From contig JBFWJS010000004.1 of NCBI GenBank assembly GCA_050253075.1, positions 213,685 to 277,684 on the forward strand: DNA of 64,000 nt. The letters are read 5' to 3'. The stretch is from Deferribacterales bacterium. Its GTDB lineage: Bacteria > Chrysiogenota > Deferribacteres > Deferribacterales > Geovibrionaceae. How positions within the stretch are numbered: the stretch's first letter is position 1; every line of letters begins with the position of its first letter. Below, piece after piece: positions 1 to 64,000 of the stretch. The notes beneath the pieces are model-generated. The model was not told where the DNA came from and searched no databases. It worked only from the letters and a program-made list of their open reading frames with translations. Made by a program: the position numbers and the translations under genes.

Positions 1-300
1 AAAACTTCCGGGCTTAAGCTTCTTAAGCACCTGTACATCGTAGGAGGTTATTTTCTCTTTCGTCTTGTCTATTACCAATGAAGAAATATTAGAGTTGATC
101 TCCAAAGCTATGAGGAAATATGTGTATCCATAAGACGGATTTATCAGCTTTGAAAATCCCTGCTGGCCGAGCAGTACTTTGTCGTCTATGAATGTCTCGA
201 CCTTATCGGGGGTGACGGATTCATAAGCACCTGTCACAGCCTTCGTCACGCATCCCTGCAAAAAAACCATAATTAATAGAAAGGGAAATAATTTCTTCAT
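1..300 (-). CDS. Hypothetical lipoprotein, 3' end truncated by window edge
   Basis: Manual translation: GGAG RBS then MKKLFPFLLIMVFLQGCVTKAVTGAYES..., with lipobox LQGC; frame stays open to position 1. Not in the ORF track. Confidence 0.75.
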   Translation of the reverse strand, partial: MKKLFPFLLIMVFLQGCVTKAVTGAYESVTPDKVETFIDDKVLLGQQGFSKLINPSYGYTYFLIALEINSNISSLVIDKTKEKITSYDVQVLKKLKPGSF

Positions 301-416
301 AATTCACTCCTACGCCTCTTAACAAGCAACAGCCGTGCCAGATTACTTAAGATAATTTTTCTATCCTTAAAAAGACAGTCAGCAGAAATAATGCAGTCTG
401 TATACAAACACAAAAC

Positions 417-437
417 ACTTGCAAATGATTTGCAAGT
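417..437. promoter_or_regulatory. Palindromic Fur/Zur-type operator overlapping a putative sigma70 promoter
   Basis: ACTTGCAAAT-G-ATTTGCAAGT perfect inverted repeat overlapping TTGCAA(-35), with TAATAT(-10) at 441-446 just upstream of the Fur-family gene. Confidence 0.65.
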
Positions 438-453
438 ATGTAATATTCTGATC

Positions 454-876
454 ATGGAAAAATGTATAGCAACAGAGCTCTTAAAGAGCACAAATACCAA
501 AACAACAGAGGCGAGAAGCAGGATCCTCGACCTGATACTGGACAGCAGATCACCGCAAACAGCAAATGATTTGCACAAACAGCTTTCAGACGATACATCC
601 ATAGACCTCGCCACAGTATACCGCTCCCTGAAGGTCTTTAACGAAAAGGGGCTGGTACGCACCATCCACATAGACGGCGACACCGCCTATTACGAAAAAT
701 CATGCAGACACAACCCGCTCCACGCACATTTCCACTGTGAGTCCTGCGGAGCTGTCGAGTGCCTTGACCCTTTCGGATTTGACGAAAGCAGTGCCTTCAT
801 ACGCATGGCACAGGGGAAAGAGATATCAAAAGTAGAACTAGTAATAAAAGGGAGATGTTCCGAATGCGCATCATAA
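454..876 (+). CDS. Fur-family transcriptional regulator (probably Zur)
   Basis: DLATVYRSL helix, HAHFHCESCG and C-terminal CSEC; coupled to a znuA-like gene. Start moved to ATG454, downstream of the promoter. Confidence 0.9.
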   Translation: MEKCIATELLKSTNTKTTEARSRILDLILDSRSPQTANDLHKQLSDDTSIDLATVYRSLKVFNEKGLVRTIHIDGDTAYYEKSCRHNPLHAHFHCESCGAVECLDPFGFDESSAFIRMAQGKEISKVELVIKGRCSECAS

Positions 877-1814
877 TAATTATTTCCATGCTGCTCACAG
901 CGGCAGTTTCATACGCAAAGCCGAATATATACGTAAGCATCCTGCCTCAGAAAACATTTGTGAAAGAGATAGCAGGCGACAGGGCAAACGTAAACGTTAT
1001 GGTTATGCCGGGCGCCAGCCCTGCAACATATGAGCCGAAGCCGAAACAGATGGCTCAGCTTTCAGAGACAGACATATATTTCTCTATCGGAGTACCATTC
1101 GAGAGGGTCTGGCTGGATAAATTCGCATCTATCAATAAGAATATGAAGATCGTCCACACTGATGAAGGCATAAAAAAACGCACGGTGGAAAAACACGTGC
1201 ACCATGACGAAGAGGGCGAAGACCACGACGAACACGGCGAAGAGCAAGGTCATGACGACCATGATGACCACGACAAGCATGCAGAGCACGATGATCACGA
1301 CCATGAAGGCGAGCATGACGACCACGACGGGATAAAAGATCCCCACGTTTGGCTCGACCCTATCCTTGTAATCAAACAGGTAGAGATTATCACAGAAGAG
1401 CTGTGTAAAGCAGATAAAGACTCTTGCGGCTTTTACACAGAGAATAAGAATAAATTCATTCAAAATGCAGAGCTGCTCGATGCGGAGCTTCATAAGATAT
1501 TCAAAGGGAAAGATGATGTGCACTTTATGGTATTTCACCCTTCATGGGGCTACTTCGCCGACAGATACGGACTGCACCAGATACCCGTGGAGCTCGAAGG
1601 CAAGGAGCCGAAGCCCGCAGACCTGAAAAAGTTCGTAGACACTGTTAAAAAGCTGAAGCTGAACTCCATCTTCATACAGCCGCAGTTTTCAAAGAAAGCA
1701 GCAGAGCTCATCGCAGATGAAACAGGCGCAAAGGTGATAGCCGTCGACCCTCTGGCTGAGGACTGGCACGACAACCTCGTCTATGCGGCAAAGCTCATAG
1801 CAGGAACCCTTTAG
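864..1814 (+). CDS. znuA: Zinc ABC transporter substrate-binding protein with long His/Asp/Glu loop
   Basis: Signal peptide, SPATYEP, DPHVWLDP, FHPSWGYF, and an HHDEEGEDHDEH... insert. Confidence 0.9.
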   Translation: MRIIIIISMLLTAAVSYAKPNIYVSILPQKTFVKEIAGDRANVNVMVMPGASPATYEPKPKQMAQLSETDIYFSIGVPFERVWLDKFASINKNMKIVHTDEGIKKRTVEKHVHHDEEGEDHDEHGEEQGHDDHDDHDKHAEHDDHDHEGEHDDHDGIKDPHVWLDPILVIKQVEIITEELCKADKDSCGFYTENKNKFIQNAELLDAELHKIFKGKDDVHFMVFHPSWGYFADRYGLHQIPVELEGKEPKPADLKKFVDTVKKLKLNSIFIQPQFSKKAAELIADETGAKVIAVDPLAEDWHDNLVYAAKLIAGTL

Positions 1815-2755
1815 GAATAAAAGTAAAATTTCTCTCCATTGTGTTCGGTGATCTTAAGATGTGATGCATCGAGAGCAGAGATGGTCTCTGCCACCTTCTG
1901 AACGTCAACGCCGAACACTCTGGAGATATCGCCCGCAGAGCATGGACGCATACTTATCAGCCTCTCCAGATGGCTCACTGTCAGCCCGCCCCCCGAAAGC
2001 TCTTTTATATAATTGCCCACAGGCTCTACATTTATCCCTTCAGATTTGAAATACAGCGCAGTGTCCAGCAGTGTTTTTTCGCTAACGGCCTTTGCCCTGC
2101 TGAATGCAGGCGGACGGTGTACTGTGTTCAGCTGAACCACGTCATACTTACATCTCTTTATCACAGACGCTATCTTCGTCAGCTCTTCCATGCTGTCGTT
2201 CATCCCCTCGCAAAGTAAAACCTCGATGAGCATCCTCCCCTGAAATCTATGGGAGAACTTAACCACGGCTTCGTTTATCGCCTCGATATCCAGCGACCTT
2301 TCCGGTGCGCACACTTTGCGGTACGCCTCTTCCGTTGCTGCATCTATGCTGGGCACCAGCACGTCCAGAGGCATAAGCTCGTCACACACGGCTTCATCCG
2401 TCAGCAGTGTGCTGTTGGTGAGGACTGCCACAGGGTGTCCGCTTATCTTCTTCACCTCTTTTATGATGTATCCGAGGTCAAGGTTCAGCGTGGGTTCACC
2501 CGCCCCTGTTATGGTGACGATGTCCAGACCGTCCTTCAGGCTTGGATAGTTTTCTCTGAACTCTGCGATTATCTCGTCGGGGTTTTCAAACTTCTGCCTT
2601 TTGACAATACAGTCGGTCGTGCGCCCTACTTCGCAATAAACACAGTTCAGCGTGCATATTTTATGGGGAATAATATCTATGCCGAGAGACCTGCCCAGTC
2701 TGCGTGAGGGGACGGGTCCGAAAAGATATCTGTATCTGTCTGTATAAACACTCAT
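1811..2755 (-). CDS. Radical SAM Fe-S oxidoreductase
   Basis: FGPVPSRRLGRSLG, CTLNCVYC (CxxxCxxC), GAGEPTL. Confidence 0.9.
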   Translation of the reverse strand: MSVYTDRYRYLFGPVPSRRLGRSLGIDIIPHKICTLNCVYCEVGRTTDCIVKRQKFENPDEIIAEFRENYPSLKDGLDIVTITGAGEPTLNLDLGYIIKEVKKISGHPVAVLTNSTLLTDEAVCDELMPLDVLVPSIDAATEEAYRKVCAPERSLDIEAINEAVVKFSHRFQGRMLIEVLLCEGMNDSMEELTKIASVIKRCKYDVVQLNTVHRPPAFSRAKAVSEKTLLDTALYFKSEGINVEPVGNYIKELSGGGLTVSHLERLISMRPCSAGDISRVFGVDVQKVAETISALDASHLKITEHNGEKFYFYS

Positions 2756-2998
2756 ATTTTATCTCCGAAACATAATAATAGCCCCAATAAATCAAAATGC
2801 AAGTGAGCGGAGCAGACTATTTTTACAACCCCTTTCAGCAGTACATTTACTTGCGTCTTGTTAAAACATCTGTTTAAATAAGTATAAGAGCTATAGTTCA
2901 ATAAAAAAGGTATGAAAATTGAACTAATGCTTAAGACGTTAAACGCCTAATTAACTCATACTTAAACGTATTACTCAGATACAACCGGAGGTTTTATA

Positions 2999-4093
2999 AT
3001 GAGCCTTAAAGACATTCTAAGGAGTTACGATGTCAGCAGAAGGGACTTCATGAAATACTGCACTGCCCTCAGTGCGACCCTTGCTCTTCCTCCTGCTCTA
3101 GCACCGCAGATAGCGGAAGCCCTCGAAAATGAAGACAACAGACCGCCTGTTATCTGGATGGAGTTCCAGAGCTGCTCGGGAGATTCCGAGTCTATACTCC
3201 GTTCCGGCAGGCCGAAGGTCGGCGACCTTATCCTCGATGTCATATCACTCGACTATATGGAAGTAGTGATGGCAGCGTCGGGACACCTCGCCGAAGAAGC
3301 GAAAGAAAACACGATGGAACACTATAAAGGCAAGTATCTGCTCATCATCGAAGGTGCGATACCTCTCGAGGACGACGGTGCCTGCTGCTGTGTCGCCGGA
3401 GACTCAGCCGTAAACCATCTGAAAAAAGCTGCCGAAGGTGCCGCCGCTATCATAGCAGTGGGCAACTGCGCATGCTTTGGCGGTATACCTGCGGGTCATC
3501 CAAACCCTACGGGCGCCACAGGCGTGCAGAACATCATCAGCGGAAAGCCTATCATAAACCTGCCGGGCTGCCCGATGAACTGTGACAACCTCACAGCACT
3601 CATCGTGCATTACCTCGTTTTCGGCTCTCTCCCTGCTGTGGACAGACATCTCCGTCCGAAATTCGCATACGGAAAGCGCATCCACGACAACTGCGAACGC
3701 AGAGGTCACTTCGATGCGGGCCAGTATGTAGACAAATGGGGCGACGAAGGACACCGCAACGGCTGGTGTCTGTATAAAATGGGCTGTAAAGGCCCCGAGA
3801 CATTCCACAACTGTCCGACACTCCGCTTCAACGACGGTCTCAGCTGGCCTGTTATGGCAGGGCACGGATGCGTCGGCTGCGCAGAGCCGGGATTCATGGA
3901 CACTATGGCTCCGTTCTACCGCAGGCTTCCTGCCGTACCGGGATTCGGCGTGGAATCCACCGCTACAAAGCTCGGCCTTAAAGTGCTCGGCATATCTGCG
4001 GCGGTATTCACTGCTCACGGTATCATAAACATGTTCCGCAATAAGAATATAGTCAAAGAGGTCGAGAGCGAACATCTCGACAATAAGGAGTAG
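2999..4093 (+). CDS. Group 1 [NiFe]-hydrogenase small subunit (Tat-exported, C-terminal membrane anchor)
   Basis: SRRDFMK twin-arginine signal, PGCP, IHDNCERR, CLYKMGCKGP, GHGCVGC, hydrophobic C-tail. Confidence 0.95.
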   Translation: MSLKDILRSYDVSRRDFMKYCTALSATLALPPALAPQIAEALENEDNRPPVIWMEFQSCSGDSESILRSGRPKVGDLILDVISLDYMEVVMAASGHLAEEAKENTMEHYKGKYLLIIEGAIPLEDDGACCCVAGDSAVNHLKKAAEGAAAIIAVGNCACFGGIPAGHPNPTGATGVQNIISGKPIINLPGCPMNCDNLTALIVHYLVFGSLPAVDRHLRPKFAYGKRIHDNCERRGHFDAGQYVDKWGDEGHRNGWCLYKMGCKGPETFHNCPTLRFNDGLSWPVMAGHGCVGCAEPGFMDTMAPFYRRLPAVPGFGVESTATKLGLKVLGISAAVFTAHGIINMFRNKNIVKEVESEHLDNKE

Positions 4094-4098
4094 TAAAC

Positions 4099-5799
4099 AT
4101 GGCTGAAAGGATAGTGGTAGACCCCATCACCAGAATAGAGGGGCATCTTAGAATAGAAGCCAAGGTTGAAAACGGAAAGATCGTGGACGCCTGGTCCAGC
4201 GGTACTATGTTCCGCGGTATCGAAAAGATACTGCAGGGGCGTGACCCGCGCGACGCATGGTATATCACACAGAGATTCTGCGGTGTCTGCACCACAGTAC
4301 ACTCCATTGCATCCATACGTGCCGTTGAAAACGCACTTGGCATAAAGATTCCGTATAATGCGGAACTCATCAGAAATATCATTATGGGCTCTCAGTATGT
4401 GCAGGACCACGTGATACACTTTTATCACCTGCACGCACTCGACTGGGTGGACATCACATCCGCTCTGAAAGCAGACCCTAAAAAAACAGCAGCTCTCCAG
4501 CAGTCTATATCCGACTGGAAATACAGCTCCGAGGACTACTTCAGAGGTGTTCAGGAGCGCATAGCCGCATTCGCAAAAACAGGCCGTCTCGGACCTTTCG
4601 CAAATGCATACTGGGGACACAGCGCATACAAACTGCCGCCTGAGGCAAACCTCATGGCGACAGCTCACTACCTTCAGGCTCTCGAGCTTCAGAAGGAGAT
4701 AATAAAGATCCATGCCGTGCTCGGTTCTAAGAACCCGCACCCGCAGACATTCCTTGTGGGAGGTATGGCGATACCTATCGACCCGAACAGCCAGAACGCC
4801 ATCAACGCTGACAAGATAGCTATGATGCTGGAATACAACAAGCTCGCAAAAGAATTTGTCGAGCAGGTATACATTCCGGATGTTCTCGCTGTTGCGCCTT
4901 TCTACCTCGACTGGGCAGGCATAGGCGCAGGGCATAAGAACTATATGTCCTACGGCGAATTCCCTGAAACACAGAAGGGCTACCCTAATGATATGTGGCT
5001 CCCTTCAGGAATAATAAAGGGGGGAGACCTCTCAAACATTATCCCTGTGGATCAGTCGAAGATAGCCGAAGACTCCGCACACTCATGGTATGTGGATAAA
5101 TCTGCGAAGCACCCCTACGACGGCACATCGGACAAGAACTACACAGGGCCGAAGCCGCCGTATGACTATCTCGACGTAGATAAGGAATACACATTTGTCA
5201 AAGCTCCTCGCTATGAAGGCGAACCTATGGAAGTAGGCCCGCTGGCGAGGATGCTCGTCGCATACGCAAAAGGTCACCCAGAGGTGAAAGCTGTCGTGGA
5301 TGCCGTGCTCGGTAAGCTGGGTGCAGGGCCGGAGGTTCTCTTCTCCACACTCGGACGTACAGCAGCCAGAGCCATCGAAACACTCGTGACAGTGAAGCGT
5401 GTGGATAAATGGATAATGGATCTCGCCACAAATATAAAAGCGGGCGACTATCAGACCCACGCAGGCGAAAAGTGGGAACCTGCCGCATGGCCTGCCACAG
5501 CGAAAGGCTACGGCTGGCACGAAGCTCCTAGAGGCGCTCTCGGCCACTGGATAGTCATCGAAAACGGACAGATAAAGAACTATCAGGCTGTCGTGCCTTC
5601 CACATGGAACGCAGGTCCTATGGACAAAGGCGATGTACACGGCCCATACGAACAGTCACTTATCGGCACACCGATAGCAGACCCTGACAAGCCCCTTGAG
5701 ATACTGCGTACCATACACTCATTCGACCCTTGTCTGGCCTGTGCTATACATCTCTACGATGAAAAGGATAATCTCCGCTCTAAAGTGAAGGTTCTCTAA
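4099..5799 (+). CDS. Group 1 [NiFe]-hydrogenase large subunit
   Basis: DPITRIEGHL, L1 motif QRFCGVC, L2 motif SFDPCLACAIH, cleavable C-terminal extension. Confidence 0.97.
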   Translation: MAERIVVDPITRIEGHLRIEAKVENGKIVDAWSSGTMFRGIEKILQGRDPRDAWYITQRFCGVCTTVHSIASIRAVENALGIKIPYNAELIRNIIMGSQYVQDHVIHFYHLHALDWVDITSALKADPKKTAALQQSISDWKYSSEDYFRGVQERIAAFAKTGRLGPFANAYWGHSAYKLPPEANLMATAHYLQALELQKEIIKIHAVLGSKNPHPQTFLVGGMAIPIDPNSQNAINADKIAMMLEYNKLAKEFVEQVYIPDVLAVAPFYLDWAGIGAGHKNYMSYGEFPETQKGYPNDMWLPSGIIKGGDLSNIIPVDQSKIAEDSAHSWYVDKSAKHPYDGTSDKNYTGPKPPYDYLDVDKEYTFVKAPRYEGEPMEVGPLARMLVAYAKGHPEVKAVVDAVLGKLGAGPEVLFSTLGRTAARAIETLVTVKRVDKWIMDLATNIKAGDYQTHAGEKWEPAAWPATAKGYGWHEAPRGALGHWIVIENGQIKNYQAVVPSTWNAGPMDKGDVHGPYEQSLIGTPIADPDKPLEILRTIHSFDPCLACAIHLYDEKDNLRSKVKVL

Positions 5800-5825
5800 C
5801 AAAAGCAACACACACTAATTAATTT

Positions 5826-5856
5826 AAAAGCCGGATGCTTTCTGTATCCGGCTTTT
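5826..5856 (+). terminator. Intrinsic terminator after the hydrogenase large subunit
   Basis: AAAAGCCGGAT...ATCCGGCTTTT hairpin. Confidence 0.7.
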
Positions 5857-5872
5857 ATTCTATAGGTAACAA

Positions 5873-6352
5873 ATGAATCTACTCGTACTCGGAATAGGAA
5901 ACCTCGTGATGAATGACGACGCTGCCGGTGTCCTTGCGGCACAGGAGCTCGCACCTAAATATAACAACAAACGTGAAGACCTCCTCGTTCTCGACGGAGG
6001 TACACTCGGGCTTGATCTGCTAGGGTATATCGAATGGGCTGACAGGCTCGTCCTTGTGGATGCCGTGGAGCTCGACATGGAGCCAGGCACAGTGGTAAAG
6101 CTCGAAGGGGACGACATAGACACCGCCTTCGAAAGCAAGCTGTCCGCACACCAGATGGGGATGAAGGATATGCTGCTCACCGCAGAGCTAATGGGGCACA
6201 GACCGCCCGAGATAGTCTTTTACGGCATACAGGCGGGGACGGTGCAGATGGAGATGGAGCTATCCGAAGCGGTAAAGGCAAACATGCCGAAGCTGATAAG
6301 CCATGTGGAAGCAGAGATAAAAGACTTTTTAAATAACGCTGACAATTTGTAA
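5873..6352 (+). CDS. HyaD/HybD-family hydrogenase maturation endopeptidase
   Basis: LGIGNLVMNDDAAG, DGGTLG, VDAV, SAHQMG. Confidence 0.93.
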   Translation: MNLLVLGIGNLVMNDDAAGVLAAQELAPKYNNKREDLLVLDGGTLGLDLLGYIEWADRLVLVDAVELDMEPGTVVKLEGDDIDTAFESKLSAHQMGMKDMLLTAELMGHRPPEIVFYGIQAGTVQMEMELSEAVKANMPKLISHVEAEIKDFLNNADNL

Positions 6353-6401
6353 AATAAATCTTCCTGTGTTATCCTGATTAAAAAATTTCGGGGTCTTTTC
6401 T

Positions 6402-7934
6402 ATGAAACAGTTAAATATCAAAGAAGCCTTCCAGTTAGCTATGCAGTATCACCAGAAGGGAAACTTGGAAAAAGCGGAATATCTTTATTCTGCCGTTCTG
6501 CAGTTAGACCCGAACAATGCGGACGCTCTGCACTATATCGGCGTGATATACGCAGGTAAAGGCATGATAGAAGAGGCCATTGACCATATCAGAAGAGCTG
6601 TGGAATACGACAAGACAAACGCCATATATCATAACAACCTCGGAGAGATATACCGACAGAGGGGGCTGATGGAGCACGCAGAGTTTCACCTCAGTGCAGC
6701 ATGCGAGCTGAAGCCTGACTACTCTGACGCATTTTCAAACCTCGGTCTGGTATATAAAGAGAAAGGGCTCATAAACGATGCAAAATACTGCTTCGCCGAG
6801 GCGCTCGCCAAAGACCCGAGGAATGTGAACGCACTGATAAACACGGGTAACCTCTTTGTCACCGAAAAGAATTACGAAGACGCCGTGCAGTGCTACGAAG
6901 CAGCTATACAGCTCTCCCCCGATAATCCGAACGCACTCGCCAGTGCGGCATCATCTTACTATGAAATGGGCGAATATAACTCCTCAGCAAAATACTACAG
7001 CAGACTGGTGAACACTCACCCCGACCTGCACAGAGACAAGGTAAACCTTGCCCTGATAACACTGAGAAACAAAGACTTCCGCAAGGGATTACAGCTTTTC
7101 GAGGCTCGCTTCCACACTGTCGACACCCTCGAAGGGGACAGAGACACGCTGTGGCGAGGCGTAAACATGAAAGGCAAAACCCTTTATGTATATAACGAAA
7201 AACAGGGGCTCTCAGGCTACGGCGATACTATAATGTTTGCCCGATACCTGACAGAGCTGGATAAATATGAACCTGCGAAGGTCGTCTTCCGTGTTCAGCC
7301 TGAGCTGGTCGACCTGTTAAAAGGCATGATGCCCGAATATGTCGAGGTCACATCAGAAGACTGTACAGAATTTGATGCGCACTGCCCTCTGCTCAGCCTC
7401 TTATTCGTGCTGAATGCCAGAGCAAAGACCATCCCGCTCGTTGACGGATATATAAAGGCAGACGAGTCTAAAATAGCATCATTTGCATCGATGATGGACA
7501 CGCCGAAGACAAAGATCGGGCTGGTTTTCCAGACGAGCAGATCCCACGTAAAGCATGAGGAACGCTCCATCCCGCAGGATGCCTTTACACCGCTGTACGG
7601 CAACGACACAATCCAGCTGTATTACATCAGTAAGGAAGAGCCCGACCAGCCTCTGCACGAAGGCATAACAGACCTGCGTGACAGCATAAACGATTTCTCC
7701 GACACTGCCGCCGTGATAGCAAACCTCGACGTGGTTATCACAGCCGACACATCCGTTGCGCACCTCGCAGGGGCAATGGGTAAAAAGACAGTTCTACTGC
7801 TTAATCACCTCCACGACTGGAGATGGTTCAGCGCCAAGACAGGCAAGGCGAGCGAGTGGTATTCCAGTGTCATTTTTCACATCAAAGAAAAGGGCTCCGA
7901 CTGGCTTGATGTGGTATCATCTATTAAGTTCTGA
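6402..7934 (+). CDS. TPR-repeat protein with C-terminal glycosyltransferase-9-like domain
   Basis: Several TPR repeats (HNNLG, FSNLG); GYGDTIMFARY and DTSVAHLAGAMG...DWRW motifs. Confidence 0.85.
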   Translation: MKQLNIKEAFQLAMQYHQKGNLEKAEYLYSAVLQLDPNNADALHYIGVIYAGKGMIEEAIDHIRRAVEYDKTNAIYHNNLGEIYRQRGLMEHAEFHLSAACELKPDYSDAFSNLGLVYKEKGLINDAKYCFAEALAKDPRNVNALINTGNLFVTEKNYEDAVQCYEAAIQLSPDNPNALASAASSYYEMGEYNSSAKYYSRLVNTHPDLHRDKVNLALITLRNKDFRKGLQLFEARFHTVDTLEGDRDTLWRGVNMKGKTLYVYNEKQGLSGYGDTIMFARYLTELDKYEPAKVVFRVQPELVDLLKGMMPEYVEVTSEDCTEFDAHCPLLSLLFVLNARAKTIPLVDGYIKADESKIASFASMMDTPKTKIGLVFQTSRSHVKHEERSIPQDAFTPLYGNDTIQLYYISKEEPDQPLHEGITDLRDSINDFSDTAAVIANLDVVITADTSVAHLAGAMGKKTVLLLNHLHDWRWFSAKTGKASEWYSSVIFHIKEKGSDWLDVVSSIKF

Positions 7935-7952
7935 CACCGACGGGAGGTTACT

Positions 7953-9212
7953 TTGAGCAGTTTTAACTACAAAGACGAAACCCTCTTTTGCGAGGGGGTA
8001 TCACTGAAACAGATAGCCGAAGAGGTGGGGACACCTTTTTATGTATATAGCGCAAAAGAACTGCGCACACAGTATAATCATTTCTATAACGCTTTTAAAC
8101 ACGCCGACCGCATAGTATGCTTCGCCGTGAAAGCATGCGGAAACATAGGCGTGCTGTCTCTCCTCGGTGCCGAGGGGTGCGGTGCGGATATCGTATCGGG
8201 CGGAGAGCTCCACAGAGCGCTCAAAGCCGGGATAGACAACAGCAAGATAGTCTTCGCAGGGGTTGGCAAACAGCCCCACGAGATAAGATACGGCATAGAC
8301 TCAAATATCCTGATGTTCAATGTTGAATCCCGTCAGGAGATGGATCTCATCAACGAGATAGCAGGCGAAATGGGTAAAAAGGCACGCATAGCCATACGTG
8401 TGAACCCGAACGTGGATGCTAAGACACATCCATACATCTCCACAGGGCTGAAAAAGAATAAATTCGGCATCCCCGCTGAGATAGTCACCGAAGAATACAT
8501 CTATGCATCAAAACTGCCGAACATTGAGCCCGTTGGGATACACTGCCACATAGGCTCACAGCTAACAGACATAGCTCCTTTCAGAGACGCCACAGAGATA
8601 CTGGTAAACCTCGTGAAGGATCTGCGTAAAAATAAGATAAACATAAGATACCTCGACCTCGGCGGAGGGCTGGGCATAAGATATAATGCAGAAAACCCGC
8701 CGAACCACAACGAATACGCAGCAGCTATATGCGAAGCCGTTAAGGGCGAAGACCTCACGCTGATATTCGAACCGGGGAGAAACATAGCGGGCAACTCAGG
8801 TGCGCTCATCACAAAGGTGCTCTATACCAAAGACACCGAGGAGAAGCACTTTAAGATCGTCGATGCCGCCATGAACGACCTCGCCAGACCGTCTCTTTAC
8901 GACTCTTACCACGAGGTAAAAGCTGTCGAAAAAACAGACAAGACCATCAAGGGCGACATAGTCGGCCCCATATGCGAATCGAGCGACTTCCTCGCTAAAG
9001 ACAGAGAGCTCCCCGACATAGACAGAGACGGACTGTACGCTCTTATGTCTGCAGGCGCATACGGCATGACAATGTCCTCAAACTATAATTCACGCCCGAG
9101 AGCTCCCGAAATACTTGTGGACGGAGAGAATTATCATATAGTAAGAAGACGTGAGATATATAACGACCTCACGGGGCCGGAGATGGTTCCTGAGTATCTG
9201 AGGAAACAATGA
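7953..9212 (+). CDS. lysA: Diaminopimelate decarboxylase
   Basis: FAVKA (PLP lysine), HCHIGSQ, EPGR, GPICESSD, SNYNSRPR; TTG start after GGGAGG. Confidence 0.97.
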   Translation: MSSFNYKDETLFCEGVSLKQIAEEVGTPFYVYSAKELRTQYNHFYNAFKHADRIVCFAVKACGNIGVLSLLGAEGCGADIVSGGELHRALKAGIDNSKIVFAGVGKQPHEIRYGIDSNILMFNVESRQEMDLINEIAGEMGKKARIAIRVNPNVDAKTHPYISTGLKKNKFGIPAEIVTEEYIYASKLPNIEPVGIHCHIGSQLTDIAPFRDATEILVNLVKDLRKNKINIRYLDLGGGLGIRYNAENPPNHNEYAAAICEAVKGEDLTLIFEPGRNIAGNSGALITKVLYTKDTEEKHFKIVDAAMNDLARPSLYDSYHEVKAVEKTDKTIKGDIVGPICESSDFLAKDRELPDIDRDGLYALMSAGAYGMTMSSNYNSRPRAPEILVDGENYHIVRRREIYNDLTGPEMVPEYLRKQ

Positions 9213-10021
9213 ACATACCATTTTACAAAATGAGCGGTGCCGGAAACGACTTCATCTTCATAGACAACCGTGACGGCAAAGCAAACGGCATAGACAGACA
9301 GACACTAGTGACCAAAGCATGTGCGAGAAATATCTCCGCAGGTGCAGACGGCATGATGCTGATAGAGAACTCCGACAAGGCAGACTTCAAATGGCGCTTT
9401 TACAACTGCGACGGCTCCGAGGCGGAGATGTGCGGTAACGGAGCGAGGTGCGCAGGCAGATTTGCCTATCTGAACGGCATAGCGGGCAAGACCATGAGGT
9501 TCGAAACCCTCGCAGGCATCATAGAGGCAGAGGTAAAGGACGGGGTGAATGTTAAAGTTCAGCTCACCGAGCCAATCAACAAACGTGAAAATTATCAGAT
9601 AAAACTCGACGGAGAAACTCTCAGCGTCGACAGTATAAATACGGGCGTCCCCCACGCTGTCATGTTCACCGACAGCATAGAGGAGCTCGATGTTATGAAA
9701 TACGGCAGCGGTATTCGTTATCACGACGAATACAAGCCTGCGGGCACCAACGCAAACTTCTGTAAGATGCTTGACGACGGGTTCCTGCGGGTTCGCACCT
9801 ATGAAAGAGGGGTGGAAGGCGAAACGATGGCATGCGGAACAGGATGTGTGGCGAGTGCTATCTTTGCCGTTGGTAAGGGACTGGCTCAAAGCCCTGTGAA
9901 ATGCAGGACCACAAGCGGTCTTATCCTCACCGTTTATCTTGAAAAAGGCAAAGTTTATCTTGAAGGTGAGGCGAGAGTGGTTTATAAAGGTGAACTTACT
10001 GAAGAAGCTATAAACTATTAA
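9209..10021 (+). CDS. dapF: Diaminopimelate epimerase
   Basis: GAGNDF, EMCGNGARC, ERGVEGETMACGTG. Confidence 0.97.
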   Translation: MNIPFYKMSGAGNDFIFIDNRDGKANGIDRQTLVTKACARNISAGADGMMLIENSDKADFKWRFYNCDGSEAEMCGNGARCAGRFAYLNGIAGKTMRFETLAGIIEAEVKDGVNVKVQLTEPINKRENYQIKLDGETLSVDSINTGVPHAVMFTDSIEELDVMKYGSGIRYHDEYKPAGTNANFCKMLDDGFLRVRTYERGVEGETMACGTGCVASAIFAVGKGLAQSPVKCRTTSGLILTVYLEKGKVYLEGEARVVYKGELTEEAINY

Positions 10022-10036
10022 CTTTTTTAACTAATA

Positions 10037-10100
10037 GTCATCCTGAACATTTATGTGAAGGATCTGAAACCCACAGATTTTTCACTCTGCTCAGAATGAC
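10037..10100. repeat. CGTC/TGTC-type palindromic (REP-like) repeat, copy 1
   Basis: GTCATCCTGA...GAAGGATCT ... AGATTTTTC...TCAGAATGAC; similar to the copies at 21007, 46316 and 54788. Confidence 0.75.
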
Positions 10101-10136
10101 CCAATGAATATAGATACGGAATTTGGAGGCAAATAT

Positions 10137-11009
10137 ATGTTTAACGGAAGTTACGTTGCCATAGTCACGCCATTTCTCGATGGAAAAGTAGACGAGGCGA
10201 CACTCAGAAAACTGGTTGACTACCAGATCGAAAAAGGGACAGACGGCATTGTGCCATGCGGTACATCAGGCGAGTCTGCCACACTCACACACGAAGAACA
10301 CTGTCAGGTCATCGACATAGTCATCGACCAGACAAAAGGCCGTGTACCCGTTGTTGCGGGCGCAGGCTCAAACTCCACACACGAGACAGTTTTCCTTACA
10401 GAGCACGCCAAGAAGGCAGGAGCCGACGGTGCGCTTCTCATCACACCTTACTACAATAAACCTTCTCAGGAAGGACTTTATAAACATTATAAATATGTCG
10501 CAGAGAGAGTGGACATCCCGATAATAATGTATAACGTTCCGGGACGTACTGCTTGTAACATGCTCCCCGACACAGTTATAAAACTCTCCCAGATACCTAA
10601 CATCGTATCTGTCAAAGAGGCGAGCGGCTCTATGGATCAGGCGGCAGAGATCATCAGCAACACAGCCGACGATTTCGGTCTCCTCGCAGGCGAAGATTCG
10701 CTTATCTTCCCTCTCCTCTCCATCGGCTCTAACGGTGTGATATCCGCATCCGTTAACGCATGCCCTGCGCTGGTAGCTGAGATGTACGATGCTTTCGCAG
10801 CGGGTAATCTTGAAAGAGCAAAAGAGCTTCACTTTAAGCTCCTCCCTCTTTTCAACTCATTCTTTATGGAAACAAACCCTGTGCCTGTTAAAAAAGCTCT
10901 CGAGCTTATGGGGCTCATCGGACCGGAGGTCAGACTGCCTCTCGTAGAGATGACACCTGAAGGCACTGCGAAGATGAAAGCCGTAATGGAGCAGGTCGGC
11001 ATATTATGA
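10137..11009 (+). CDS. dapA: 4-hydroxy-tetrahydrodipicolinate synthase
   Basis: GTSGES, PYYNKP, YNVPGRT, VKEASG; GGAGG RBS before ATG10137. Confidence 0.97.
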   Translation: MFNGSYVAIVTPFLDGKVDEATLRKLVDYQIEKGTDGIVPCGTSGESATLTHEEHCQVIDIVIDQTKGRVPVVAGAGSNSTHETVFLTEHAKKAGADGALLITPYYNKPSQEGLYKHYKYVAERVDIPIIMYNVPGRTACNMLPDTVIKLSQIPNIVSVKEASGSMDQAAEIISNTADDFGLLAGEDSLIFPLLSIGSNGVISASVNACPALVAEMYDAFAAGNLERAKELHFKLLPLFNSFFMETNPVPVKKALELMGLIGPEVRLPLVEMTPEGTAKMKAVMEQVGIL

Positions 11010-11812
11010 GCCTTATAAAGATAGCCGTTGTCGGCGCCGCAGGAAAGATGGGAAGACGCATAGTCTCTCTCATCACAGAAGATGCGAGATGCGAAGTCGC
11101 AGGTGCGCTTGAATACTCCGCATGTCCTTTCATCGGGCATGATGCGGGTGAAGTTGCGGGCTGCGGTAAACTCGGCGTAGAGATAACAGCCGACATAGAC
11201 AAGGCTTTCGAAGGATGCGATGTTTTCATCGACTTCACAGGTGCAGAGCCCACAATGGCAAATCTGCCGAAATATGCGAAAGCAGGCCTCCCTGCCGTTA
11301 TAGGCAGCACAGGCATAACATCCGAGCAGGCTAAAGAGCTGGAAAAGCTCTCCGCAGGCTTCCCTGTACTCTTCTCTCCTAACATGAGCGTGGGCGTAAA
11401 CCTCACTTTCAAGATACTGGAGATGGTGACAAAGGTCATCGGTGAGGACTGGGACATAGAGATAATAGAAGCTCACCACCGTATGAAGAAAGACGCTCCG
11501 AGCGGAACAGCAATGCGCATGGGCGAGGTTATCGCTAATGTGCTCGGACGTGATATAGAGAAAGACGGCGCATACTGCCGTCACGGTCTCATAGGAGAAC
11601 GTACCGACAAAGAGATCGGCATGCAGACACTCCGTGCGGGCGACATAGTCGGTGAACATACTGCTATGTTCTGTACAAACGGCGAGCGCATTGAGATCAC
11701 TCACAGAGCCCACACCAGAGACATGTTTGCCAAAGGCGCAATATCCGCTGCCTGCTGGCTGCACGGAAAGCCGAAGGGTTTCTACAACATGTTCGATGTT
11801 CTCGGCTTCTAA
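11006..11812 (+). CDS. dapB: 4-hydroxy-tetrahydrodipicolinate reductase
   Basis: GAAGKMG, EAHHRMKKDAPSGTA, RAGDIVGEH. Confidence 0.97.
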   Translation: MSLIKIAVVGAAGKMGRRIVSLITEDARCEVAGALEYSACPFIGHDAGEVAGCGKLGVEITADIDKAFEGCDVFIDFTGAEPTMANLPKYAKAGLPAVIGSTGITSEQAKELEKLSAGFPVLFSPNMSVGVNLTFKILEMVTKVIGEDWDIEIIEAHHRMKKDAPSGTAMRMGEVIANVLGRDIEKDGAYCRHGLIGERTDKEIGMQTLRAGDIVGEHTAMFCTNGERIEITHRAHTRDMFAKGAISAACWLHGKPKGFYNMFDVLGF

Positions 11813-11833
11813 ATATTTAAGTAAATCTACTTC

Positions 11834-11871
11834 AAGGCCGACCTTAGTTTAAAACTTTGGTCGGCTTTTTT
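11834..11871 (+). terminator. Intrinsic terminator of the lys/dap operon
   Basis: GGCCGACC...GGTCGGCT stem followed by a T-run. Confidence 0.75.
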
Positions 11872-11984
11872 ATTTGTTAAAATCTTTAACATTTACCTAA
11901 AATAACAACTACTTATAAAATTTAGTTTTGTAAAATAACTTTACATATTGTTACGGACAATATTCGTCTTATTATAAATTACAG

Positions 11985-12186
11985 ATGAAGGGTTCTGCAC
12001 TCTAAGCCAAAGAAGCAAAAGTCGGATGACCGACTGGACTCCTTTATCGAATTGCTGGAGCCACATTAAGACTCAGGCGCCGGGAATTAGTGATTTATTG
12101 GCACCAGTAGGTGTGATCACAGAGTATTTGTCTCAGTGGGACAACCAAACTATGGTCGGGCGGCTATACACCGTCCGGCCTTTTTA
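11985..12186 (+). ncRNA. Candidate structured small RNA (family not identified)
   Basis: GC-richer island with several hairpins, between a putative TTGTTA...TATAAA promoter and a strong terminator (GGTCGGGCGG...CCGTCCGGCC-TTTTT). Confidence 0.4.
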
Positions 12187-12302
12187 TTCCCTTAACAGGA
12201 CAAACACATTAGAAAATTCTATTTGGCGAGTGGCTGAAACGGCGGAATAACCGCCGAAAGGATATTAAAAAAACTTAGTGATTAGCCTGAAAGTGCAGTC
12301 TT

Positions 12303-13130
12303 CTAGTTTCGGCTGAGTATGATGACAGTGGACTCGTGACCGAAGCGTTCGGCATAGTCCTTTGCGGTATTGCCCAGGCTGTCTGTTAGGTTCTTGTCCC
12401 CGCCGATACCGATAAGCCCGAGAACTATCCTCGCATATCCCCTCTCTGCGGCATACATCATGGCTGTGCGCCCCTGATTATCCTGAAGGTTTGGCTTGGC
12501 TCCATGCTCGAGCATGATGTTTATCATCTGCTCATAGCCGTATCTGGCGGCCTGCATGAGAGGCGTCACGCCTTCAGAGTTCGCCTTGTTCGGGTCTGCC
12601 CCCCTTTCGAGAAGCATGGCTGCGATGGCTTCCTGTCTCTGCCTTGCGGCGTTTGATGTGGGTGTCACCCCGTCTTCGTTTGCAATGTCGGGGTCTGCCC
12701 CGTTTATGAGAAGTGCGTTCACGATGTCTGCGTTCCCACGCATTACAGCGAGGTTCAGTGCCGTGTTGCCGTATTTATCCTGAAAATTTATATCTGCGCC
12801 CTGACGTACGAGTTTTTTGAGAGATTCCGCATCTCCGCTCTGTGCTGCGTTCAGCATGCCTTCGCTCTTCTGCTCTCTCTCGCTGGGTTGTGGAGGTGTT
12901 GTGACGGCTGCGTTGTTGCTGACATTATTAGATCCTGAAACGATGTCCGTGGATGGAGCCTGTGCGGGCTCGCCCTCGGGTGCATCTGTGCGTGCCTTTG
13001 GTCTCCAGTCGGGATATATCACCTGCATTATCTTATCGACGATAATGGGGTCAGACATTCTGGAATCCGCAATCATAAAAATAATAATGCTGCCCAGCAG
13101 GACAACCAACAGAGCAATAATGGTCTTCAT
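12303..13130 (-). CDS. Ankyrin-repeat protein with N-terminal membrane anchor
   Basis: Repeated GxTPLxxAA/GADxN motifs and a hydrophobic N-terminus. Confidence 0.92.
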   Translation of the reverse strand: MKTIIALLVVLLGSIIIFMIADSRMSDPIIVDKIMQVIYPDWRPKARTDAPEGEPAQAPSTDIVSGSNNVSNNAAVTTPPQPSEREQKSEGMLNAAQSGDAESLKKLVRQGADINFQDKYGNTALNLAVMRGNADIVNALLINGADPDIANEDGVTPTSNAARQRQEAIAAMLLERGADPNKANSEGVTPLMQAARYGYEQMINIMLEHGAKPNLQDNQGRTAMMYAAERGYARIVLGLIGIGGDKNLTDSLGNTAKDYAERFGHESTVIILSRN

Positions 13131-13348
13131 ATTTTCCTCACACCGTATCTTACTAAAAATAAAATGAATTTAAAAGCCCGTTATTTACATCAGGCACTTA
13201 CCTATTGATTTTTTACCTTAAATATATTAAACCTCATCTCACGGAATCAGTTTCCTTAGAATAGAAATGTTCGAAGGGTACCTATCACCTGGCCTGCCTT
13301 AATCATCGACGACCATCTGATATCTACCTAACCTACGGGTGGTGTGTA

Positions 13349-15007
13349 ATGGGTTTTATATTTAATCCGGCTCTGTTTAAAGAGCTGCGGAACGGTTATT
13401 CAGTAAATAAATTGTCTCAGGATGTTGTAGCGGGAATAATAGTGGGCATAGTCGCCCTCCCCCTTGCTATAGCCTTTGCCATTGCTTCTGGCGTGTCGCC
13501 TCAGCAGGGTATATATACGGCTGTGGTGGCGGGCTTTGCCATCAGCTTTTTCAGCGGCAGTAAATTTCAGATAGGCGGCCCTACGGGGGCATTCATCGTG
13601 GTGGTCTTAAAGATAGTCACCGACCACGGATACAGCGGTCTCGCTATGGCTACGCTCATGGCGGGCTTCTTCCTCATACTCATGGGGCTGGCTAAGATGG
13701 GGAACGTCATAAAATTCATCCCATACCCTATGACAGTGGGCTTCACGGCGGGTATCGCCCTTATAATAGCCATCACACAGGTCAAAGACCTCTTCGGGCT
13801 GACCCTTGCGTCTGCTCCCGAGGGGCTCATCGACAGGATAGAGATATATGTGGAATCCGCATCTACTGTGAACTGGTACTCTTTCGCACTCGCGGCTTTC
13901 TGCATATTTGTGATACTCACATTCGGCAAGATCACGAGGAAAGTGCCCGGCTCGATAATAGCGATAATAGTTTCCACCGTTATAGTGCAGATGTTCGACA
14001 TACCCGTGGAGACCATAGGCTCACTCTTCGGCGATATACCGAGAGGTCTGCCGAAGCCTTCAATACCTGAATTCAGCCTGAGCCGTGTGCCTGACCTTAT
14101 AGGCCCGGCGCTGACGATAACGATACTCGGTGCAATAGAATCCCTTCTCTCTGCCGTCGTCGCCGACGGTATGAAGGGGACAAGGCACTGCTCCAACACT
14201 GAGCTGATCGGACAGGGGATAGCTAACATCCTCTCGCCTATATTCAGCGGTATCCCCGCTACAGGCGCAATAGCCAGAACAGCCACAAACATAAAGAACG
14301 GTGCATGCACCCCTGTTTCAGGTATTGTCCATGCGGCTACGCTCTTTACCATACTTATATTCTTTTCAGGATATGCAAAGATGATACCTATGGCATCGCT
14401 GGCTGCCGTACTGCTGGTGGTGGCGTATCACATGAGCGAGTGGAAACACTTCCTTAAACTGATGAAATCCCCAGCAACGGATATACTCGTCATGGTGGCT
14501 ACATTCCTGCTGACGGTGTTCGTAGACCTCACCATAGCCATACAGGTGGGCGTTGTGCTCTCTGCCCTGCTCTTCATGAACAGGATGTCCGCCACGACAG
14601 ACGCACACTACATCAGGGGATATTCCTCTGACACCCATAAAGATAATAATGATATAGACCCGTCCTCACTGCCTGAGGGGGTAGATGTTTTCGAGATACA
14701 CGGCCCATTCTTCTTCGGTGCTGCGAACCACTTCAAAGACACCATAAGCATAGTGGAGAAACCGCCGAAGGTGCTGATACTACGCATGAGGCATATCAAC
14801 ATGATAGACGCAACAGCCATGCGGGCTCTGGAGGACGTGATAGAAAAGGCATCGTCTGAAAAGACAACGCTGATGTTCTCCGGTGTCAGTAAAGAGCTTA
14901 TGGCAGTGCTGAAAAAGTCAGGAATAGATAAAAAGATCGGCACAGAGAACATATTCCCGCATATTAACGATGCTCTCACAGCGGCAGAATACTTAGTCAG
15001 ATCATAA
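13349..15007 (+). CDS. sulP: SulP-family inorganic anion transporter with STAS domain
   Basis: VALPLAIAFAIASG, QIGGPTGAF, ESLLSA, GPFFFGAA, IDATAM. Confidence 0.95.
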   Translation: MGFIFNPALFKELRNGYSVNKLSQDVVAGIIVGIVALPLAIAFAIASGVSPQQGIYTAVVAGFAISFFSGSKFQIGGPTGAFIVVVLKIVTDHGYSGLAMATLMAGFFLILMGLAKMGNVIKFIPYPMTVGFTAGIALIIAITQVKDLFGLTLASAPEGLIDRIEIYVESASTVNWYSFALAAFCIFVILTFGKITRKVPGSIIAIIVSTVIVQMFDIPVETIGSLFGDIPRGLPKPSIPEFSLSRVPDLIGPALTITILGAIESLLSAVVADGMKGTRHCSNTELIGQGIANILSPIFSGIPATGAIARTATNIKNGACTPVSGIVHAATLFTILIFFSGYAKMIPMASLAAVLLVVAYHMSEWKHFLKLMKSPATDILVMVATFLLTVFVDLTIAIQVGVVLSALLFMNRMSATTDAHYIRGYSSDTHKDNNDIDPSSLPEGVDVFEIHGPFFFGAANHFKDTISIVEKPPKVLILRMRHINMIDATAMRALEDVIEKASSEKTTLMFSGVSKELMAVLKKSGIDKKIGTENIFPHINDALTAAEYLVRS

Positions 15008-15017
15008 TCCGGTTCAT

Positions 15018-15047
15018 AAAAAAAGCCGTCTCAAACGAGACGGCTTT
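15018..15047. terminator. Bidirectional terminator between sulP and sfrA
   Basis: AAAAAAGCCGTCTC-AAAC-GAGACGGCTTT. Confidence 0.8.
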
Positions 15048-15070
15048 ATCATTATAACTATCAGTTATTA

Positions 15071-17320
15071 TTAGAAATCGCGTGATACAACCACAACACC
15101 TTTGGCGATGTTTGCGGATGTCTCTGCACCGGCATACTCTGCACCTTCACCTGCGAGAACTTCTTTCTCAATAGGGAAGAAATACTCTCTGCTCTCTGCT
15201 GTGGCAGCGAGGAAAGATTTAGCAGTGATGATGTTCGCATGGTAGCGTGGGTTCATGTATGTTACACATGTTTTTGCAGCAGGCTTGCTGTATGTGTAGC
15301 TTGTGGCGTTCCATGTGTTTGACTTAGCCTTAACAACTGAGCCGTCCACTTCGGAGTAGTCAACAGCAGGGAAGCCGTTCTTGCCCGCTACGTCTCCGTG
15401 GAATGTCTCAAAAGCACATGCCGTGATGGTCTGTCCCGCCATTCCGCCGAGCATAGATGCAGTCTGTACATGTGTCTTCTGTGTGCCTTTCGCTTCGACT
15501 ATTTTCTCAAGAGCTACGAGTCTGCCGTCGAGAGTCGTGAATGTTCCGACTGTTTCGAGTGCATCCTTCACAGGGATAATGACGTCAGCCATTGCCGCTG
15601 TGCCTGTTTTGAAGATGTCTGCTGCGATGTATGTTCCCGCTTTAGCGAAAGCGGATTCGAGTTTCTTAGCTTTGTCACAGTTAGGCTGTGCGTTGTATCC
15701 TGCTGTGATGAGCAGTTTGATGCTGCCTGCCGTGAGCTCTTCGGTAAGTTTCTCGGCTGTGTAGCCTGTGCGTACAAAGCCGTTTACCACTGCGCCCATG
15801 TAGTTGACCTGATCGTTTACAACGAATACGGATTTCAGCTTTTCCTGACCTATGAAGTCGCAGAAAGCGAGAACAGCATCGGCATCTGTGCCGGACTGGA
15901 TGTATTCGTCACCGATGATGACAGAAACCTTTTTCACTCTTGCGAGGTTAGCAGGAACATAAAGGTTGCGGTCGTTCTCTACATCGAAAACGTTAGGGTT
16001 AGGACGGTCAGCTTTTGGTGCAGGAGCATCTTTCTTAAGCTCTTCGAGTGCACCTGCGAAATCGCCGTACTCAGCCATTACAGTCTTTGTTGTAAAGAGG
16101 TCGTACTCGTACTTTTTAAGACCGGCAACATAGAGCTTCGCATCGTTGTGTACGATGGCGTTCATTATCTTATGCTTCACGCCTACTGCCTCTCTGCGGA
16201 GGTCAGAGCCGATGACAAAGATGATGTCGGAATCTTTGATGTCTTCAAGTGTTCCGATGTTTTCCATTGTGCCGAATTTAGCAGAGTATTTATCGTAGAA
16301 AGAGCCGAGGAGCATGTCTGTATCGGATACTATCTTAGAAGATCCGAGACCTGCCATCAGCTTTTTATATGCTGCGAATGCCTCGTTTGTGAGTGTGCTG
16401 CCTGCTACGAGTGCAACTTCGTCACCTTTAACGCCTGCGAGCTTATCTTTGAGAAGTGTCTGAACCTCTTCCCAGTTTGTCTCTGTCAGGCTGCCGCCGT
16501 TCTTAACCATAGGGTTGAGAGCTCTGTCGGCTGACTCGAGGTATTTGAAAGCAAATCTGTCCTGAGCGGAAATCTGACCGTTGCCGACAGCTTTTGCTCT
16601 GAGGACTTTGCCGTCCTTTGTGCCGTATTCCACAGCGCATCCGTCAGGGGAGAAGACAGAGGAAGTAACTTTCTCGTCCAGATCCCAGACTCTGGCTGCG
16701 TGGTGAAACTGAGCGTCAAGGAGAGCACCCACAGGACATCTGTCGATACAAGTACCGCAGAAGTCGCATGCGAGAGTGTCGCCCTTTGAAGGGACAACGT
16801 GGTTATAAAAGCCTCTGTCGTCCATAGCGAGGGCAGAGCATCCTGTCATCTCGTGGCAGGATTTCATACACTTTTCGCAGAGAACACAAAGGTTTGAGTT
16901 ATATACTATTTTATTCCATTTAACGATAGGCTCGGCAGGTTTTTCAGATGTTACCATCTCTTCTCTCATGCCGAACTCGAAAGCAGTATCCTGAAGCTCG
17001 CACTCGCCTGCCTTGTCGCATATAGGGCAGTCAAGGGGGTGCTTGATGAGGATAAAGTCGAGCATATCCTTTCTGTTTTTCCAGACGTAGTCGTTGTCTG
17101 TTTCGATCTTCATACCGTCTTTTGCGTATGTAACGCAAGCGGCCTGAAGTCTAGCAGCACCGTCAACCTGCACGAGGCAGAGTCTGCATGCGCCTGTAGG
17201 AGTGACATCCTTCAGGTAGCAGAGGGTCGGTATATGGATACCGTTTCTTTCGGCGATGTCGAGAATGGATTCGCCTTCGTCGAAAGAGTAGGAATTGTTA
17301 TTTATGATTATTTCAGCCAT
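15071..17320 (-). CDS. sfrA: NuoG/formate-dehydrogenase-alpha-like Fe-S protein (SfrA-like NADPH oxidoreductase alpha subunit)
   Basis: IPTLC, GACRLCLV, HPLDCPICDKAGECELQD, two ferredoxin motifs, degenerate molybdopterin-fold C-terminus; paired with a GltD-like gene. Confidence 0.75.
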   Translation of the reverse strand: MAEIIINNNSYSFDEGESILDIAERNGIHIPTLCYLKDVTPTGACRLCLVQVDGAARLQAACVTYAKDGMKIETDNDYVWKNRKDMLDFILIKHPLDCPICDKAGECELQDTAFEFGMREEMVTSEKPAEPIVKWNKIVYNSNLCVLCEKCMKSCHEMTGCSALAMDDRGFYNHVVPSKGDTLACDFCGTCIDRCPVGALLDAQFHHAARVWDLDEKVTSSVFSPDGCAVEYGTKDGKVLRAKAVGNGQISAQDRFAFKYLESADRALNPMVKNGGSLTETNWEEVQTLLKDKLAGVKGDEVALVAGSTLTNEAFAAYKKLMAGLGSSKIVSDTDMLLGSFYDKYSAKFGTMENIGTLEDIKDSDIIFVIGSDLRREAVGVKHKIMNAIVHNDAKLYVAGLKKYEYDLFTTKTVMAEYGDFAGALEELKKDAPAPKADRPNPNVFDVENDRNLYVPANLARVKKVSVIIGDEYIQSGTDADAVLAFCDFIGQEKLKSVFVVNDQVNYMGAVVNGFVRTGYTAEKLTEELTAGSIKLLITAGYNAQPNCDKAKKLESAFAKAGTYIAADIFKTGTAAMADVIIPVKDALETVGTFTTLDGRLVALEKIVEAKGTQKTHVQTASMLGGMAGQTITACAFETFHGDVAGKNGFPAVDYSEVDGSVVKAKSNTWNATSYTYSKPAAKTCVTYMNPRYHANIITAKSFLAATAESREYFFPIEKEVLAGEGAEYAGAETSANIAKGVVVVSRDF

Positions 17321-17339
17321 TTTTATCTACTCCGCTCGC

Positions 17340-19313
17340 CTATTTTTTTCCCAGTGCAACCATAGCCATGCGCACACATCTGAGGCATCTTGTAGCCTCT
17401 TCATATGCTTCGTTCAGAGTGTATGGTTTTTCAACTTCTTCGTAGTTATCCTTTCTGGCATCTCCGTCCATCTTTTCCTGATGTACTCTGTGGATGGAAG
17501 GTGTCTCCATTTCGCAGACCTTTTCGTTTTTATCAAAGGTTGCGCCTCTTGTTGTCTCGAGTGCTCTCTGGAGAGTCTCGGACTCTGTGAGGTAAGGCTG
17601 ACCCTCTGTGAGGTATCTGTCTATCATTGTGGAAGCCCAGCGAGCAGCACCGATAGCCTTAACAACTGTCATAGGACCCCACTCGCAGTCACCTGCGGAG
17701 AATATCTGCGGGTCTGTTGTGTCGTAAAGGTCGTCGCGCACTTTAAATGTGCTCCACTTTGTAACATCAATGCCGTCTTCTTCTTTAAGGAAGGAGAGGT
17801 CAGGGTCCTGACCGATGGCAGGGATGATGAAATCGCAGTCGATGATAAACTCAGAACCTTCAACAGGCTGTGGTCTTCTACGTCCTGATTCGTCAGGCTC
17901 ACCGAGTTCCATTCTCACTGCCTCACAACCGATAACCTTGCCGTTTTCGGCAACGACTCTTGTCGGGTTGCAGAGGAAGTGGAAGTTGATCCCCTCTTCG
18001 ATGGCGTCTGCGATCTCGTAATCTTCCGCAGGCATCTCCGCACGGGAACGTCTGTATATAAGGTTTACATCCGCAGCACCCTCTCTGAGAGCAACACGGA
18101 CGCAGTCGATAGCAGTGTTACCACCGCCGACGACAACTATCTTTTTACCTTTGACTTTTACGTCCTGACCGATCGCCTGCTCATAAAGGAAGTCGATACC
18201 GCCCGGGTAAACACCCTCGTGTCCGTCTTTCTCGCCCTCGATACCCATGGCCTTTGATCTCCATGCGCCGAGTGTGATGAGTACAGCGTCGTAGTTCTTT
18301 TTCATGTATGCGAGGTCTATGTCATCGTTTGGTCCGCCGAATTTTGTGTTGTACTGGATCTCAACACCGAGGGACTGGATGATCTCGCACTCGTGACGAA
18401 GTATGTGTCTAGGCTCGCGGTAGTCTGGGATACCCATGGCAACCATACCGCCGGGCTCGCCGCACATCTCATATATTTTAACATCGTAACCCATAAGGGC
18501 GAGGTAGTAAGCACCTGTGAGTCCCGCAGGACCTGCGCCGATGATACCGACCTTTTTACCTTTGGACTCCATCTTAGGAGGGAGCTCAGGGGTTTTGTTG
18601 TTGTAGTATTCGTAGTCGAAAGGAGTACGTTTAAGGACCATGATGCTAACCGGATCTTCGTCTACCAGTCCTCTGCGGCAGTTAGTCTCGCAAGGGTGAG
18701 GGCAGACACGTCCGCAGACACCCGGAAGGGGCATAGTCTTACGGATAGTGGCAAGAGCATCGATGTATCTGTGGTCTTTGATCTCTTCGATAAATTCAGG
18801 AATCGGAACATTCGCAGGGCAGCCCGCTGTGCAGGGAGCCGTGATATGCTTGTGATATTCGGCAGCGTTCTCGTCAACCTGTGCTTTGATCTGATCTCTG
18901 AACTCTCTGAGGAAGGCTCTCACAGGGACAGTTGATGTAGGAGCAACTGTACACTTCGCAGAATTAAAGATAGACTCGGCCATGTCGATAGCCTTGTCGA
19001 TGTCCTCGTCAGAGCACTGACCGGAGCGGATCTTTAAGAGCTGCTCGGCGAGAAGTTTCGTTCCCACTCGTCCAGGGAAGCAACGACCGCAGCAACCGTC
19101 GCTGCTGATCTCTTCCATATAGTTTGCAAGTGCGGAGAGCATGTCTACGTTTTCGTCGTAGACTAAGAAGCCGTCCCAGTTGATAAGGGCTTTGAGCGGC
19201 TTGCCTCTGTACTCGTCAGGAGTCTTGATAGGAGAATCACTCCACTCCTCCTTGCTTTTACCTCTGTTGTCTAGCTTGGTATCCTTATAGTACCCGTAGC
19301 AAATTTGTGCCAT
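17340..19313 (-). CDS. sfrB: GltD-like FAD/NADPH oxidoreductase with N-terminal NuoF-type 4Fe-4S domain (SfrB-like beta subunit)
   Basis: CCGRCFPGRVG, APCTAGCP, CGRVCPHPCE, GAGPAG, GGGNTAIDC, EATRCLRC; GGAG RBS before ATG19313. Confidence 0.8.
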   Translation of the reverse strand: MAQICYGYYKDTKLDNRGKSKEEWSDSPIKTPDEYRGKPLKALINWDGFLVYDENVDMLSALANYMEEISSDGCCGRCFPGRVGTKLLAEQLLKIRSGQCSDEDIDKAIDMAESIFNSAKCTVAPTSTVPVRAFLREFRDQIKAQVDENAAEYHKHITAPCTAGCPANVPIPEFIEEIKDHRYIDALATIRKTMPLPGVCGRVCPHPCETNCRRGLVDEDPVSIMVLKRTPFDYEYYNNKTPELPPKMESKGKKVGIIGAGPAGLTGAYYLALMGYDVKIYEMCGEPGGMVAMGIPDYREPRHILRHECEIIQSLGVEIQYNTKFGGPNDDIDLAYMKKNYDAVLITLGAWRSKAMGIEGEKDGHEGVYPGGIDFLYEQAIGQDVKVKGKKIVVVGGGNTAIDCVRVALREGAADVNLIYRRSRAEMPAEDYEIADAIEEGINFHFLCNPTRVVAENGKVIGCEAVRMELGEPDESGRRRPQPVEGSEFIIDCDFIIPAIGQDPDLSFLKEEDGIDVTKWSTFKVRDDLYDTTDPQIFSAGDCEWGPMTVVKAIGAARWASTMIDRYLTEGQPYLTESETLQRALETTRGATFDKNEKVCEMETPSIHRVHQEKMDGDARKDNYEEVEKPYTLNEAYEEATRCLRCVRMAMVALGKK

Positions 19314-19606
19314 TACACACTCCACGGAAATTTATGTTTATGCATTATTTATGCGCTTATACGGCAATGGTATACTGTATACAATTTCGTATAACACAAT
19401 TCTATATTCATGTCTATAACTTTATTATAGTTCGAATCATAACTGAAAAGGTCCTTTGAACCCCTGAAAAACTTTACTGGTTATACACTTTCGGGGACAA
19501 GATTACAACCCCATACATGAACTTATGCTCTACATTTTACATAACGGACTTTATTATGTTTACGGATAAGGCTACAATGTTTTATTATAGTGTCAGAGGT
19601 GTTTTT

Positions 19607-20122
19607 GTGAAAAAAGCTGCATATTTTTGTTTTTTTATATTTCTTACGGCGACATCATTCGCCTCAAAACTTGATATTAATATAATATATGAGGCATCCA
19701 GCATGAAGGTGAAAGAGACCGTCTGCGGATGGCAGCCTGACCTTTCAAAGGGGTATATCGATGCAGGTGAAGACTGTTATACAACAGGCTATACCCTTGA
19801 TGTACCTATGTTTGGCTTCACTTTCGAGCCCATATCCGGGCCTCTGCCTCAGGCCGCAAAGGTGGCTTACTATCTTTCATTTTTCGACTCTGTCGTACCC
19901 ACCGACGACCATGTGAAAACAGAGGTCATCAAGGACGGCAGCGTGAAGGAAACCATCAAAGGCGTTAAGCACGACAGAACCTTTCAGGGGCTGGCGATTC
20001 TGGATGCGGGCGAGACAATCCGATTCACTTCCAAGAATGAGCCTTCATACTATTACATTTATATAATTGCTGTTCTATTTGTCGGCGCAGGCGTGTTTCT
20101 CATCCTTAGGAAAAAGGGATGA
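19607..20122 (+). CDS. Hypothetical exported protein with C-terminal TM anchor
   Basis: GAGGT RBS plus GTG start, signal peptide, C-terminal hydrophobic stretch followed by RKKG. Confidence 0.7.
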   Translation: MKKAAYFCFFIFLTATSFASKLDINIIYEASSMKVKETVCGWQPDLSKGYIDAGEDCYTTGYTLDVPMFGFTFEPISGPLPQAAKVAYYLSFFDSVVPTDDHVKTEVIKDGSVKETIKGVKHDRTFQGLAILDAGETIRFTSKNEPSYYYIYIIAVLFVGAGVFLILRKKG

Positions 20123-20991
20123 GCATCTGCCTCTTCACCGCTAATTATATAGGCGGACTGCTGCTTGCGGAGCTGGACAAACGCAATTTTTATCCTGAGG
20201 TGGTGACATACACCAAAGGATTTCAGAGGACATCTCTGGCAAAGGATCTGGGCAGTTTCCGCAGAGAATTCGCCATGCGGTTCATCGCTTCGAACAGCTA
20301 CCTCACATGTGAGAACCTCCCCGACCTCTCGGGCAAGACCGTCGTGTGCGTGGACTGGACAAAGGACTTTTTCAAAGGCTCTGATGTTCAGGCGGTGTTC
20401 GCACACCCTTCCCTGCTCCCTGCATACAGGGGTTATTCCGCCGTTACGGAGCAGTTTGTCCGAGGCGTGACAGTTAGCGGAGCATCATTTTATAAGCAGT
20501 CGGATAAGGTCGACGGAGGGGACGTCATCCAACGTCAGGATATCCGCATCGACTATCAGGACTATCCTCTGGATTTCCTGAATAAATACGCCTCTGCCTG
20601 TGCGGACTTTATCATAGACATAAACCGCAAGGGTGAAGATGCCTATACCCCCGAACCCCAAAACGAAGAAGAGGCATTCTACCTTCAGCGAAAGCGTGGA
20701 AAGGACTCTATCATCGACTTCAACCGTGACGCATTCAGCCTTTATAACCACATCAGAGGATACAGCAGACCGTTTTTCGGTGCTTATTATATATATAAAG
20801 GTAATAAGGTGGTCGTCTGGAATGCCAGCACAGAGGTTTGGCAGGGGGACTACGGCAAGCCCGGCACGGTTATAAACGTATCCGACGAAGGGGCAGAGAT
20901 AGCCTGCGGAAGCGGAAGCATCACCATCAAAGAAGCCGAGATAAACGGACACATGTATGACGGCTCGAGACTGGGCATATTGGCGGAATAA
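20119..20991 (+). CDS. Formyltransferase-family protein (Fmt/ArnA-like, both domains)
   Basis: HPSLLPAYRG, VDGGDVI, YNHIRG..PFFGA, and a PGTV...ACGSG C-terminal domain. Confidence 0.85.
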   Translation: MSICLFTANYIGGLLLAELDKRNFYPEVVTYTKGFQRTSLAKDLGSFRREFAMRFIASNSYLTCENLPDLSGKTVVCVDWTKDFFKGSDVQAVFAHPSLLPAYRGYSAVTEQFVRGVTVSGASFYKQSDKVDGGDVIQRQDIRIDYQDYPLDFLNKYASACADFIIDINRKGEDAYTPEPQNEEEAFYLQRKRGKDSIIDFNRDAFSLYNHIRGYSRPFFGAYYIYKGNKVVVWNASTEVWQGDYGKPGTVINVSDEGAEIACGSGSITIKEAEINGHMYDGSRLGILAE

Positions 20992-21006
20992 GGCTTGAAA
21001 TATTAA

Positions 21007-21095
21007 GTCATTGCGAACATGCGTGAAGCAATCTTAGGATTTATACAAGCCCTAAGACTGCCGCGTCAGAGCCAAGCCTCTTCCTCGCAGTGACG
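21007..21095. repeat. CGTC-type palindromic repeat, copy 2 (GTCATTGCGA variant)
   Basis: GTCATTGCGA...GAAGCAATCT ... AGACTGCCGC...CTCGCAGTGACG. Confidence 0.7.
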
Positions 21096-21110
21096 GGAAA
21101 ATATGGAAAC

Positions 21111-21137
21111 AAAAAAGGCGGCCCGAAAGCCGCCTTT
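21111..21137 (-). terminator. Terminator of the pilin gene
   Basis: AAAAAAGGCGGC-CCGAAA-GCCGCCTTT. Confidence 0.8.
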
Positions 21138-21159
21138 ATATTTTAAACTAGATTATTGA

Positions 21160-21714
21160 TTAGTCCAGCTGTATGCAAATCTTGTAAGATGCTCCAGCAG
21201 TAGCGTAATCATCAGTAGCAGCAGCAGTACCTGTTGTTGCACCTCTAATGGTTCCTGTATCAGATATACCGTCATCAAATGTAGTGTCGAAGCGTAATGC
21301 ATCAGTAGCATTTATACCTGTAAAGCAAACTGCGTTTTTAGTAAAACCGTAGAGAACTGACTCCACACTGATGTCTCCGCCATATGTATGAGTAGGAAGA
21401 GTTGTGCCGTCAGGACCTGAATAAAATCCGTTTGCAGTAACATCTGCCCAGAACTGAGTTGATTCTGATCCGGAGCCGACAGTAACACCTGTCTCTATCA
21501 AGCTGTCATTATCGCCTGCATTGTCTCCAGGAAGCTGATTGAATCTATCATAGTAGCCGAATGTGGCATACTCAACCTGCTGAAATTCTCTGTAAAGACC
21601 TTTTACTTTTGCGCTGTTTACAAGTTCCTGACCTTTGATAACTCCGCCGAGAATAACACCGATAATAACGAGTACTATCGCAAGCTCGACGAGTGTAAAA
21701 CCTTTCTGGTTCAT
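21160..21714 (-). CDS. Type IV pilin/pseudopilin (prepilin N-methylation domain)
   Basis: MNQKG|FTLVELAIVLVIIG class III signal with E5; C-terminal Cys pair. Confidence 0.92.
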   Translation of the reverse strand: MNQKGFTLVELAIVLVIIGVILGGVIKGQELVNSAKVKGLYREFQQVEYATFGYYDRFNQLPGDNAGDNDSLIETGVTVGSGSESTQFWADVTANGFYSGPDGTTLPTHTYGGDISVESVLYGFTKNAVCFTGINATDALRFDTTFDDGISDTGTIRGATTGTAAATDDYATAGASYKICIQLD

Positions 21715-21814
21715 ACATCCCCTCCGTATGAATAAATTTTCTATATACTTTGATTATCGTACAAATCTTGTATATGTCAACATGGAAAATGTTTTTACAT
21801 TACTTCTGCATTTT

Positions 21815-22303
21815 TCAGAAAAGGTAGCCTACTTCCAGATAGATAGCGAAGAAGCCCGCTCCCATTTTTGTAAATGTGCCGATGAACCTGCCGAAGAGGA
21901 CACCCTTCGCCTTTTCCCTCGCACGGGGCCAGCTCGCTCCTGTGGCCAGTTCGTAGCCGAGCGTACCTAAATATGCACCGAGGAACGTACCCAAAACAGC
22001 ACCAAGCCCCATAAAGAGCGGAGCGAAAAGTATACCCATAACGATGGCACAAATGATGGAAAACCAAAGGCCTTTGGAAGATATGCCGTAGCGTTTGCCT
22101 ATCACAAATGAGGAGTAAAACTCCGCCGCTTCCCCTGCGATGATGATGATAAGCACGGATATGAACAGCTTCAGCCCGATGTATCCGCTGAGAAACATGA
22201 TGAGCGGAAATATAAGCGAGATAAACCCGCCCGGCAGACCTACAATATTTGTAAGAACAGCAACGGACTGCAGCCCGATGAGAATATATTTAATAGTTTC
22301 CAT
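21815..22303 (-). CDS. DUF456-like inner membrane protein
   Basis: Hydrophobic; GLPG, KRYGxS, GAVLGTFLGAYLG pattern. Confidence 0.75.
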   Translation of the reverse strand: METIKYILIGLQSVAVLTNIVGLPGGFISLIFPLIMFLSGYIGLKLFISVLIIIIAGEAAEFYSSFVIGKRYGISSKGLWFSIICAIVMGILFAPLFMGLGAVLGTFLGAYLGTLGYELATGASWPRAREKAKGVLFGRFIGTFTKMGAGFFAIYLEVGYLF

Positions 22304-22339
22304 ATGGCATTTTACACGGAAAATCATTAAAATCAAATC

Positions 22340-22981
22340 ATGTTAACAAAGGATTTTTTTCATCGTGATGCGATGCTTGTGGCGAAGGAACTGCTCGGCA
22401 AAGTCATCCGTAAAAAGCACGGCGGGGTCATGCTCTCCGCCATGATAGTCGAGACCGAGTGCTACTACCTCAGCGACAAAGGGAGCCATGCATCGCTCGG
22501 CTATACGGAAAAGCGGAAAGCGCTCTTCATGGATGGCGGTACAATATATATGTACTATGCCAGAGGGAAAGATTCGCTGAATATCAGCAGTATGGGCGAA
22601 GGGAACGCAGTGCTCATAAAGGGCGCAATACCATACACGGACGAGATCAGCCCGCCCGAAACCATAAACATAATGCAGGCGAACAACCCCATGCCCGACG
22701 GAAGCAGGCGGGACGTGAAAAGGCTCTGCTCGGGGCAGACACTGCTGTGTACATCACTGGGGCTGAAGCTGACCGACTGGGACGGGAAGCAGTTCGCCGA
22801 GGGCGAATTTTACCTCGAAGATGTAGACTATACCCCAGAAAAGATAATACAGACCACACGACTCGGCATTCCAAAGGGGCGTGACGAAGACCTGCCGTAT
22901 CGGTTCGTAAGCTATGATCATGCCGACAGGTGCACATCAAACCCTCTGACAAAAAGAGAAAAGAACTATATAATCATATGA
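22340..22981 (+). CDS. mpg: DNA-3-methyladenine glycosylase (AAG/MPG family)
   Basis: VAKELLGK, IVETECY, SHAS, YMYY, AVLI, TTRLGI. Confidence 0.9.
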   Translation: MLTKDFFHRDAMLVAKELLGKVIRKKHGGVMLSAMIVETECYYLSDKGSHASLGYTEKRKALFMDGGTIYMYYARGKDSLNISSMGEGNAVLIKGAIPYTDEISPPETINIMQANNPMPDGSRRDVKRLCSGQTLLCTSLGLKLTDWDGKQFAEGEFYLEDVDYTPEKIIQTTRLGIPKGRDEDLPYRFVSYDHADRCTSNPLTKREKNYIII

Positions 22982-23643
22982 TGAAACTGCCGAAGATATT
23001 CCGAAAAAAAACACTTAATGATGCCGTTGAGTACCTCGACAAAGGGAAAGTGAATAAAGCGCTGAAGGTGCTGAATGCGAACCTGCACGACAAAAACGCA
23101 TGCGCCATGCTCGCACACATGTATGAGCACGGCAGCGGTGTGCCGAAGAATATAAAAAAGGCTCTACAGATGTATATACGTGCGGCGAAGCTGGGCTCTG
23201 CGGAGGCGAAATACCTGCTGGGCACATTCTTCAGCAGCGGAACATACATAGAGAGAAGCACGGAAAAGGCTTTTATTTTTTACAAAGAAGCCGCAGACGG
23301 CGGGATGCCGGAGGCACAGTATAAGACAGGGCTTTTCTATCTTTTCGGTTATCTGGGGAATAAGGATCTGGACATGGCTTTCAGATATTTCGAAATGGGG
23401 GCAAAGCAGGGACACGCAAAATCCCAAAACAGACTTGGGCTCCTCTATGCAGGGGGCAGAGGCACGCTGAAATCAGACGAAGATGCCGTATACTGGTACC
23501 GCAAAGCAGCAGAGCAGGGACACGGCGAAGCCATGTATAACCTCGGCTGTATGCTGACAGGCGGACGTGGCGGAAAGCGTGATAACAAAGAAGCCCTGAA
23601 ATGGTTCAATATGGCTGCAAAGGTTTACAACGCCATGCCCTGA
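22978..23643 (+). CDS. Sel1-repeat protein
   Basis: Repeated AxyxLGxxYxxGxG...AAEQG. Confidence 0.92.
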   Translation: MMKLPKIFRKKTLNDAVEYLDKGKVNKALKVLNANLHDKNACAMLAHMYEHGSGVPKNIKKALQMYIRAAKLGSAEAKYLLGTFFSSGTYIERSTEKAFIFYKEAADGGMPEAQYKTGLFYLFGYLGNKDLDMAFRYFEMGAKQGHAKSQNRLGLLYAGGRGTLKSDEDAVYWYRKAAEQGHGEAMYNLGCMLTGGRGGKRDNKEALKWFNMAAKVYNAMP

Positions 23644-23849
23644 ATCTTTGCCAGCAGATCGTCCTCATCCGGGAAGACACCCGTCTGCTTCTTAGAATAA
23701 ATGAGCTCTCCGTTCACACTTATCTCAAACACACCGCCGGAGCCTCTTATCAGCTCCACATTTTTTCCTGTTAGTTTTTTGATCTTCTCTGCGACACGCG
23801 CAGCTCTCGGCTGATAGTTTCACATTCCGCAGTATTCTATCTTGATCAT
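23625..23849 (-). CDS. Rdx/SelW/SelT-family selenoprotein (CxxU), 74 aa; TGA at 23822-23820 read as Sec
   Basis: MIKIEYCGMUNYQPRAARVAEKIKKLTGKNVELIRGSGGVFEISVNGELIYSKKQTGVFPDEDDLLAKIQGMAL; GGGGG RBS; Rdx motifs YCxxU, GxFEI, SKKxxGxFP. Missed by the ORF track. Confidence 0.92.
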
Positions 23850-24005
23850 ATTACCCCCTGTTTCAAGTATTTACATATCATACACCTTAGATATTTTCCC
23901 AACAATCGAACTTTTTGACGTTTAGATTGTTAAATTCTTGTAATAACAGTTCTTTGCAAACATACATAACATTGCGTATAAAATAACGGTAGGATATACT
24001 CTTCT

Positions 24006-26081
24006 ATGGATAGATTATTAACATTATCTCGAATCACAATACTTGTAATAGCCTTTATCACAGTATCCTGCGGGCAGTCGGCCAATAATGAAGACGGAGC
24101 AGCAACGCCTATTATCATGCACCTCGGCATGAATATGGGCAAAGACAGCGTCATGTATGAGGCGGCAGAGCTTTTAAAGCAGTCGATAGCAAAAGATACC
24201 GGGGGAAAGGTTCAGCTTCAGATACACCCTTCGCAGGCGCTGGGCAATGATCAGCAGATGGTGGAGATGTGCATCACGGGCAGGCTGGACATGGCGATCA
24301 TCCCAACGGCTAAAATAAGCTACATTGCGCCTTCATTCTCATTCTTTGATCTGCCTTTTTATCTGCCTGAGCGGGAGGACGTTTATACGCTCCTAGACGG
24401 TGAGTTCGGAGATCTGCTCATGAGCAGGCTCGAGCCATTCGGACTGAAAGGCATCACGGTGTGGGAGAACGGATTCAAGCAGTTCACCGCAAACACGCCT
24501 CTGAAGATCCCCGAAGACTATGAGGGACAGGTCTTCCGCATTATGAATAATCCGGTGATATATGACCAGTTCAGAGCACTGGGCGCACAGCCCGTGCCCA
24601 TAGATTTTTATAAGACCCTGTCGGCTCTGAAAGACGGCGCAGTAGACGGTCAGGAAAACCCAATCAGCGCCATATACCACATGAATTTTTATAGATATCA
24701 GAAGTATCTGACTGTGAGTAACCATGCCTATCTCGGATATGTCTTTATAATGAGCTCCTCCGCCCTAGACAAACTGACGCCAGAGGAGAGAGAACTCGTG
24801 ACATCCAGAATAAAAAGCCTGACACCGTATCAGAGAAACAGGATACTTCTGGATGAAAGCGGTCAGCTCGAAGACATCATCGAAAGCGGTGTCACGGTGA
24901 ATTACCTCACGCAGGAAGACAAACAGTTATTTGACAAAAAGTTATTTGAACTGAGGAATAAATACTGGACGCTAATAGGCGACGACCTGATGAACATAGC
25001 CGACGATTATCTCTCGGCAAAATATGACAGGCACAACAGCGACACATACGCAATAGGCATATCCGTTCCTCTGACAGGATTCAAAGCTCAGGTGGGACAG
25101 GCAGTGCTGACAGGCATGCAGATGGCCGTGGAGGAGATAAACCGTAACGGCGGAATAAAAGGAAAGATGCTCCGCATAGTACAGCTGGACAACAAGAACA
25201 GCGACGAAATACATATGAAAAATCTGGAAATACTCAGCAAATATAAAAATCTGCTTGGGATATATGCAGGCGAATCCCCTGAAAGAACCGCAGCGGGGAT
25301 AGAGTACGCATCCTCTGCGGGGATACCGTTCATCTCTGCCATACATCCGCCTTCGGAAGGGTATAAAGAAAACCCGCTGGTTTTCAGCATAACAGGCAGG
25401 CTGGACGACATAGCAGACGCCATAGCGACTGAGTCGTTACTGACATCGAAGAAGTCTGCGATAATAACCGTGAACGACCACAGTGCCTCCACAATTGCCG
25501 AAAAGATATTCATGAAACTGAACCGGAAGGACGCACCGCCTATCATACTTAAACAGTTCGCCATTGCGGAAGACAGCTTTATGCCGATGATAAGCGAGCT
25601 TAGCTCTCTGGGTGTGGAAAATGTTATTTATGTGGGTTCTTCGATGGAGTTGATAACTTTTATCAACGCAGCCAAAACACTAGGTAAGTCATTCAGAATA
25701 ATAGCAAATAACAGCATTTGCGGTAATGCCGCATTCAAAGAACTGGTTGATATTTCAAAAGGAATGGATGTAAAGTATCTAGTTCCGATTAATATGGAAA
25801 CTATTAATAATAAGAAACTTAACGAAGTATATAACCAATGCACGATGTGCCCACAGGACTATGATATCCCGCCGATATCACTGAACACATACGACATCAC
25901 CATGATGCTGGCAAAGGCTGCCGAACGATCTGAGCAGACAGACAGCAAAAGCATTGTAAAAAACCTGTCGGAGACTGAGTCTTTCGACGGAATAGCAAAG
26001 AAATACACAAGGCCCTTCGGCGGAGAAATAAAAGAAGCCGTTACTAAAAATGATTTAGGATTTAGAACAATCGGAGATTAA
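24006..26081 (+). CDS. Lipoprotein fusing a TRAP DctP-type binding domain to a LivJ/PBP1-type binding domain
   Basis: Lipobox VSC; DctP motifs (FDLPF, WENGFKQFT, GAVDGQENP) in the N-half; IGISVPLTG...GMQMAVEEINRNGGIKG in the C-half. Confidence 0.85.
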   Translation: MDRLLTLSRITILVIAFITVSCGQSANNEDGAATPIIMHLGMNMGKDSVMYEAAELLKQSIAKDTGGKVQLQIHPSQALGNDQQMVEMCITGRLDMAIIPTAKISYIAPSFSFFDLPFYLPEREDVYTLLDGEFGDLLMSRLEPFGLKGITVWENGFKQFTANTPLKIPEDYEGQVFRIMNNPVIYDQFRALGAQPVPIDFYKTLSALKDGAVDGQENPISAIYHMNFYRYQKYLTVSNHAYLGYVFIMSSSALDKLTPEERELVTSRIKSLTPYQRNRILLDESGQLEDIIESGVTVNYLTQEDKQLFDKKLFELRNKYWTLIGDDLMNIADDYLSAKYDRHNSDTYAIGISVPLTGFKAQVGQAVLTGMQMAVEEINRNGGIKGKMLRIVQLDNKNSDEIHMKNLEILSKYKNLLGIYAGESPERTAAGIEYASSAGIPFISAIHPPSEGYKENPLVFSITGRLDDIADAIATESLLTSKKSAIITVNDHSASTIAEKIFMKLNRKDAPPIILKQFAIAEDSFMPMISELSSLGVENVIYVGSSMELITFINAAKTLGKSFRIIANNSICGNAAFKELVDISKGMDVKYLVPINMETINNKKLNEVYNQCTMCPQDYDIPPISLNTYDITMMLAKAAERSEQTDSKSIVKNLSETESFDGIAKKYTRPFGGEIKEAVTKNDLGFRTIGD

Positions 26082-29000
26082 ATGATCCGCAAAAGAAACA
26101 ATCTTAAGATAAGACTTATCGTTAAGATAACATCCCTGATAGCCGTCACCACAATACTTATGATCGCTATCACCGGGGTGGTAACATATTATAAATTTGA
26201 CTCTCAGGTAAGAACCAACCTGGAGTATGTTCAGTCTGACATCCTGCAGGATGTTGAGAACAGAGTGCAGTACCTCATGGAGACTGCGCACAATTTCAGC
26301 AATAACAATCTCGTCGTCAGCGGCGTTATAGACGAAAAGCACCGCACTATGTATCTGCCGAAGATGCTGAACGAGCTCTCCTCAAACATGGGGATAGCAT
26401 TCGCCGTCATATACGACTTCGCAGGGAACCCCATAGCAGACAGCAACTCTGTCGTCACCAGCATATTCGAAGAGAAAGACGTGCGCTACACCCTCATAAA
26501 CGGCTCCACCCACATCGCATATAACAGAGGCTACATACTGGTTTACAACCCTGTGATGTTTTACAACACGCCTCAGGCTGTGACAGCTATCGCAGTGGAC
26601 CTTAAGACCATCTTTTACCGTATGTGCAGCCACACCAGAAACACATCGATCAGCCTCTTTCTGAATAATGAAGAGATAGCAAACTTCGGATATACAGAGG
26701 GGAAGACATACCGTGTCGGCGAGATAAAGCGTTACAAAGAGCTGACGGCTCTCTACAACCTTAACATAGGCATAAGATACAGCCCGACCATAGAGATGTT
26801 CTTCAGACCTGTGACAGAGGTTCTCCTTCCGCTCCTTCTGATCGGTACACTTTTCATATTTGTCGCTGTCATGGCGGGGCTTAAGCTCGCACGTGACATA
26901 TCCGAGCCTATATTGGAGCTGGTGAACAGAGTGAACGCCATAGCACCGGGAGAGAAATCAAACTGCGCACCTCTGGGCACAGACGACGAACTCGAAGTGC
27001 TGGCATACGCATTCGACGAAAAAACGGAAGAGCTGACAAACGCTCAGGCGATGCTGAAGGCATACTCTGACGAACTGCGGGTGTCAAACACCGAGCTGGA
27101 AAAGCGTGTAAACGAAAGGACAGAAGAGCTCGTACACGCCAAAGAGCGTGCAGAAGCGGCGAATGTTATGAAGAGCCAGTTCCTCGCAAACATGAGCCAC
27201 GAAATACGCACGCCGATGAACGCCATACTAGGCTTCAATCAGCTCCTGTCGAAAACAGACCCGAATGAGAAACAGCTCGAGTATGTAAACAAAACATATC
27301 AGGCAGCACACCACCTCCTCGGGATCATAAACGACATTCTGGATATTACAAAGATAGAGTCAGGAATGATGACCATCGAAAAGACCACATTCCACCTCTT
27401 TGACATGCTGAACAACGTGAAGCAGATCATAAAACCGAAGGCCGATGAAAAAGGCCTTACATTTAACATGTATTTTCAGACGGACATGCCCGCACACTAT
27501 GCGGGAGACCCGCTCCGCATAGGACAGATACTCATAAACCTGATAACAAACGCAGTGAAATTCACCGACAGCGGAAGCGTAACCGTGAACCTCTCTGCGG
27601 AGAATCAGGATGAAGATACCGTAATGCTCCGCTTCGCCATAATAGACTCCGGCATAGGTATGAGCAGGAAAACGGTAGATAAGCTGTTCAAGCCTTTCCA
27701 GCAGGCCGAGAGCTCCACAGCGAGGAAATACGGCGGCACAGGGCTCGGGCTTTCCATCAGCAGACAGCTCGCAAAGCTGATGGGCGGTTCAATATCCGTT
27801 GAGAGCACCGAGGGGAAAGGGAGTACATTCACCCTTACTATCCCGCTGGAACACGTGCTGAGAGAAGACCGCACAGACATGCTCCACTTCCCTAATACAA
27901 AAGTGCTGGCTGTCGGATTCAATAAAGAAAACGATAGTTTCATCAATTATATAAGCAGCCTTGTAGGCACAATGGACGTATGCTGCGATACTGAGAGCGG
28001 ATGCGGATATGTGGATGCCATAATGGCGAGAGACTCCCACTATAACCTTGTCTTTGTAAACGACCTGAACGATGTAACGGAACACGCCCTGCAAAAGCTG
28101 GAAAAGATGACCGGCAGGTTCGGCAGGATATATGTCGCCCTCATGAAAAGACCTGAGAATCTGGAAGAGATCGAAAGCAGCTACCCTTCCATAATATTCA
28201 ACGTAGTATCGCCTCAGATGGAGACATCAGAGATACTGAACCTCATATACAACAGCTCGTCAGAGATAACAAAGATAGCCCCTGAGCTGGTTATAAAGAC
28301 CGCTCCGGATATGCTGACGATGGACAAGCGCATACTTGTGGTCGAGGATAACGAGGTAAACAGGCAGATACTTCAGGAACTGCTGAAACATGCGGGCATT
28401 TCATCCAAAGCGCTGAACAACGGCGCAGAGGCCGTGGAGCATCTTTCCGACCCGGATAATGCAAGGAAATACAGCCTCGTCTTCATGGATATACAGATGC
28501 CTGTAATGGACGGATATCAGGCAGCAGACGCCCTTATGAGACTGCCTCACATGAAGGCTCTGCCGATAGTTGCGCTCACGGCCGACGCTGTGGACGAAAG
28601 CCTGAAAAGAGCCAAAGAAGTGGGCATGACCGGCTATATAACAAAGCCTTATTCCCTTAATAAGATACTCGAGGCAATCGGCAAATGGTCTAAGATAAAA
28701 GTTGTCTACCATGAAGCAGATAAGCAAACATCCGAAGATAATTCAGCCATATACGGCATAGATAAAAAGAAATGGTTCGACTCATACGCAGAGGATGAAG
28801 AGCTCTTCAACGAGGCTCTCCATATATTCTCTGAACACAGCTGTCAGGACACACGGCACGCTCTGGATCTCATCATAGAAGGCAAGCTGGATGAAGCCAG
28901 AAGGAAGACGCACAGCTTTGTCGGTGCAGCGGGTGCATGCTGTCTCACAGACGGATATATAATGGTGAAGGAACTGGACAACGACCTCACAAACGGCTCC

Positions 29001-29330
29001 GAAGATATAGCCTCACTTGTGAAAAAGGCTGAGAAACTTGAGGAAGAAGTCTCGAAAGTAACCGCTGCTATAAAGACTTACCTAGCAAACATAAAAACTG
29101 AAACCAAAGCAGGTTCAAGTACGAAGCCAGACCCTGAGATGCTGACAAAATTGATTGTTCTCCTGGAAGACGGAGACATTGAAGCAAGGAAATTTTTCTC
29201 TAACAATAAAGATGCACTTACTGTATACTTAGACTCGAAATCTCTTAAAGCATTGGAGAGCAACATCTCTTCATTCAATTTCAACGAGGCGCTGGAGATT
29301 TTGAAAAAGAACCTGAACAACGAGGGATGA
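26082..29330 (+). CDS. Hybrid sensor histidine kinase (periplasmic domain, HAMP, HisKA, HATPase, REC, Hpt)
   Basis: [48 protein letters not shown]. Confidence 0.95.
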
Positions 29331-29331
29331 T

Positions 29332-30402
29332 GTGCCTAGAGTATTGATCATCGACGATACCCCCGAAAATCTGATGATACTGGCGGAAGCCCTGCAGGAA
29401 GACTATGCGGTGAGCGCCGCAAACTCTGCAAAGTCAGCACTGAAGCTTCTGGATAAAGGGCTCGAATTCGACCTCATCCTCTCAGACGTCATGATGCCGG
29501 AGATCAGCGGATACGATTTCCTCGAGATCATAAGCAGACGTGAAGACTGTAAGGGGATCCCCGTGATGTTCCTCACTGCCTTGTCGGATAATAAAGACGA
29601 ATACAAAGGGCTCTCGCTGGGCGCTGTGGATTATGTCACAAAGCCCATAAACATCCCCCTGCTGAAAGCAAGGATAAAGAACCACATCGCACACAAGATG
29701 CTGCGGGACAACCTCGAAAAAGAAGTGCGCGAACGCACCGAGCAGGTAGTTTTCTCCCAGCAGATACTCATAGAGGGGCTCGGCACCCTGGCCGAATTCC
29801 GTGACCCTGAAACAGGCGAACACATTAAGCGCACTCAGCTTTATGTACGCTTGGTCGCCGACTATCTCCGCACAGAAAATCCGAAGTATAAAGACATAAT
29901 ATCCGAGGACGATGTCGCAACAATGTTCCGTGCAGCCCCCCTGCACGACATAGGCAAAGTCGGCATATCAGACTCAATCCTTTTAAAGGAAGGCCCTCTC
30001 ACACAGGAAGAATTCGAAAAGATGAAGCACCATACCCTTTACGGATTCGCCGCACTCAGAAAAATACATCTGAAAAACCCGGACAACAACCTTGTGAGAA
30101 CAGGGATGGACATAGCACTAAACCACCATGAGAAATGGGACGGCTCCGGCTACCCGCAGGGCGCATCAGGCGAAGAGATACCCCTTTCAGCCAGAATAAT
30201 GGCGGTATCAGACATATACGATGCACTCCGCAGCGCCAGACCGTACAAGCCCGCATTCGAACACGACAGATGCGTCAGCATCATAACCGAAGGGGACGGC
30301 AGGACAGAGCCTTCGCATTTTGACCCTGATGTTCTAGACGCTTTTAAGGCTATAAAAGATAAATTCTACACAATTTCCGTAGAGTATGCCGATAAAAATT
30401 AG
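29332..30402 (+). CDS. REC-HD-GYP response regulator (RpfG-like c-di-GMP phosphodiesterase)
   Basis: SDVMMP receiver, RDPETGEH, LHDIGK, HHEKWDGSGYP, RPYK. Confidence 0.95.
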   Translation: MPRVLIIDDTPENLMILAEALQEDYAVSAANSAKSALKLLDKGLEFDLILSDVMMPEISGYDFLEIISRREDCKGIPVMFLTALSDNKDEYKGLSLGAVDYVTKPINIPLLKARIKNHIAHKMLRDNLEKEVRERTEQVVFSQQILIEGLGTLAEFRDPETGEHIKRTQLYVRLVADYLRTENPKYKDIISEDDVATMFRAAPLHDIGKVGISDSILLKEGPLTQEEFEKMKHHTLYGFAALRKIHLKNPDNNLVRTGMDIALNHHEKWDGSGYPQGASGEEIPLSARIMAVSDIYDALRSARPYKPAFEHDRCVSIITEGDGRTEPSHFDPDVLDAFKAIKDKFYTISVEYADKN

Positions 30403-30486
30403 ACACAAAAACATTTACAATATCTCTTAACTATTTTATTAAACTTTAAAACAATATTGTGTTAATGTTTATTAACAAAGGTGCTT

Positions 30487-32046
30487 ATGTCTCTCAAATT
30501 AAAAACAACACTGATCTTTTTTATTGCTTTTATAATTGCATTCAGCTGTCTCGGATTTTATATGGACAGAACAATCTTCAGCGTTTTCACACAGCTGGAG
30601 AAGAATCACTTCATCAAGATAGGCAATCAGATAGTCAAAAGCTTTGAAAACAGGATGAACTATTACGAGGCATTTCTCACCGACTGGTCGGTATGGGACG
30701 ACACTTATAATTTCGTAGAGGATCTGAACGAAGAATATAAATCAAGCAACCTCACAGGATCCGTGCTCGAAGATATCGGGCTTTCCGCTATACTCTTTTT
30801 TGATGATCACATGAATCTCAAGCATTCATTCTATAAAAATGAACTAAAGCATGACATATCAGAACTAGCTGCCGACATAGGTAAAAACAGGAAAAAAATA
30901 ACAGAGATAGCTGTCACCGGACAGTCGGATTTCTTCATGCAGACGGAAACCTCTGCTAAGAGATTCCTTTGTGTTATCGCTCCGATAGTACCTTCGAACG
31001 AAGATAAGCCGATGCGCGGTTTCATGGTTATGACCGCACTATTCGATAAGAATCTGGTGGAAAAGCTCTCCGAGCTGACAGGCTATGAGCTCACATACCA
31101 CACAGACGTAGACTCAACAGAGCATCAGGGCGGAGATTTCACCCGTGTGAGCAAACAGATATCCCACTCTCTGAAATACTCCGACCACAATACTGTCTAT
31201 CAGGATTTCTTCCTTTACGATCTCAATGACAAAAAGATACTCGCCATACGCCTTGAGCAAGACAGAGCATTCAACACTCATATGAAAAACGTACTGAAAA
31301 ACTCTATGCTCACACTCGCCGTATCAGGTCTCTTCACGATAATTCTTGTCGGCTTCATACTGGACAAGCTGGTGCTTTCAGAGCTCAGGATGAAGATACA
31401 AAGATTCCGCGAGATAGAGCAGAGCAACGACATCTCCCTCCGTCTGGACGAGACAGGTGCAAGAGAGCTGAAAGAGCTGGCACAGGCGGCTAACGGAGCC
31501 CTCGACCGCATAGAGATACTTAACGACCAGCTCATCGCAATGTCTAACATAGACAGCCTGACAGGCATCGCAAACAGGAAGTTCTTCGACGAGCAGTACC
31601 TTCTGCACTATAAAAATGCCGCAAGGGAAGACAAGCTGATATCCATACTGATGATAGACATAGACTACTTTAAAGATTACAACGACGCATACGGCCACCT
31701 CGCAGGAGACCAATGCCTGCGCAGTGTCGCAGAGATAATAAACAACTCACTGAAACGCCCCATAGACGTAGCAGCGAGATACGGCGGTGAGGAATTCATC
31801 GTGATGCTTTACGACACAAACGAAGAGGGTGCACTGCACATCGCCGAATCAATCAGAAAGAATGTTCAGTCCGCCGTAAAACCCCATAAGGCTTCCAAAT
31901 GCGCAGACTGTATCACAGTCAGCATAGGAACCGCCACATCAAAACCGAGCAGGATGTCCAGCAGTATCGACCTGATAGCAAACGCCGACAAAGCTCTCTA
32001 CGAAGCTAAAGTTTCAGGCAGAAATTCTACCAGACAATTTTCCTAA
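30487..32046 (+). CDS. CHASE4-HAMP-GGDEF diguanylate cyclase
   Basis: DWSVWDDTYNFV (CHASE4), two TM segments, DSLTG, RPID I-site, RYGGEEF. Confidence 0.93.
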   Translation: MSLKLKTTLIFFIAFIIAFSCLGFYMDRTIFSVFTQLEKNHFIKIGNQIVKSFENRMNYYEAFLTDWSVWDDTYNFVEDLNEEYKSSNLTGSVLEDIGLSAILFFDDHMNLKHSFYKNELKHDISELAADIGKNRKKITEIAVTGQSDFFMQTETSAKRFLCVIAPIVPSNEDKPMRGFMVMTALFDKNLVEKLSELTGYELTYHTDVDSTEHQGGDFTRVSKQISHSLKYSDHNTVYQDFFLYDLNDKKILAIRLEQDRAFNTHMKNVLKNSMLTLAVSGLFTIILVGFILDKLVLSELRMKIQRFREIEQSNDISLRLDETGARELKELAQAANGALDRIEILNDQLIAMSNIDSLTGIANRKFFDEQYLLHYKNAAREDKLISILMIDIDYFKDYNDAYGHLAGDQCLRSVAEIINNSLKRPIDVAARYGGEEFIVMLYDTNEEGALHIAESIRKNVQSAVKPHKASKCADCITVSIGTATSKPSRMSSSIDLIANADKALYEAKVSGRNSTRQFS

Positions 32047-32051
32047 CAACA

Positions 32052-32081
32052 AAAAAAGGCTGCCTTTTAAAGACAGCCTTT
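32052..32081. terminator. Bidirectional terminator between the DGC and the adhesin
   Basis: AAAAAAAGGCTG...CAGCCTTTT. Confidence 0.75.
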
Positions 32082-32109
32082 TATAGTACTTAAGCAGGTC
32101 AGAGATGTA

Positions 32110-35100
32110 TTATCCCTGACATCCGTCATTACTGTTATTATCATCGAATGTGATGATCTTAGAGGCAGGGTCGAAGTCGAAGCTGCCCTGAATATGAACC
32201 TCTGCGCCTGAGCCGTCATTCGCTGTGAATGTACCTGTCTGGTTGTCGTATGACCAGTCATTGCTCATCTGTACCTGATCGCCCTCTCCGCCTGTGATGG
32301 TGAGGATGCGGTCTTCATCTGTGAGACCGAGTACGTCATCTACATTAAGCGTATTGATGATCTGCGCTGCATCATCGTCAGACATATTTATCAGGTCTAT
32401 GTGTCCATAGCTTTCCACATTGCTGAAGTCTATGCTTCCTGTATCCAGTGTGGATTCTGCCATATCGTATGTATCGGCAGCCTGATACTCTACAGGTTTC
32501 ACGATGAAGTTGACATCGCCTGTTCCATCAGGGTCGATGGCAGGGTCGTTGTTAGAGTGACCGTTACCGTTGTTGCCCGCATCAAAAACTATGTACTGGA
32601 ACGGAACATCAGATGTAAATGTCGCTGTAGTGCCGTCGAATGTCACACTTGCGTGTGATGGGTCGATAGCGTCACCGTTGGCATCGTATATCAGCCATGT
32701 TGTAGAGCCGACGCCTGAATCTGTCGCGTCGCTGTCTGCGTTGTAGAATTCGAATGTAGCGGAAGTAACATCGTCATGTATGTGGAATGAGATGCTTTCG
32801 CTTGTTTCAATGTCGAAATCCTCAGAGTTATTATTCGACTCATTTACAGACCTGACAGCATAAAATCCGTCTTCGTTGATGGCTTCGGCATTGTTGCCTG
32901 TAGGGGCGTATTCGTTGCTGTTGCCATAGTTGCCGCCTCTGTGTCCGAATGCATCGAAGTTTCCGTCAAGGCTGTGTATCTCAGGAGTGTATTCCTGTGC
33001 AGGTACATCGATGGATACGCTTGTATGCGCTGTTGTTGTTATAGTGCTGTCTGCGCCGTCTGCCACAGTTACGCTGATATCGCGAGCATCCAGACTGTCT
33101 GATTCTGTGCTGAATGTCACACTGCCGAGAGCATTTTCGAAGTGCTCTATACCTACGGCTGAACCGTCCTCGGACGCTATAGTCATGGATGTGCCGTCTT
33201 CGCTGTATGTAACTTTCAGTCCGCCGCCGAGAGCCGTCTCGTCGATGTTCAGAGTGTCAAGTGCATCAAAGTTGCCTGTGATGGCTATTGTCATGGAAGT
33301 GAGTGTAGTATCGTCCATGTCCTGTATGTACAGGTCCGCTGCTGCGATAGCAACACCCTGATCGCTTCCCATAGTATATGTTGTGCTGTAGTCCACTGTC
33401 TCTTCGGAGAAGTCGAGCCCTTCCGGTCCGTTCAGGTCTATGAAAGGAGCTTCGTTTGCAACGACAGCTTCTCCCGGTACATCCACGTGGACAACTGCTT
33501 CAGCAAGCTCGGATACATCGCCGTTGCCTGATTCAACTGCCGCAGCAGAGAGTGTCAGGTCGAAATCGGCTGTGCCCGCAGGCACAGTCATAGTTACCTC
33601 GCCGTGATATGTGGTGAGGTTTTCCACGCTGATGGTCCATGTGCCGTCGCCGTTGTCGGTACCGATGCTGAGCTCTGCGCCTTCAGGCAGACCGCTGAGT
33701 GTGAGCGACTCGAGGCTTTCGTATGAAACTGCGCCGTTGAGGTCTGTCACTGCTGCATCGAGTGTGAGAGTGAACTCTACTGAGTCAGGTGTGGCAACGA
33801 GCTGTACATTGTCGATGGCCATACCGTGGTTGTCATATGCTGTACCTATCTCTTTGAACTCGAGACGGTCGTTTCCGTTACCGGCTCCGCCGATGACTTC
33901 TACAGTGTATGACTCCCATGTCGTGTTGTCGCCTGTTATAGTGGCGATAACTTCACCGCCCCAGATAACCTGCATAGCGCCGCTTGCAGGATTGTTTGCG
34001 ATGGCAGCTTTATCCACATAGTCGAATGTGAGTGTATAGCTTTCGCCTTCTTCCAGTCCGCTGAGGACCTGACCTATGTGTGTGTTGTCACGGTCGCCGT
34101 CGTTGGAGCTGTTTGTCTCGCCGAGGTCCATATAGTTTGTACCGTCTGTAGAGCCGACGCTCATATGGCCTGCATTATGTATCTCCATAGTGTTCGATGT
34201 TTCTGATGCTTCACCCACAAGCTCCCATCCGGGGATAGAGGTCATAGCTTTGTATGAACCGCTGTTGATATTGCTAGAGCTGGAGTAGCCGCCGTTAGGC
34301 TTGATGCCTGTTACATCTTCGAAGCTGCCGTTCACAATGAGGTTAGCTGTGGATTCTGTAACCGCTTCGGAAATGCTGAGTGATACGCTAGGTGCATCTG
34401 CCACAGGGTTCACTGTCACGTTAACAGTCGCTGTGGATGTAGCTCCGTCTGCGTCTGTCACTGTGTATGTGAAGCTGTCCTCTCCGCTGAAATCGTCAGC
34501 AGGAGTGTATGAGAATGTTCCGTCTGAGTTCTGTACCACAGAGCCGTTAGCACCCTGAGTAAACTCAGTGATAGAAGCAGGACCTTCCGCATCGCTGAAA
34601 TCGCCTGAAACATCTATGCGGATGGCTGTGTCCTCATCGCCCGATACATATGCATCGGTAACGACAGGTGCTTCGTTTGCACCGTTTATTGTTATGTTCA
34701 GATCAGCAGAGCTTGATTCCTTGCCGTCTGAGATAGTGTATGTGAATGTCTCTGTGAGAGTCTGACCGTCGCTCAGCCCTTTCACGTCTGTGTTTTCGCT
34801 GTCGAGCTCGTATGTGTATGTACCGTCTGAGTTGATTGTCAGAGTACCGTACTCTCCCTCTATCACAGTGTCGCCGTCGACATCGCTTCCGTCCACGTCT
34901 GTAACGCTGAGGCTGTCGCCGTCAGGGTCAGAGTCGTTTGCAAGGACATCGCCTGTGAGAATAACAGATTCATCAGAGCCTGCGTCCACGCCTGTGTATC
35001 CGTCAGCCAGCTCGAATGTTATCTCGCCTACGCTGACCGTACCGCCTGTGGATACGGCTTTCAGCCCTTCGACTTCGTCGGCAGAGACTGTCCATGTGCC

Positions 35101-38100
35101 GTCACCGTTGTCTGTACCTGCGCTGAGAGTAGCGTTTGTCACAGTGATAGTGAAGCTGTCAACCTCAGCACCCGCAGGGTCTGTTGTGATGACAACGTCA
35201 TACTCTGTGCTTCCTTCGGAATATCCGCCGAACCTGATCTCTTCTATCTCGTTCACAGTGATCATCTGGCCTGTGCCTTTGTCTATGATCTGGGTATTTA
35301 TCATACCGTTATTGTTTGTGTAGTTCTGGAATGTGTAGTCACTCTGAGAACCGCCGAGTATAAGTATGTCGTGTCCGCTTCCGCCGGCTATGGCAGTATT
35401 TCCGTTAATAGGTCCGTTAAGGAGGAAAATATCGTTTCCGTCGCCGGCATTGATATTATTTCCGCCCTCTGTGCTGCCCACCATGTAGAAGTTGCGCTCT
35501 GCGCCTCCGTTGATGTTAAAGTTCAGCGACAGGTCGCCGAGGTCTGTCACGACAACGCCTGTGAGGTCGATATCGCTGTTTGCTCCGCCCGCTGTTGTCT
35601 CGTTTGTGAGCTCTACAGTTGCAGTAACATCGACAGCCTCTGCACCGGCAGCAGTAACTGTGCCGTAGTCATCAGCAGCCACAGGCGCATCATTGATGCC
35701 GTTGACCGTGATGGAAAGTGTCGCGATGTCTGTAGCTCCTTCGGAGTCTGCAACAGTGTAAGAGAATTTATCCAGTGCGGACTCTCCGTCTCCCATAGCC
35801 TGAACAGCAGGGTTTTCTGTGTCCAGAGTATAAACGTATGAGCCGTCGCTGTTTATTGTAAGTGTTCCGTACTCGCCCTGTACTGTTATAGAGCCGTCTG
35901 ACATGTTGTCCAGAGCGACAGAGTCGGATGTCTCTCCGCCTGCTTCTGCGCCTGTCACAGTGAGCTGAACGTTAGTACCGTTTGAGCTGTCTGACCAGTC
36001 GATGTCCTCAGGGTCTGTATCGTTAAGGAGTACATTGCCGATAACTTTTGATGTGTCGGCTATGTTCACGAGTGTCTCTGCAAGTCCGTGCTCGTCATTC
36101 ACCAGCAGAACCTGACCGTTCTCACCCGCTACGAGTGAAAGCTGAGAAGAAGCAGCGTTCACGCCTATGCCGACTGCATAAACGTTAGAGAAGTTTGCTC
36201 CTGCGAACTCATTCCAAACGCCTGCTTCGCTTGAGCTGATGCTGTTGCTGTTGGAACGTCCGTCCTCATAGTCTGATCCCTGAGGAGATCCGTCAGACAG
36301 GAAGTACATAACAGTCTCGTCAGCCGCAGGCATAGAGCCGTCAGCCGTGCTGGATTCATAGTTGTCCATGATCATCTGCAGAGCACTGTCATAGTCTGTG
36401 TTCAGGTTGTTCTGATCAAATGGGATCTCGAAATTAGTTATTAAGTCCATAGCTTCGTCGTATGTGAGCCACACACCGTTCTGACCAGTGTTTGTGGAAA
36501 CATCGCCGAAGAACTCAACGAGCATAACACCGCCGACCTCGCTAGGCTCATAGCTTCCCAGCATCTCTTTAAGAGAATCGAGAGCTATCTGGAGGCGTGT
36601 CTCGTCACCTTTGATGTCGTTGTATCTGTCATGGAACATACTGCCTGATGTATCGAGAGCGATAACAATGTTCAGGCTGGATGTGTCAGACACATCGGAT
36701 ATAGTGTTTACATCATCGACAGCCAGAGGCGCATCGTTCACAGGGACAACTTCCACTGTGATGTTTGCTGCGTTGCTCCATGCCTCGCCGTCACTCACCT
36801 CTACTCTGAACTCTCTGTCAGCGGTATCAGGTGTGTCTGATGTGTTGTTGTACATGATGGATTCGACAGCCTGAGCAAAGTCCTCGTTGCTCATCTCTTC
36901 ACCTGAGTTGGTGAATGTGATAACGCCGTCTGTAATGTCATATTCTATGCCGTCAGGAAGCATGTTCTCGTCTATGCTGAGTACATCTTCGCCCGGCTGA
37001 TAGTTTTCAAGTGTTACCTTCAGCTCAAACATTGTGGTGTCGTCCACGTCTGTCACTGTCACGTCCTGTACGATGTGTATCGCACCGCCGTCCTCAGTGA
37101 AAACAGCCGCTTGGTCTGTCTCTGTGACGTCCACTCTGAAGTCTGTGTCGTTTGTCGCATCTTTGCCGTAGAGGTCTTCGATGGCGATGGTCACAGAGCC
37201 GTCTGCATTTTCAGTGACGGCGAAGTGGTCTTTGCCGTCTTTGTTCAGGTCGTTGTCAGAGTAGAAAACGTTCTTAGTAACTTCAACACCGTCGATGGAC
37301 ATAACAGGCTTGCCGTTTACCATCTCGAATGTAACCTCGCCCTCTTCATATCCGCCTGCGCCGATATTAGAGATGAGGAAGAAGTGTACGTTTGATGCTG
37401 CAGTGTCGTATGTGCCGAGGTCGAAGTTTATATCGCCTTTGGAATCGCCTGCGAGTATCTCACCGCTGACAGGGTTGCCGTCTGCATCTGTGAAGTAAAC
37501 ACCGAATGCATTCGTATAGCTTGCGCCTGTGTTGATGGAGTTAAATGTGACGCTTGTCTCCACATCATTCACTGTCACCACAGGGGCATCATTCACAGGG
37601 TCTACGACTATTGTGACTGTGGCAGGCTCAGAGAGTGCTCCGTCTGCATCTGTCACCTGATATGTGAATGTGTCTGTACCGTTAAAGTCGGCATCAGGTG
37701 TGTATGTGAATGTTCCGTCTGCGTTGAGTACAACAGTACCGTTAGCAGGCTGTTCGAATGTGGATATGCTTACATCGCCTTCGACGTCGCTGTCGTTAAC
37801 GAGGGCGTCGAATGTGATGCCGCCTTCGATGTCTTCTGTAGTGCTGTAGCTGTCGTCGCCTGCTACAGGTGCGTCGTTCACTGATTCCACATTTACTGTG
37901 AAGTCTGCAACGTTGCTTGTGAGACCTGTATCGTCAGTGACGGACACTGTGAATTCTCTCGGTGTCTCGTCAGGGTCCTGAGATGTGTTTTCGAATGTCA
38001 CCATCTTAAGTGCTGTTTCGAAATCTGCTATGCTGACAGATGCAGGGTCTGCTGCGGTGTTTGTAAATGTTATCTGGTAAGGGACACTTGTGTCGGCTGT

Positions 38101-41100
38101 GATGCCTTCAGGCAGGTCGCCGAGTATGCTCATCACATCTGATGCGAGAGGATTTGTCAGTGTCACTGTCATATTTGTCATAGTAGAGCTGTCGTCATCG
38201 GCTATTGTAACGTCGCCTGCGATGCTTACTGCTTCGCCGTCTTCCACGAATGTCACATTGCCTGTCTCCAGTCTCATAACTGCGTCGTCATAGTCTTCGT
38301 CGCTTGTGGCAGGTGCTAGGTCTTCCACACCGATTGTTATGCTGCCGTCAGCATTTACGGTTGTCTGGAAGTGTTCTACATTGCCCGGGTTCAGCTCTGC
38401 ATTGTCGAAGTATACAGGTCTGTTTATGTTGACCATGTTTTCGCCGTTGGAGTATTGAGCAGTATATCCGTCGCCGTTATCTACGAACCGGATAGAGTCG
38501 TAGTCCACATCACCCACGTTTCCGTTTGCGATTATGAAGAAGTGCAGGTCCGAGCCGTCGCCTGTATATGTGCCGAAGTCGCCGTCCGCAGGGTCTATCT
38601 GGAAGTTGCCTGCGCCGTAGTTACCGTTGTCTTCGAGTATGGAGACAAGGACAGGCTCGCCCGCCTCGTTCACGGTGTAAAGACCGATAACGTTGTTGTA
38701 GGAAGCCTCTTCGGAAACGTATGTGACGGTTGTTTCTGTGTTTTCAACAGTGATGACTGGGGCCTCGTTCTCATGGAGAACATTAAGGCTGACTGTGGCA
38801 GTATCTGTCTTGCCGTCTGTGTCTGTCACTGTGTATGTGAATGTGTCTGCGCCTTCGTAGTCTGCGTCAGGTGTATATACAACCTTACCGTCTACTATCT
38901 GCACAGTACCGTGCTCCGGATCTGTATGGATGGATACTGTGAGGTCGTCGCCGTCTATGTCGCTGTCGTTGGCGAGAACATCTATCTCTATGCTTGTGTT
39001 CTCCTTCAGCTCTGCGGAGTCATCGAGTGCCACAGGAGCATGCTCTGCCGTGAGAGTATCGGACGGCTCGATGTCGAATGTGATGGTCGCTGTCTCTGAG
39101 CCTTTACCGCCGGAGTCTGTCACAGAATAGTCGAATGAGTCGCTTGTCACTGCGTTCAGCTCTATGTACTGTACGGTGAAGTTAGAGTTCACTGTTGTAT
39201 TTGTCACGCTGAAGACTATCTGAGAGATGCCGTCAGTATCTATCGTGAATGAGTTAACCTCGTCGCCGTCATTCTGTACATCGCCTGAAGCTATGAGGTT
39301 TCCTTCTGCGTCGAATGCTTCCCAGTGTGCGTATGCGTCTATGCTTCCGCCAAAGTTTTCACCGAGGCCTGCGAGTCCCACTGTAGCGTTTGAAACAGGA
39401 GAGTCGAAGTCTATGACGAGTGTTTCGCCGAGGTCGATCTGATTATCATCCACGCCGCCGTCTACGCCAAGCCCGAATCCGTCCTGTTTGTTTATGCCGG
39501 AGTAATCGTTGAAGCCGATGTCACCGTTTGGTGAGGATATAGTCGCCGTCACGTCACCAGCTTCGAATTCTATTACTGTTTTACCGCTTTCGTCTGTTGT
39601 CACGGTTCCCCAGTTGTCTATTGTGCCGTCGCCCTTAGAGCCCATCAGCACAGAGACAGTCTCTGCATCGCCGTCGAGCACATACTGAAGCTGTGCAGCA
39701 TCAGGGATCTCCTGACCGATATGAACTTCCTCACCGCCATAGTAAAGAGTTCCGTGCTCAGGGAGAGACTCGATTGTTACAGTTGTGGATGTGGCAGGGT
39801 CACCGTCGTTGTCATCCTCGTAGTCGGATGTGAGCGGATCAAGTGTGAAGTCCGCTGCGTATCCGCCGTCGCTGTTCAGAGATATAGTATCGCTCTCAGC
39901 TTCGGGTGCAACGTTGTATTCTGCTACTGCTCCCTGCTCTATATCGAATGTAACTGTGGATGTGTTAGATATCGCATCGTCGCTGTCCACAGCGTGATAG
40001 TCGAAAGAATCTGTCATGTCGGCGTTTGTATACTCTATGTATTGGAGTACAAAGTTAGAGTTACCGCCTGTGGAGACATTGAAGAACTGTATCGAGTTAA
40101 ATGTAACGCCGTCGAGGTCTACCTCAGCGGTGAAGTTATCGCCTCTCTGTACGAATCCTTCGGCAACGATATCGCCGTCTGCGTCATAAGCTACCCAGTG
40201 TGCTTCCGCATCACGAGGGTTGTCGCTGTCAAAGTTTTCACCGAGACCGCCGAGACCGATGACAACATTACTTACAGGAGCATCGAAACTCACTGTGAGG
40301 CTTTCGCCTGTGTCTATCTGGTCGTTGTCGGCTCCGCCTACAACACCGATGCCGAGGCCGTCCTGTCTGTTTATCAGGTTGTTAAAACCGACCTCTGCGC
40401 TGTTTCCGTCGTCATCAGTTGCTGTTATCGTAGCCGTGATGCCGTTTGCGCCTTTATATGTGAGGACACCGTTTTCAACCTCGCCCCACTGTCCGACAAC
40501 ACCTGATGATTCCTGTGTTCCCATTACTATAGTAGAGTTATATCCTTCGTCCAGTTTATATGTGAGGTTTGTAACGTCGTCCACTGTCACGCCGGCTTCT
40601 GTTATCTCTGTGAGAGAGCCGTCGGACTCTACATAATAGAGTGTTCCGTGCTCAGGGAGAGAGTCTATGACAACAGATGTTGTTTTATCTGCGGATGCAT
40701 CGTCTTCAAGGTCTTTTGCGCCCCCTTCATCGAAATCTGAAAGGTCGAATGTTACCTCTCCGCTCGCATCCACTGTCACGCTCTTATCGCTTGTTTCAGG
40801 GCCGTCGTTAACGGCTGCCACGTTCACTGTAACTGTTGCTGTGTCTGTTCCGCCGTTACCGTCAGTAATTGTGTACTGGAATGTATCTGTACCGTTGAAA
40901 TTCGCCGCTGGGGTATATGTGATTGTACCGTCAGCGTTCACGACTACAGTACCGCCGTTAGCGGAGAATTCATCCGCAGACTCAACGGATACTGTGTCAC
41001 CGTCGAGGTCGCTGTCGTTAGCGAGGACATTAATGTTTACACTGCCGTCTTCATCAACGGACTGTATGTCGTCTATTGCTACAGGGTTGTCATTTTCAGG

Positions 41101-44100
41101 TGTAACAGTGAGATTCACTGTTGCCGTATCTGTACCGCCGTTGCCGTCGGATATTGTATAAGTAAAAGAATCTGTGCCGTTGAAGTTAGCTACAGGTGTG
41201 TATGTCACTGTGCCGTCACCGTTGATAGTTACAACACCGTGCTCAGGCTGAGTAACTGACGTTACGCTGAGTTCGTCACCTTCGATATCGGTATCGTTAC
41301 CGATAACGTTGATAACCGCAGCAGAGTCTTCTGCAAGCTCTTTGCTATCATCATTTGCCACAGGGCCGTCGTTCACGGCTGCCACGTTTACTGTGACTGT
41401 CGCTGTGTCTGTACCGCCGTTGCCGTCGGTGATGGTGTACTGGAATGTATCTGTACCGTTGAAGTTCGCCGCTGGGGTATATGTAATTGTACCGTCAGGG
41501 TTTACTACTACAGTACCGCCGTTAGCGGAAAGAGCGTCTGCACTTTCGATTGTTAATGTATCGCCGTCAAGGTCTGTATCGTTATCAAGTACGGATATTG
41601 TTACCGGTTCGTCTTCGTTTGTACCTATGCCGTCAGCCTCTGCGACAGGGCCGTCGTTAACAGCAGCCACGTTCACTGTGACTGTCGCTGTGTCTGTTCC
41701 GCCGTTGCCGTCTGTGATGGTGTACTGGAATGTATCTGTACCGTTGAAGTTCGCCGCTGGGGTGTATGTGATTGTACCGTCAGCGTTTACTACTACAGTA
41801 CCGCCGTTAGCGGAAAGAGCGTCTGCACTTTCGATTGTTAATGTATCGCCGTCAAGGTCGCTGTCGTTAGCGAGTACGTTGATTTTGACAGAACCGTCTT
41901 CGTCAACGGACTGTATGTCGTCTATTGCTACAGGGTTGTCATTCTCAGGTGTAACAGTGAGATTCACTGTTGCCGTATCTGTACCGCCGTTGCCGTCGGA
42001 TATTGTGTAAGTGAAAGAGTCTGTGCCGTTAAAGTTAGCTACAGGTGTGTATGTCACTGTGCCGTCGCCGTTGATAGTTACAACACCGTGCTCAGGCTGA
42101 GTAACTGACGTTACGCTGAGTTCGTCACCTTCGATATCGGTATCGTTACCGATAACGTTGATAACCGCAGCAGAGTCTTCTGCAAGCTCTTTGCTATCAT
42201 CATTTGCGACAGGGCCGTCGTTAACGGCTGCCACGTTCACTGTGACTGTAGCCGTGTCTGTACCGCCGTTGCCGTCTGTGATGGTGTACTGGAATGTGTC
42301 TGTACCGTTGAAGTTCGCCGCTGGGGTATATGTGATTGTACCGTCAGGGTTCACGACTACAGTACCGCCGTTAGCGGAGAATTCGTCTGCAGACTCGACG
42401 GACACTGTGTCACCGTCGAGGTCGCTGTCGTTAGCGAGGACATTAATGTTTACACTGCCGTCTTCATCAACGGACTGTATGTCATCTACTGCGACAGGGT
42501 TGTCATTTTCAGGTGTAACAGTGAGGTTCACTGTTGCCGTATCTGTTCCGCCGTTGCCGTCGGATATTGTATAAGTAAAAGAATCTGTGCCGTTAAAGTT
42601 AGCTACAGGTGTGTATGTTACTGTGCCGTCGCCGTTGATAGTTACAACACCGTGCTCAGGCTGAGTAACTGATGTTACGCTGAGTTCGTCGCCTTCGATA
42701 TCTGTATCGTTACCGATAACGTTGATAACCGCAGCAGAGTCTTCTGCAAGCTCTTTGCTATCATCATTTGCCACAGGGCCGTCGTTAACGGCAGCCACGT
42801 TCACTGTGACTGTAGCCGTGTCTGTACCGCCGTTGCCGTCTGTGATGGTGTACTGGAATGTATCTGTACCGTTGAAGTTCGCCGCTGGGGTGTATGTGAT
42901 TGTACCGTCAGCGTTCACTACCACTGTTCCGCCGTTAGCGGAAAGAGCGTCTGCACTTTCGATTGTTAATGTATCGCCGTCAAGGTCTGTATCATTATCA
43001 AGCACTGATATTGTTACCGGTTCGTCTTCGTTTGTACCTATGCCGTCAGCCTCTGCGACAGGGCCGTCGTTCACGGCTGCCACGTTTACTGTGACTGTAG
43101 CTGTGTCTGTACCACCGTTGCCGTCTGTGATGGTGTACTGGAATGTGTCTGTGCCGTTGAAGTTAGCCGCTGGGGTGTATGTAATTGTACCGTCAGCGTT
43201 CACTACCACTGTTCCGCCGTTAGCGGAAAGAGCGTCTGCGGACTCAACGGATACTGTGTCGCCGTCGAGGTCGCTGTCGTTAGCGAGGACATTAATGTTT
43301 ACAGAGCCGTCTTCGTCAACGGACTGTATGTCATTTACTGCTACAGGGTTGTCATTTTCAGGTGTAACAGTGAGGTTCACTGTTGCCGTATCTGTTCCGC
43401 CGTTGCCGTCGGATATTGTATAAGTGAAGGAGTCTGTACCGTTGAAGTTAGCTACAGGTGTGTATGTCACTGTGCCGTCAGCATTGACGACTACTGTACC
43501 GTTTTCAGGCTGAGTAACAGAAACAACTTCGAGCTCGTCGCCGTCTATGTCTGTATCATTAGCAAGAACAGAGATAGTAACGGAAGAATCCTCTGCAAGC
43601 TCTGCTCCGTCTGCCTCTGCCAGAGGACCGTCGTTCACTGGGTTTACGCTTACGTTTACGACTGCTGTTGAAGTATTGCCGTCTGCATCAGAGATAACGT
43701 ATGAAAATCCGTCGGTGCCGTTAAAGTTGGCATCCGGAGTATATGTAACAGTACCGTCTTCGTTAAGTGTAACAGTACCGTTTGATGGCTGATTAATGCT
43801 TGTGATGCCTGTGGCATTCACATCGTTTGCGAGGAGGTCTATTACAACACTGCTGTCCTCATCCACAGAAACATTGTCTACCACAGCCTGTGGAGCCGTA
43901 GAACCTGAATCACCGGAGCCCTCACCGCCTGTTTCGCCTGTGGAGCCGCCGGTTTGAGATGCGGCAGGTGTCTGTCCGTTGTTGTTGCCGTTATCAGGAG
44001 CACCGCCGAAGTCGTCGCCTTCTTCACCCGAGCCGCCTGATGAACCGAGTAGGTAAGACCCGACATTACCCTGTGATGAGTCGCCCGGCAGGAAGTTGTA

Positions 44101-44445
44101 AGTGGTAAGGTTTTCCTGTGGGTTATCGCCTGTCGCTGTGTCCTGCTCGAGTTCTTCGATATTTTCACCCTGAGCCAGAGCATCCTGAATGGCCTGTGCC
44201 TCAGCTTCAGCATCGGAGAGCTCAACATCGCCGAGGACAGAGTCGTCCATTGCGAGTGTCTGACCGCCGTCGAGCTGAATCTCGTCACCGTTATTAAGTG
44301 TGATTACTATATTTGATCCGGGTGATGTCACCACCACGTCGCCTTTATTGATTACATCGCCTGCTGAAAGGACTCTCTCCTCCCCGTCCAGCCTTGCTAC
44401 TACGTATCCGATCGTTGATTTAACTGTTCCTACTGCGAGCGCCAT
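32110..44445 (-). CDS. Giant retention-module T1SS adhesin (LapA/BapA-like), 4111 aa: Ig/cadherin-like repeats, two DUF4114-like domains, vWA, putative sugar-binding domain
   Basis: N-terminal retention module (AIQDALAQG...TATG), TYTPxANFNGTDxFxYT repeats, vWA MIDAS LDTSGS, G/AxEDL...D motifs, NLIVNGSFE, very acidic, no Sec signal. Confidence 0.93.
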   Translation of the reverse strand: MALAVGTVKSTIGYVVARLDGEERVLSAGDVINKGDVVVTSPGSNIVITLNNGDEIQLDGGQTLAMDDSVLGDVELSDAEAEAQAIQDALAQGENIEELEQDTATGDNPQENLTTYNFLPGDSSQGNVGSYLLGSSGGSGEEGDDFGGAPDNGNNNGQTPAASQTGGSTGETGGEGSGDSGSTAPQAVVDNVSVDEDSSVVIDLLANDVNATGITSINQPSNGTVTLNEDGTVTYTPDANFNGTDGFSYVISDADGNTSTAVVNVSVNPVNDGPLAEADGAELAEDSSVTISVLANDTDIDGDELEVVSVTQPENGTVVVNADGTVTYTPVANFNGTDSFTYTISDGNGGTDTATVNLTVTPENDNPVAVNDIQSVDEDGSVNINVLANDSDLDGDTVSVESADALSANGGTVVVNADGTITYTPAANFNGTDTFQYTITDGNGGTDTATVTVNVAAVNDGPVAEADGIGTNEDEPVTISVLDNDTDLDGDTLTIESADALSANGGTVVVNADGTITYTPAANFNGTDTFQYTITDGNGGTDTATVTVNVAAVNDGPVANDDSKELAEDSAAVINVIGNDTDIEGDELSVTSVTQPEHGVVTINGDGTVTYTPVANFNGTDSFTYTISDGNGGTDTATVNLTVTPENDNPVAVDDIQSVDEDGSVNINVLANDSDLDGDTVSVESADEFSANGGTVVVNPDGTITYTPAANFNGTDTFQYTITDGNGGTDTATVTVNVAAVNDGPVANDDSKELAEDSAAVINVIGNDTDIEGDELSVTSVTQPEHGVVTINGDGTVTYTPVANFNGTDSFTYTISDGNGGTDTATVNLTVTPENDNPVAIDDIQSVDEDGSVKINVLANDSDLDGDTLTIESADALSANGGTVVVNADGTITYTPAANFNGTDTFQYTITDGNGGTDTATVTVNVAAVNDGPVAEADGIGTNEDEPVTISVLDNDTDLDGDTLTIESADALSANGGTVVVNPDGTITYTPAANFNGTDTFQYTITDGNGGTDTATVTVNVAAVNDGPVANDDSKELAEDSAAVINVIGNDTDIEGDELSVTSVTQPEHGVVTINGDGTVTYTPVANFNGTDSFTYTISDGNGGTDTATVNLTVTPENDNPVAIDDIQSVDEDGSVNINVLANDSDLDGDTVSVESADEFSANGGTVVVNADGTITYTPAANFNGTDTFQYTITDGNGGTDTATVTVNVAAVNDGPETSDKSVTVDASGEVTFDLSDFDEGGAKDLEDDASADKTTSVVIDSLPEHGTLYYVESDGSLTEITEAGVTVDDVTNLTYKLDEGYNSTIVMGTQESSGVVGQWGEVENGVLTYKGANGITATITATDDDGNSAEVGFNNLINRQDGLGIGVVGGADNDQIDTGESLTVSFDAPVSNVVIGLGGLGENFDSDNPRDAEAHWVAYDADGDIVAEGFVQRGDNFTAEVDLDGVTFNSIQFFNVSTGGNSNFVLQYIEYTNADMTDSFDYHAVDSDDAISNTSTVTFDIEQGAVAEYNVAPEAESDTISLNSDGGYAADFTLDPLTSDYEDDNDGDPATSTTVTIESLPEHGTLYYGGEEVHIGQEIPDAAQLQYVLDGDAETVSVLMGSKGDGTIDNWGTVTTDESGKTVIEFEAGDVTATISSPNGDIGFNDYSGINKQDGFGLGVDGGVDDNQIDLGETLVIDFDSPVSNATVGLAGLGENFGGSIDAYAHWEAFDAEGNLIASGDVQNDGDEVNSFTIDTDGISQIVFSVTNTTVNSNFTVQYIELNAVTSDSFDYSVTDSGGKGSETATITFDIEPSDTLTAEHAPVALDDSAELKENTSIEIDVLANDSDIDGDDLTVSIHTDPEHGTVQIVDGKVVYTPDADYEGADTFTYTVTDTDGKTDTATVSLNVLHENEAPVITVENTETTVTYVSEEASYNNVIGLYTVNEAGEPVLVSILEDNGNYGAGNFQIDPADGDFGTYTGDGSDLHFFIIANGNVGDVDYDSIRFVDNGDGYTAQYSNGENMVNINRPVYFDNAELNPGNVEHFQTTVNADGSITIGVEDLAPATSDEDYDDAVMRLETGNVTFVEDGEAVSIAGDVTIADDDSSTMTNMTVTLTNPLASDVMSILGDLPEGITADTSVPYQITFTNTAADPASVSIADFETALKMVTFENTSQDPDETPREFTVSVTDDTGLTSNVADFTVNVESVNDAPVAGDDSYSTTEDIEGGITFDALVNDSDVEGDVSISTFEQPANGTVVLNADGTFTYTPDADFNGTDTFTYQVTDADGALSEPATVTIVVDPVNDAPVVTVNDVETSVTFNSINTGASYTNAFGVYFTDADGNPVSGEILAGDSKGDINFDLGTYDTAASNVHFFLISNIGAGGYEEGEVTFEMVNGKPVMSIDGVEVTKNVFYSDNDLNKDGKDHFAVTENADGSVTIAIEDLYGKDATNDTDFRVDVTETDQAAVFTEDGGAIHIVQDVTVTDVDDTTMFELKVTLENYQPGEDVLSIDENMLPDGIEYDITDGVITFTNSGEEMSNEDFAQAVESIMYNNTSDTPDTADREFRVEVSDGEAWSNAANITVEVVPVNDAPLAVDDVNTISDVSDTSSLNIVIALDTSGSMFHDRYNDIKGDETRLQIALDSLKEMLGSYEPSEVGGVMLVEFFGDVSTNTGQNGVWLTYDEAMDLITNFEIPFDQNNLNTDYDSALQMIMDNYESSTADGSMPAADETVMYFLSDGSPQGSDYEDGRSNSNSISSSEAGVWNEFAGANFSNVYAVGIGVNAASSQLSLVAGENGQVLLVNDEHGLAETLVNIADTSKVIGNVLLNDTDPEDIDWSDSSNGTNVQLTVTGAEAGGETSDSVALDNMSDGSITVQGEYGTLTINSDGSYVYTLDTENPAVQAMGDGESALDKFSYTVADSEGATDIATLSITVNGINDAPVAADDYGTVTAAGAEAVDVTATVELTNETTAGGANSDIDLTGVVVTDLGDLSLNFNINGGAERNFYMVGSTEGGNNINAGDGNDIFLLNGPINGNTAIAGGSGHDILILGGSQSDYTFQNYTNNNGMINTQIIDKGTGQMITVNEIEEIRFGGYSEGSTEYDVVITTDPAGAEVDSFTITVTNATLSAGTDNGDGTWTVSADEVEGLKAVSTGGTVSVGEITFELADGYTGVDAGSDESVILTGDVLANDSDPDGDSLSVTDVDGSDVDGDTVIEGEYGTLTINSDGTYTYELDSENTDVKGLSDGQTLTETFTYTISDGKESSSADLNITINGANEAPVVTDAYVSGDEDTAIRIDVSGDFSDAEGPASITEFTQGANGSVVQNSDGTFSYTPADDFSGEDSFTYTVTDADGATSTATVNVTVNPVADAPSVSLSISEAVTESTANLIVNGSFEDVTGIKPNGGYSSSSNINSGSYKAMTSIPGWELVGEASETSNTMEIHNAGHMSVGSTDGTNYMDLGETNSSNDGDRDNTHIGQVLSGLEEGESYTLTFDYVDKAAIANNPASGAMQVIWGGEVIATITGDNTTWESYTVEVIGGAGNGNDRLEFKEIGTAYDNHGMAIDNVQLVATPDSVEFTLTLDAAVTDLNGAVSYESLESLTLSGLPEGAELSIGTDNGDGTWTISVENLTTYHGEVTMTVPAGTADFDLTLSAAAVESGNGDVSELAEAVVHVDVPGEAVVANEAPFIDLNGPEGLDFSEETVDYSTTYTMGSDQGVAIAAADLYIQDMDDTTLTSMTIAITGNFDALDTLNIDETALGGGLKVTYSEDGTSMTIASEDGSAVGIEHFENALGSVTFSTESDSLDARDISVTVADGADSTITTTAHTSVSIDVPAQEYTPEIHSLDGNFDAFGHRGGNYGNSNEYAPTGNNAEAINEDGFYAVRSVNESNNNSEDFDIETSESISFHIHDDVTSATFEFYNADSDATDSGVGSTTWLIYDANGDAIDPSHASVTFDGTTATFTSDVPFQYIVFDAGNNGNGHSNNDPAIDPDGTGDVNFIVKPVEYQAADTYDMAESTLDTGSIDFSNVESYGHIDLINMSDDDAAQIINTLNVDDVLGLTDEDRILTITGGEGDQVQMSNDWSYDNQTGTFTANDGSGAEVHIQGSFDFDPASKIITFDDNNSNDGCQG
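40805..43640 (-). repeat. Tandem array of ten near-identical ~280-285 bp Ig-like coding repeats
   Basis: Three unit types in the order A'-B-C-A-B-A-B-C-A-B; the DNA differs mainly at third codon positions. Confidence 0.9.
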
Positions 44446-44666
44446 AGGTCACCTCATAAAATAATAATTATGAGTAAAGATACACTCGCCTGAAACAGAA
44501 AACATCGTACCAAGGTACAATAGATGCAAATTAAATCGCATTTATGCATCTTTTTTTACATTTTTTTTTCAAATAAACCTTATTAATTATACTAATCATA
44601 TTATAATTACTGGTACACATGAAAGTGTGCTTATTAAAATCAACCGAAACCGAAGGGAGGTTTATT

Positions 44667-46298
44667 ATGGGCAGCAGACTTACGATCAAAATGAAACTGA
44701 CTATATCATTTGCTATATTAGTTCTCTTCATGCTCATCATGGGGGGCAATACGATCCTCACAGTCAACTCTCTGGACAAGGCAAACACCGCACAGGTCGA
44801 AAGATCGATACAGGTGAGGCTTGCTCTGGATTATGAGAAATATATCACAAACATAATACTGACCAGCATGGACATCATCATAGATAAAGACGAAGGGAAG
44901 GTTTCAGATGAAAGGGATGCATCCCTGAAAGAATATTTCAAAAAGCTGGAAGAGATAAGCCCGAAGCTCCTGGAGGCATCCGATACGCCTGATGAAAAAG
45001 CATCTGCGCAGTATCTCGTCAATGCCGTAAATGAGCTGAAACCGGTGGTTATGAACGACCTTTACAAGCTGGTTGAAAGCGGAGCATCGGACGAAGCCTT
45101 TGCCGCAATAGATGACGGCATAGACGGCGCAGCGGGCGAAGTCAGCGGGAATATTGAGAAGATCATAGAATCGATTCAGTCGGAAGTGGTCGAATCGAGG
45201 GAGTTCATGCAGACAGCTTCCACAGCGTCAAAGACCACAAGCTATGTCCTGCTTATCGTTGTGGTAATAGTCTCAGGCGGTGCGCTGGCAGTCTCCATGA
45301 AAGCTGTTATGGGGCCCGTGTCTAAGATGACAGACGTTACGGAAGACCTCGCAAAAGGCGACGGAGACCTCACCCGCAGGATAGAGTCTAAAACAAACGA
45401 CGAGATGAAAACCCTAGGCGACAACATAAACATTTTCATAAAGAACGTGCACGGAGTGATAGTGAATGTGGGCGAACAGTCCCAGAGCCTGACAAGCGCA
45501 AGTTCCGAGCTGGCAGCCACCACAGAGGAGCTGTCCAGCACTTTCAACGAGCAGGCATCGCAGATATCCGATGTCGCATCCGCAATGGAAGAGATGAGCT
45601 CATCCAGTATCGAAGTGATGAGAAGCGTTGATTCGTCCCTCGCCACAGCCGAAGAGGCGACACAAAAGACACGCCACGGCATAGAGATACTGGGGCAGGC
45701 GGTCAAAGATATGGACGAGATAAAGAACAATATATCAGGACTGTCTGAGATAATAAGGCAGCTTAACGACTCCTCTCAGCAGATAGGAGACATATTGAAC
45801 GTCATCGACGACATAGCCGACCAGACAAACCTGCTGGCGCTCAACGCAGCCATCGAAGCAGCAAGAGCAGGGGAACACGGGCGTGGATTCGCAGTTGTAG
45901 CTGATGAGGTAAGGAAGCTCGCCGAACGCACACAGAAAGCAACAGGCGAGGTCGAAGTGATCATCAAGACACTGCAGGATGAAAGCAACAGAGCATCCAC
46001 AAACATGAACAGCGCACTGGTCTCTGTAAACAGAGGCAGCGAAGTCATAAACGAGACGAACATAATATTCGGCGAAGTGAGCGGTGCTATCGAAAACGTA
46101 AACAGTAACAACAGCCTTGTCGGTGCGGCCGTCAGGGAGGAGAGCACCACCATCACCAGCGTAAATGACAATGTACAGGTGATAGCATCTGCTGTGGAGC
46201 AGAGCTCGAGAGCCGTTGCAGAGGTGGCAAGTACTGTGGCAGACCTGCAGAGGCTGGCTGTCGAACAGGAAGAAATGATACGGAAATTTAAAGTCTGA
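44667..46298 (+). CDS. Methyl-accepting chemotaxis protein
   Basis: Two [53 protein letters not shown] before ATG44667. Confidence 0.95.
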
Positions 46299-46315
46299 CA
46301 AATAAAAAAGGTAAC

Positions 46316-46450
46316 CGTCACTCTGAGGAGTGAAACGACGTGAGAGTCTCATAGCCTCTGATAATCAAGGCTTTATAGTAACTGTGACCAAAAGAGCTTA
46401 ATAAGCAGCAGTCTGAGATTCTTACGCCTGTAAACAGGCTCAGAATGACA
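46316..46450. repeat. CGTC-type palindromic repeat, copy 3
   Basis: CGTCACTCTGAG...GAGAGTCTC ... GAGATTCTT...CTCAGAATGACA. Confidence 0.75.
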
Positions 46451-46569
46451 ACATCTTCTTAAAATAAAGAATCCCCAATCTTGTTATCAAAATTGAGGAT
46501 TCTTTTATTTAAATTGTGCGAAACAACACGTTTATTAAGCGGCTTGAGGCAAAAACCTCCGCTTCTTTT

Positions 46570-47586
46570 TTATATTCTGTTTTCCTCCACTGCGTGGCAG
46601 GCGATCTTTCGCCCGTCCAGCTCCTGCAGTTTCGGTATCTCTGTCTTACATCTTTCGTTTGCATACGGGCATCTTCCGTGGAAGACACATCCGCTGGGAA
46701 GGTTTATCGGCGTGGGAACTTCCCCAGTCAGGCGCACTCTGTCGCTCTTTGTTCCGTCCAGCTTCGGTATTGCGCTTAAGAGAGCCATGGTATACGGGTG
46801 TCTCGGCGACTTAAACAGTGTCTGAGTATCCGCCAGCTCGCACACGGTGCCGAGATACATCACGGCTACCTTTGTGCTGATATGCTCCACAACGGAGAGG
46901 TCGTGTGCTACGAAGAGGTATGTGAGGTTTCTCTGCTCCTGAGCATCCATCAGCAGGTTCAGTATCTGCGCCTGTATGGACACGTCCAGAGCCGAGATAG
47001 GCTCATCTGCCACTATGAACTCAGGGTCAACGATGAGCGCACGGGCGATACTTATACGCTGGCGCTGTCCGCCTGAAAATTCGTGGGGCATGCGAGTCAC
47101 CCATTTCGGGTCGCTCCCCACCTGAAGCATCACTTCCTCCACCCTGTCGTGCACCTCTGATGCAGTCAGAGCGGGATAATGATATCTGAGCGGTTCTTCG
47201 AGGGTGCTTTTGATGCTTTTCCTCGGGTTCAGCGATGCGTAAGGGTCTTGGAAGACCATCTGCATCCTGCTGCGGAATGGGAGCATTTCCTTTGCGCTGA
47301 GGTTGTCTATGCGGGAACCGTCATAGTGTATCTCACCGCCGTTTGACGGGTAGAGCCCCATGATGGTTCGTCCGAGGGTGGATTTACCGCATCCGCTCTC
47401 TCCCACCACGCTGAAGGTCTCACCCTTGTTTATCTCTATGCTGACGTTGTTCAGCGCTTTCACATATGTGTGCTCACGCTTGAGCTTTCCGTCTTTGAAT
47501 TTTAACTGGTCGAGGAGCCCGCCCGAGATGTCAAACCTCTTATAAAGGTTCTGCACGCTCAGAAGGGTTTTCTTCTCATTACTCAT
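46570..47586 (-). CDS. dppF: Dipeptide/oligopeptide ABC transporter ATPase
   Basis: GESGCGKST, FSGGQRQR, DEP, PSGCVFHGRC; start at MSNEKK. Confidence 0.92.
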   Translation of the reverse strand: MSNEKKTLLSVQNLYKRFDISGGLLDQLKFKDGKLKREHTYVKALNNVSIEINKGETFSVVGESGCGKSTLGRTIMGLYPSNGGEIHYDGSRIDNLSAKEMLPFRSRMQMVFQDPYASLNPRKSIKSTLEEPLRYHYPALTASEVHDRVEEVMLQVGSDPKWVTRMPHEFSGGQRQRISIARALIVDPEFIVADEPISALDVSIQAQILNLLMDAQEQRNLTYLFVAHDLSVVEHISTKVAVMYLGTVCELADTQTLFKSPRHPYTMALLSAIPKLDGTKSDRVRLTGEVPTPINLPSGCVFHGRCPYANERCKTEIPKLQELDGRKIACHAVEENRI

Positions 47587-48568
47587 TTCCGCCCTCCTTC
47601 GCTCTGCATAAAACGCAGGCTGCTTCCGTATCCATCCCCTGCACTTTAACAAGGTCAGGCACACGCTCTTTACACACATCCATCACATAAGGACATCTGG
47701 GGTGAAATGCGCATCCCGCAGGGATATTTGTCAGTGTGGGCATCATGCCCGGTATCTGATTAAGTCGGCTGCTGCCTCTCGCCCCTTCGGGCAGAGCTGC
47801 TATCAGGCCTTTTGTGTAAGGGTGCTGAGGTTTGCTGATGACATCTTTCGTCAGCCCCTTTTCAACGATCCGCCCGGCATACATGACGGCTATCTTCTCT
47901 GTCACCTGTGAAACGACGGCGAGGTCGTGGGTGATGAGTATAAGCCCCATGTGCTCTGTCTCGCACAGCTCGGTGATAAGATCCATTATCTCCGCCTGAA
48001 TAGTCACGTCGAGAGCCGTCGTCGGCTCGTCGGCGATGATTATCTCAGGGTCTGTGAGCAGTGCGATGGCAATGATTATACGCTGTCTCATCCCGCCTGA
48101 GAACTCATGCGGATACTGATCCAGACGCTTTTCGGGGGACGGGATATGTACTTTTTTAAGTTTATCGAGGGCTATCTGTCTCGCTTCCTTTTTGCTCATT
48201 TTCGGATTATGCGCAAGGAGCGTTTCTGTCATCTGTGTGCCTATGCTGAGCACGGGGTTCAGGGTCATCATAGGATCCTGAAAGATCATACTGATGCGGT
48301 TTCCGCGTATTCTGCGGAGTTCTTCGTCTGATATCTTTGTCAGGTCTTCGCCGTGAAAGAGTATCTGCCCTTCTGCTACGAAACCGGGCTTGCTTATCAG
48401 GCCGATTATTGAGAAGCCCGTCACGGATTTACCCGCACCGCTCTCACCGACGAGTCCGAGCCTCTCACCCTTTTCCAGAGTGAAGGACACGCCCGTCGTG
48501 GCCGTTACGGCGCCCGTACGCAGGCCGAATTTTATCACGAGGTCTTTAACCTCAAGCAAACTGCTCAT
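47579..48568 (-). CDS. dppD: Dipeptide/oligopeptide ABC transporter ATPase
   Basis: GESGAGKS, FSGGMRQR, DEPTTALD, GCAFHPRC. Confidence 0.93.
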   Translation of the reverse strand: MSSLLEVKDLVIKFGLRTGAVTATTGVSFTLEKGERLGLVGESGAGKSVTGFSIIGLISKPGFVAEGQILFHGEDLTKISDEELRRIRGNRISMIFQDPMMTLNPVLSIGTQMTETLLAHNPKMSKKEARQIALDKLKKVHIPSPEKRLDQYPHEFSGGMRQRIIIAIALLTDPEIIIADEPTTALDVTIQAEIMDLITELCETEHMGLILITHDLAVVSQVTEKIAVMYAGRIVEKGLTKDVISKPQHPYTKGLIAALPEGARGSSRLNQIPGMMPTLTNIPAGCAFHPRCPYVMDVCKERVPDLVKVQGMDTEAACVLCRAKEGGNE

Positions 48569-48572
48569 GATA

Positions 48573-49490
48573 TTAACCTTTATATAATTTAGGGTTTAAG
48601 ACGTCACGGAGGAAGTCACCCAAGAGATTTATCGCAAGTATAAGAGCGACAAGGAGGAGCCCCGGAAAAAGGGTTATCCACCATGAACCGCTGAATATAT
48701 ATTCAAACCCCGAGTCTATCAGAGACCCGAGAGACGGCCTCGAAATAGGCATACCCAGACCGAGGAACGACAGCGCAGCCTCACTCATAACGGCATTCGC
48801 CACCTGTATGGTGGAAACAACGAGAATGGGTGAGAGCGTATTGGGGAAAATGTGTCTCCACATGATGCGCCCCGAGCCGAACCCCGCCACACGGGCAGCC
48901 TCGACATACTCCTTCTTCTTTTCCGCAAGAACAGCAGCACGCACAGTCCTCGCATACTGAGGCCATTCGGAAAATCCTATGACGAGTATAAGGAAAGGAA
49001 TGGCTATCTCGCCAAAGCGTCCGACGCCCACCGCAGCCTGAAGTATAGCCGTAAAGAATATAGCAACCATAAGGTAGCTGAAAGAGAGCTGTACGTCAGC
49101 CATACGCATAAAGAATGAATCGAGCTTTCCGCCGAAATATCCTGCCACAAGCCCTATGGAAACGCCTATGATGGACTGGAGCACAACAGCACCGATACCT
49201 ATCAGCAGTGATATGCGCATACCGTATATCATTGTGGAAAGGAGGTCACGCCCCTGATTATCCGTACCCAGCATAAATGCGGGGTCTCCGTTCGGCATCC
49301 ACATAGGCGGGAGCTCAGAGTTCATAACGTCGATATTGTGCGGGTCGTAAGGGTTATAAGGGGATATCAGCGGAGCAAAAACCGCTATCAGAACCAGCAG
49401 TACTATGACAACGAAGCTGACAATGGCGACCTTGTCCTTTTTAAAGCTGTACCACAGGTATGAGTCTTTGAATTTAGACATCTTACTCAT
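48573..49490 (-). CDS. dppC: Dipeptide/oligopeptide ABC permease
   Basis: LGTDNQGRD, EYVEAAR EAA loop, EAALSFLGLG. Confidence 0.93.
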   Translation of the reverse strand: MSKMSKFKDSYLWYSFKKDKVAIVSFVVIVLLVLIAVFAPLISPYNPYDPHNIDVMNSELPPMWMPNGDPAFMLGTDNQGRDLLSTMIYGMRISLLIGIGAVVLQSIIGVSIGLVAGYFGGKLDSFFMRMADVQLSFSYLMVAIFFTAILQAAVGVGRFGEIAIPFLILVIGFSEWPQYARTVRAAVLAEKKKEYVEAARVAGFGSGRIMWRHIFPNTLSPILVVSTIQVANAVMSEAALSFLGLGMPISRPSLGSLIDSGFEYIFSGSWWITLFPGLLLVALILAINLLGDFLRDVLNPKLYKG

Positions 49491-50464
49491 TTCGCACCTG
49501 TTATTCTGATAGTAGGGTTAACTATACCGTATATGATATCCACTATCGTATTCACGCCGACCATTATTATCCCCACAAACATGAGGTACGCCACCAGAAG
49601 CGACACGTCGGCACGCTCCACTGCCTCCATAAAGAGGAAGCCGAGCCCGCCCCACTGAAAGACTGTCTCTGTAAGGATGGTGAAGGCGATCATTATCCCC
49701 AGCTGAACACCGCCGACGGTGATAACGGGGAGAAGTGTATTTTTAAAAGCGTGGACAAACCAGACTCTCTTTTTAGTGAGCCCCTTTGCCCATGCGTATT
49801 TTACATATTCAGACTCCAGTATCTCCATCATCTCAGACCGTATGAGCCTTATGAAAAGAGGGAGCATGATGGAAGAGAGAGCTACACTGGGCATTATGAC
49901 ATGCTGCCATCCGTCCAGAGTGAAAAGACCGGACTTCCACCCGCCGATGGACACCAACTCGCCCCTGCCGTATGAGGGGAACCAGCCCAGTTTGATAGAA
50001 AACAGATATATCATCATAATGGCGATGAGGAAAACAGGGATAGACACCCCGACGATACTCGCCCCCATTAGCAATTTCGAAAAGAAGTTTCTGGGATAAA
50101 TAGCAGAGTATACCCCCAGAGGGATAGAAAGCCCCACGATGATAAGAGCAGCAACAAAGACAAGCTCTATCGTAGCAGGCGCCTTAGACAATATAACGTC
50201 CACGGCGGGCTTTTTATAAAAGAATGAGTTTCCGAGATCGCCGTGTATGGCGTTCTTCGCGAAACGTGCGTATTGGATCAGCAGAGGGTCGTTCAATCCC
50301 AGCTCGTCACGTACAGCCTCTCTTTCCGCTGCGGAAACGTGTATGCCTGTGATCTCACGGACAGGGTCGCCCACGTTCTGCTTAATGGCAAAGGCCAAAA
50401 CGCTGATAACGAAGACAACAAACACAGCCTGAACAACTCTCCTTATTATGAATGCGAACATCAA
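49487..50464 (-). CDS. dppB: Dipeptide/oligopeptide ABC permease
   Basis: GDP, LGLNDP, GDLGNS, TETVFQWGGLG. Confidence 0.93.
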   Translation of the reverse strand: MMFAFIIRRVVQAVFVVFVISVLAFAIKQNVGDPVREITGIHVSAAEREAVRDELGLNDPLLIQYARFAKNAIHGDLGNSFFYKKPAVDVILSKAPATIELVFVAALIIVGLSIPLGVYSAIYPRNFFSKLLMGASIVGVSIPVFLIAIMMIYLFSIKLGWFPSYGRGELVSIGGWKSGLFTLDGWQHVIMPSVALSSIMLPLFIRLIRSEMMEILESEYVKYAWAKGLTKKRVWFVHAFKNTLLPVITVGGVQLGIMIAFTILTETVFQWGGLGFLFMEAVERADVSLLVAYLMFVGIIMVGVNTIVDIIYGIVNPTIRITGAK

Positions 50465-50542
50465 TTTCTCCTGAAGTTTATGGAAATAAATACCCGTTAA
50501 AACCTACATTTGTATCTAAATAATCCAGAATACAGAACAAAA

Positions 50543-50568
50543 CGGGAGTCTGCAAAAACAGACTCCCG
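50543..50568 (-). terminator. Intercistronic hairpin after dppA
   Basis: CGGGAGTCTG-CAAAAA-CAGACTCCCG. Confidence 0.65.
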
Positions 50569-50592
50569 CTGCAAATAGGAAATATTATATTG

Positions 50593-52137
50593 TTATTTCA
50601 TCATGAGATTTCCGAAAAATGGGAAATCCATACTGTTAACGATATCAAGCATGTTCATGCCTTCTTTACCTGCCCAGCTGATGTACTGCCAGTGGAGAGG
50701 AACGAAAGCAGCGTCTTCATAGAGAAGTCTCTCTACCTGCTGAAGCATAGCAGCACGCTTTGCTACATCTGTCTCTACCTGAGAAGCCATAACGAGCTTA
50801 TCTACCTCAGGGTTGCAGTAGTTACCGCTGTTGTACTGGCCGTAGCCTGTCTCTTTGTTAGGACACATAGTGAGGTACTCTGTAAAGTTAGAGGAGTCTT
50901 CTGTGTCTGAGTGCCAGCCTATCATCTGAATGTCTGCTACCTGAGCATCGAATTCATCCCAGTACTGAGCTTTAGGCATTGTTTTAAGGTTTACTTTGAT
51001 GCCTATTTTACCGAGCATAGAAGCAGCAGCCTCTGCTATCTTCTCGTCATTTACGTATCTGTTGTTAGGAGCGATCATAGAAACTTCGAAGCCTTTCTCG
51101 TAGCCTGCTTCCTTCATAAGCTCTTTAGCTTTTTTAAGGTCGTAGCGGGGCTTGAGGTCTTCTACGTATCCGAGGTAGCCTTTAGGTCCCTGCTGAGCAG
51201 CAACGTCACACTTGCCTTTCATGATCTTATCAGCGATACCCTGATTGTTTATAGCGTAAACCACGGCCTGACGTACTCTCTTATCTTTGAAAGCAGGCAC
51301 ACGGTTCTGGTTAAGCTGAAGGGTGATGATTCTCGCTTCGTTCATAGATGCGAGCTGGATGCCCTTTGTCTTTTCGATTCTGTCGTAGTCCTGTGGCGGA
51401 ACAGGCTGTATCCAGTCTACGTCGCCTGAAAGGAGGGCAGCCACTCTTGTAGCGCCGTTCTTAATAGGAGTGAAGACGATAGTATCAACGTTACCTTCGT
51501 TGTTCCAGTATCCGTCGAACTTCTGCAGAACCATTTTAACGCCCTGCTCACGCTCTTTTACATAGTATTTACCTGTACCGGATTCGTTGAGGTTTGCGAA
51601 GGAGTAGTCTGTTTTAACGATTGCGTCTTTATCAAGGCCTTTCTCATCTTTGCCTGAGTAGAACTTGCTGTCCATAGGGAAGATGTATGTAGCCATGTTA
51701 AGGAGAAGAGGATAAGGACCTTTTGTGGTGATGTCCACTGTATAGTCATCAACCGCTGTCACGCTTGCGAAAGGCTCAAAGAGGCCTTTGAAGTCGCCGC
51801 TTTTTTTAAGTCTTTCAAATGTCCAGACAACGTCTTTAGCTGTAAAGTCGTTTCCGCTGTGGAATTTAACACCTTTGCGGAGGGAAAATCTAACTGTTGT
51901 AGGGTTGATTCTTTCCCATTTTGTAGCCAGTCTAGGCTCGAAATCCATCTGCTGTGTCCAGCGCACAAGCGGGTCGAACACCATGTGGGAGTATTGGAGC
52001 ATACCGCCTGAAAGCTGTACATGCGGGTCAAGGGATACAGGGTCTGCATCCATAGCAAGACGAAGAGTTTTCGCCTGTACCTGAGCCGTGAAAGCAAGTG
52101 TAACGGTCAGGATGAAAAGCATAATAAGTTTCTTCAT
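50593..52137 (-). CDS. dppA: Peptide ABC transporter substrate-binding protein (SBP family 5)
   Basis: Signal peptide, SLDPH, LRKGVKFHSG, FKDKRVRQA. Confidence 0.93.
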   Translation of the reverse strand: MKKLIMLFILTVTLAFTAQVQAKTLRLAMDADPVSLDPHVQLSGGMLQYSHMVFDPLVRWTQQMDFEPRLATKWERINPTTVRFSLRKGVKFHSGNDFTAKDVVWTFERLKKSGDFKGLFEPFASVTAVDDYTVDITTKGPYPLLLNMATYIFPMDSKFYSGKDEKGLDKDAIVKTDYSFANLNESGTGKYYVKEREQGVKMVLQKFDGYWNNEGNVDTIVFTPIKNGATRVAALLSGDVDWIQPVPPQDYDRIEKTKGIQLASMNEARIITLQLNQNRVPAFKDKRVRQAVVYAINNQGIADKIMKGKCDVAAQQGPKGYLGYVEDLKPRYDLKKAKELMKEAGYEKGFEVSMIAPNNRYVNDEKIAEAAASMLGKIGIKVNLKTMPKAQYWDEFDAQVADIQMIGWHSDTEDSSNFTEYLTMCPNKETGYGQYNSGNYCNPEVDKLVMASQVETDVAKRAAMLQQVERLLYEDAAFVPLHWQYISWAGKEGMNMLDIVNSMDFPFFGNLMMK

Positions 52138-52428
52138 TAATTCCTCCTGTAAGAGTCGGGCATAATCACAAATTAATAGTTTTTAAGATTTTGCCGAATT
52201 TAGCTTAGCTTAACAGTTAGTTTTATCACAATTTTCTCACAGAAGCAACGCCCTCTATATATGCATATTTTCATACTTATAAATCACATAGTTCAGTTTA
52301 ACTTAAAATTTTTCACTCTAACTTTCCTCCCGTGAACATATGTCACTTTGCTCCCATTAATGAACTTTCCATATGCAATGTTTTCAATAAAGTAGTATCA
52401 TTTTAAACAGACCTTTATGGAGGTTTAC

Positions 52429-53055
52429 ATGAAGAAGACCCTTCTCTCGTTTCTCTTAGCTGCTTTCACATCCGTGACATCATACGCAGGCGACATCATA
52501 GACGAATGGAGCGATGTCATAGCGCCTGCCGCACCCAAACTTTTCGAAGTAGAGGCGTCCGCATCGGACACAGCCCTGCTTATACTCGATATAGAAGAAC
52601 GCACATGCAACGCAGACCGCAGACCTAGATGCCTCGACACAGTACCCGCCATAGCCGCACTGATGAAAAAGGCGAGGGAAGCAGGCATGACAGTGCTCTA
52701 CAGCACCACAAGCAAAGGCACTCCCGAAACTATCCTCCCCCCTGTGAGACCTCTCGAAGGGGAGCATGTGGTGAAATCCAGCGTAAACAAATTCTACGGG
52801 ACAGACCTGGACACAGAGCTGAAAAAGAGAAATATCAAAAATGTGATAGTGACAGGCACGGCAGCACACGGAGCCGTACTACACACCGCCACGGCAGCAT
52901 CATACATGGGGTATAAAGTTATAGCCCCCGTGGACTGTCTCTCGGCGGCAGAGCTCTACACAGAGCAGGCAACGGTATGGAACCTCGCCACAGGCCCCGC
53001 AAACAGAAACAGCACCACACTGACAAAGTCAGGAATGATAAAAATAACCAAATAG
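52429..53055 (+). CDS. Exported isochorismatase/cysteine-hydrolase-fold protein
   Basis: Signal peptide, TALLILDI, VVK...FYGTDL, VIVTG, APVD. Confidence 0.85.
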   Translation: MKKTLLSFLLAAFTSVTSYAGDIIDEWSDVIAPAAPKLFEVEASASDTALLILDIEERTCNADRRPRCLDTVPAIAALMKKAREAGMTVLYSTTSKGTPETILPPVRPLEGEHVVKSSVNKFYGTDLDTELKKRNIKNVIVTGTAAHGAVLHTATAASYMGYKVIAPVDCLSAAELYTEQATVWNLATGPANRNSTTLTKSGMIKITK

Positions 53056-53065
53056 GACGTGCATA

Positions 53066-53509
53066 TTGAAGATATCCACCGCAACACTTAGTGATGTACC
53101 CGAGCTGTGCGGGCTTCTCAGCATACTGTTCACACAGGAGGAGGAGTTCAAGCCGGACTTTCAGAAACAGGCCGAGGGGCTGAATAAGATAATCGAAAAC
53201 CCCGAGACCGGATGTATACTGAAAGCAGAGGCAGACGGACGCATCATAGGGATGGTAAACCTGCTTTTCACCATCAGCACATTCACGGGCGGGCGAGTCT
53301 GTATTCTGGAGGACATGGTGGTTCTGCCGGAGCAGAGAGGCACGGGAACAGGCGCAAAGATACTGGAAGCAGCGAAAGACAAAGTGAGAGAGATGGGGTG
53401 CTCACGCATCACTCTGCTCACCGACGGCAGCAATGTCAGAGCACAAAAATTCTATAAACAGCACGAATTCGAACGCTCAGACATGGTCGCTATGCGCTAC
53501 TTCGTATAA
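53066..53509 (+). CDS. GNAT-family N-acetyltransferase
   Basis: EDMVVLPEQRGTGTG, NVRAQKFY. Confidence 0.9.
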   Translation: MKISTATLSDVPELCGLLSILFTQEEEFKPDFQKQAEGLNKIIENPETGCILKAEADGRIIGMVNLLFTISTFTGGRVCILEDMVVLPEQRGTGTGAKILEAAKDKVREMGCSRITLLTDGSNVRAQKFYKQHEFERSDMVAMRYFV

Positions 53510-53523
53510 GGTGCGGATGAGTT

Positions 53524-54150
53524 ATGACAGATAAGATCATCATACTGGGCACATGCGGACACGCAAAGGTTGTGAAAGAGCTGGCGGAGGACTGCGGATA
53601 CGAAGTTCTCGGCTTCGCAGGGAACAACAAGCCCGTAGGCGCAAAAATACTGGACAAACAGGTGCTCTGCACCACTGAAGACATAGCAGACATGCTGTCT
53701 GAAACAAACAAGATAGCCGTGGCGATCAGCGCAAACACCGTGAGGGAAAAGCGTGCGGAATTCGTACGCTCGCTCGGATTTGAGACACCTTCGCTTATAC
53801 ACCCCTCATGCTGTTTCAGCAAAAGCGCAGACGTAGGCACGGGAACCGTCATAATGGCGGGCACAGTCGTAAATGCCGAGGCATACATCGGCGATTTCAC
53901 TATTATTAACACAGGGGCGACAGTCGACCACGAATGCAGAATAGGTGACTTTTGCCACATCTCCCCGGGGGCTAATCTGGGCGGAGAAGTCACAATAAGA
54001 GACCACACACAGGTGGGTGTGGGTGCGGCAGTGCGTGAGTGCATCACCATCGGCAGGAATGTCATGATAGGCGGAAGCGCCTTTGTCGCATGCGATGTAC
54101 CCGATAATGTAACCGCTATCGGCGTACCTGCGAAAATAAGGCAGCCTTAA
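53524..54150 (+). CDS. NeuD/PglD-family sugar acetyltransferase (hexapeptide repeats)
   Basis: GTCGHAKVV, LIHPS, INTGATVDHEC, GVPAK. Confidence 0.92.
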   Translation: MTDKIIILGTCGHAKVVKELAEDCGYEVLGFAGNNKPVGAKILDKQVLCTTEDIADMLSETNKIAVAISANTVREKRAEFVRSLGFETPSLIHPSCCFSKSADVGTGTVIMAGTVVNAEAYIGDFTIINTGATVDHECRIGDFCHISPGANLGGEVTIRDHTQVGVGAAVRECITIGRNVMIGGSAFVACDVPDNVTAIGVPAKIRQP

Positions 54151-54205
54151 ATTTCTGTTGATTTAACAGACGTTCAGAGCAATTATAATACTAAAGGAGT
54201 CTGTT

Positions 54206-54688
54206 ATGTCACTGCTTAATTTCGAGATGCCGCTCCTCAACGGCAAGATGCAAGACCTCAACGAATACAGCGGGAAAGTTGTTCTCGTGGTGAACACTGC
54301 GAGCAAGTGCGGGTTTACCCCTCAGTATGAAGGGCTCGAAGAACTCTACCGCAGATATAAAGATCAGGGGTTTGTGGTGCTCGGATTTCCTTGTAACCAG
54401 TTCGGCGGGCAGGAACCCGGCACAGAGGAAGAGATCGAAGACTTCCTCGCATGTAACTACACCATCACATTCCCGATATTTTCCAAAGTGGACGTGAACG
54501 GCGAAGACCAGCATCCATTCTTTCGTGCGCTTAAAACAATGGCGCCCGGCACTATGGGCACAAAGCCCATCAAATGGAACTTCACAAAGTTTCTCATCAG
54601 CCGTGACGGTACGAGCGTCGAGCGTTTCGCTTCATCAAAGCGCCCTGAAAAGCTCGAGTCAGCCATAGAAAGAGAGCTGGCGAAGTAG
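54206..54688 (+). CDS. Glutathione peroxidase family protein (Cys type)
   Basis: NTASKCGFTPQY, GFPCNQF, KWNFTKFL. Confidence 0.95.
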   Translation: MSLLNFEMPLLNGKMQDLNEYSGKVVLVVNTASKCGFTPQYEGLEELYRRYKDQGFVVLGFPCNQFGGQEPGTEEEIEDFLACNYTITFPIFSKVDVNGEDQHPFFRALKTMAPGTMGTKPIKWNFTKFLISRDGTSVERFASSKRPEKLESAIERELAK

Positions 54689-54787
54689 CAAGGGACTTAA
54701 AAAACGTGTTGAAATTTTGAAGTAAAATAAGAAAAACCCCAATTTTAATAATAAGATTGGGATTTTTATGTTTCAGGATAATTTTTT

Positions 54788-54870
54788 CGTCATCCTGAGG
54801 CTTTAGCCGAAGGATCTGAGCACGTGGATTCTCTAATGATATCAGATTCTTCGCTACGCTCAGAATGACG
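54788..54870. repeat. CGTC-type palindromic repeat, copy 4
   Basis: CGTCATCCTGAGG...GAAGGATCTGA ... TCAGATTCTTCG...CTCAGAATGACG. Confidence 0.8.
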
Positions 54871-54933
54871 TATCTGTGTTTGTTTTAGGGATTCTGGCAA
54901 CAAATCTTTTAAGGGGCTGGGGCGAAGCAGTCC

Positions 54934-56364
54934 TTACTTCTTCAATCCTAAAAAATATAATATCCCGTCCTGCTTTACCAGCAGGGCTCCGTCCACCTTT
55001 TCGTCTATCTGTACGGAGTCGCCTATCTTCGGCAGGTTCTCCGCTGAGGAACGTGCAAGGAACAACTTCCCCTTTCGCTCCAGTATAACCAGATCAAGGG
55101 GTGATTCGAACCCCTCGGGCGGTGTGTAAAGCCTTGTGGCGGAATATATCTTATACTTCTTAGTGTCTTTTATCTCTTTAGATTCGACAGGTTCATATAC
55201 CAACGGTTTAGCCAGAGGTTTCGTCTTTGCACCTGTCTTTTTCAGTATGGTGACAAAGTTGTTCGTGGCGAGCCCGCCTATGCTCTGTGTCAGAGCCACG
55301 TCAGTCTTTTCAGGAGTTATCTCCGCAGGGTATCGTCCGGACATTATCTTATAACACTCGACAACCTGCGCCAGACCCGATGCACCAACGGGATGCCCTC
55401 TCGACTTCAGACCGCCGCTGATATTAACGGGGAGTCTGCCGTCGTGGTAACCCTCTTTATTCTTATAAAAGTCTTTTACCTCTTCTGGCTTCAGCAGGAG
55501 CGTGTCTATCAGCCCCACCACCTCAAATGGGGTAAAGGCATCGTGTATCTCAGCGAAGTCAACATTCTCAGGACCGAATCCCGCCATGTTGTATGCCGCT
55601 ATGGCTGCCTTCCGTGTGGAAGGGAAGCCGGTTATACTGCTCCGCTTTGTGAGAGCCTGTTTATCTGTCCCCTGCCCGACGCCCGCTATCATCACACTGC
55701 TCTTTTCGGATGATATGAGCAGAGCTGCGGCACCGTCGCTTATGGGCGAACAGTCGTAAAGTCGCAGCGGTTCGGCTATATATTTACTTTTCAGGTAGTC
55801 GTCTTTTGTTATGTCTCTTTTGAACTGGGCTTTCTCGTTCAGCTTTCCGTAGTGATGGTTCTTTATGGCGACAGCGGATAGTATGTCGGCAAACTTCTTG
55901 TCGTTCAGCCCCTGTTCATAGGCAAATCTGCGGGCACACATAGCAGCCAGTGACGGCATGCTCGCCCCTGTTTTCCTCTCGTTTGGGTCTATCACTTCGG
56001 ATATTATCTTTGTCACCTTCGGAGTGGACAGATGGGTCATCTTTTCGGCGGCTATCACCAGCACATTCTTATACAGCCCCGCCTTTACCGCTGCATAGGC
56101 GAGGTTCAGCACGGCTGCCCCTGTGCTGGATGCTGTCTCTATCCTCACTGAGGGCACACCCGAGAGCCCAACCCTGTCTGTGACATATGAGGCGATGTTC
56201 CCCACGCCGGTGAACGCCTCCGGGTTCATCAGACCGAGGTAAACGGCATCAACCTCCGACAGGTCGGTGTTCATGGCTTTTATAGCTTCACGTATCTTTT
56301 TGATAAGGTCTTCGTCAGATTTGCTGAAGAGCGACAGCCCGCCGGCCTTGATATATACACTCAT
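54934..56364 (-). CDS. SCP-x/archaeal-type thiolase-fold protein with C-terminal DUF35-like OB-fold
   Basis: DCSPISDGAAA, EIHDAF, VNISGGLKSRGHPVGASG; tail IYSATRLYTPPEGFESP...KIGDSV. Confidence 0.85.
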   Translation of the reverse strand: MSVYIKAGGLSLFSKSDEDLIKKIREAIKAMNTDLSEVDAVYLGLMNPEAFTGVGNIASYVTDRVGLSGVPSVRIETASSTGAAVLNLAYAAVKAGLYKNVLVIAAEKMTHLSTPKVTKIISEVIDPNERKTGASMPSLAAMCARRFAYEQGLNDKKFADILSAVAIKNHHYGKLNEKAQFKRDITKDDYLKSKYIAEPLRLYDCSPISDGAAALLISSEKSSVMIAGVGQGTDKQALTKRSSITGFPSTRKAAIAAYNMAGFGPENVDFAEIHDAFTPFEVVGLIDTLLLKPEEVKDFYKNKEGYHDGRLPVNISGGLKSRGHPVGASGLAQVVECYKIMSGRYPAEITPEKTDVALTQSIGGLATNNFVTILKKTGAKTKPLAKPLVYEPVESKEIKDTKKYKIYSATRLYTPPEGFESPLDLVILERKGKLFLARSSAENLPKIGDSVQIDEKVDGALLVKQDGILYFLGLKK

Positions 56365-56498
56365 AAAAGCCCCCTTCGATAATATATAATGAGATAATTA
56401 CGGTGTGTTATCAAGCCTATTTGATTTGTGGATTATATAAATAAAAAAGGGCCGGAAGAATACTCCCGACCCTAAATAGTTTTCAATTGTCTGAGTGC

Positions 56499-56783
56499 TT
56501 AGTAGCGATCGTTGCCGAAGTTACCTCTAGGCGCTCTAGGAGCTCTAGGTCTGGCTTCATTCACTGTGAGCGGTCTGCCCAGCATCTCAACACCGTTAAG
56601 TTCTTCGATAGCGGCTTTAGCCTGCTCATCGTCTGCCATTTCAACAAAACCGAATCCTTTGGAACGGCCTGTTTCGTGATCTGTGATAATTCTCACAGAG
56701 GCTACATCGCCGAAAGATGTAAACATATCTCTGATTTCATCTTCCTGAGCTTTGTAAGATAAGTTACCAACGTAAATGTTCAT
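56499..56783 (-). CDS. RRM-domain RNA-binding protein
   Basis: RNP2 IYVGNL, RNP1 KGFGFVEM, VNEARPR; start at MNIYVG. Confidence 0.95.
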   Translation of the reverse strand: MNIYVGNLSYKAQEDEIRDMFTSFGDVASVRIITDHETGRSKGFGFVEMADDEQAKAAIEELNGVEMLGRPLTVNEARPRAPRAPRGNFGNDRY

Positions 56784-57027
56784 GATACCTGATACTATCC
56801 TCAAATTTTCGCCAAAAAACACATCTATCGACTGTTTATCCTGGCGAAAAACATTTGGGACGAACATCGATATCCTGTCACAGGGACCTTGCCAAAACAT
56901 GCAAAAAAGCTCTTAACCCGCACCAGCAGTACGTCTTAGGGCTTTCTTACTATACAAGGAAAAAATATCACTGTTTTTTACGCTTCGCAATACTATTTTA
57001 TAAACTCATGAAAAAATTCTTTATTGC

Positions 57028-57852
57028 CTAACTTCCGAAACTCACTCTGTTAACAGTGATTTCGTCCCTTACTACACCTCTGTAATATTTAACAGAGGGT
57101 TCACCGACAAGCATCGCATATGCGACCTTGTGACCTTCGGGGATGTTTAAAAGCACCTTTATCTCCGGTGCCAGCTGAAAGATATACATAAGGAAGCCAA
57201 GCCAGACAGTACCCAGCCCCATAGCAGAGGCCATAAGCTCCAGATAGCTGAGGGTGATCATACCGTCGGCATCAGGGCAGGGGCCGTCCTCGGGAAGCGA
57301 CGCCACAACAAGGTGCGGAGCTCCTCTGAAAACAAGGTCTTGCCCATTCCTGAAAGCTCTCACCACGGAAGAGAAGAATTCCCATCCGCCTTTCAGCTTT
57401 TCTTCGGCATCGAGCTTTTCCAGATGAGCAATAACTTTTTCTCTGAAGGCGTCCATATCTGCCATGTTGTCTATCACATGGAGCTGAACCGTGCGAGTGT
57501 TTTTACCTGTTGGCGCATTCGCAGCAGTTCTGAACAGCTTCTCCAGCTTTTCCTGTGCTACATCCTTCTTTTTAAACTGGCGCACGGAGCGTCTGTTCCT
57601 GATGAGGGCATCCAGTGCCTCTTCCGTGGCGCAGAGCTTTCTGTCCACGCAGTCATCAGGGCTGACTCCCAGTATGCCGAGCGCAGCAGTAGGGCAGACA
57701 GCCACACAGTGCTGACACTTCATACAGTGCTTTTCACGCTCTTCCTTGATGAACGGCAGTCCGTCCGTCATCTCAATGATCTTGATAGGGCAGTCTTTTA
57801 CACATTGCCCGCATTTCGTACATTTTTCCCCGTCGATCTTAAAATCAAGCAT
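57028..57852 (-). CDS. Nitroreductase with N-terminal 2[4Fe-4S] ferredoxin domain
   Basis: CTKCGQCVKDCP, CMKCQHCVAVCP, RRSVRQF, APTGKN, GLGTVW. Confidence 0.93.
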   Translation of the reverse strand: MLDFKIDGEKCTKCGQCVKDCPIKIIEMTDGLPFIKEEREKHCMKCQHCVAVCPTAALGILGVSPDDCVDRKLCATEEALDALIRNRRSVRQFKKKDVAQEKLEKLFRTAANAPTGKNTRTVQLHVIDNMADMDAFREKVIAHLEKLDAEEKLKGGWEFFSSVVRAFRNGQDLVFRGAPHLVVASLPEDGPCPDADGMITLSYLELMASAMGLGTVWLGFLMYIFQLAPEIKVLLNIPEGHKVAYAMLVGEPSVKYYRGVVRDEITVNRVSFGS

Positions 57853-58256
57853 TATAATACTCCAAATTTTTTCAGAACCTCGTCGGGCAGTTTTGGTCTG
57901 CCTGTGTCGCTGAGCCCCGTGCCTGTGATCTCGGCCTTCAGCACCAGCTTGTTATCCGCTGTTCTGTATATATCCTGTTCAAAGATGATGCGCACCTTTG
58001 AGTGAGGCACAATGTTTATACCTATCCAGAATTCGTCTCCGCTGCGGAGTGATGTTTTATACTCCAGCACGGCCTTAGCCACTATGAGGTATATCCCCTT
58101 CTCTGCGTATTCCGCAAAGTTAACGCCTTTGCTGATGAGGCACTCATGCCTCGCATGCTCCAGATAGTTCATATACACACTATTATTGACAACGCCTTCC
58201 ATATCCAGTTCATAGTCTCTTACTTTAAAATCCAGCCTGAAATCATATTCCTTCAT
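57852..58256 (-). CDS. Acyl-CoA thioesterase (YbgC/4HBT family)
   Basis: VRDYELDMEGVVNNSVYMNYLEHAR. Confidence 0.92.
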   Translation of the reverse strand: MKEYDFRLDFKVRDYELDMEGVVNNSVYMNYLEHARHECLISKGVNFAEYAEKGIYLIVAKAVLEYKTSLRSGDEFWIGINIVPHSKVRIIFEQDIYRTADNKLVLKAEITGTGLSDTGRPKLPDEVLKKFGVL

Positions 58257-58376
58257 ACCGCACCTCAGTCGGTATCATACATGGAAAGCTATTTTTACGT
58301 CAACCGAACAAAAGCAGAGATATTTTGTCTTTATAATATCAGCGTATTGATTATTTTAAATAAATGAGGTGATACC

Positions 58377-59447
58377 ATGAAGGGCATCAAACTGGCTATT
58401 TTCGCTGTAATAATAATTTTATCGGGGGCTGTCATGTCAGAAGCAAAGACCAAAGAAGCAATTTTCGCAGGGGGCTGTTTCTGGTGTATGGAGCCGCCCT
58501 ATTCGTTCATAGACGGAGTGCAGGACGTATCCGCAGGATACACTGGCGGAGACGTTGAAAATCCGACATACGACGAGGTCTCCACAGGACGCACGGGACA
58601 CTACGAGGCGATACGCATCCTATACGACCCTGAAAAGGTCGAATACGCAAAACTTCTGGACATTTTCTGGATGAACATAGACCCCACAGACCCGGGCGGA
58701 CAGTTTGCCGACAGAGGCACACAGTATCTCACGGCGGTATTTTATACCGATGCTGAGCAGAAAGCTGTGGCTGAGATGTCCAAAGAAGCACTCAATAAAT
58801 CAGGCAAGTTTGACTCGCCTGTGGTGACGGCGATACTTCCTGCCGAAAAGTTCTACGTGGCAGAGGACTATCATCAGGACTATTACAAAAAGAACCCCGA
58901 CCACTACAACAGATATAAGATAGGCTCCGGCAGAGCTGGCTTCATCGAAAGGAACTGGGGAGAAAAGCTGAAAAATATGAAAAAAGATAAAACTACCGAC
59001 TGGAAAAAGTTTGAAAAACCAGAAAAATCCGAGCTGAAAGGCATGCTTTCGGACATGCAGTATGAAGTGACACAGAACGAAGGAACCGAGCGGGCCTTCA
59101 GCAATCAATACTGGGACAACCACGCAGCGGGCATTTATGTAGATGTAGTATCCGGCGAGCCCCTTTTCTCATCCACGGATAAATACGACAGCGGCACAGG
59201 CTGGCCCAGCTTTGTGAAGCCGCTAGTCCCGAATCTTGTCACAGAGCATGTGGACAAGGGCTGGTTTTCAACCCGCACGGAGGTACGCAGTAAAAATGCA
59301 GACAGCCACCTCGGACATGTTTTCCCCGACGGCCCTGCCGATAAGGGCGGGCTGAGGTATTGCATCAATTCGGCTTCGCTGAGGTTCATCCCTGCGGATA
59401 AGCTAGAGGAAGAGGGCTACGGAGAGTTTAAACACCTCTTCGAATAG
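58377..59447 (+). CDS. msrAB: Bifunctional peptide methionine sulfoxide reductase MsrA/MsrB, probably exported
   Basis: [36 protein letters not shown]-terminal hydrophobic signal. Confidence 0.96.
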
Positions 59448-59493
59448 TTAATATGTTTATATTGTGATACCTTTGATAATACGGAGGTATCAC

Positions 59494-59622
59494 ATGAAGA
59501 AATTATTGGCTATAGCTCTCATAGCGGTTTTCACCCTTACCATAGCAGGGTGTGCGGGTAAAGCAACAGCGCCAGGTCAGATAAAGAAGACGACAGGGAC
59601 AAACCCCAAAGCTAAAAAGTAA
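59494..59622 (+). CDS. Small 42-aa basic lipoprotein
   Basis: GGAGGT RBS; MKKLLAIALIAVFTLTIAGCAGKATAPGQIKKTTGTNPKAKK; lipobox IAGC. Below the ORF-track length cutoff. Confidence 0.8.
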   Translation: MKKLLAIALIAVFTLTIAGCAGKATAPGQIKKTTGTNPKAKK

Positions 59623-59663
59623 TTAAATACAGTAGTTTACAAAAAAGATTAAAAAAGTTTCAA

Positions 59664-59697
59664 AATAGCCCTTGCAAAATTTAAAGCAGGGGCTATT
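59664..59697 (+). terminator. Hairpin after the lipoprotein gene, overlapping the putative promoter of the metY leader
   Basis: AATAGCCCTTGC...GCAGGGGCTATT stem containing TTGCAA...TATTAT. Confidence 0.5.
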
Positions 59698-59720
59698 ATC
59701 CTCTGAAAGGCATAATTAAA

Positions 59721-59828
59721 ATGATAGCATTAAACAGTAACTCAAACTACAGCCTGAACGCTTCCCAAGCTACAGCATGTGCTATCGCTATGTCTATGTC
59801 CATGATGATGCAGCTCCTCGCTGCATAA
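59721..59828 (+). CDS. Putative Met/Cys-rich regulatory leader peptide of metY (35 aa)
   Basis: MIALNSNSNYSLNASQATACAIAMSMSMMMQLLAA; AAAGG RBS; 5 ATG in 7 codons; ends 98 nt upstream of metY. Confidence 0.7.
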   Translation: MIALNSNSNYSLNASQATACAIAMSMSMMMQLLAA

Positions 59829-59926
59829 TTATATAACCCCCAACAATACAATCTATCTTTGGCTTTAATCTCTGAATTGCAGGGATTGTTATAACCTATT
59901 TTATTTACAATATTGGAGAATTTATT

Positions 59927-61213
59927 ATGAGTCACATTGACAGCACACTACTTCACGGTGGATACGAGCCTGGTGAAACAGGTTCCAGAGCAGTACCCCT
60001 TTACCAAACAACAAGCTACGTTTTCAAAAACAGCGACCACGCCGCTAACCTTTTCGGGCTGAAAGAGTTCGGAAATATCTATACAAGGCTGATGAACCCA
60101 ACAACAGATGTCCTTGAAAAGCGTCTCGCTGCACTTGAAGGAGGAACGGCAGCACTGGCCACGAGCTCCGGTCAGGCAGCAATAACATACGCTGTGGTAA
60201 ACATCGCAAAAGCAGGCGACAACATCGTCGCATCATCTTCCATATACGGAGGAACATATAACCTCTTCCACTACACACTCAAGCGCTTCGGCATTGACGT
60301 GAGATTCGTGGACGGCACAAACCCGAAAGCCTTTTCTGAGGCAGCAGACGAAAACACAAAGGCATTCTATACAGAATCCATAGGAAACCCTGCGGGCAGG
60401 CTCGCAGATGTGAAAGCTATCTCAGAAGAAGCGCACACAGTCGGCGTTCCGCTCATAGTAGACAACACTGTGACACCGTATATATTCAAACCATTCGCCC
60501 ACGGCGCAGACATCGTGGTCTACTCCCTTACAAAGTTCATCACGGGTAACGGAACATCCGTCGGCGGAGCATTGATAGAAAAAGGCACATTCAACTGGGC
60601 AAACGGCAGGTTCCCCGAGCTCACAGAGCCGGATCCGTCTTACCACGGGCTGAGATACTGGGACGTCTTCGGCGATCATGAAAACACTCTGGTACGCGGT
60701 ACAGCTTTCGCATTTAAGGCGCGTCTTCAGCTCCTTCGTGACCTTGGATCTTGTATATCTCCTTTCAATGCACACCAGATCATACTCGGACTGGAGACCC
60801 TTCCGCTCCGTATTAAAAAGCATTGCGAAAACGCTCTCGCAGTGGCGAAGTTCCTTGCTGAGCACCCAAAGGTCAGCTGGGTAAACTATGCAGGGCTTGA
60901 TACACACCCTGACCATGAGCTGGCGACAAAAACGACAAACGGCGGATACGGAGCAATCATCGGCTTCGGCATCAAAGGCGGACTCGAAGCAGGCAAGACA
61001 TTCATAGACAACCTGAACGTCTTCAGCCACCTCGCAAATGTCGGTGATGCACGCTCACTCGTTATCCACCCAGCAAGCACAACGCACCAGCAGCTCACAG
61101 ATGAGGAAAGAGCAGCAGCAGGCGTAAGTAACGATTATATAAGACTTTCTGTCGGTATCGAGGAAGTGACAGACCTCCTCGCCGATCTGAACTTAGCACT
61201 GTCTAAAGCTTAA
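59927..61213 (+). CDS. metY: O-acetylhomoserine aminocarboxypropyltransferase (OAH/OAS sulfhydrylase)
   Basis: [45 protein letters not shown]. Confidence 0.95.
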
Positions 61214-61237
61214 TAGATTTTAAGCCTCCTGAACGTT

Positions 61238-61267
61238 ATAAATGGGAGCTTGCGGGCTCCCATTTAT
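61238..61267 (+). terminator. Terminator after metY
   Basis: ATAAATGGGAGC-TTGCGG-GCTCCCATTTAT. Confidence 0.75.
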
Positions 61268-61468
61268 ATATATTTAAATTGCATATTTCTCTATATTTTA
61301 CCCACATTGCAAATTCCTATTAACAAAGTCGTTTTTTTCTTATTTGTAAAAATTCGCAAGTTAACTATACTTTTTTTGTCTGAATAGTTTGTAAATATTG
61401 TAAAGATGTGTGTATAGTTACATAATTAGGAAACAAACGTGTAGATGATTAATTTAGGAGGCCCGTGT

Positions 61469-63292
61469 ATGTTAAAGAACCTAAAAATATCGCAGAAGCT
61501 CTATCTAGGCTTTACTGTGATCCTTTTCCTTATGATCTTAATAGCCCTTATCAGTTTTCTTCGAATGGAGAGTATTTCATCCCAAGTTAACAAAAGAGAC
61601 ATGCTTGCCAAGATCGTAGAGCACATCAACAGTGCCAGAGTGAACCGTATACAGTTCTTTTACACTTCGAACGAGCAGTACAGCAAGATGACAGAGGATG
61701 ATTTCAAACAGATACTCGTCATTACTGCAGAAGGTAAAAAACAGTATAACGACAAAGAAGATATCGCAATTTTCAACAGCATCGAAACAGATGTCAGAAA
61801 GTATCAGGATATTTTTGCCAAATACTCCGACGCTATCAAAAAGAACTCAGAGATTTACAAAGCCCTGAGCGGATACGGTGCAGAAATGGCCGCAGCAGCA
61901 GGCGATGTGAAGACACAATCCTTCACATTCAACTTCTTTTCTATGCGTCTGAGCGCAATGAAGTACCTTTATCAGCCAACTTAAAAAGAGTATGAGACAA
62001 CACAGGGATTTTATCAGAAAGCCTACTCTGATGCACAGGCGGCAGGTGCTGCAGACCTTATGAATAAACTGCAGACTTACAGCAAAGGCTTCTCTGATAT
62101 GCATGACAGCAAAAACTCGCTGAAGGCTATTGAGGATGATCTCGCTGTCTCAGCCAGAAAAGCACAGGATCTCTGCAGTGAGATTATCGTCGCTGAGAGA
62201 AAACAGCTCGAAAGCACCGTCGCAGGGGCAAAGTTTATAACAGTTCTGATATCCCTCATAGCCGTTATCGCAGGTATTCTCACATCTATCCTTATAGCAA
62301 GGTCTATCACAGGGCCGATGGAAAAGGCCGTTCAGCTCTCTGTCACTATGGCAGAAGGCGACTTCACACTTTCAGTGGATAACGACCGCAAGGACGAGAT
62401 AGGCAAGTTCCTCTGCGCTATGGAGACAATGCGCATAAAGCTAAGGGAAGTTATTGAAACTATCATCCAGTCCTCAAACTCTGTGGCATCGGGGAGTACC
62501 GAGCTAGCCTCTACTACGGAAGAGCTCGCCACCACATTCTCCGATCAGGCAGGGCAGGTCAGCATGGTCGCCAGCGCTACAGAAGAGCTTAGTGTCTCTT
62601 CCACACAAATACTGGAAGCCATCAACGAAGTTAAGCATAAATCTGATACAGGGCATGACCTTACCATAGAGGGGCAAAAGCTCATCCAGCTTACAAACGA
62701 TGCCATGCACAGCATCAGAGCAAATGTCGAAGACCTCGGCACCACAATAGGCTCACTTGCACAATCCTCTGAAGAGATCGGCAATATACTTCTAGTTATA
62801 AACGATATCGCAGACCAGACAAACCTTCTCGCACTTAACGCTGCCATCGAAGCGGCAAGAGCAGGCGAGCACGGACGCGGTTTCGCCGTTGTCGCAGACG
62901 AGGTCAGAAAGCTCGCCGAACGCACACAGACATCCATCCACGATATCGAAAAAATCATATCTTCCTTTGTTACAGAAACCACGAAGACGAATCAGGGGAT
63001 GAAGTCAGCAAAGGATAAGGTTATCGACGGCGAAGATAAACTCTTCAAAACAGACGAGATATTCAATAAGATTGTTATCGCAGTGGAAGAGATCACCCAA
63101 TCCAGCGACCTTATGAAGACAGCCATATCCGAACAGGTAGCCGCCATAGCGAATATTAACGATAACGCACACGTTATCTCAGGCGGTCTGGAGGAGAGCT
63201 CTGCTGCTATTTCACAAGTTTCTGTGACAGTCAGCGACCTTCAGAAACAGGCCGACGACCAGATGCAGATAACCGAACAATTCAAGATCTAA
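61469..63292 (+). pseudogene. Methyl-accepting chemotaxis protein interrupted by an in-frame TAA (61982-61984)
   Basis: ORFs 61445-61984 and 62060-63292 share a frame, and the 25 codons between them are open ([25 protein letters not shown]). TM1 and sensor lie upstream; TM2, HAMP and signalling domain downstream. Confidence 0.85.
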
Positions 63293-63301
63293 TCACAACT
63301 C

Positions 63302-63326
63302 AGGGAGCCTTCGGGCTCCCTTTTTT
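63302..63326. terminator. Intrinsic terminator
   Basis: AGGGAGCC-TTCG-GGCTCCCT-TTTTT. Confidence 0.85.
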
Positions 63327-63603
63327 ATTTACAAGCTGGTACATATTTCATTATCCAGTCATTTACTTCTTTATCTAGCCAGCCAGCCTTATAACCACAT
63401 ACATTTATAATTAAGAGTCTGTCATTTTTATCAAAGAATGGAGCTAATCGTCTATATATTTGCTCTGCCGTTTCTCTCGTTTCTACAAGGAACGCAGATT
63501 TCTGATAATGACACCAATTATAATGGGATTTAATTGTATTAATCACATTATTATAATCTTGACCAGTTCTATTCAAATCATACGTAATATTGTAAACAGA
63601 CAT
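63325..63603 (-). CDS. Small AT-rich hypothetical protein (ITYDL motif; possible Cas2/VapD-like ferredoxin fold)
   Basis: GAGGTG RBS; MSVYNITYDLNRTGQDY...DKNDRLLII...GWL. Confidence 0.75.
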   Translation of the reverse strand: MSVYNITYDLNRTGQDYNNVINTIKSHYNWCHYQKSAFLVETRETAEQIYRRLAPFFDKNDRLLIINVCGYKAGWLDKEVNDWIMKYVPACK

Positions 63604-63879
63604 TAGACACCTCTTAGATCATTCATTATTATCATATGTATATTATTAAAAGGTAAGATAGTTTATGTGTAAGACTATACGATTTCATTGGATAATACTT
63701 AAATAATATATTGTCAGATACATACCAAAACAATGAGGGATGTCAAAGCATAGTGGTTCTTTATTGAAATGAGTAAATGAAGGCACCCGAAAGGAGTGTA
63801 TACAGATATACATGACTGAGGTTTACTTGAGGGGGATACTGAGATTCGAAAGTGAGAGGAATTTTAGGCATAAAAAAAT

Positions 63880-63998
63880 CCCTGGCGGCGACCTACTCTC
63901 CCACATGTTTGATTCATGCAGTACCATCGGCGCTGTGAAGCTTAACTTCCGTGTTCGAAATGGGAACGGGTGGGACCTTCACGCTAAAACCACCAGGG
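63880..63998 (-). rRNA. rrf: 5S ribosomal RNA (distal end of an rRNA operon)
   Basis: Reverse complement reads CCCTGGTGG...CCACCCGTTCCCATTTCGAACACGGAAGTTAAGC...GCGCCGATGGTACTGC...GGGAGAGTAGGTCGCCGCCAGG. Confidence 0.97.
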
Positions 63999-64000
63999 AA

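Follow-up and report, generated by a model that had tools for sequence, protein, structure and literature searches.

The metY gene of the window (the whole stretch analysed here, 64,000 nucleotides of a Deferribacterales genome) is preceded by a short open reading frame (ORF) that appears to be the remnant of an internally deleted rrf2 repressor gene and is now likely a methionine-sensing leader peptide, acting in the source genome probably via Rho-dependent termination. We assign to this reading as a whole a probability of about 0.6. What is distinctive and new is that the probable origin of the leader from a repressor gene is still visible. Close relatives keep both the before state (repressor and operator) and the after state (a leader and neither of these), with the same promoter and with recognizable homology. 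The locus would therefore allow one to test directly whether control passed from a protein to the ribosome and, with it, from a signal that was likely of cysteine type to methionine.

Organization of the locus

The features discussed below are the following.

59672..59699 (+), predicted sigma-70-type promoter (-35 TTGCAA, -10 TATTAT), homologous to the promoter of the relatives' rrf2-metY operon, without the ATCAY-N7-RTGAT operator
59706..59710 (+), weak Shine-Dalgarno-like AAAGG at the position of the rrf2 gene's ribosome-binding site, 10 nt before the leader ATG
59721..59828 (+), leader ORF of 35 codons, probably what an internal deletion left of an rrf2 gene
59790..59810 (+), Met/Ser block MSMSMMM, predicted to do the sensing, with its last Met aligned to Met106/107 of the Rrf2 protein
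59808..59826 (+), hairpin 1, 7 bp, from the last Met codon to the stop, predicted at the same place in 4/4 leaders and inside 7/7 rrf2 genes of the family, with differing stem sequences
59824..59860 (+), G-free C/A-rich tract of 37 nt, candidate Rho utilization (rut) site, aligned with the rrf2 codons for NYLxNTTL
59866..59888 (about) (+), hairpin 2, lacking a U-tract, a candidate for pausing, with the observed natural variants in its loop
59915..59918 (+), metY Shine-Dalgarno sequence (SD) GGAG, with no predicted pairing to the leader in the source genome
59927..61213 (+), metY, O-acetylhomoserine/O-acetylserine sulfhydrylase family, second paralog, TIGR01326 over cut-off

The ORF, its five Met codons and the hairpin at its stop were described in an initial annotation of this DNA, and all of them are present where it put them. 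The ATG codons lie at 59790, 59796, 59802, 59805 and 59808, with Ser codons (TCT/TCC) interleaved. The 997 upstream regions of the source genome contain 2416 small ORFs (a background built on a crude gene set from an in-house ORF caller), and just one of these, the metY leader, has at least four Met within seven codons; the runners-up have three Met. The ribosome-binding site ascribed to the ORF exists as well, although it is weak. The Cys codon that was said to precede the Met run is there, yet it lies four codons 5' of the first Met, at 59778, and is private to the source genome. As it is absent from the three orthologous leaders considered below, the leader is classed as Met/Ser, cysteine sensing is rejected, and the role once proposed for the codon is not supported. 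Extra copies of the leader were sought by DNA search of the 16 family genomes, which returned just the ortholog in G009 and two look-alikes; both of the latter are antisense within a long ORF and were discarded as chance matches.

The promoter, also proposed from the outset, is predicted upstream of the ORF, and the promoters can be aligned across relatives. In metagenomic run X21, from a related species, both hexamer-like elements are kept and the spacer differs. The putative substrate of the metY product, going by its TIGR01326 family, is O-acetylhomoserine or O-acetylserine. The source genome has another metY paralog, ~51% identical, which is controlled by the genome's only SAM-I (S-box) riboswitch and is followed by a gene that we take to be metX-like from its N-terminus; a SAM-I riboswitch is present at 6/6 metY-paralog loci scanned. 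At the leader, by contrast, this riboswitch is absent. The Rfam scan that had been suggested gave no family at gathering score in the leader, and the four leader loci known to us have no SAM riboswitch or T-box match, so that the early impression of no SAM-I or T-box signature holds and a riboswitch or known RNA family is ruled out.

Relation to the rrf2 gene

Among 16 genomes of the family, 11 have this metY ortholog (68-100% identity). A Met/Ser leader is found at four of these loci, namely in the source genome (G000) and G001, both of genus g1, and in G009 and G012 of genus g4. The other seven carry at the leader's position an Rrf2 gene encoding 140-141 aa. The promoter and ribosome-binding site of rrf2 align with those of the leader, and the start codon is 23-27 nt from the -10 element in 11/11 loci. 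An Rrf2 ortholog (57-100% identity) occurs in exactly the seven rrf2-type genomes and in none of the four leader genomes, which are 99% or more complete and in which the best matches are paralogs of 30-38% identity.

The two types of locus differ also in a palindrome, ATCAY-N7-RTGAT, which lies over the promoter at 7/7 rrf2 loci and 0/4 leader loci; the pattern was derived from these same promoters and, being too short for genome-wide use, was applied by position alone. Outside the family, exact or one-mismatch copies stand ~495-527 nt before metY at 13 rrf2 loci, and at six cysK loci none was found before the gene (0/6). The palindrome is a candidate operator for a CymR-like Rrf2 regulator that has not been described before. 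Genus g4 has another copy directly before metY, and in family f5 the site is kept at metY though rrf2 is located elsewhere. Beside metY, these f5 relatives have neither an rrf2 gene nor a Met-rich ORF. Since, of 27 additional loci in other families, 13 have rrf2 directly before metY, the arrangement is taken to be ancestral. One of the genomes has two rrf2-metY copies (G028:C5 and G028:C9, loci L120 and L127), the second metY with an internal TAA.

Local alignment of the leaders with the 3' end of the family rrf2 genes gives z values of at least 4 in 19/28 comparisons, against 0/52 for out-of-family rrf2; the source genome leader and the G003 rrf2 gene show no significant alignment (z -0.7). 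The G009 and G012 leaders end in MHGFRA and the stop codon where Rrf2 reads MHGLRAV, and G012 still has the last codons of rrf2. Because the 3' half of the leader aligns with the 3' coding end of the repressor gene, in which the hairpin was already there, the leader is likely what remained, and was put to new use, when a repressor gene suffered an internal deletion, and we consider its derivation from rrf2 very probable. On this route the DNA-binding domain would have been lost by a deletion within the gene, a stop would have arisen past the hairpin, and Met codons would have been added upstream of the former Met106/107; Rrf2 carries two Met in the aligned stretch and the leaders 3-5.

It is important to point out that hairpin 1 has a counterpart within the intact genes. 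In the 7/7 family rrf2 genes its predicted energy is -9.4 to -12.2 kcal/mol, the stems differing between three lineages, while the best window in the matching region of out-of-family rrf2 is -7.0 or weaker in 12/13 tested. When the genes are recoded synonymously with the codon usage of the source genome, the observed energy is reached in 22-47 of 1000 trials for 5/7 genes tested, which makes the hairpin stronger than expected from recoding. The hairpin comes after codons C-M-x-x-x-Y-M. Stalling there within an intact rrf2 would expose, not mask, the downstream RNA.

The ancestral Rrf2 is putatively CymR-like, judging by its C-terminal Ile and its context. The family proteins score over the Rrf2 superfamily cut-off and below that of the NCBIfam CymR equivalog (74-78 bits vs 195). 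A C-terminal Ile ends 13/13 out-of-family Rrf2 proteins and the five family proteins inspected, and in CymR this motif is described as the CysK-binding type (PMC12895370). The resemblance to the CymR-CysK system of Bacillus subtilis (PMC12895370, PMC6522883) thus comprises the final Ile, the place beside metY (in G003 with cysK after metY) and the palindrome over the promoter. Unlike CymR, the ancestral protein stays at 78 bits at best against the equivalog cut-off; in the source genome it is gone, its tail surviving in the leader.

Number of origins

In a metY tree and a paralog tree, the leaders branch from among rrf2-bearing species as two lineages, and a topology that keeps the four leader-linked MetY together is rejected (p-AU 0.0006, from a quick tree). 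The g4 leaders retain the g4 rrf2 hairpin sequence. Of 55 nt, that of G012 has 42-43 in common with four g4 rrf2 genes, 37 with the fifth g4 rrf2 gene and 34 with the source genome leader. The source genome leader for its part strongly resembles that of G009 (z 12), has the same style of ribosome-binding site and shows a weak grouping with the g4 leaders. In the tree of leader DNA, neither a single leader clade (p 0.47) nor a clade by genus (p 0.27) can be rejected. Two origins, or a single origin with transfer of the leader alone, both accord with these results.

One can speculate further that the repressor gene was converted twice, independently, into a Met-sensing leader attenuator, its 3' coding end already having a selected module of Cys/Met codons, hairpin and C-rich tract, and that the outputs then diverged into Rho termination in one genus and SD sequestration in the other. 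We offer this as a tentative scenario, possible but on balance not the one we would expect.

Conservation of the leader

Conserved Met-rich upstream ORFs before metY orthologs were the first check proposed for the leader, and they are indeed seen, as orthologous leaders in three other species. The four leaders have 28-36 codons with 3-5 internal Met interleaved with Ser (just three, scattered, in G001), and in 4/4 the reading frame of the Met codons is that of the old start codon. Each leader has a hairpin that opens with its last Met codon and at or within which the ORF stops; downstream come 33-46 nt free of G.

Over codons 1-20, G009 and G012 differ at 27 of 60 nt, with no stop or frameshift, compared with 2 of 51 nt, both synonymous, over codons 21-37 (Fisher p 3e-7), and the C-terminal 16 residues of the peptide are identical. 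Between the two lineages the peptide shows no conservation beyond Met/Ser. Run X21 differs from the source genome at 33 of 604 nt, and 28 of the differences could be placed: two in the 108-nt ORF, none in 59772-59829, eight in the 98-nt spacer and 18 in the first 371 nt of metY. Four runs of the same species contain one synonymous change in the leader ORF. Although the counts are small and the genomes kin (four species and one metagenomic relative, in two lineages), these comparisons indicate that the Met block is under strong constraint and that the 5' half drifts yet stays open.

In metagenomes, a pattern for this metY clade retrieved seven loci, one of them with a leader that is identical to that of G001 over the part shown. 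Among 80 matches listed for distant metY homologues, 78 had enough flank, and in none of these were there at least three Met in seven codons. A separate observation concerns locus L034, in a Cyclobacteriaceae record, where a 45-codon ORF lying 254-116 nt upstream of metY ends with Met and four Cys codons and is a candidate polycysteine leader.

RNA structure and predicted pairing

The leader as a whole folds no better than its shuffles (z -0.47), and just the part with the two hairpins folds better than its shuffles do (z -3.1). A terminator scan found no intrinsic terminator on the leader strand, and the tail of hairpin 2, initially called T-rich, is not a U-tract. A ribosome placed at codons 28-29 lowers the predicted probability of hairpin 2 from 0.97 to 0.55-0.68. 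The antiterminator pairing behind this change requires G59879, and this position is A in runs X5, X6 and X21. As it is the sole such pairing predicted, and the 59879 G>A variant breaks it, the combination of a hairpin 2 terminator with an antiterminator was rejected, and with it the downstream structural switch suggested for this hairpin. An antiterminator forming on stalling is predicted in the source genome alone, the other three leaders having no such switch. Without terminator and antiterminator, the source genome's leader is not a classical attenuator.

The C-rich, G-poor tract that had been likened to a rut site proves to be a real G-free run. A C-over-G excess of its size is, however, found in 14% of 857 upstream regions, which makes the tract alone weak evidence of a rut site, and being inherited from rrf2 codons it need not have been selected as one. 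It is clear in 3/4 leaders and weak in that of G009 (9 C, 7 G). A rho gene is present in the source genome.

For G009 and G012, folding predicts a pairing of the Ser-Ser-Met codons with the metY SD (10 bp, probabilities 0.85-1.0) and with the AUG (5 bp). The anti-SD duplex amounts to -19.0 kcal/mol in G009 and -16.7 kcal/mol in G012, values matched by 6 and 28, respectively, of 833 background ribosome-binding sites taken from the source genome. Opening the metY site costs 11.9 and 10.9 kcal/mol when the leader is ribosome-free, 5.9-7.6 kcal/mol with a ribosome on codons 23-31 (a relief of 3-6), and again 10.2-12.6 kcal/mol with the ribosome at codons 35-37. For the source genome and G001, neither anti-SD pairing nor a switch was found; 677 and 795 of the 833 background sites, respectively, pair as well as theirs. 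The Met block of the source genome has -5.7 kcal/mol with its own site, weaker than the background mean of -8.2, and opening this site takes 3.7-5.5 kcal/mol at every ribosome position, the change being at most about 1.2. With the G009/G012 sites, which the source genome's site resembles, the same block reaches -11.0 kcal/mol. According to these predictions, no single output is common to the four leaders, anti-SD pairing being present in G009 and G012 and not in the source genome or G001.

Mechanism and alternatives

The idea of a Met-sensing leader peptide, with which the initial annotation began, gains support from the orthologous leaders in three species, the conserved Met/hairpin block, the upstream promoter, the lack of a riboswitch, the presence of rho and the classical-looking trp and aro attenuators elsewhere in the genome; its additions of a Cys role and a hairpin 2 switch do not. 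Neither the relation to rrf2 nor the SD-sequestering output predicted for two relatives formed part of that annotation. Sensing by ribosome stalling at the leader is, on this sequence evidence, likely. Rho as the output in the source genome is the best guess given that there is no intrinsic terminator and no pairing or switch at the ribosome-binding site and that rho is present, and we put it at even odds.

From translation onward, we infer the following course of events. A ribosome would start at the old rrf2 ribosome-binding site. With ample Met-tRNA it would finish and leave, hairpin 1 would re-form, and the C-rich leader (ORF and tract) would be open to Rho, which would end transcription before ribosomes protect metY. 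With scarce Met-tRNA, ribosomes would stall on the Met/Ser block and occupy the leader, and metY would be expressed. In G009 and G012 the same stall would free the metY SD and AUG from the 15-bp pairing with the Met/Ser codons.

It is important to note that a ribosome covers about 12 nt past the decoded codon according to PMC4833913, so that one stalled at the last Met would reach about 59822, short of the post-stop tract. Because the tract would thus stay bare, the Rho model needs a rut site that reaches into the C-rich ORF. A rut site extending into a translated upstream ORF has been proposed for toiL (PMC12121999).

The output could instead be translational here too, with the stall freeing the metY ribosome-binding site from a structure that the folding programs miss, and with Rho termination being just polarity. 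The strong pairing and ribosome-position switch predicted for G009 and G012, the predicted pairing of the source genome's Met block with their similar sites, and the precedents of Ms5788A (10.1101/834739) and toiL (PMC12121999) all speak for this; with the block pairing with its own site less well than background, and the opening cost of that site staying at 3.7-5.5 kcal/mol whatever the ribosome position, we find it unlikely. A classical attenuator is very improbable. Here a stall at Met codons 28-29 would release the 3' arm of hairpin 1, which would then form an antiterminator with hairpin 2, itself a weak intrinsic terminator, in keeping with the predicted drop in hairpin 2 probability and with the trp and aro attenuators of the same genome, but hairpin 2 lacks a U-tract, the A at 59879 in three runs removes the G that is needed, and the other three leaders have no such switch.

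The remaining two explanations do without tRNA sensing. The leader might be an inert or structural remnant of rrf2, metY being constitutive and the Met codons incidental or kept for RNA pairing or stability. That the promoter, ribosome-binding site, hairpin 1 and C-rich tract are all inherited from rrf2, and that the f5 relatives have metY with neither an adjacent rrf2 nor a Met-rich ORF, is consistent with this. What makes it improbable is the rise from two Met in Rrf2 to 3-5 in leaders that keep the old frame in 4/4 cases, a Met run unique in the genome, and a block that is strongly constrained while the 5' half drifts but stays open. TnaC and plant CGS1 are models for nascent-peptide arrest, and the leader peptide could likewise arrest the ribosome on binding SAM or Met. 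The 16 identical C-terminal residues in G009 and G012 would fit; the peptide is nevertheless not conserved between the two lineages beyond Met/Ser, and repeated codons for the end product of the pathway itself are what marks the sensing of tRNA starvation, which leaves arrest by a ligand hardly probable.

Relation to known systems

The preferred reading, an rrf2-derived leader that senses Met-tRNA shortage and acts in the source genome through Rho, has parallels in several directions; by analogy, the leader likely works most like the mycobacterial polycysteine leaders and Rho-linked upstream ORFs such as toiL. With the former (Ms5788A, the 'Cys ribulon'; 10.1101/834739) it shares a short ORF, a run of sulfur-amino-acid codons near the stop, sulfur-metabolism genes downstream and the lack of an intrinsic terminator. 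The pairing of the codon run with the downstream SD reported for Ms5788A is predicted here for G009 and G012 alone. Polycysteine leaders had been predicted earlier (PMC1262725), and the authors of the Ms5788A study present that leader as an alternative to a transcription factor (10.1101/834739). The metY leader differs in having Met and not Cys codons, in being leadered with an SD and not leaderless, in the missing SD pairing in the source genome, and in its likely origin from a repressor gene and not from a transcription start site.

Upstream ORFs of the toiL-topAI kind include also tnaC, speFL and mgtL. In toiL-topAI of E. coli (PMC12121999), ribosome occupancy of the upstream ORF governs Rho-dependent termination and/or access to the ribosome-binding site, as is predicted here, and the rut site may overlap the ORF. 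Unlike that system, the predicted signal is a shortage of Met-tRNA at Met codons and not antibiotics or ligand-induced arrest, and the Rho dependence is putative.

A short leader ORF that carries a run of pathway-product codons and ends in a hairpin is likewise seen in trpL, hisL, pheL, thrL, leuL and ilvL, from which the present leader departs in having neither a U-tract terminator nor a conserved antiterminator. Met genes, under the control of SAM riboswitches, T-boxes or repressors, are in textbooks the exception to leader-peptide attenuation. Met is not covered among the amino acids with classical leader attenuators in the parts of the literature consulted (PMC1262725, PMC11550727), and for the Met operons of Actinobacteria PMC1262725 states that no such structure was found. 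In searches of the open full-text literature, we came across no account of a Met leader-peptide attenuator or of a leader that stems from a regulator gene. PMC2965389 leaves it open whether leader peptides arise by transfer or emerge from random sequence, and the metY locus suggests a source from which such a leader can come.

Other elements

Two further leaders were noticed in the source genome, which have long stems with U-tracts, unlike the metY leader. At G000:C7, ~236-173 nt upstream of a trpE-like gene at 28232 (+), a leader ORF contains three consecutive Trp codons and precedes two strong stems that have U-tracts; the whole looks like a classical trp attenuator. At G000:C4, ~333-249 nt upstream of a DAHP-synthase-like gene at 143022 (+), there is a 27-codon, probably leaderless, Phe-rich ORF that also has Trp and Tyr, with a long stem and a U-tract, which makes up a candidate aromatic-amino-acid (aro) attenuator. 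A palindromic REP-like repeat is found in this aro leader and in the spacer between leader and metY in genus g4 (L010, L011); 47 copies in the source genome match a simple pattern for it.

The neighborhood of the metY locus contains two more items. At window positions 59494-59622 (+), between msrAB and the leader promoter, lies a 42-codon lipoprotein-like ORF that has a weak ExtJ match below the cut-off and was not seen at this place in G001. Downstream, at 61445-63292 (+), a methyl-accepting chemotaxis gene is split by an in-frame TAA at 61982-61984, either a nonsense mutation or an assembly error, with the sensory module before it and the HAMP and signalling domains after it.
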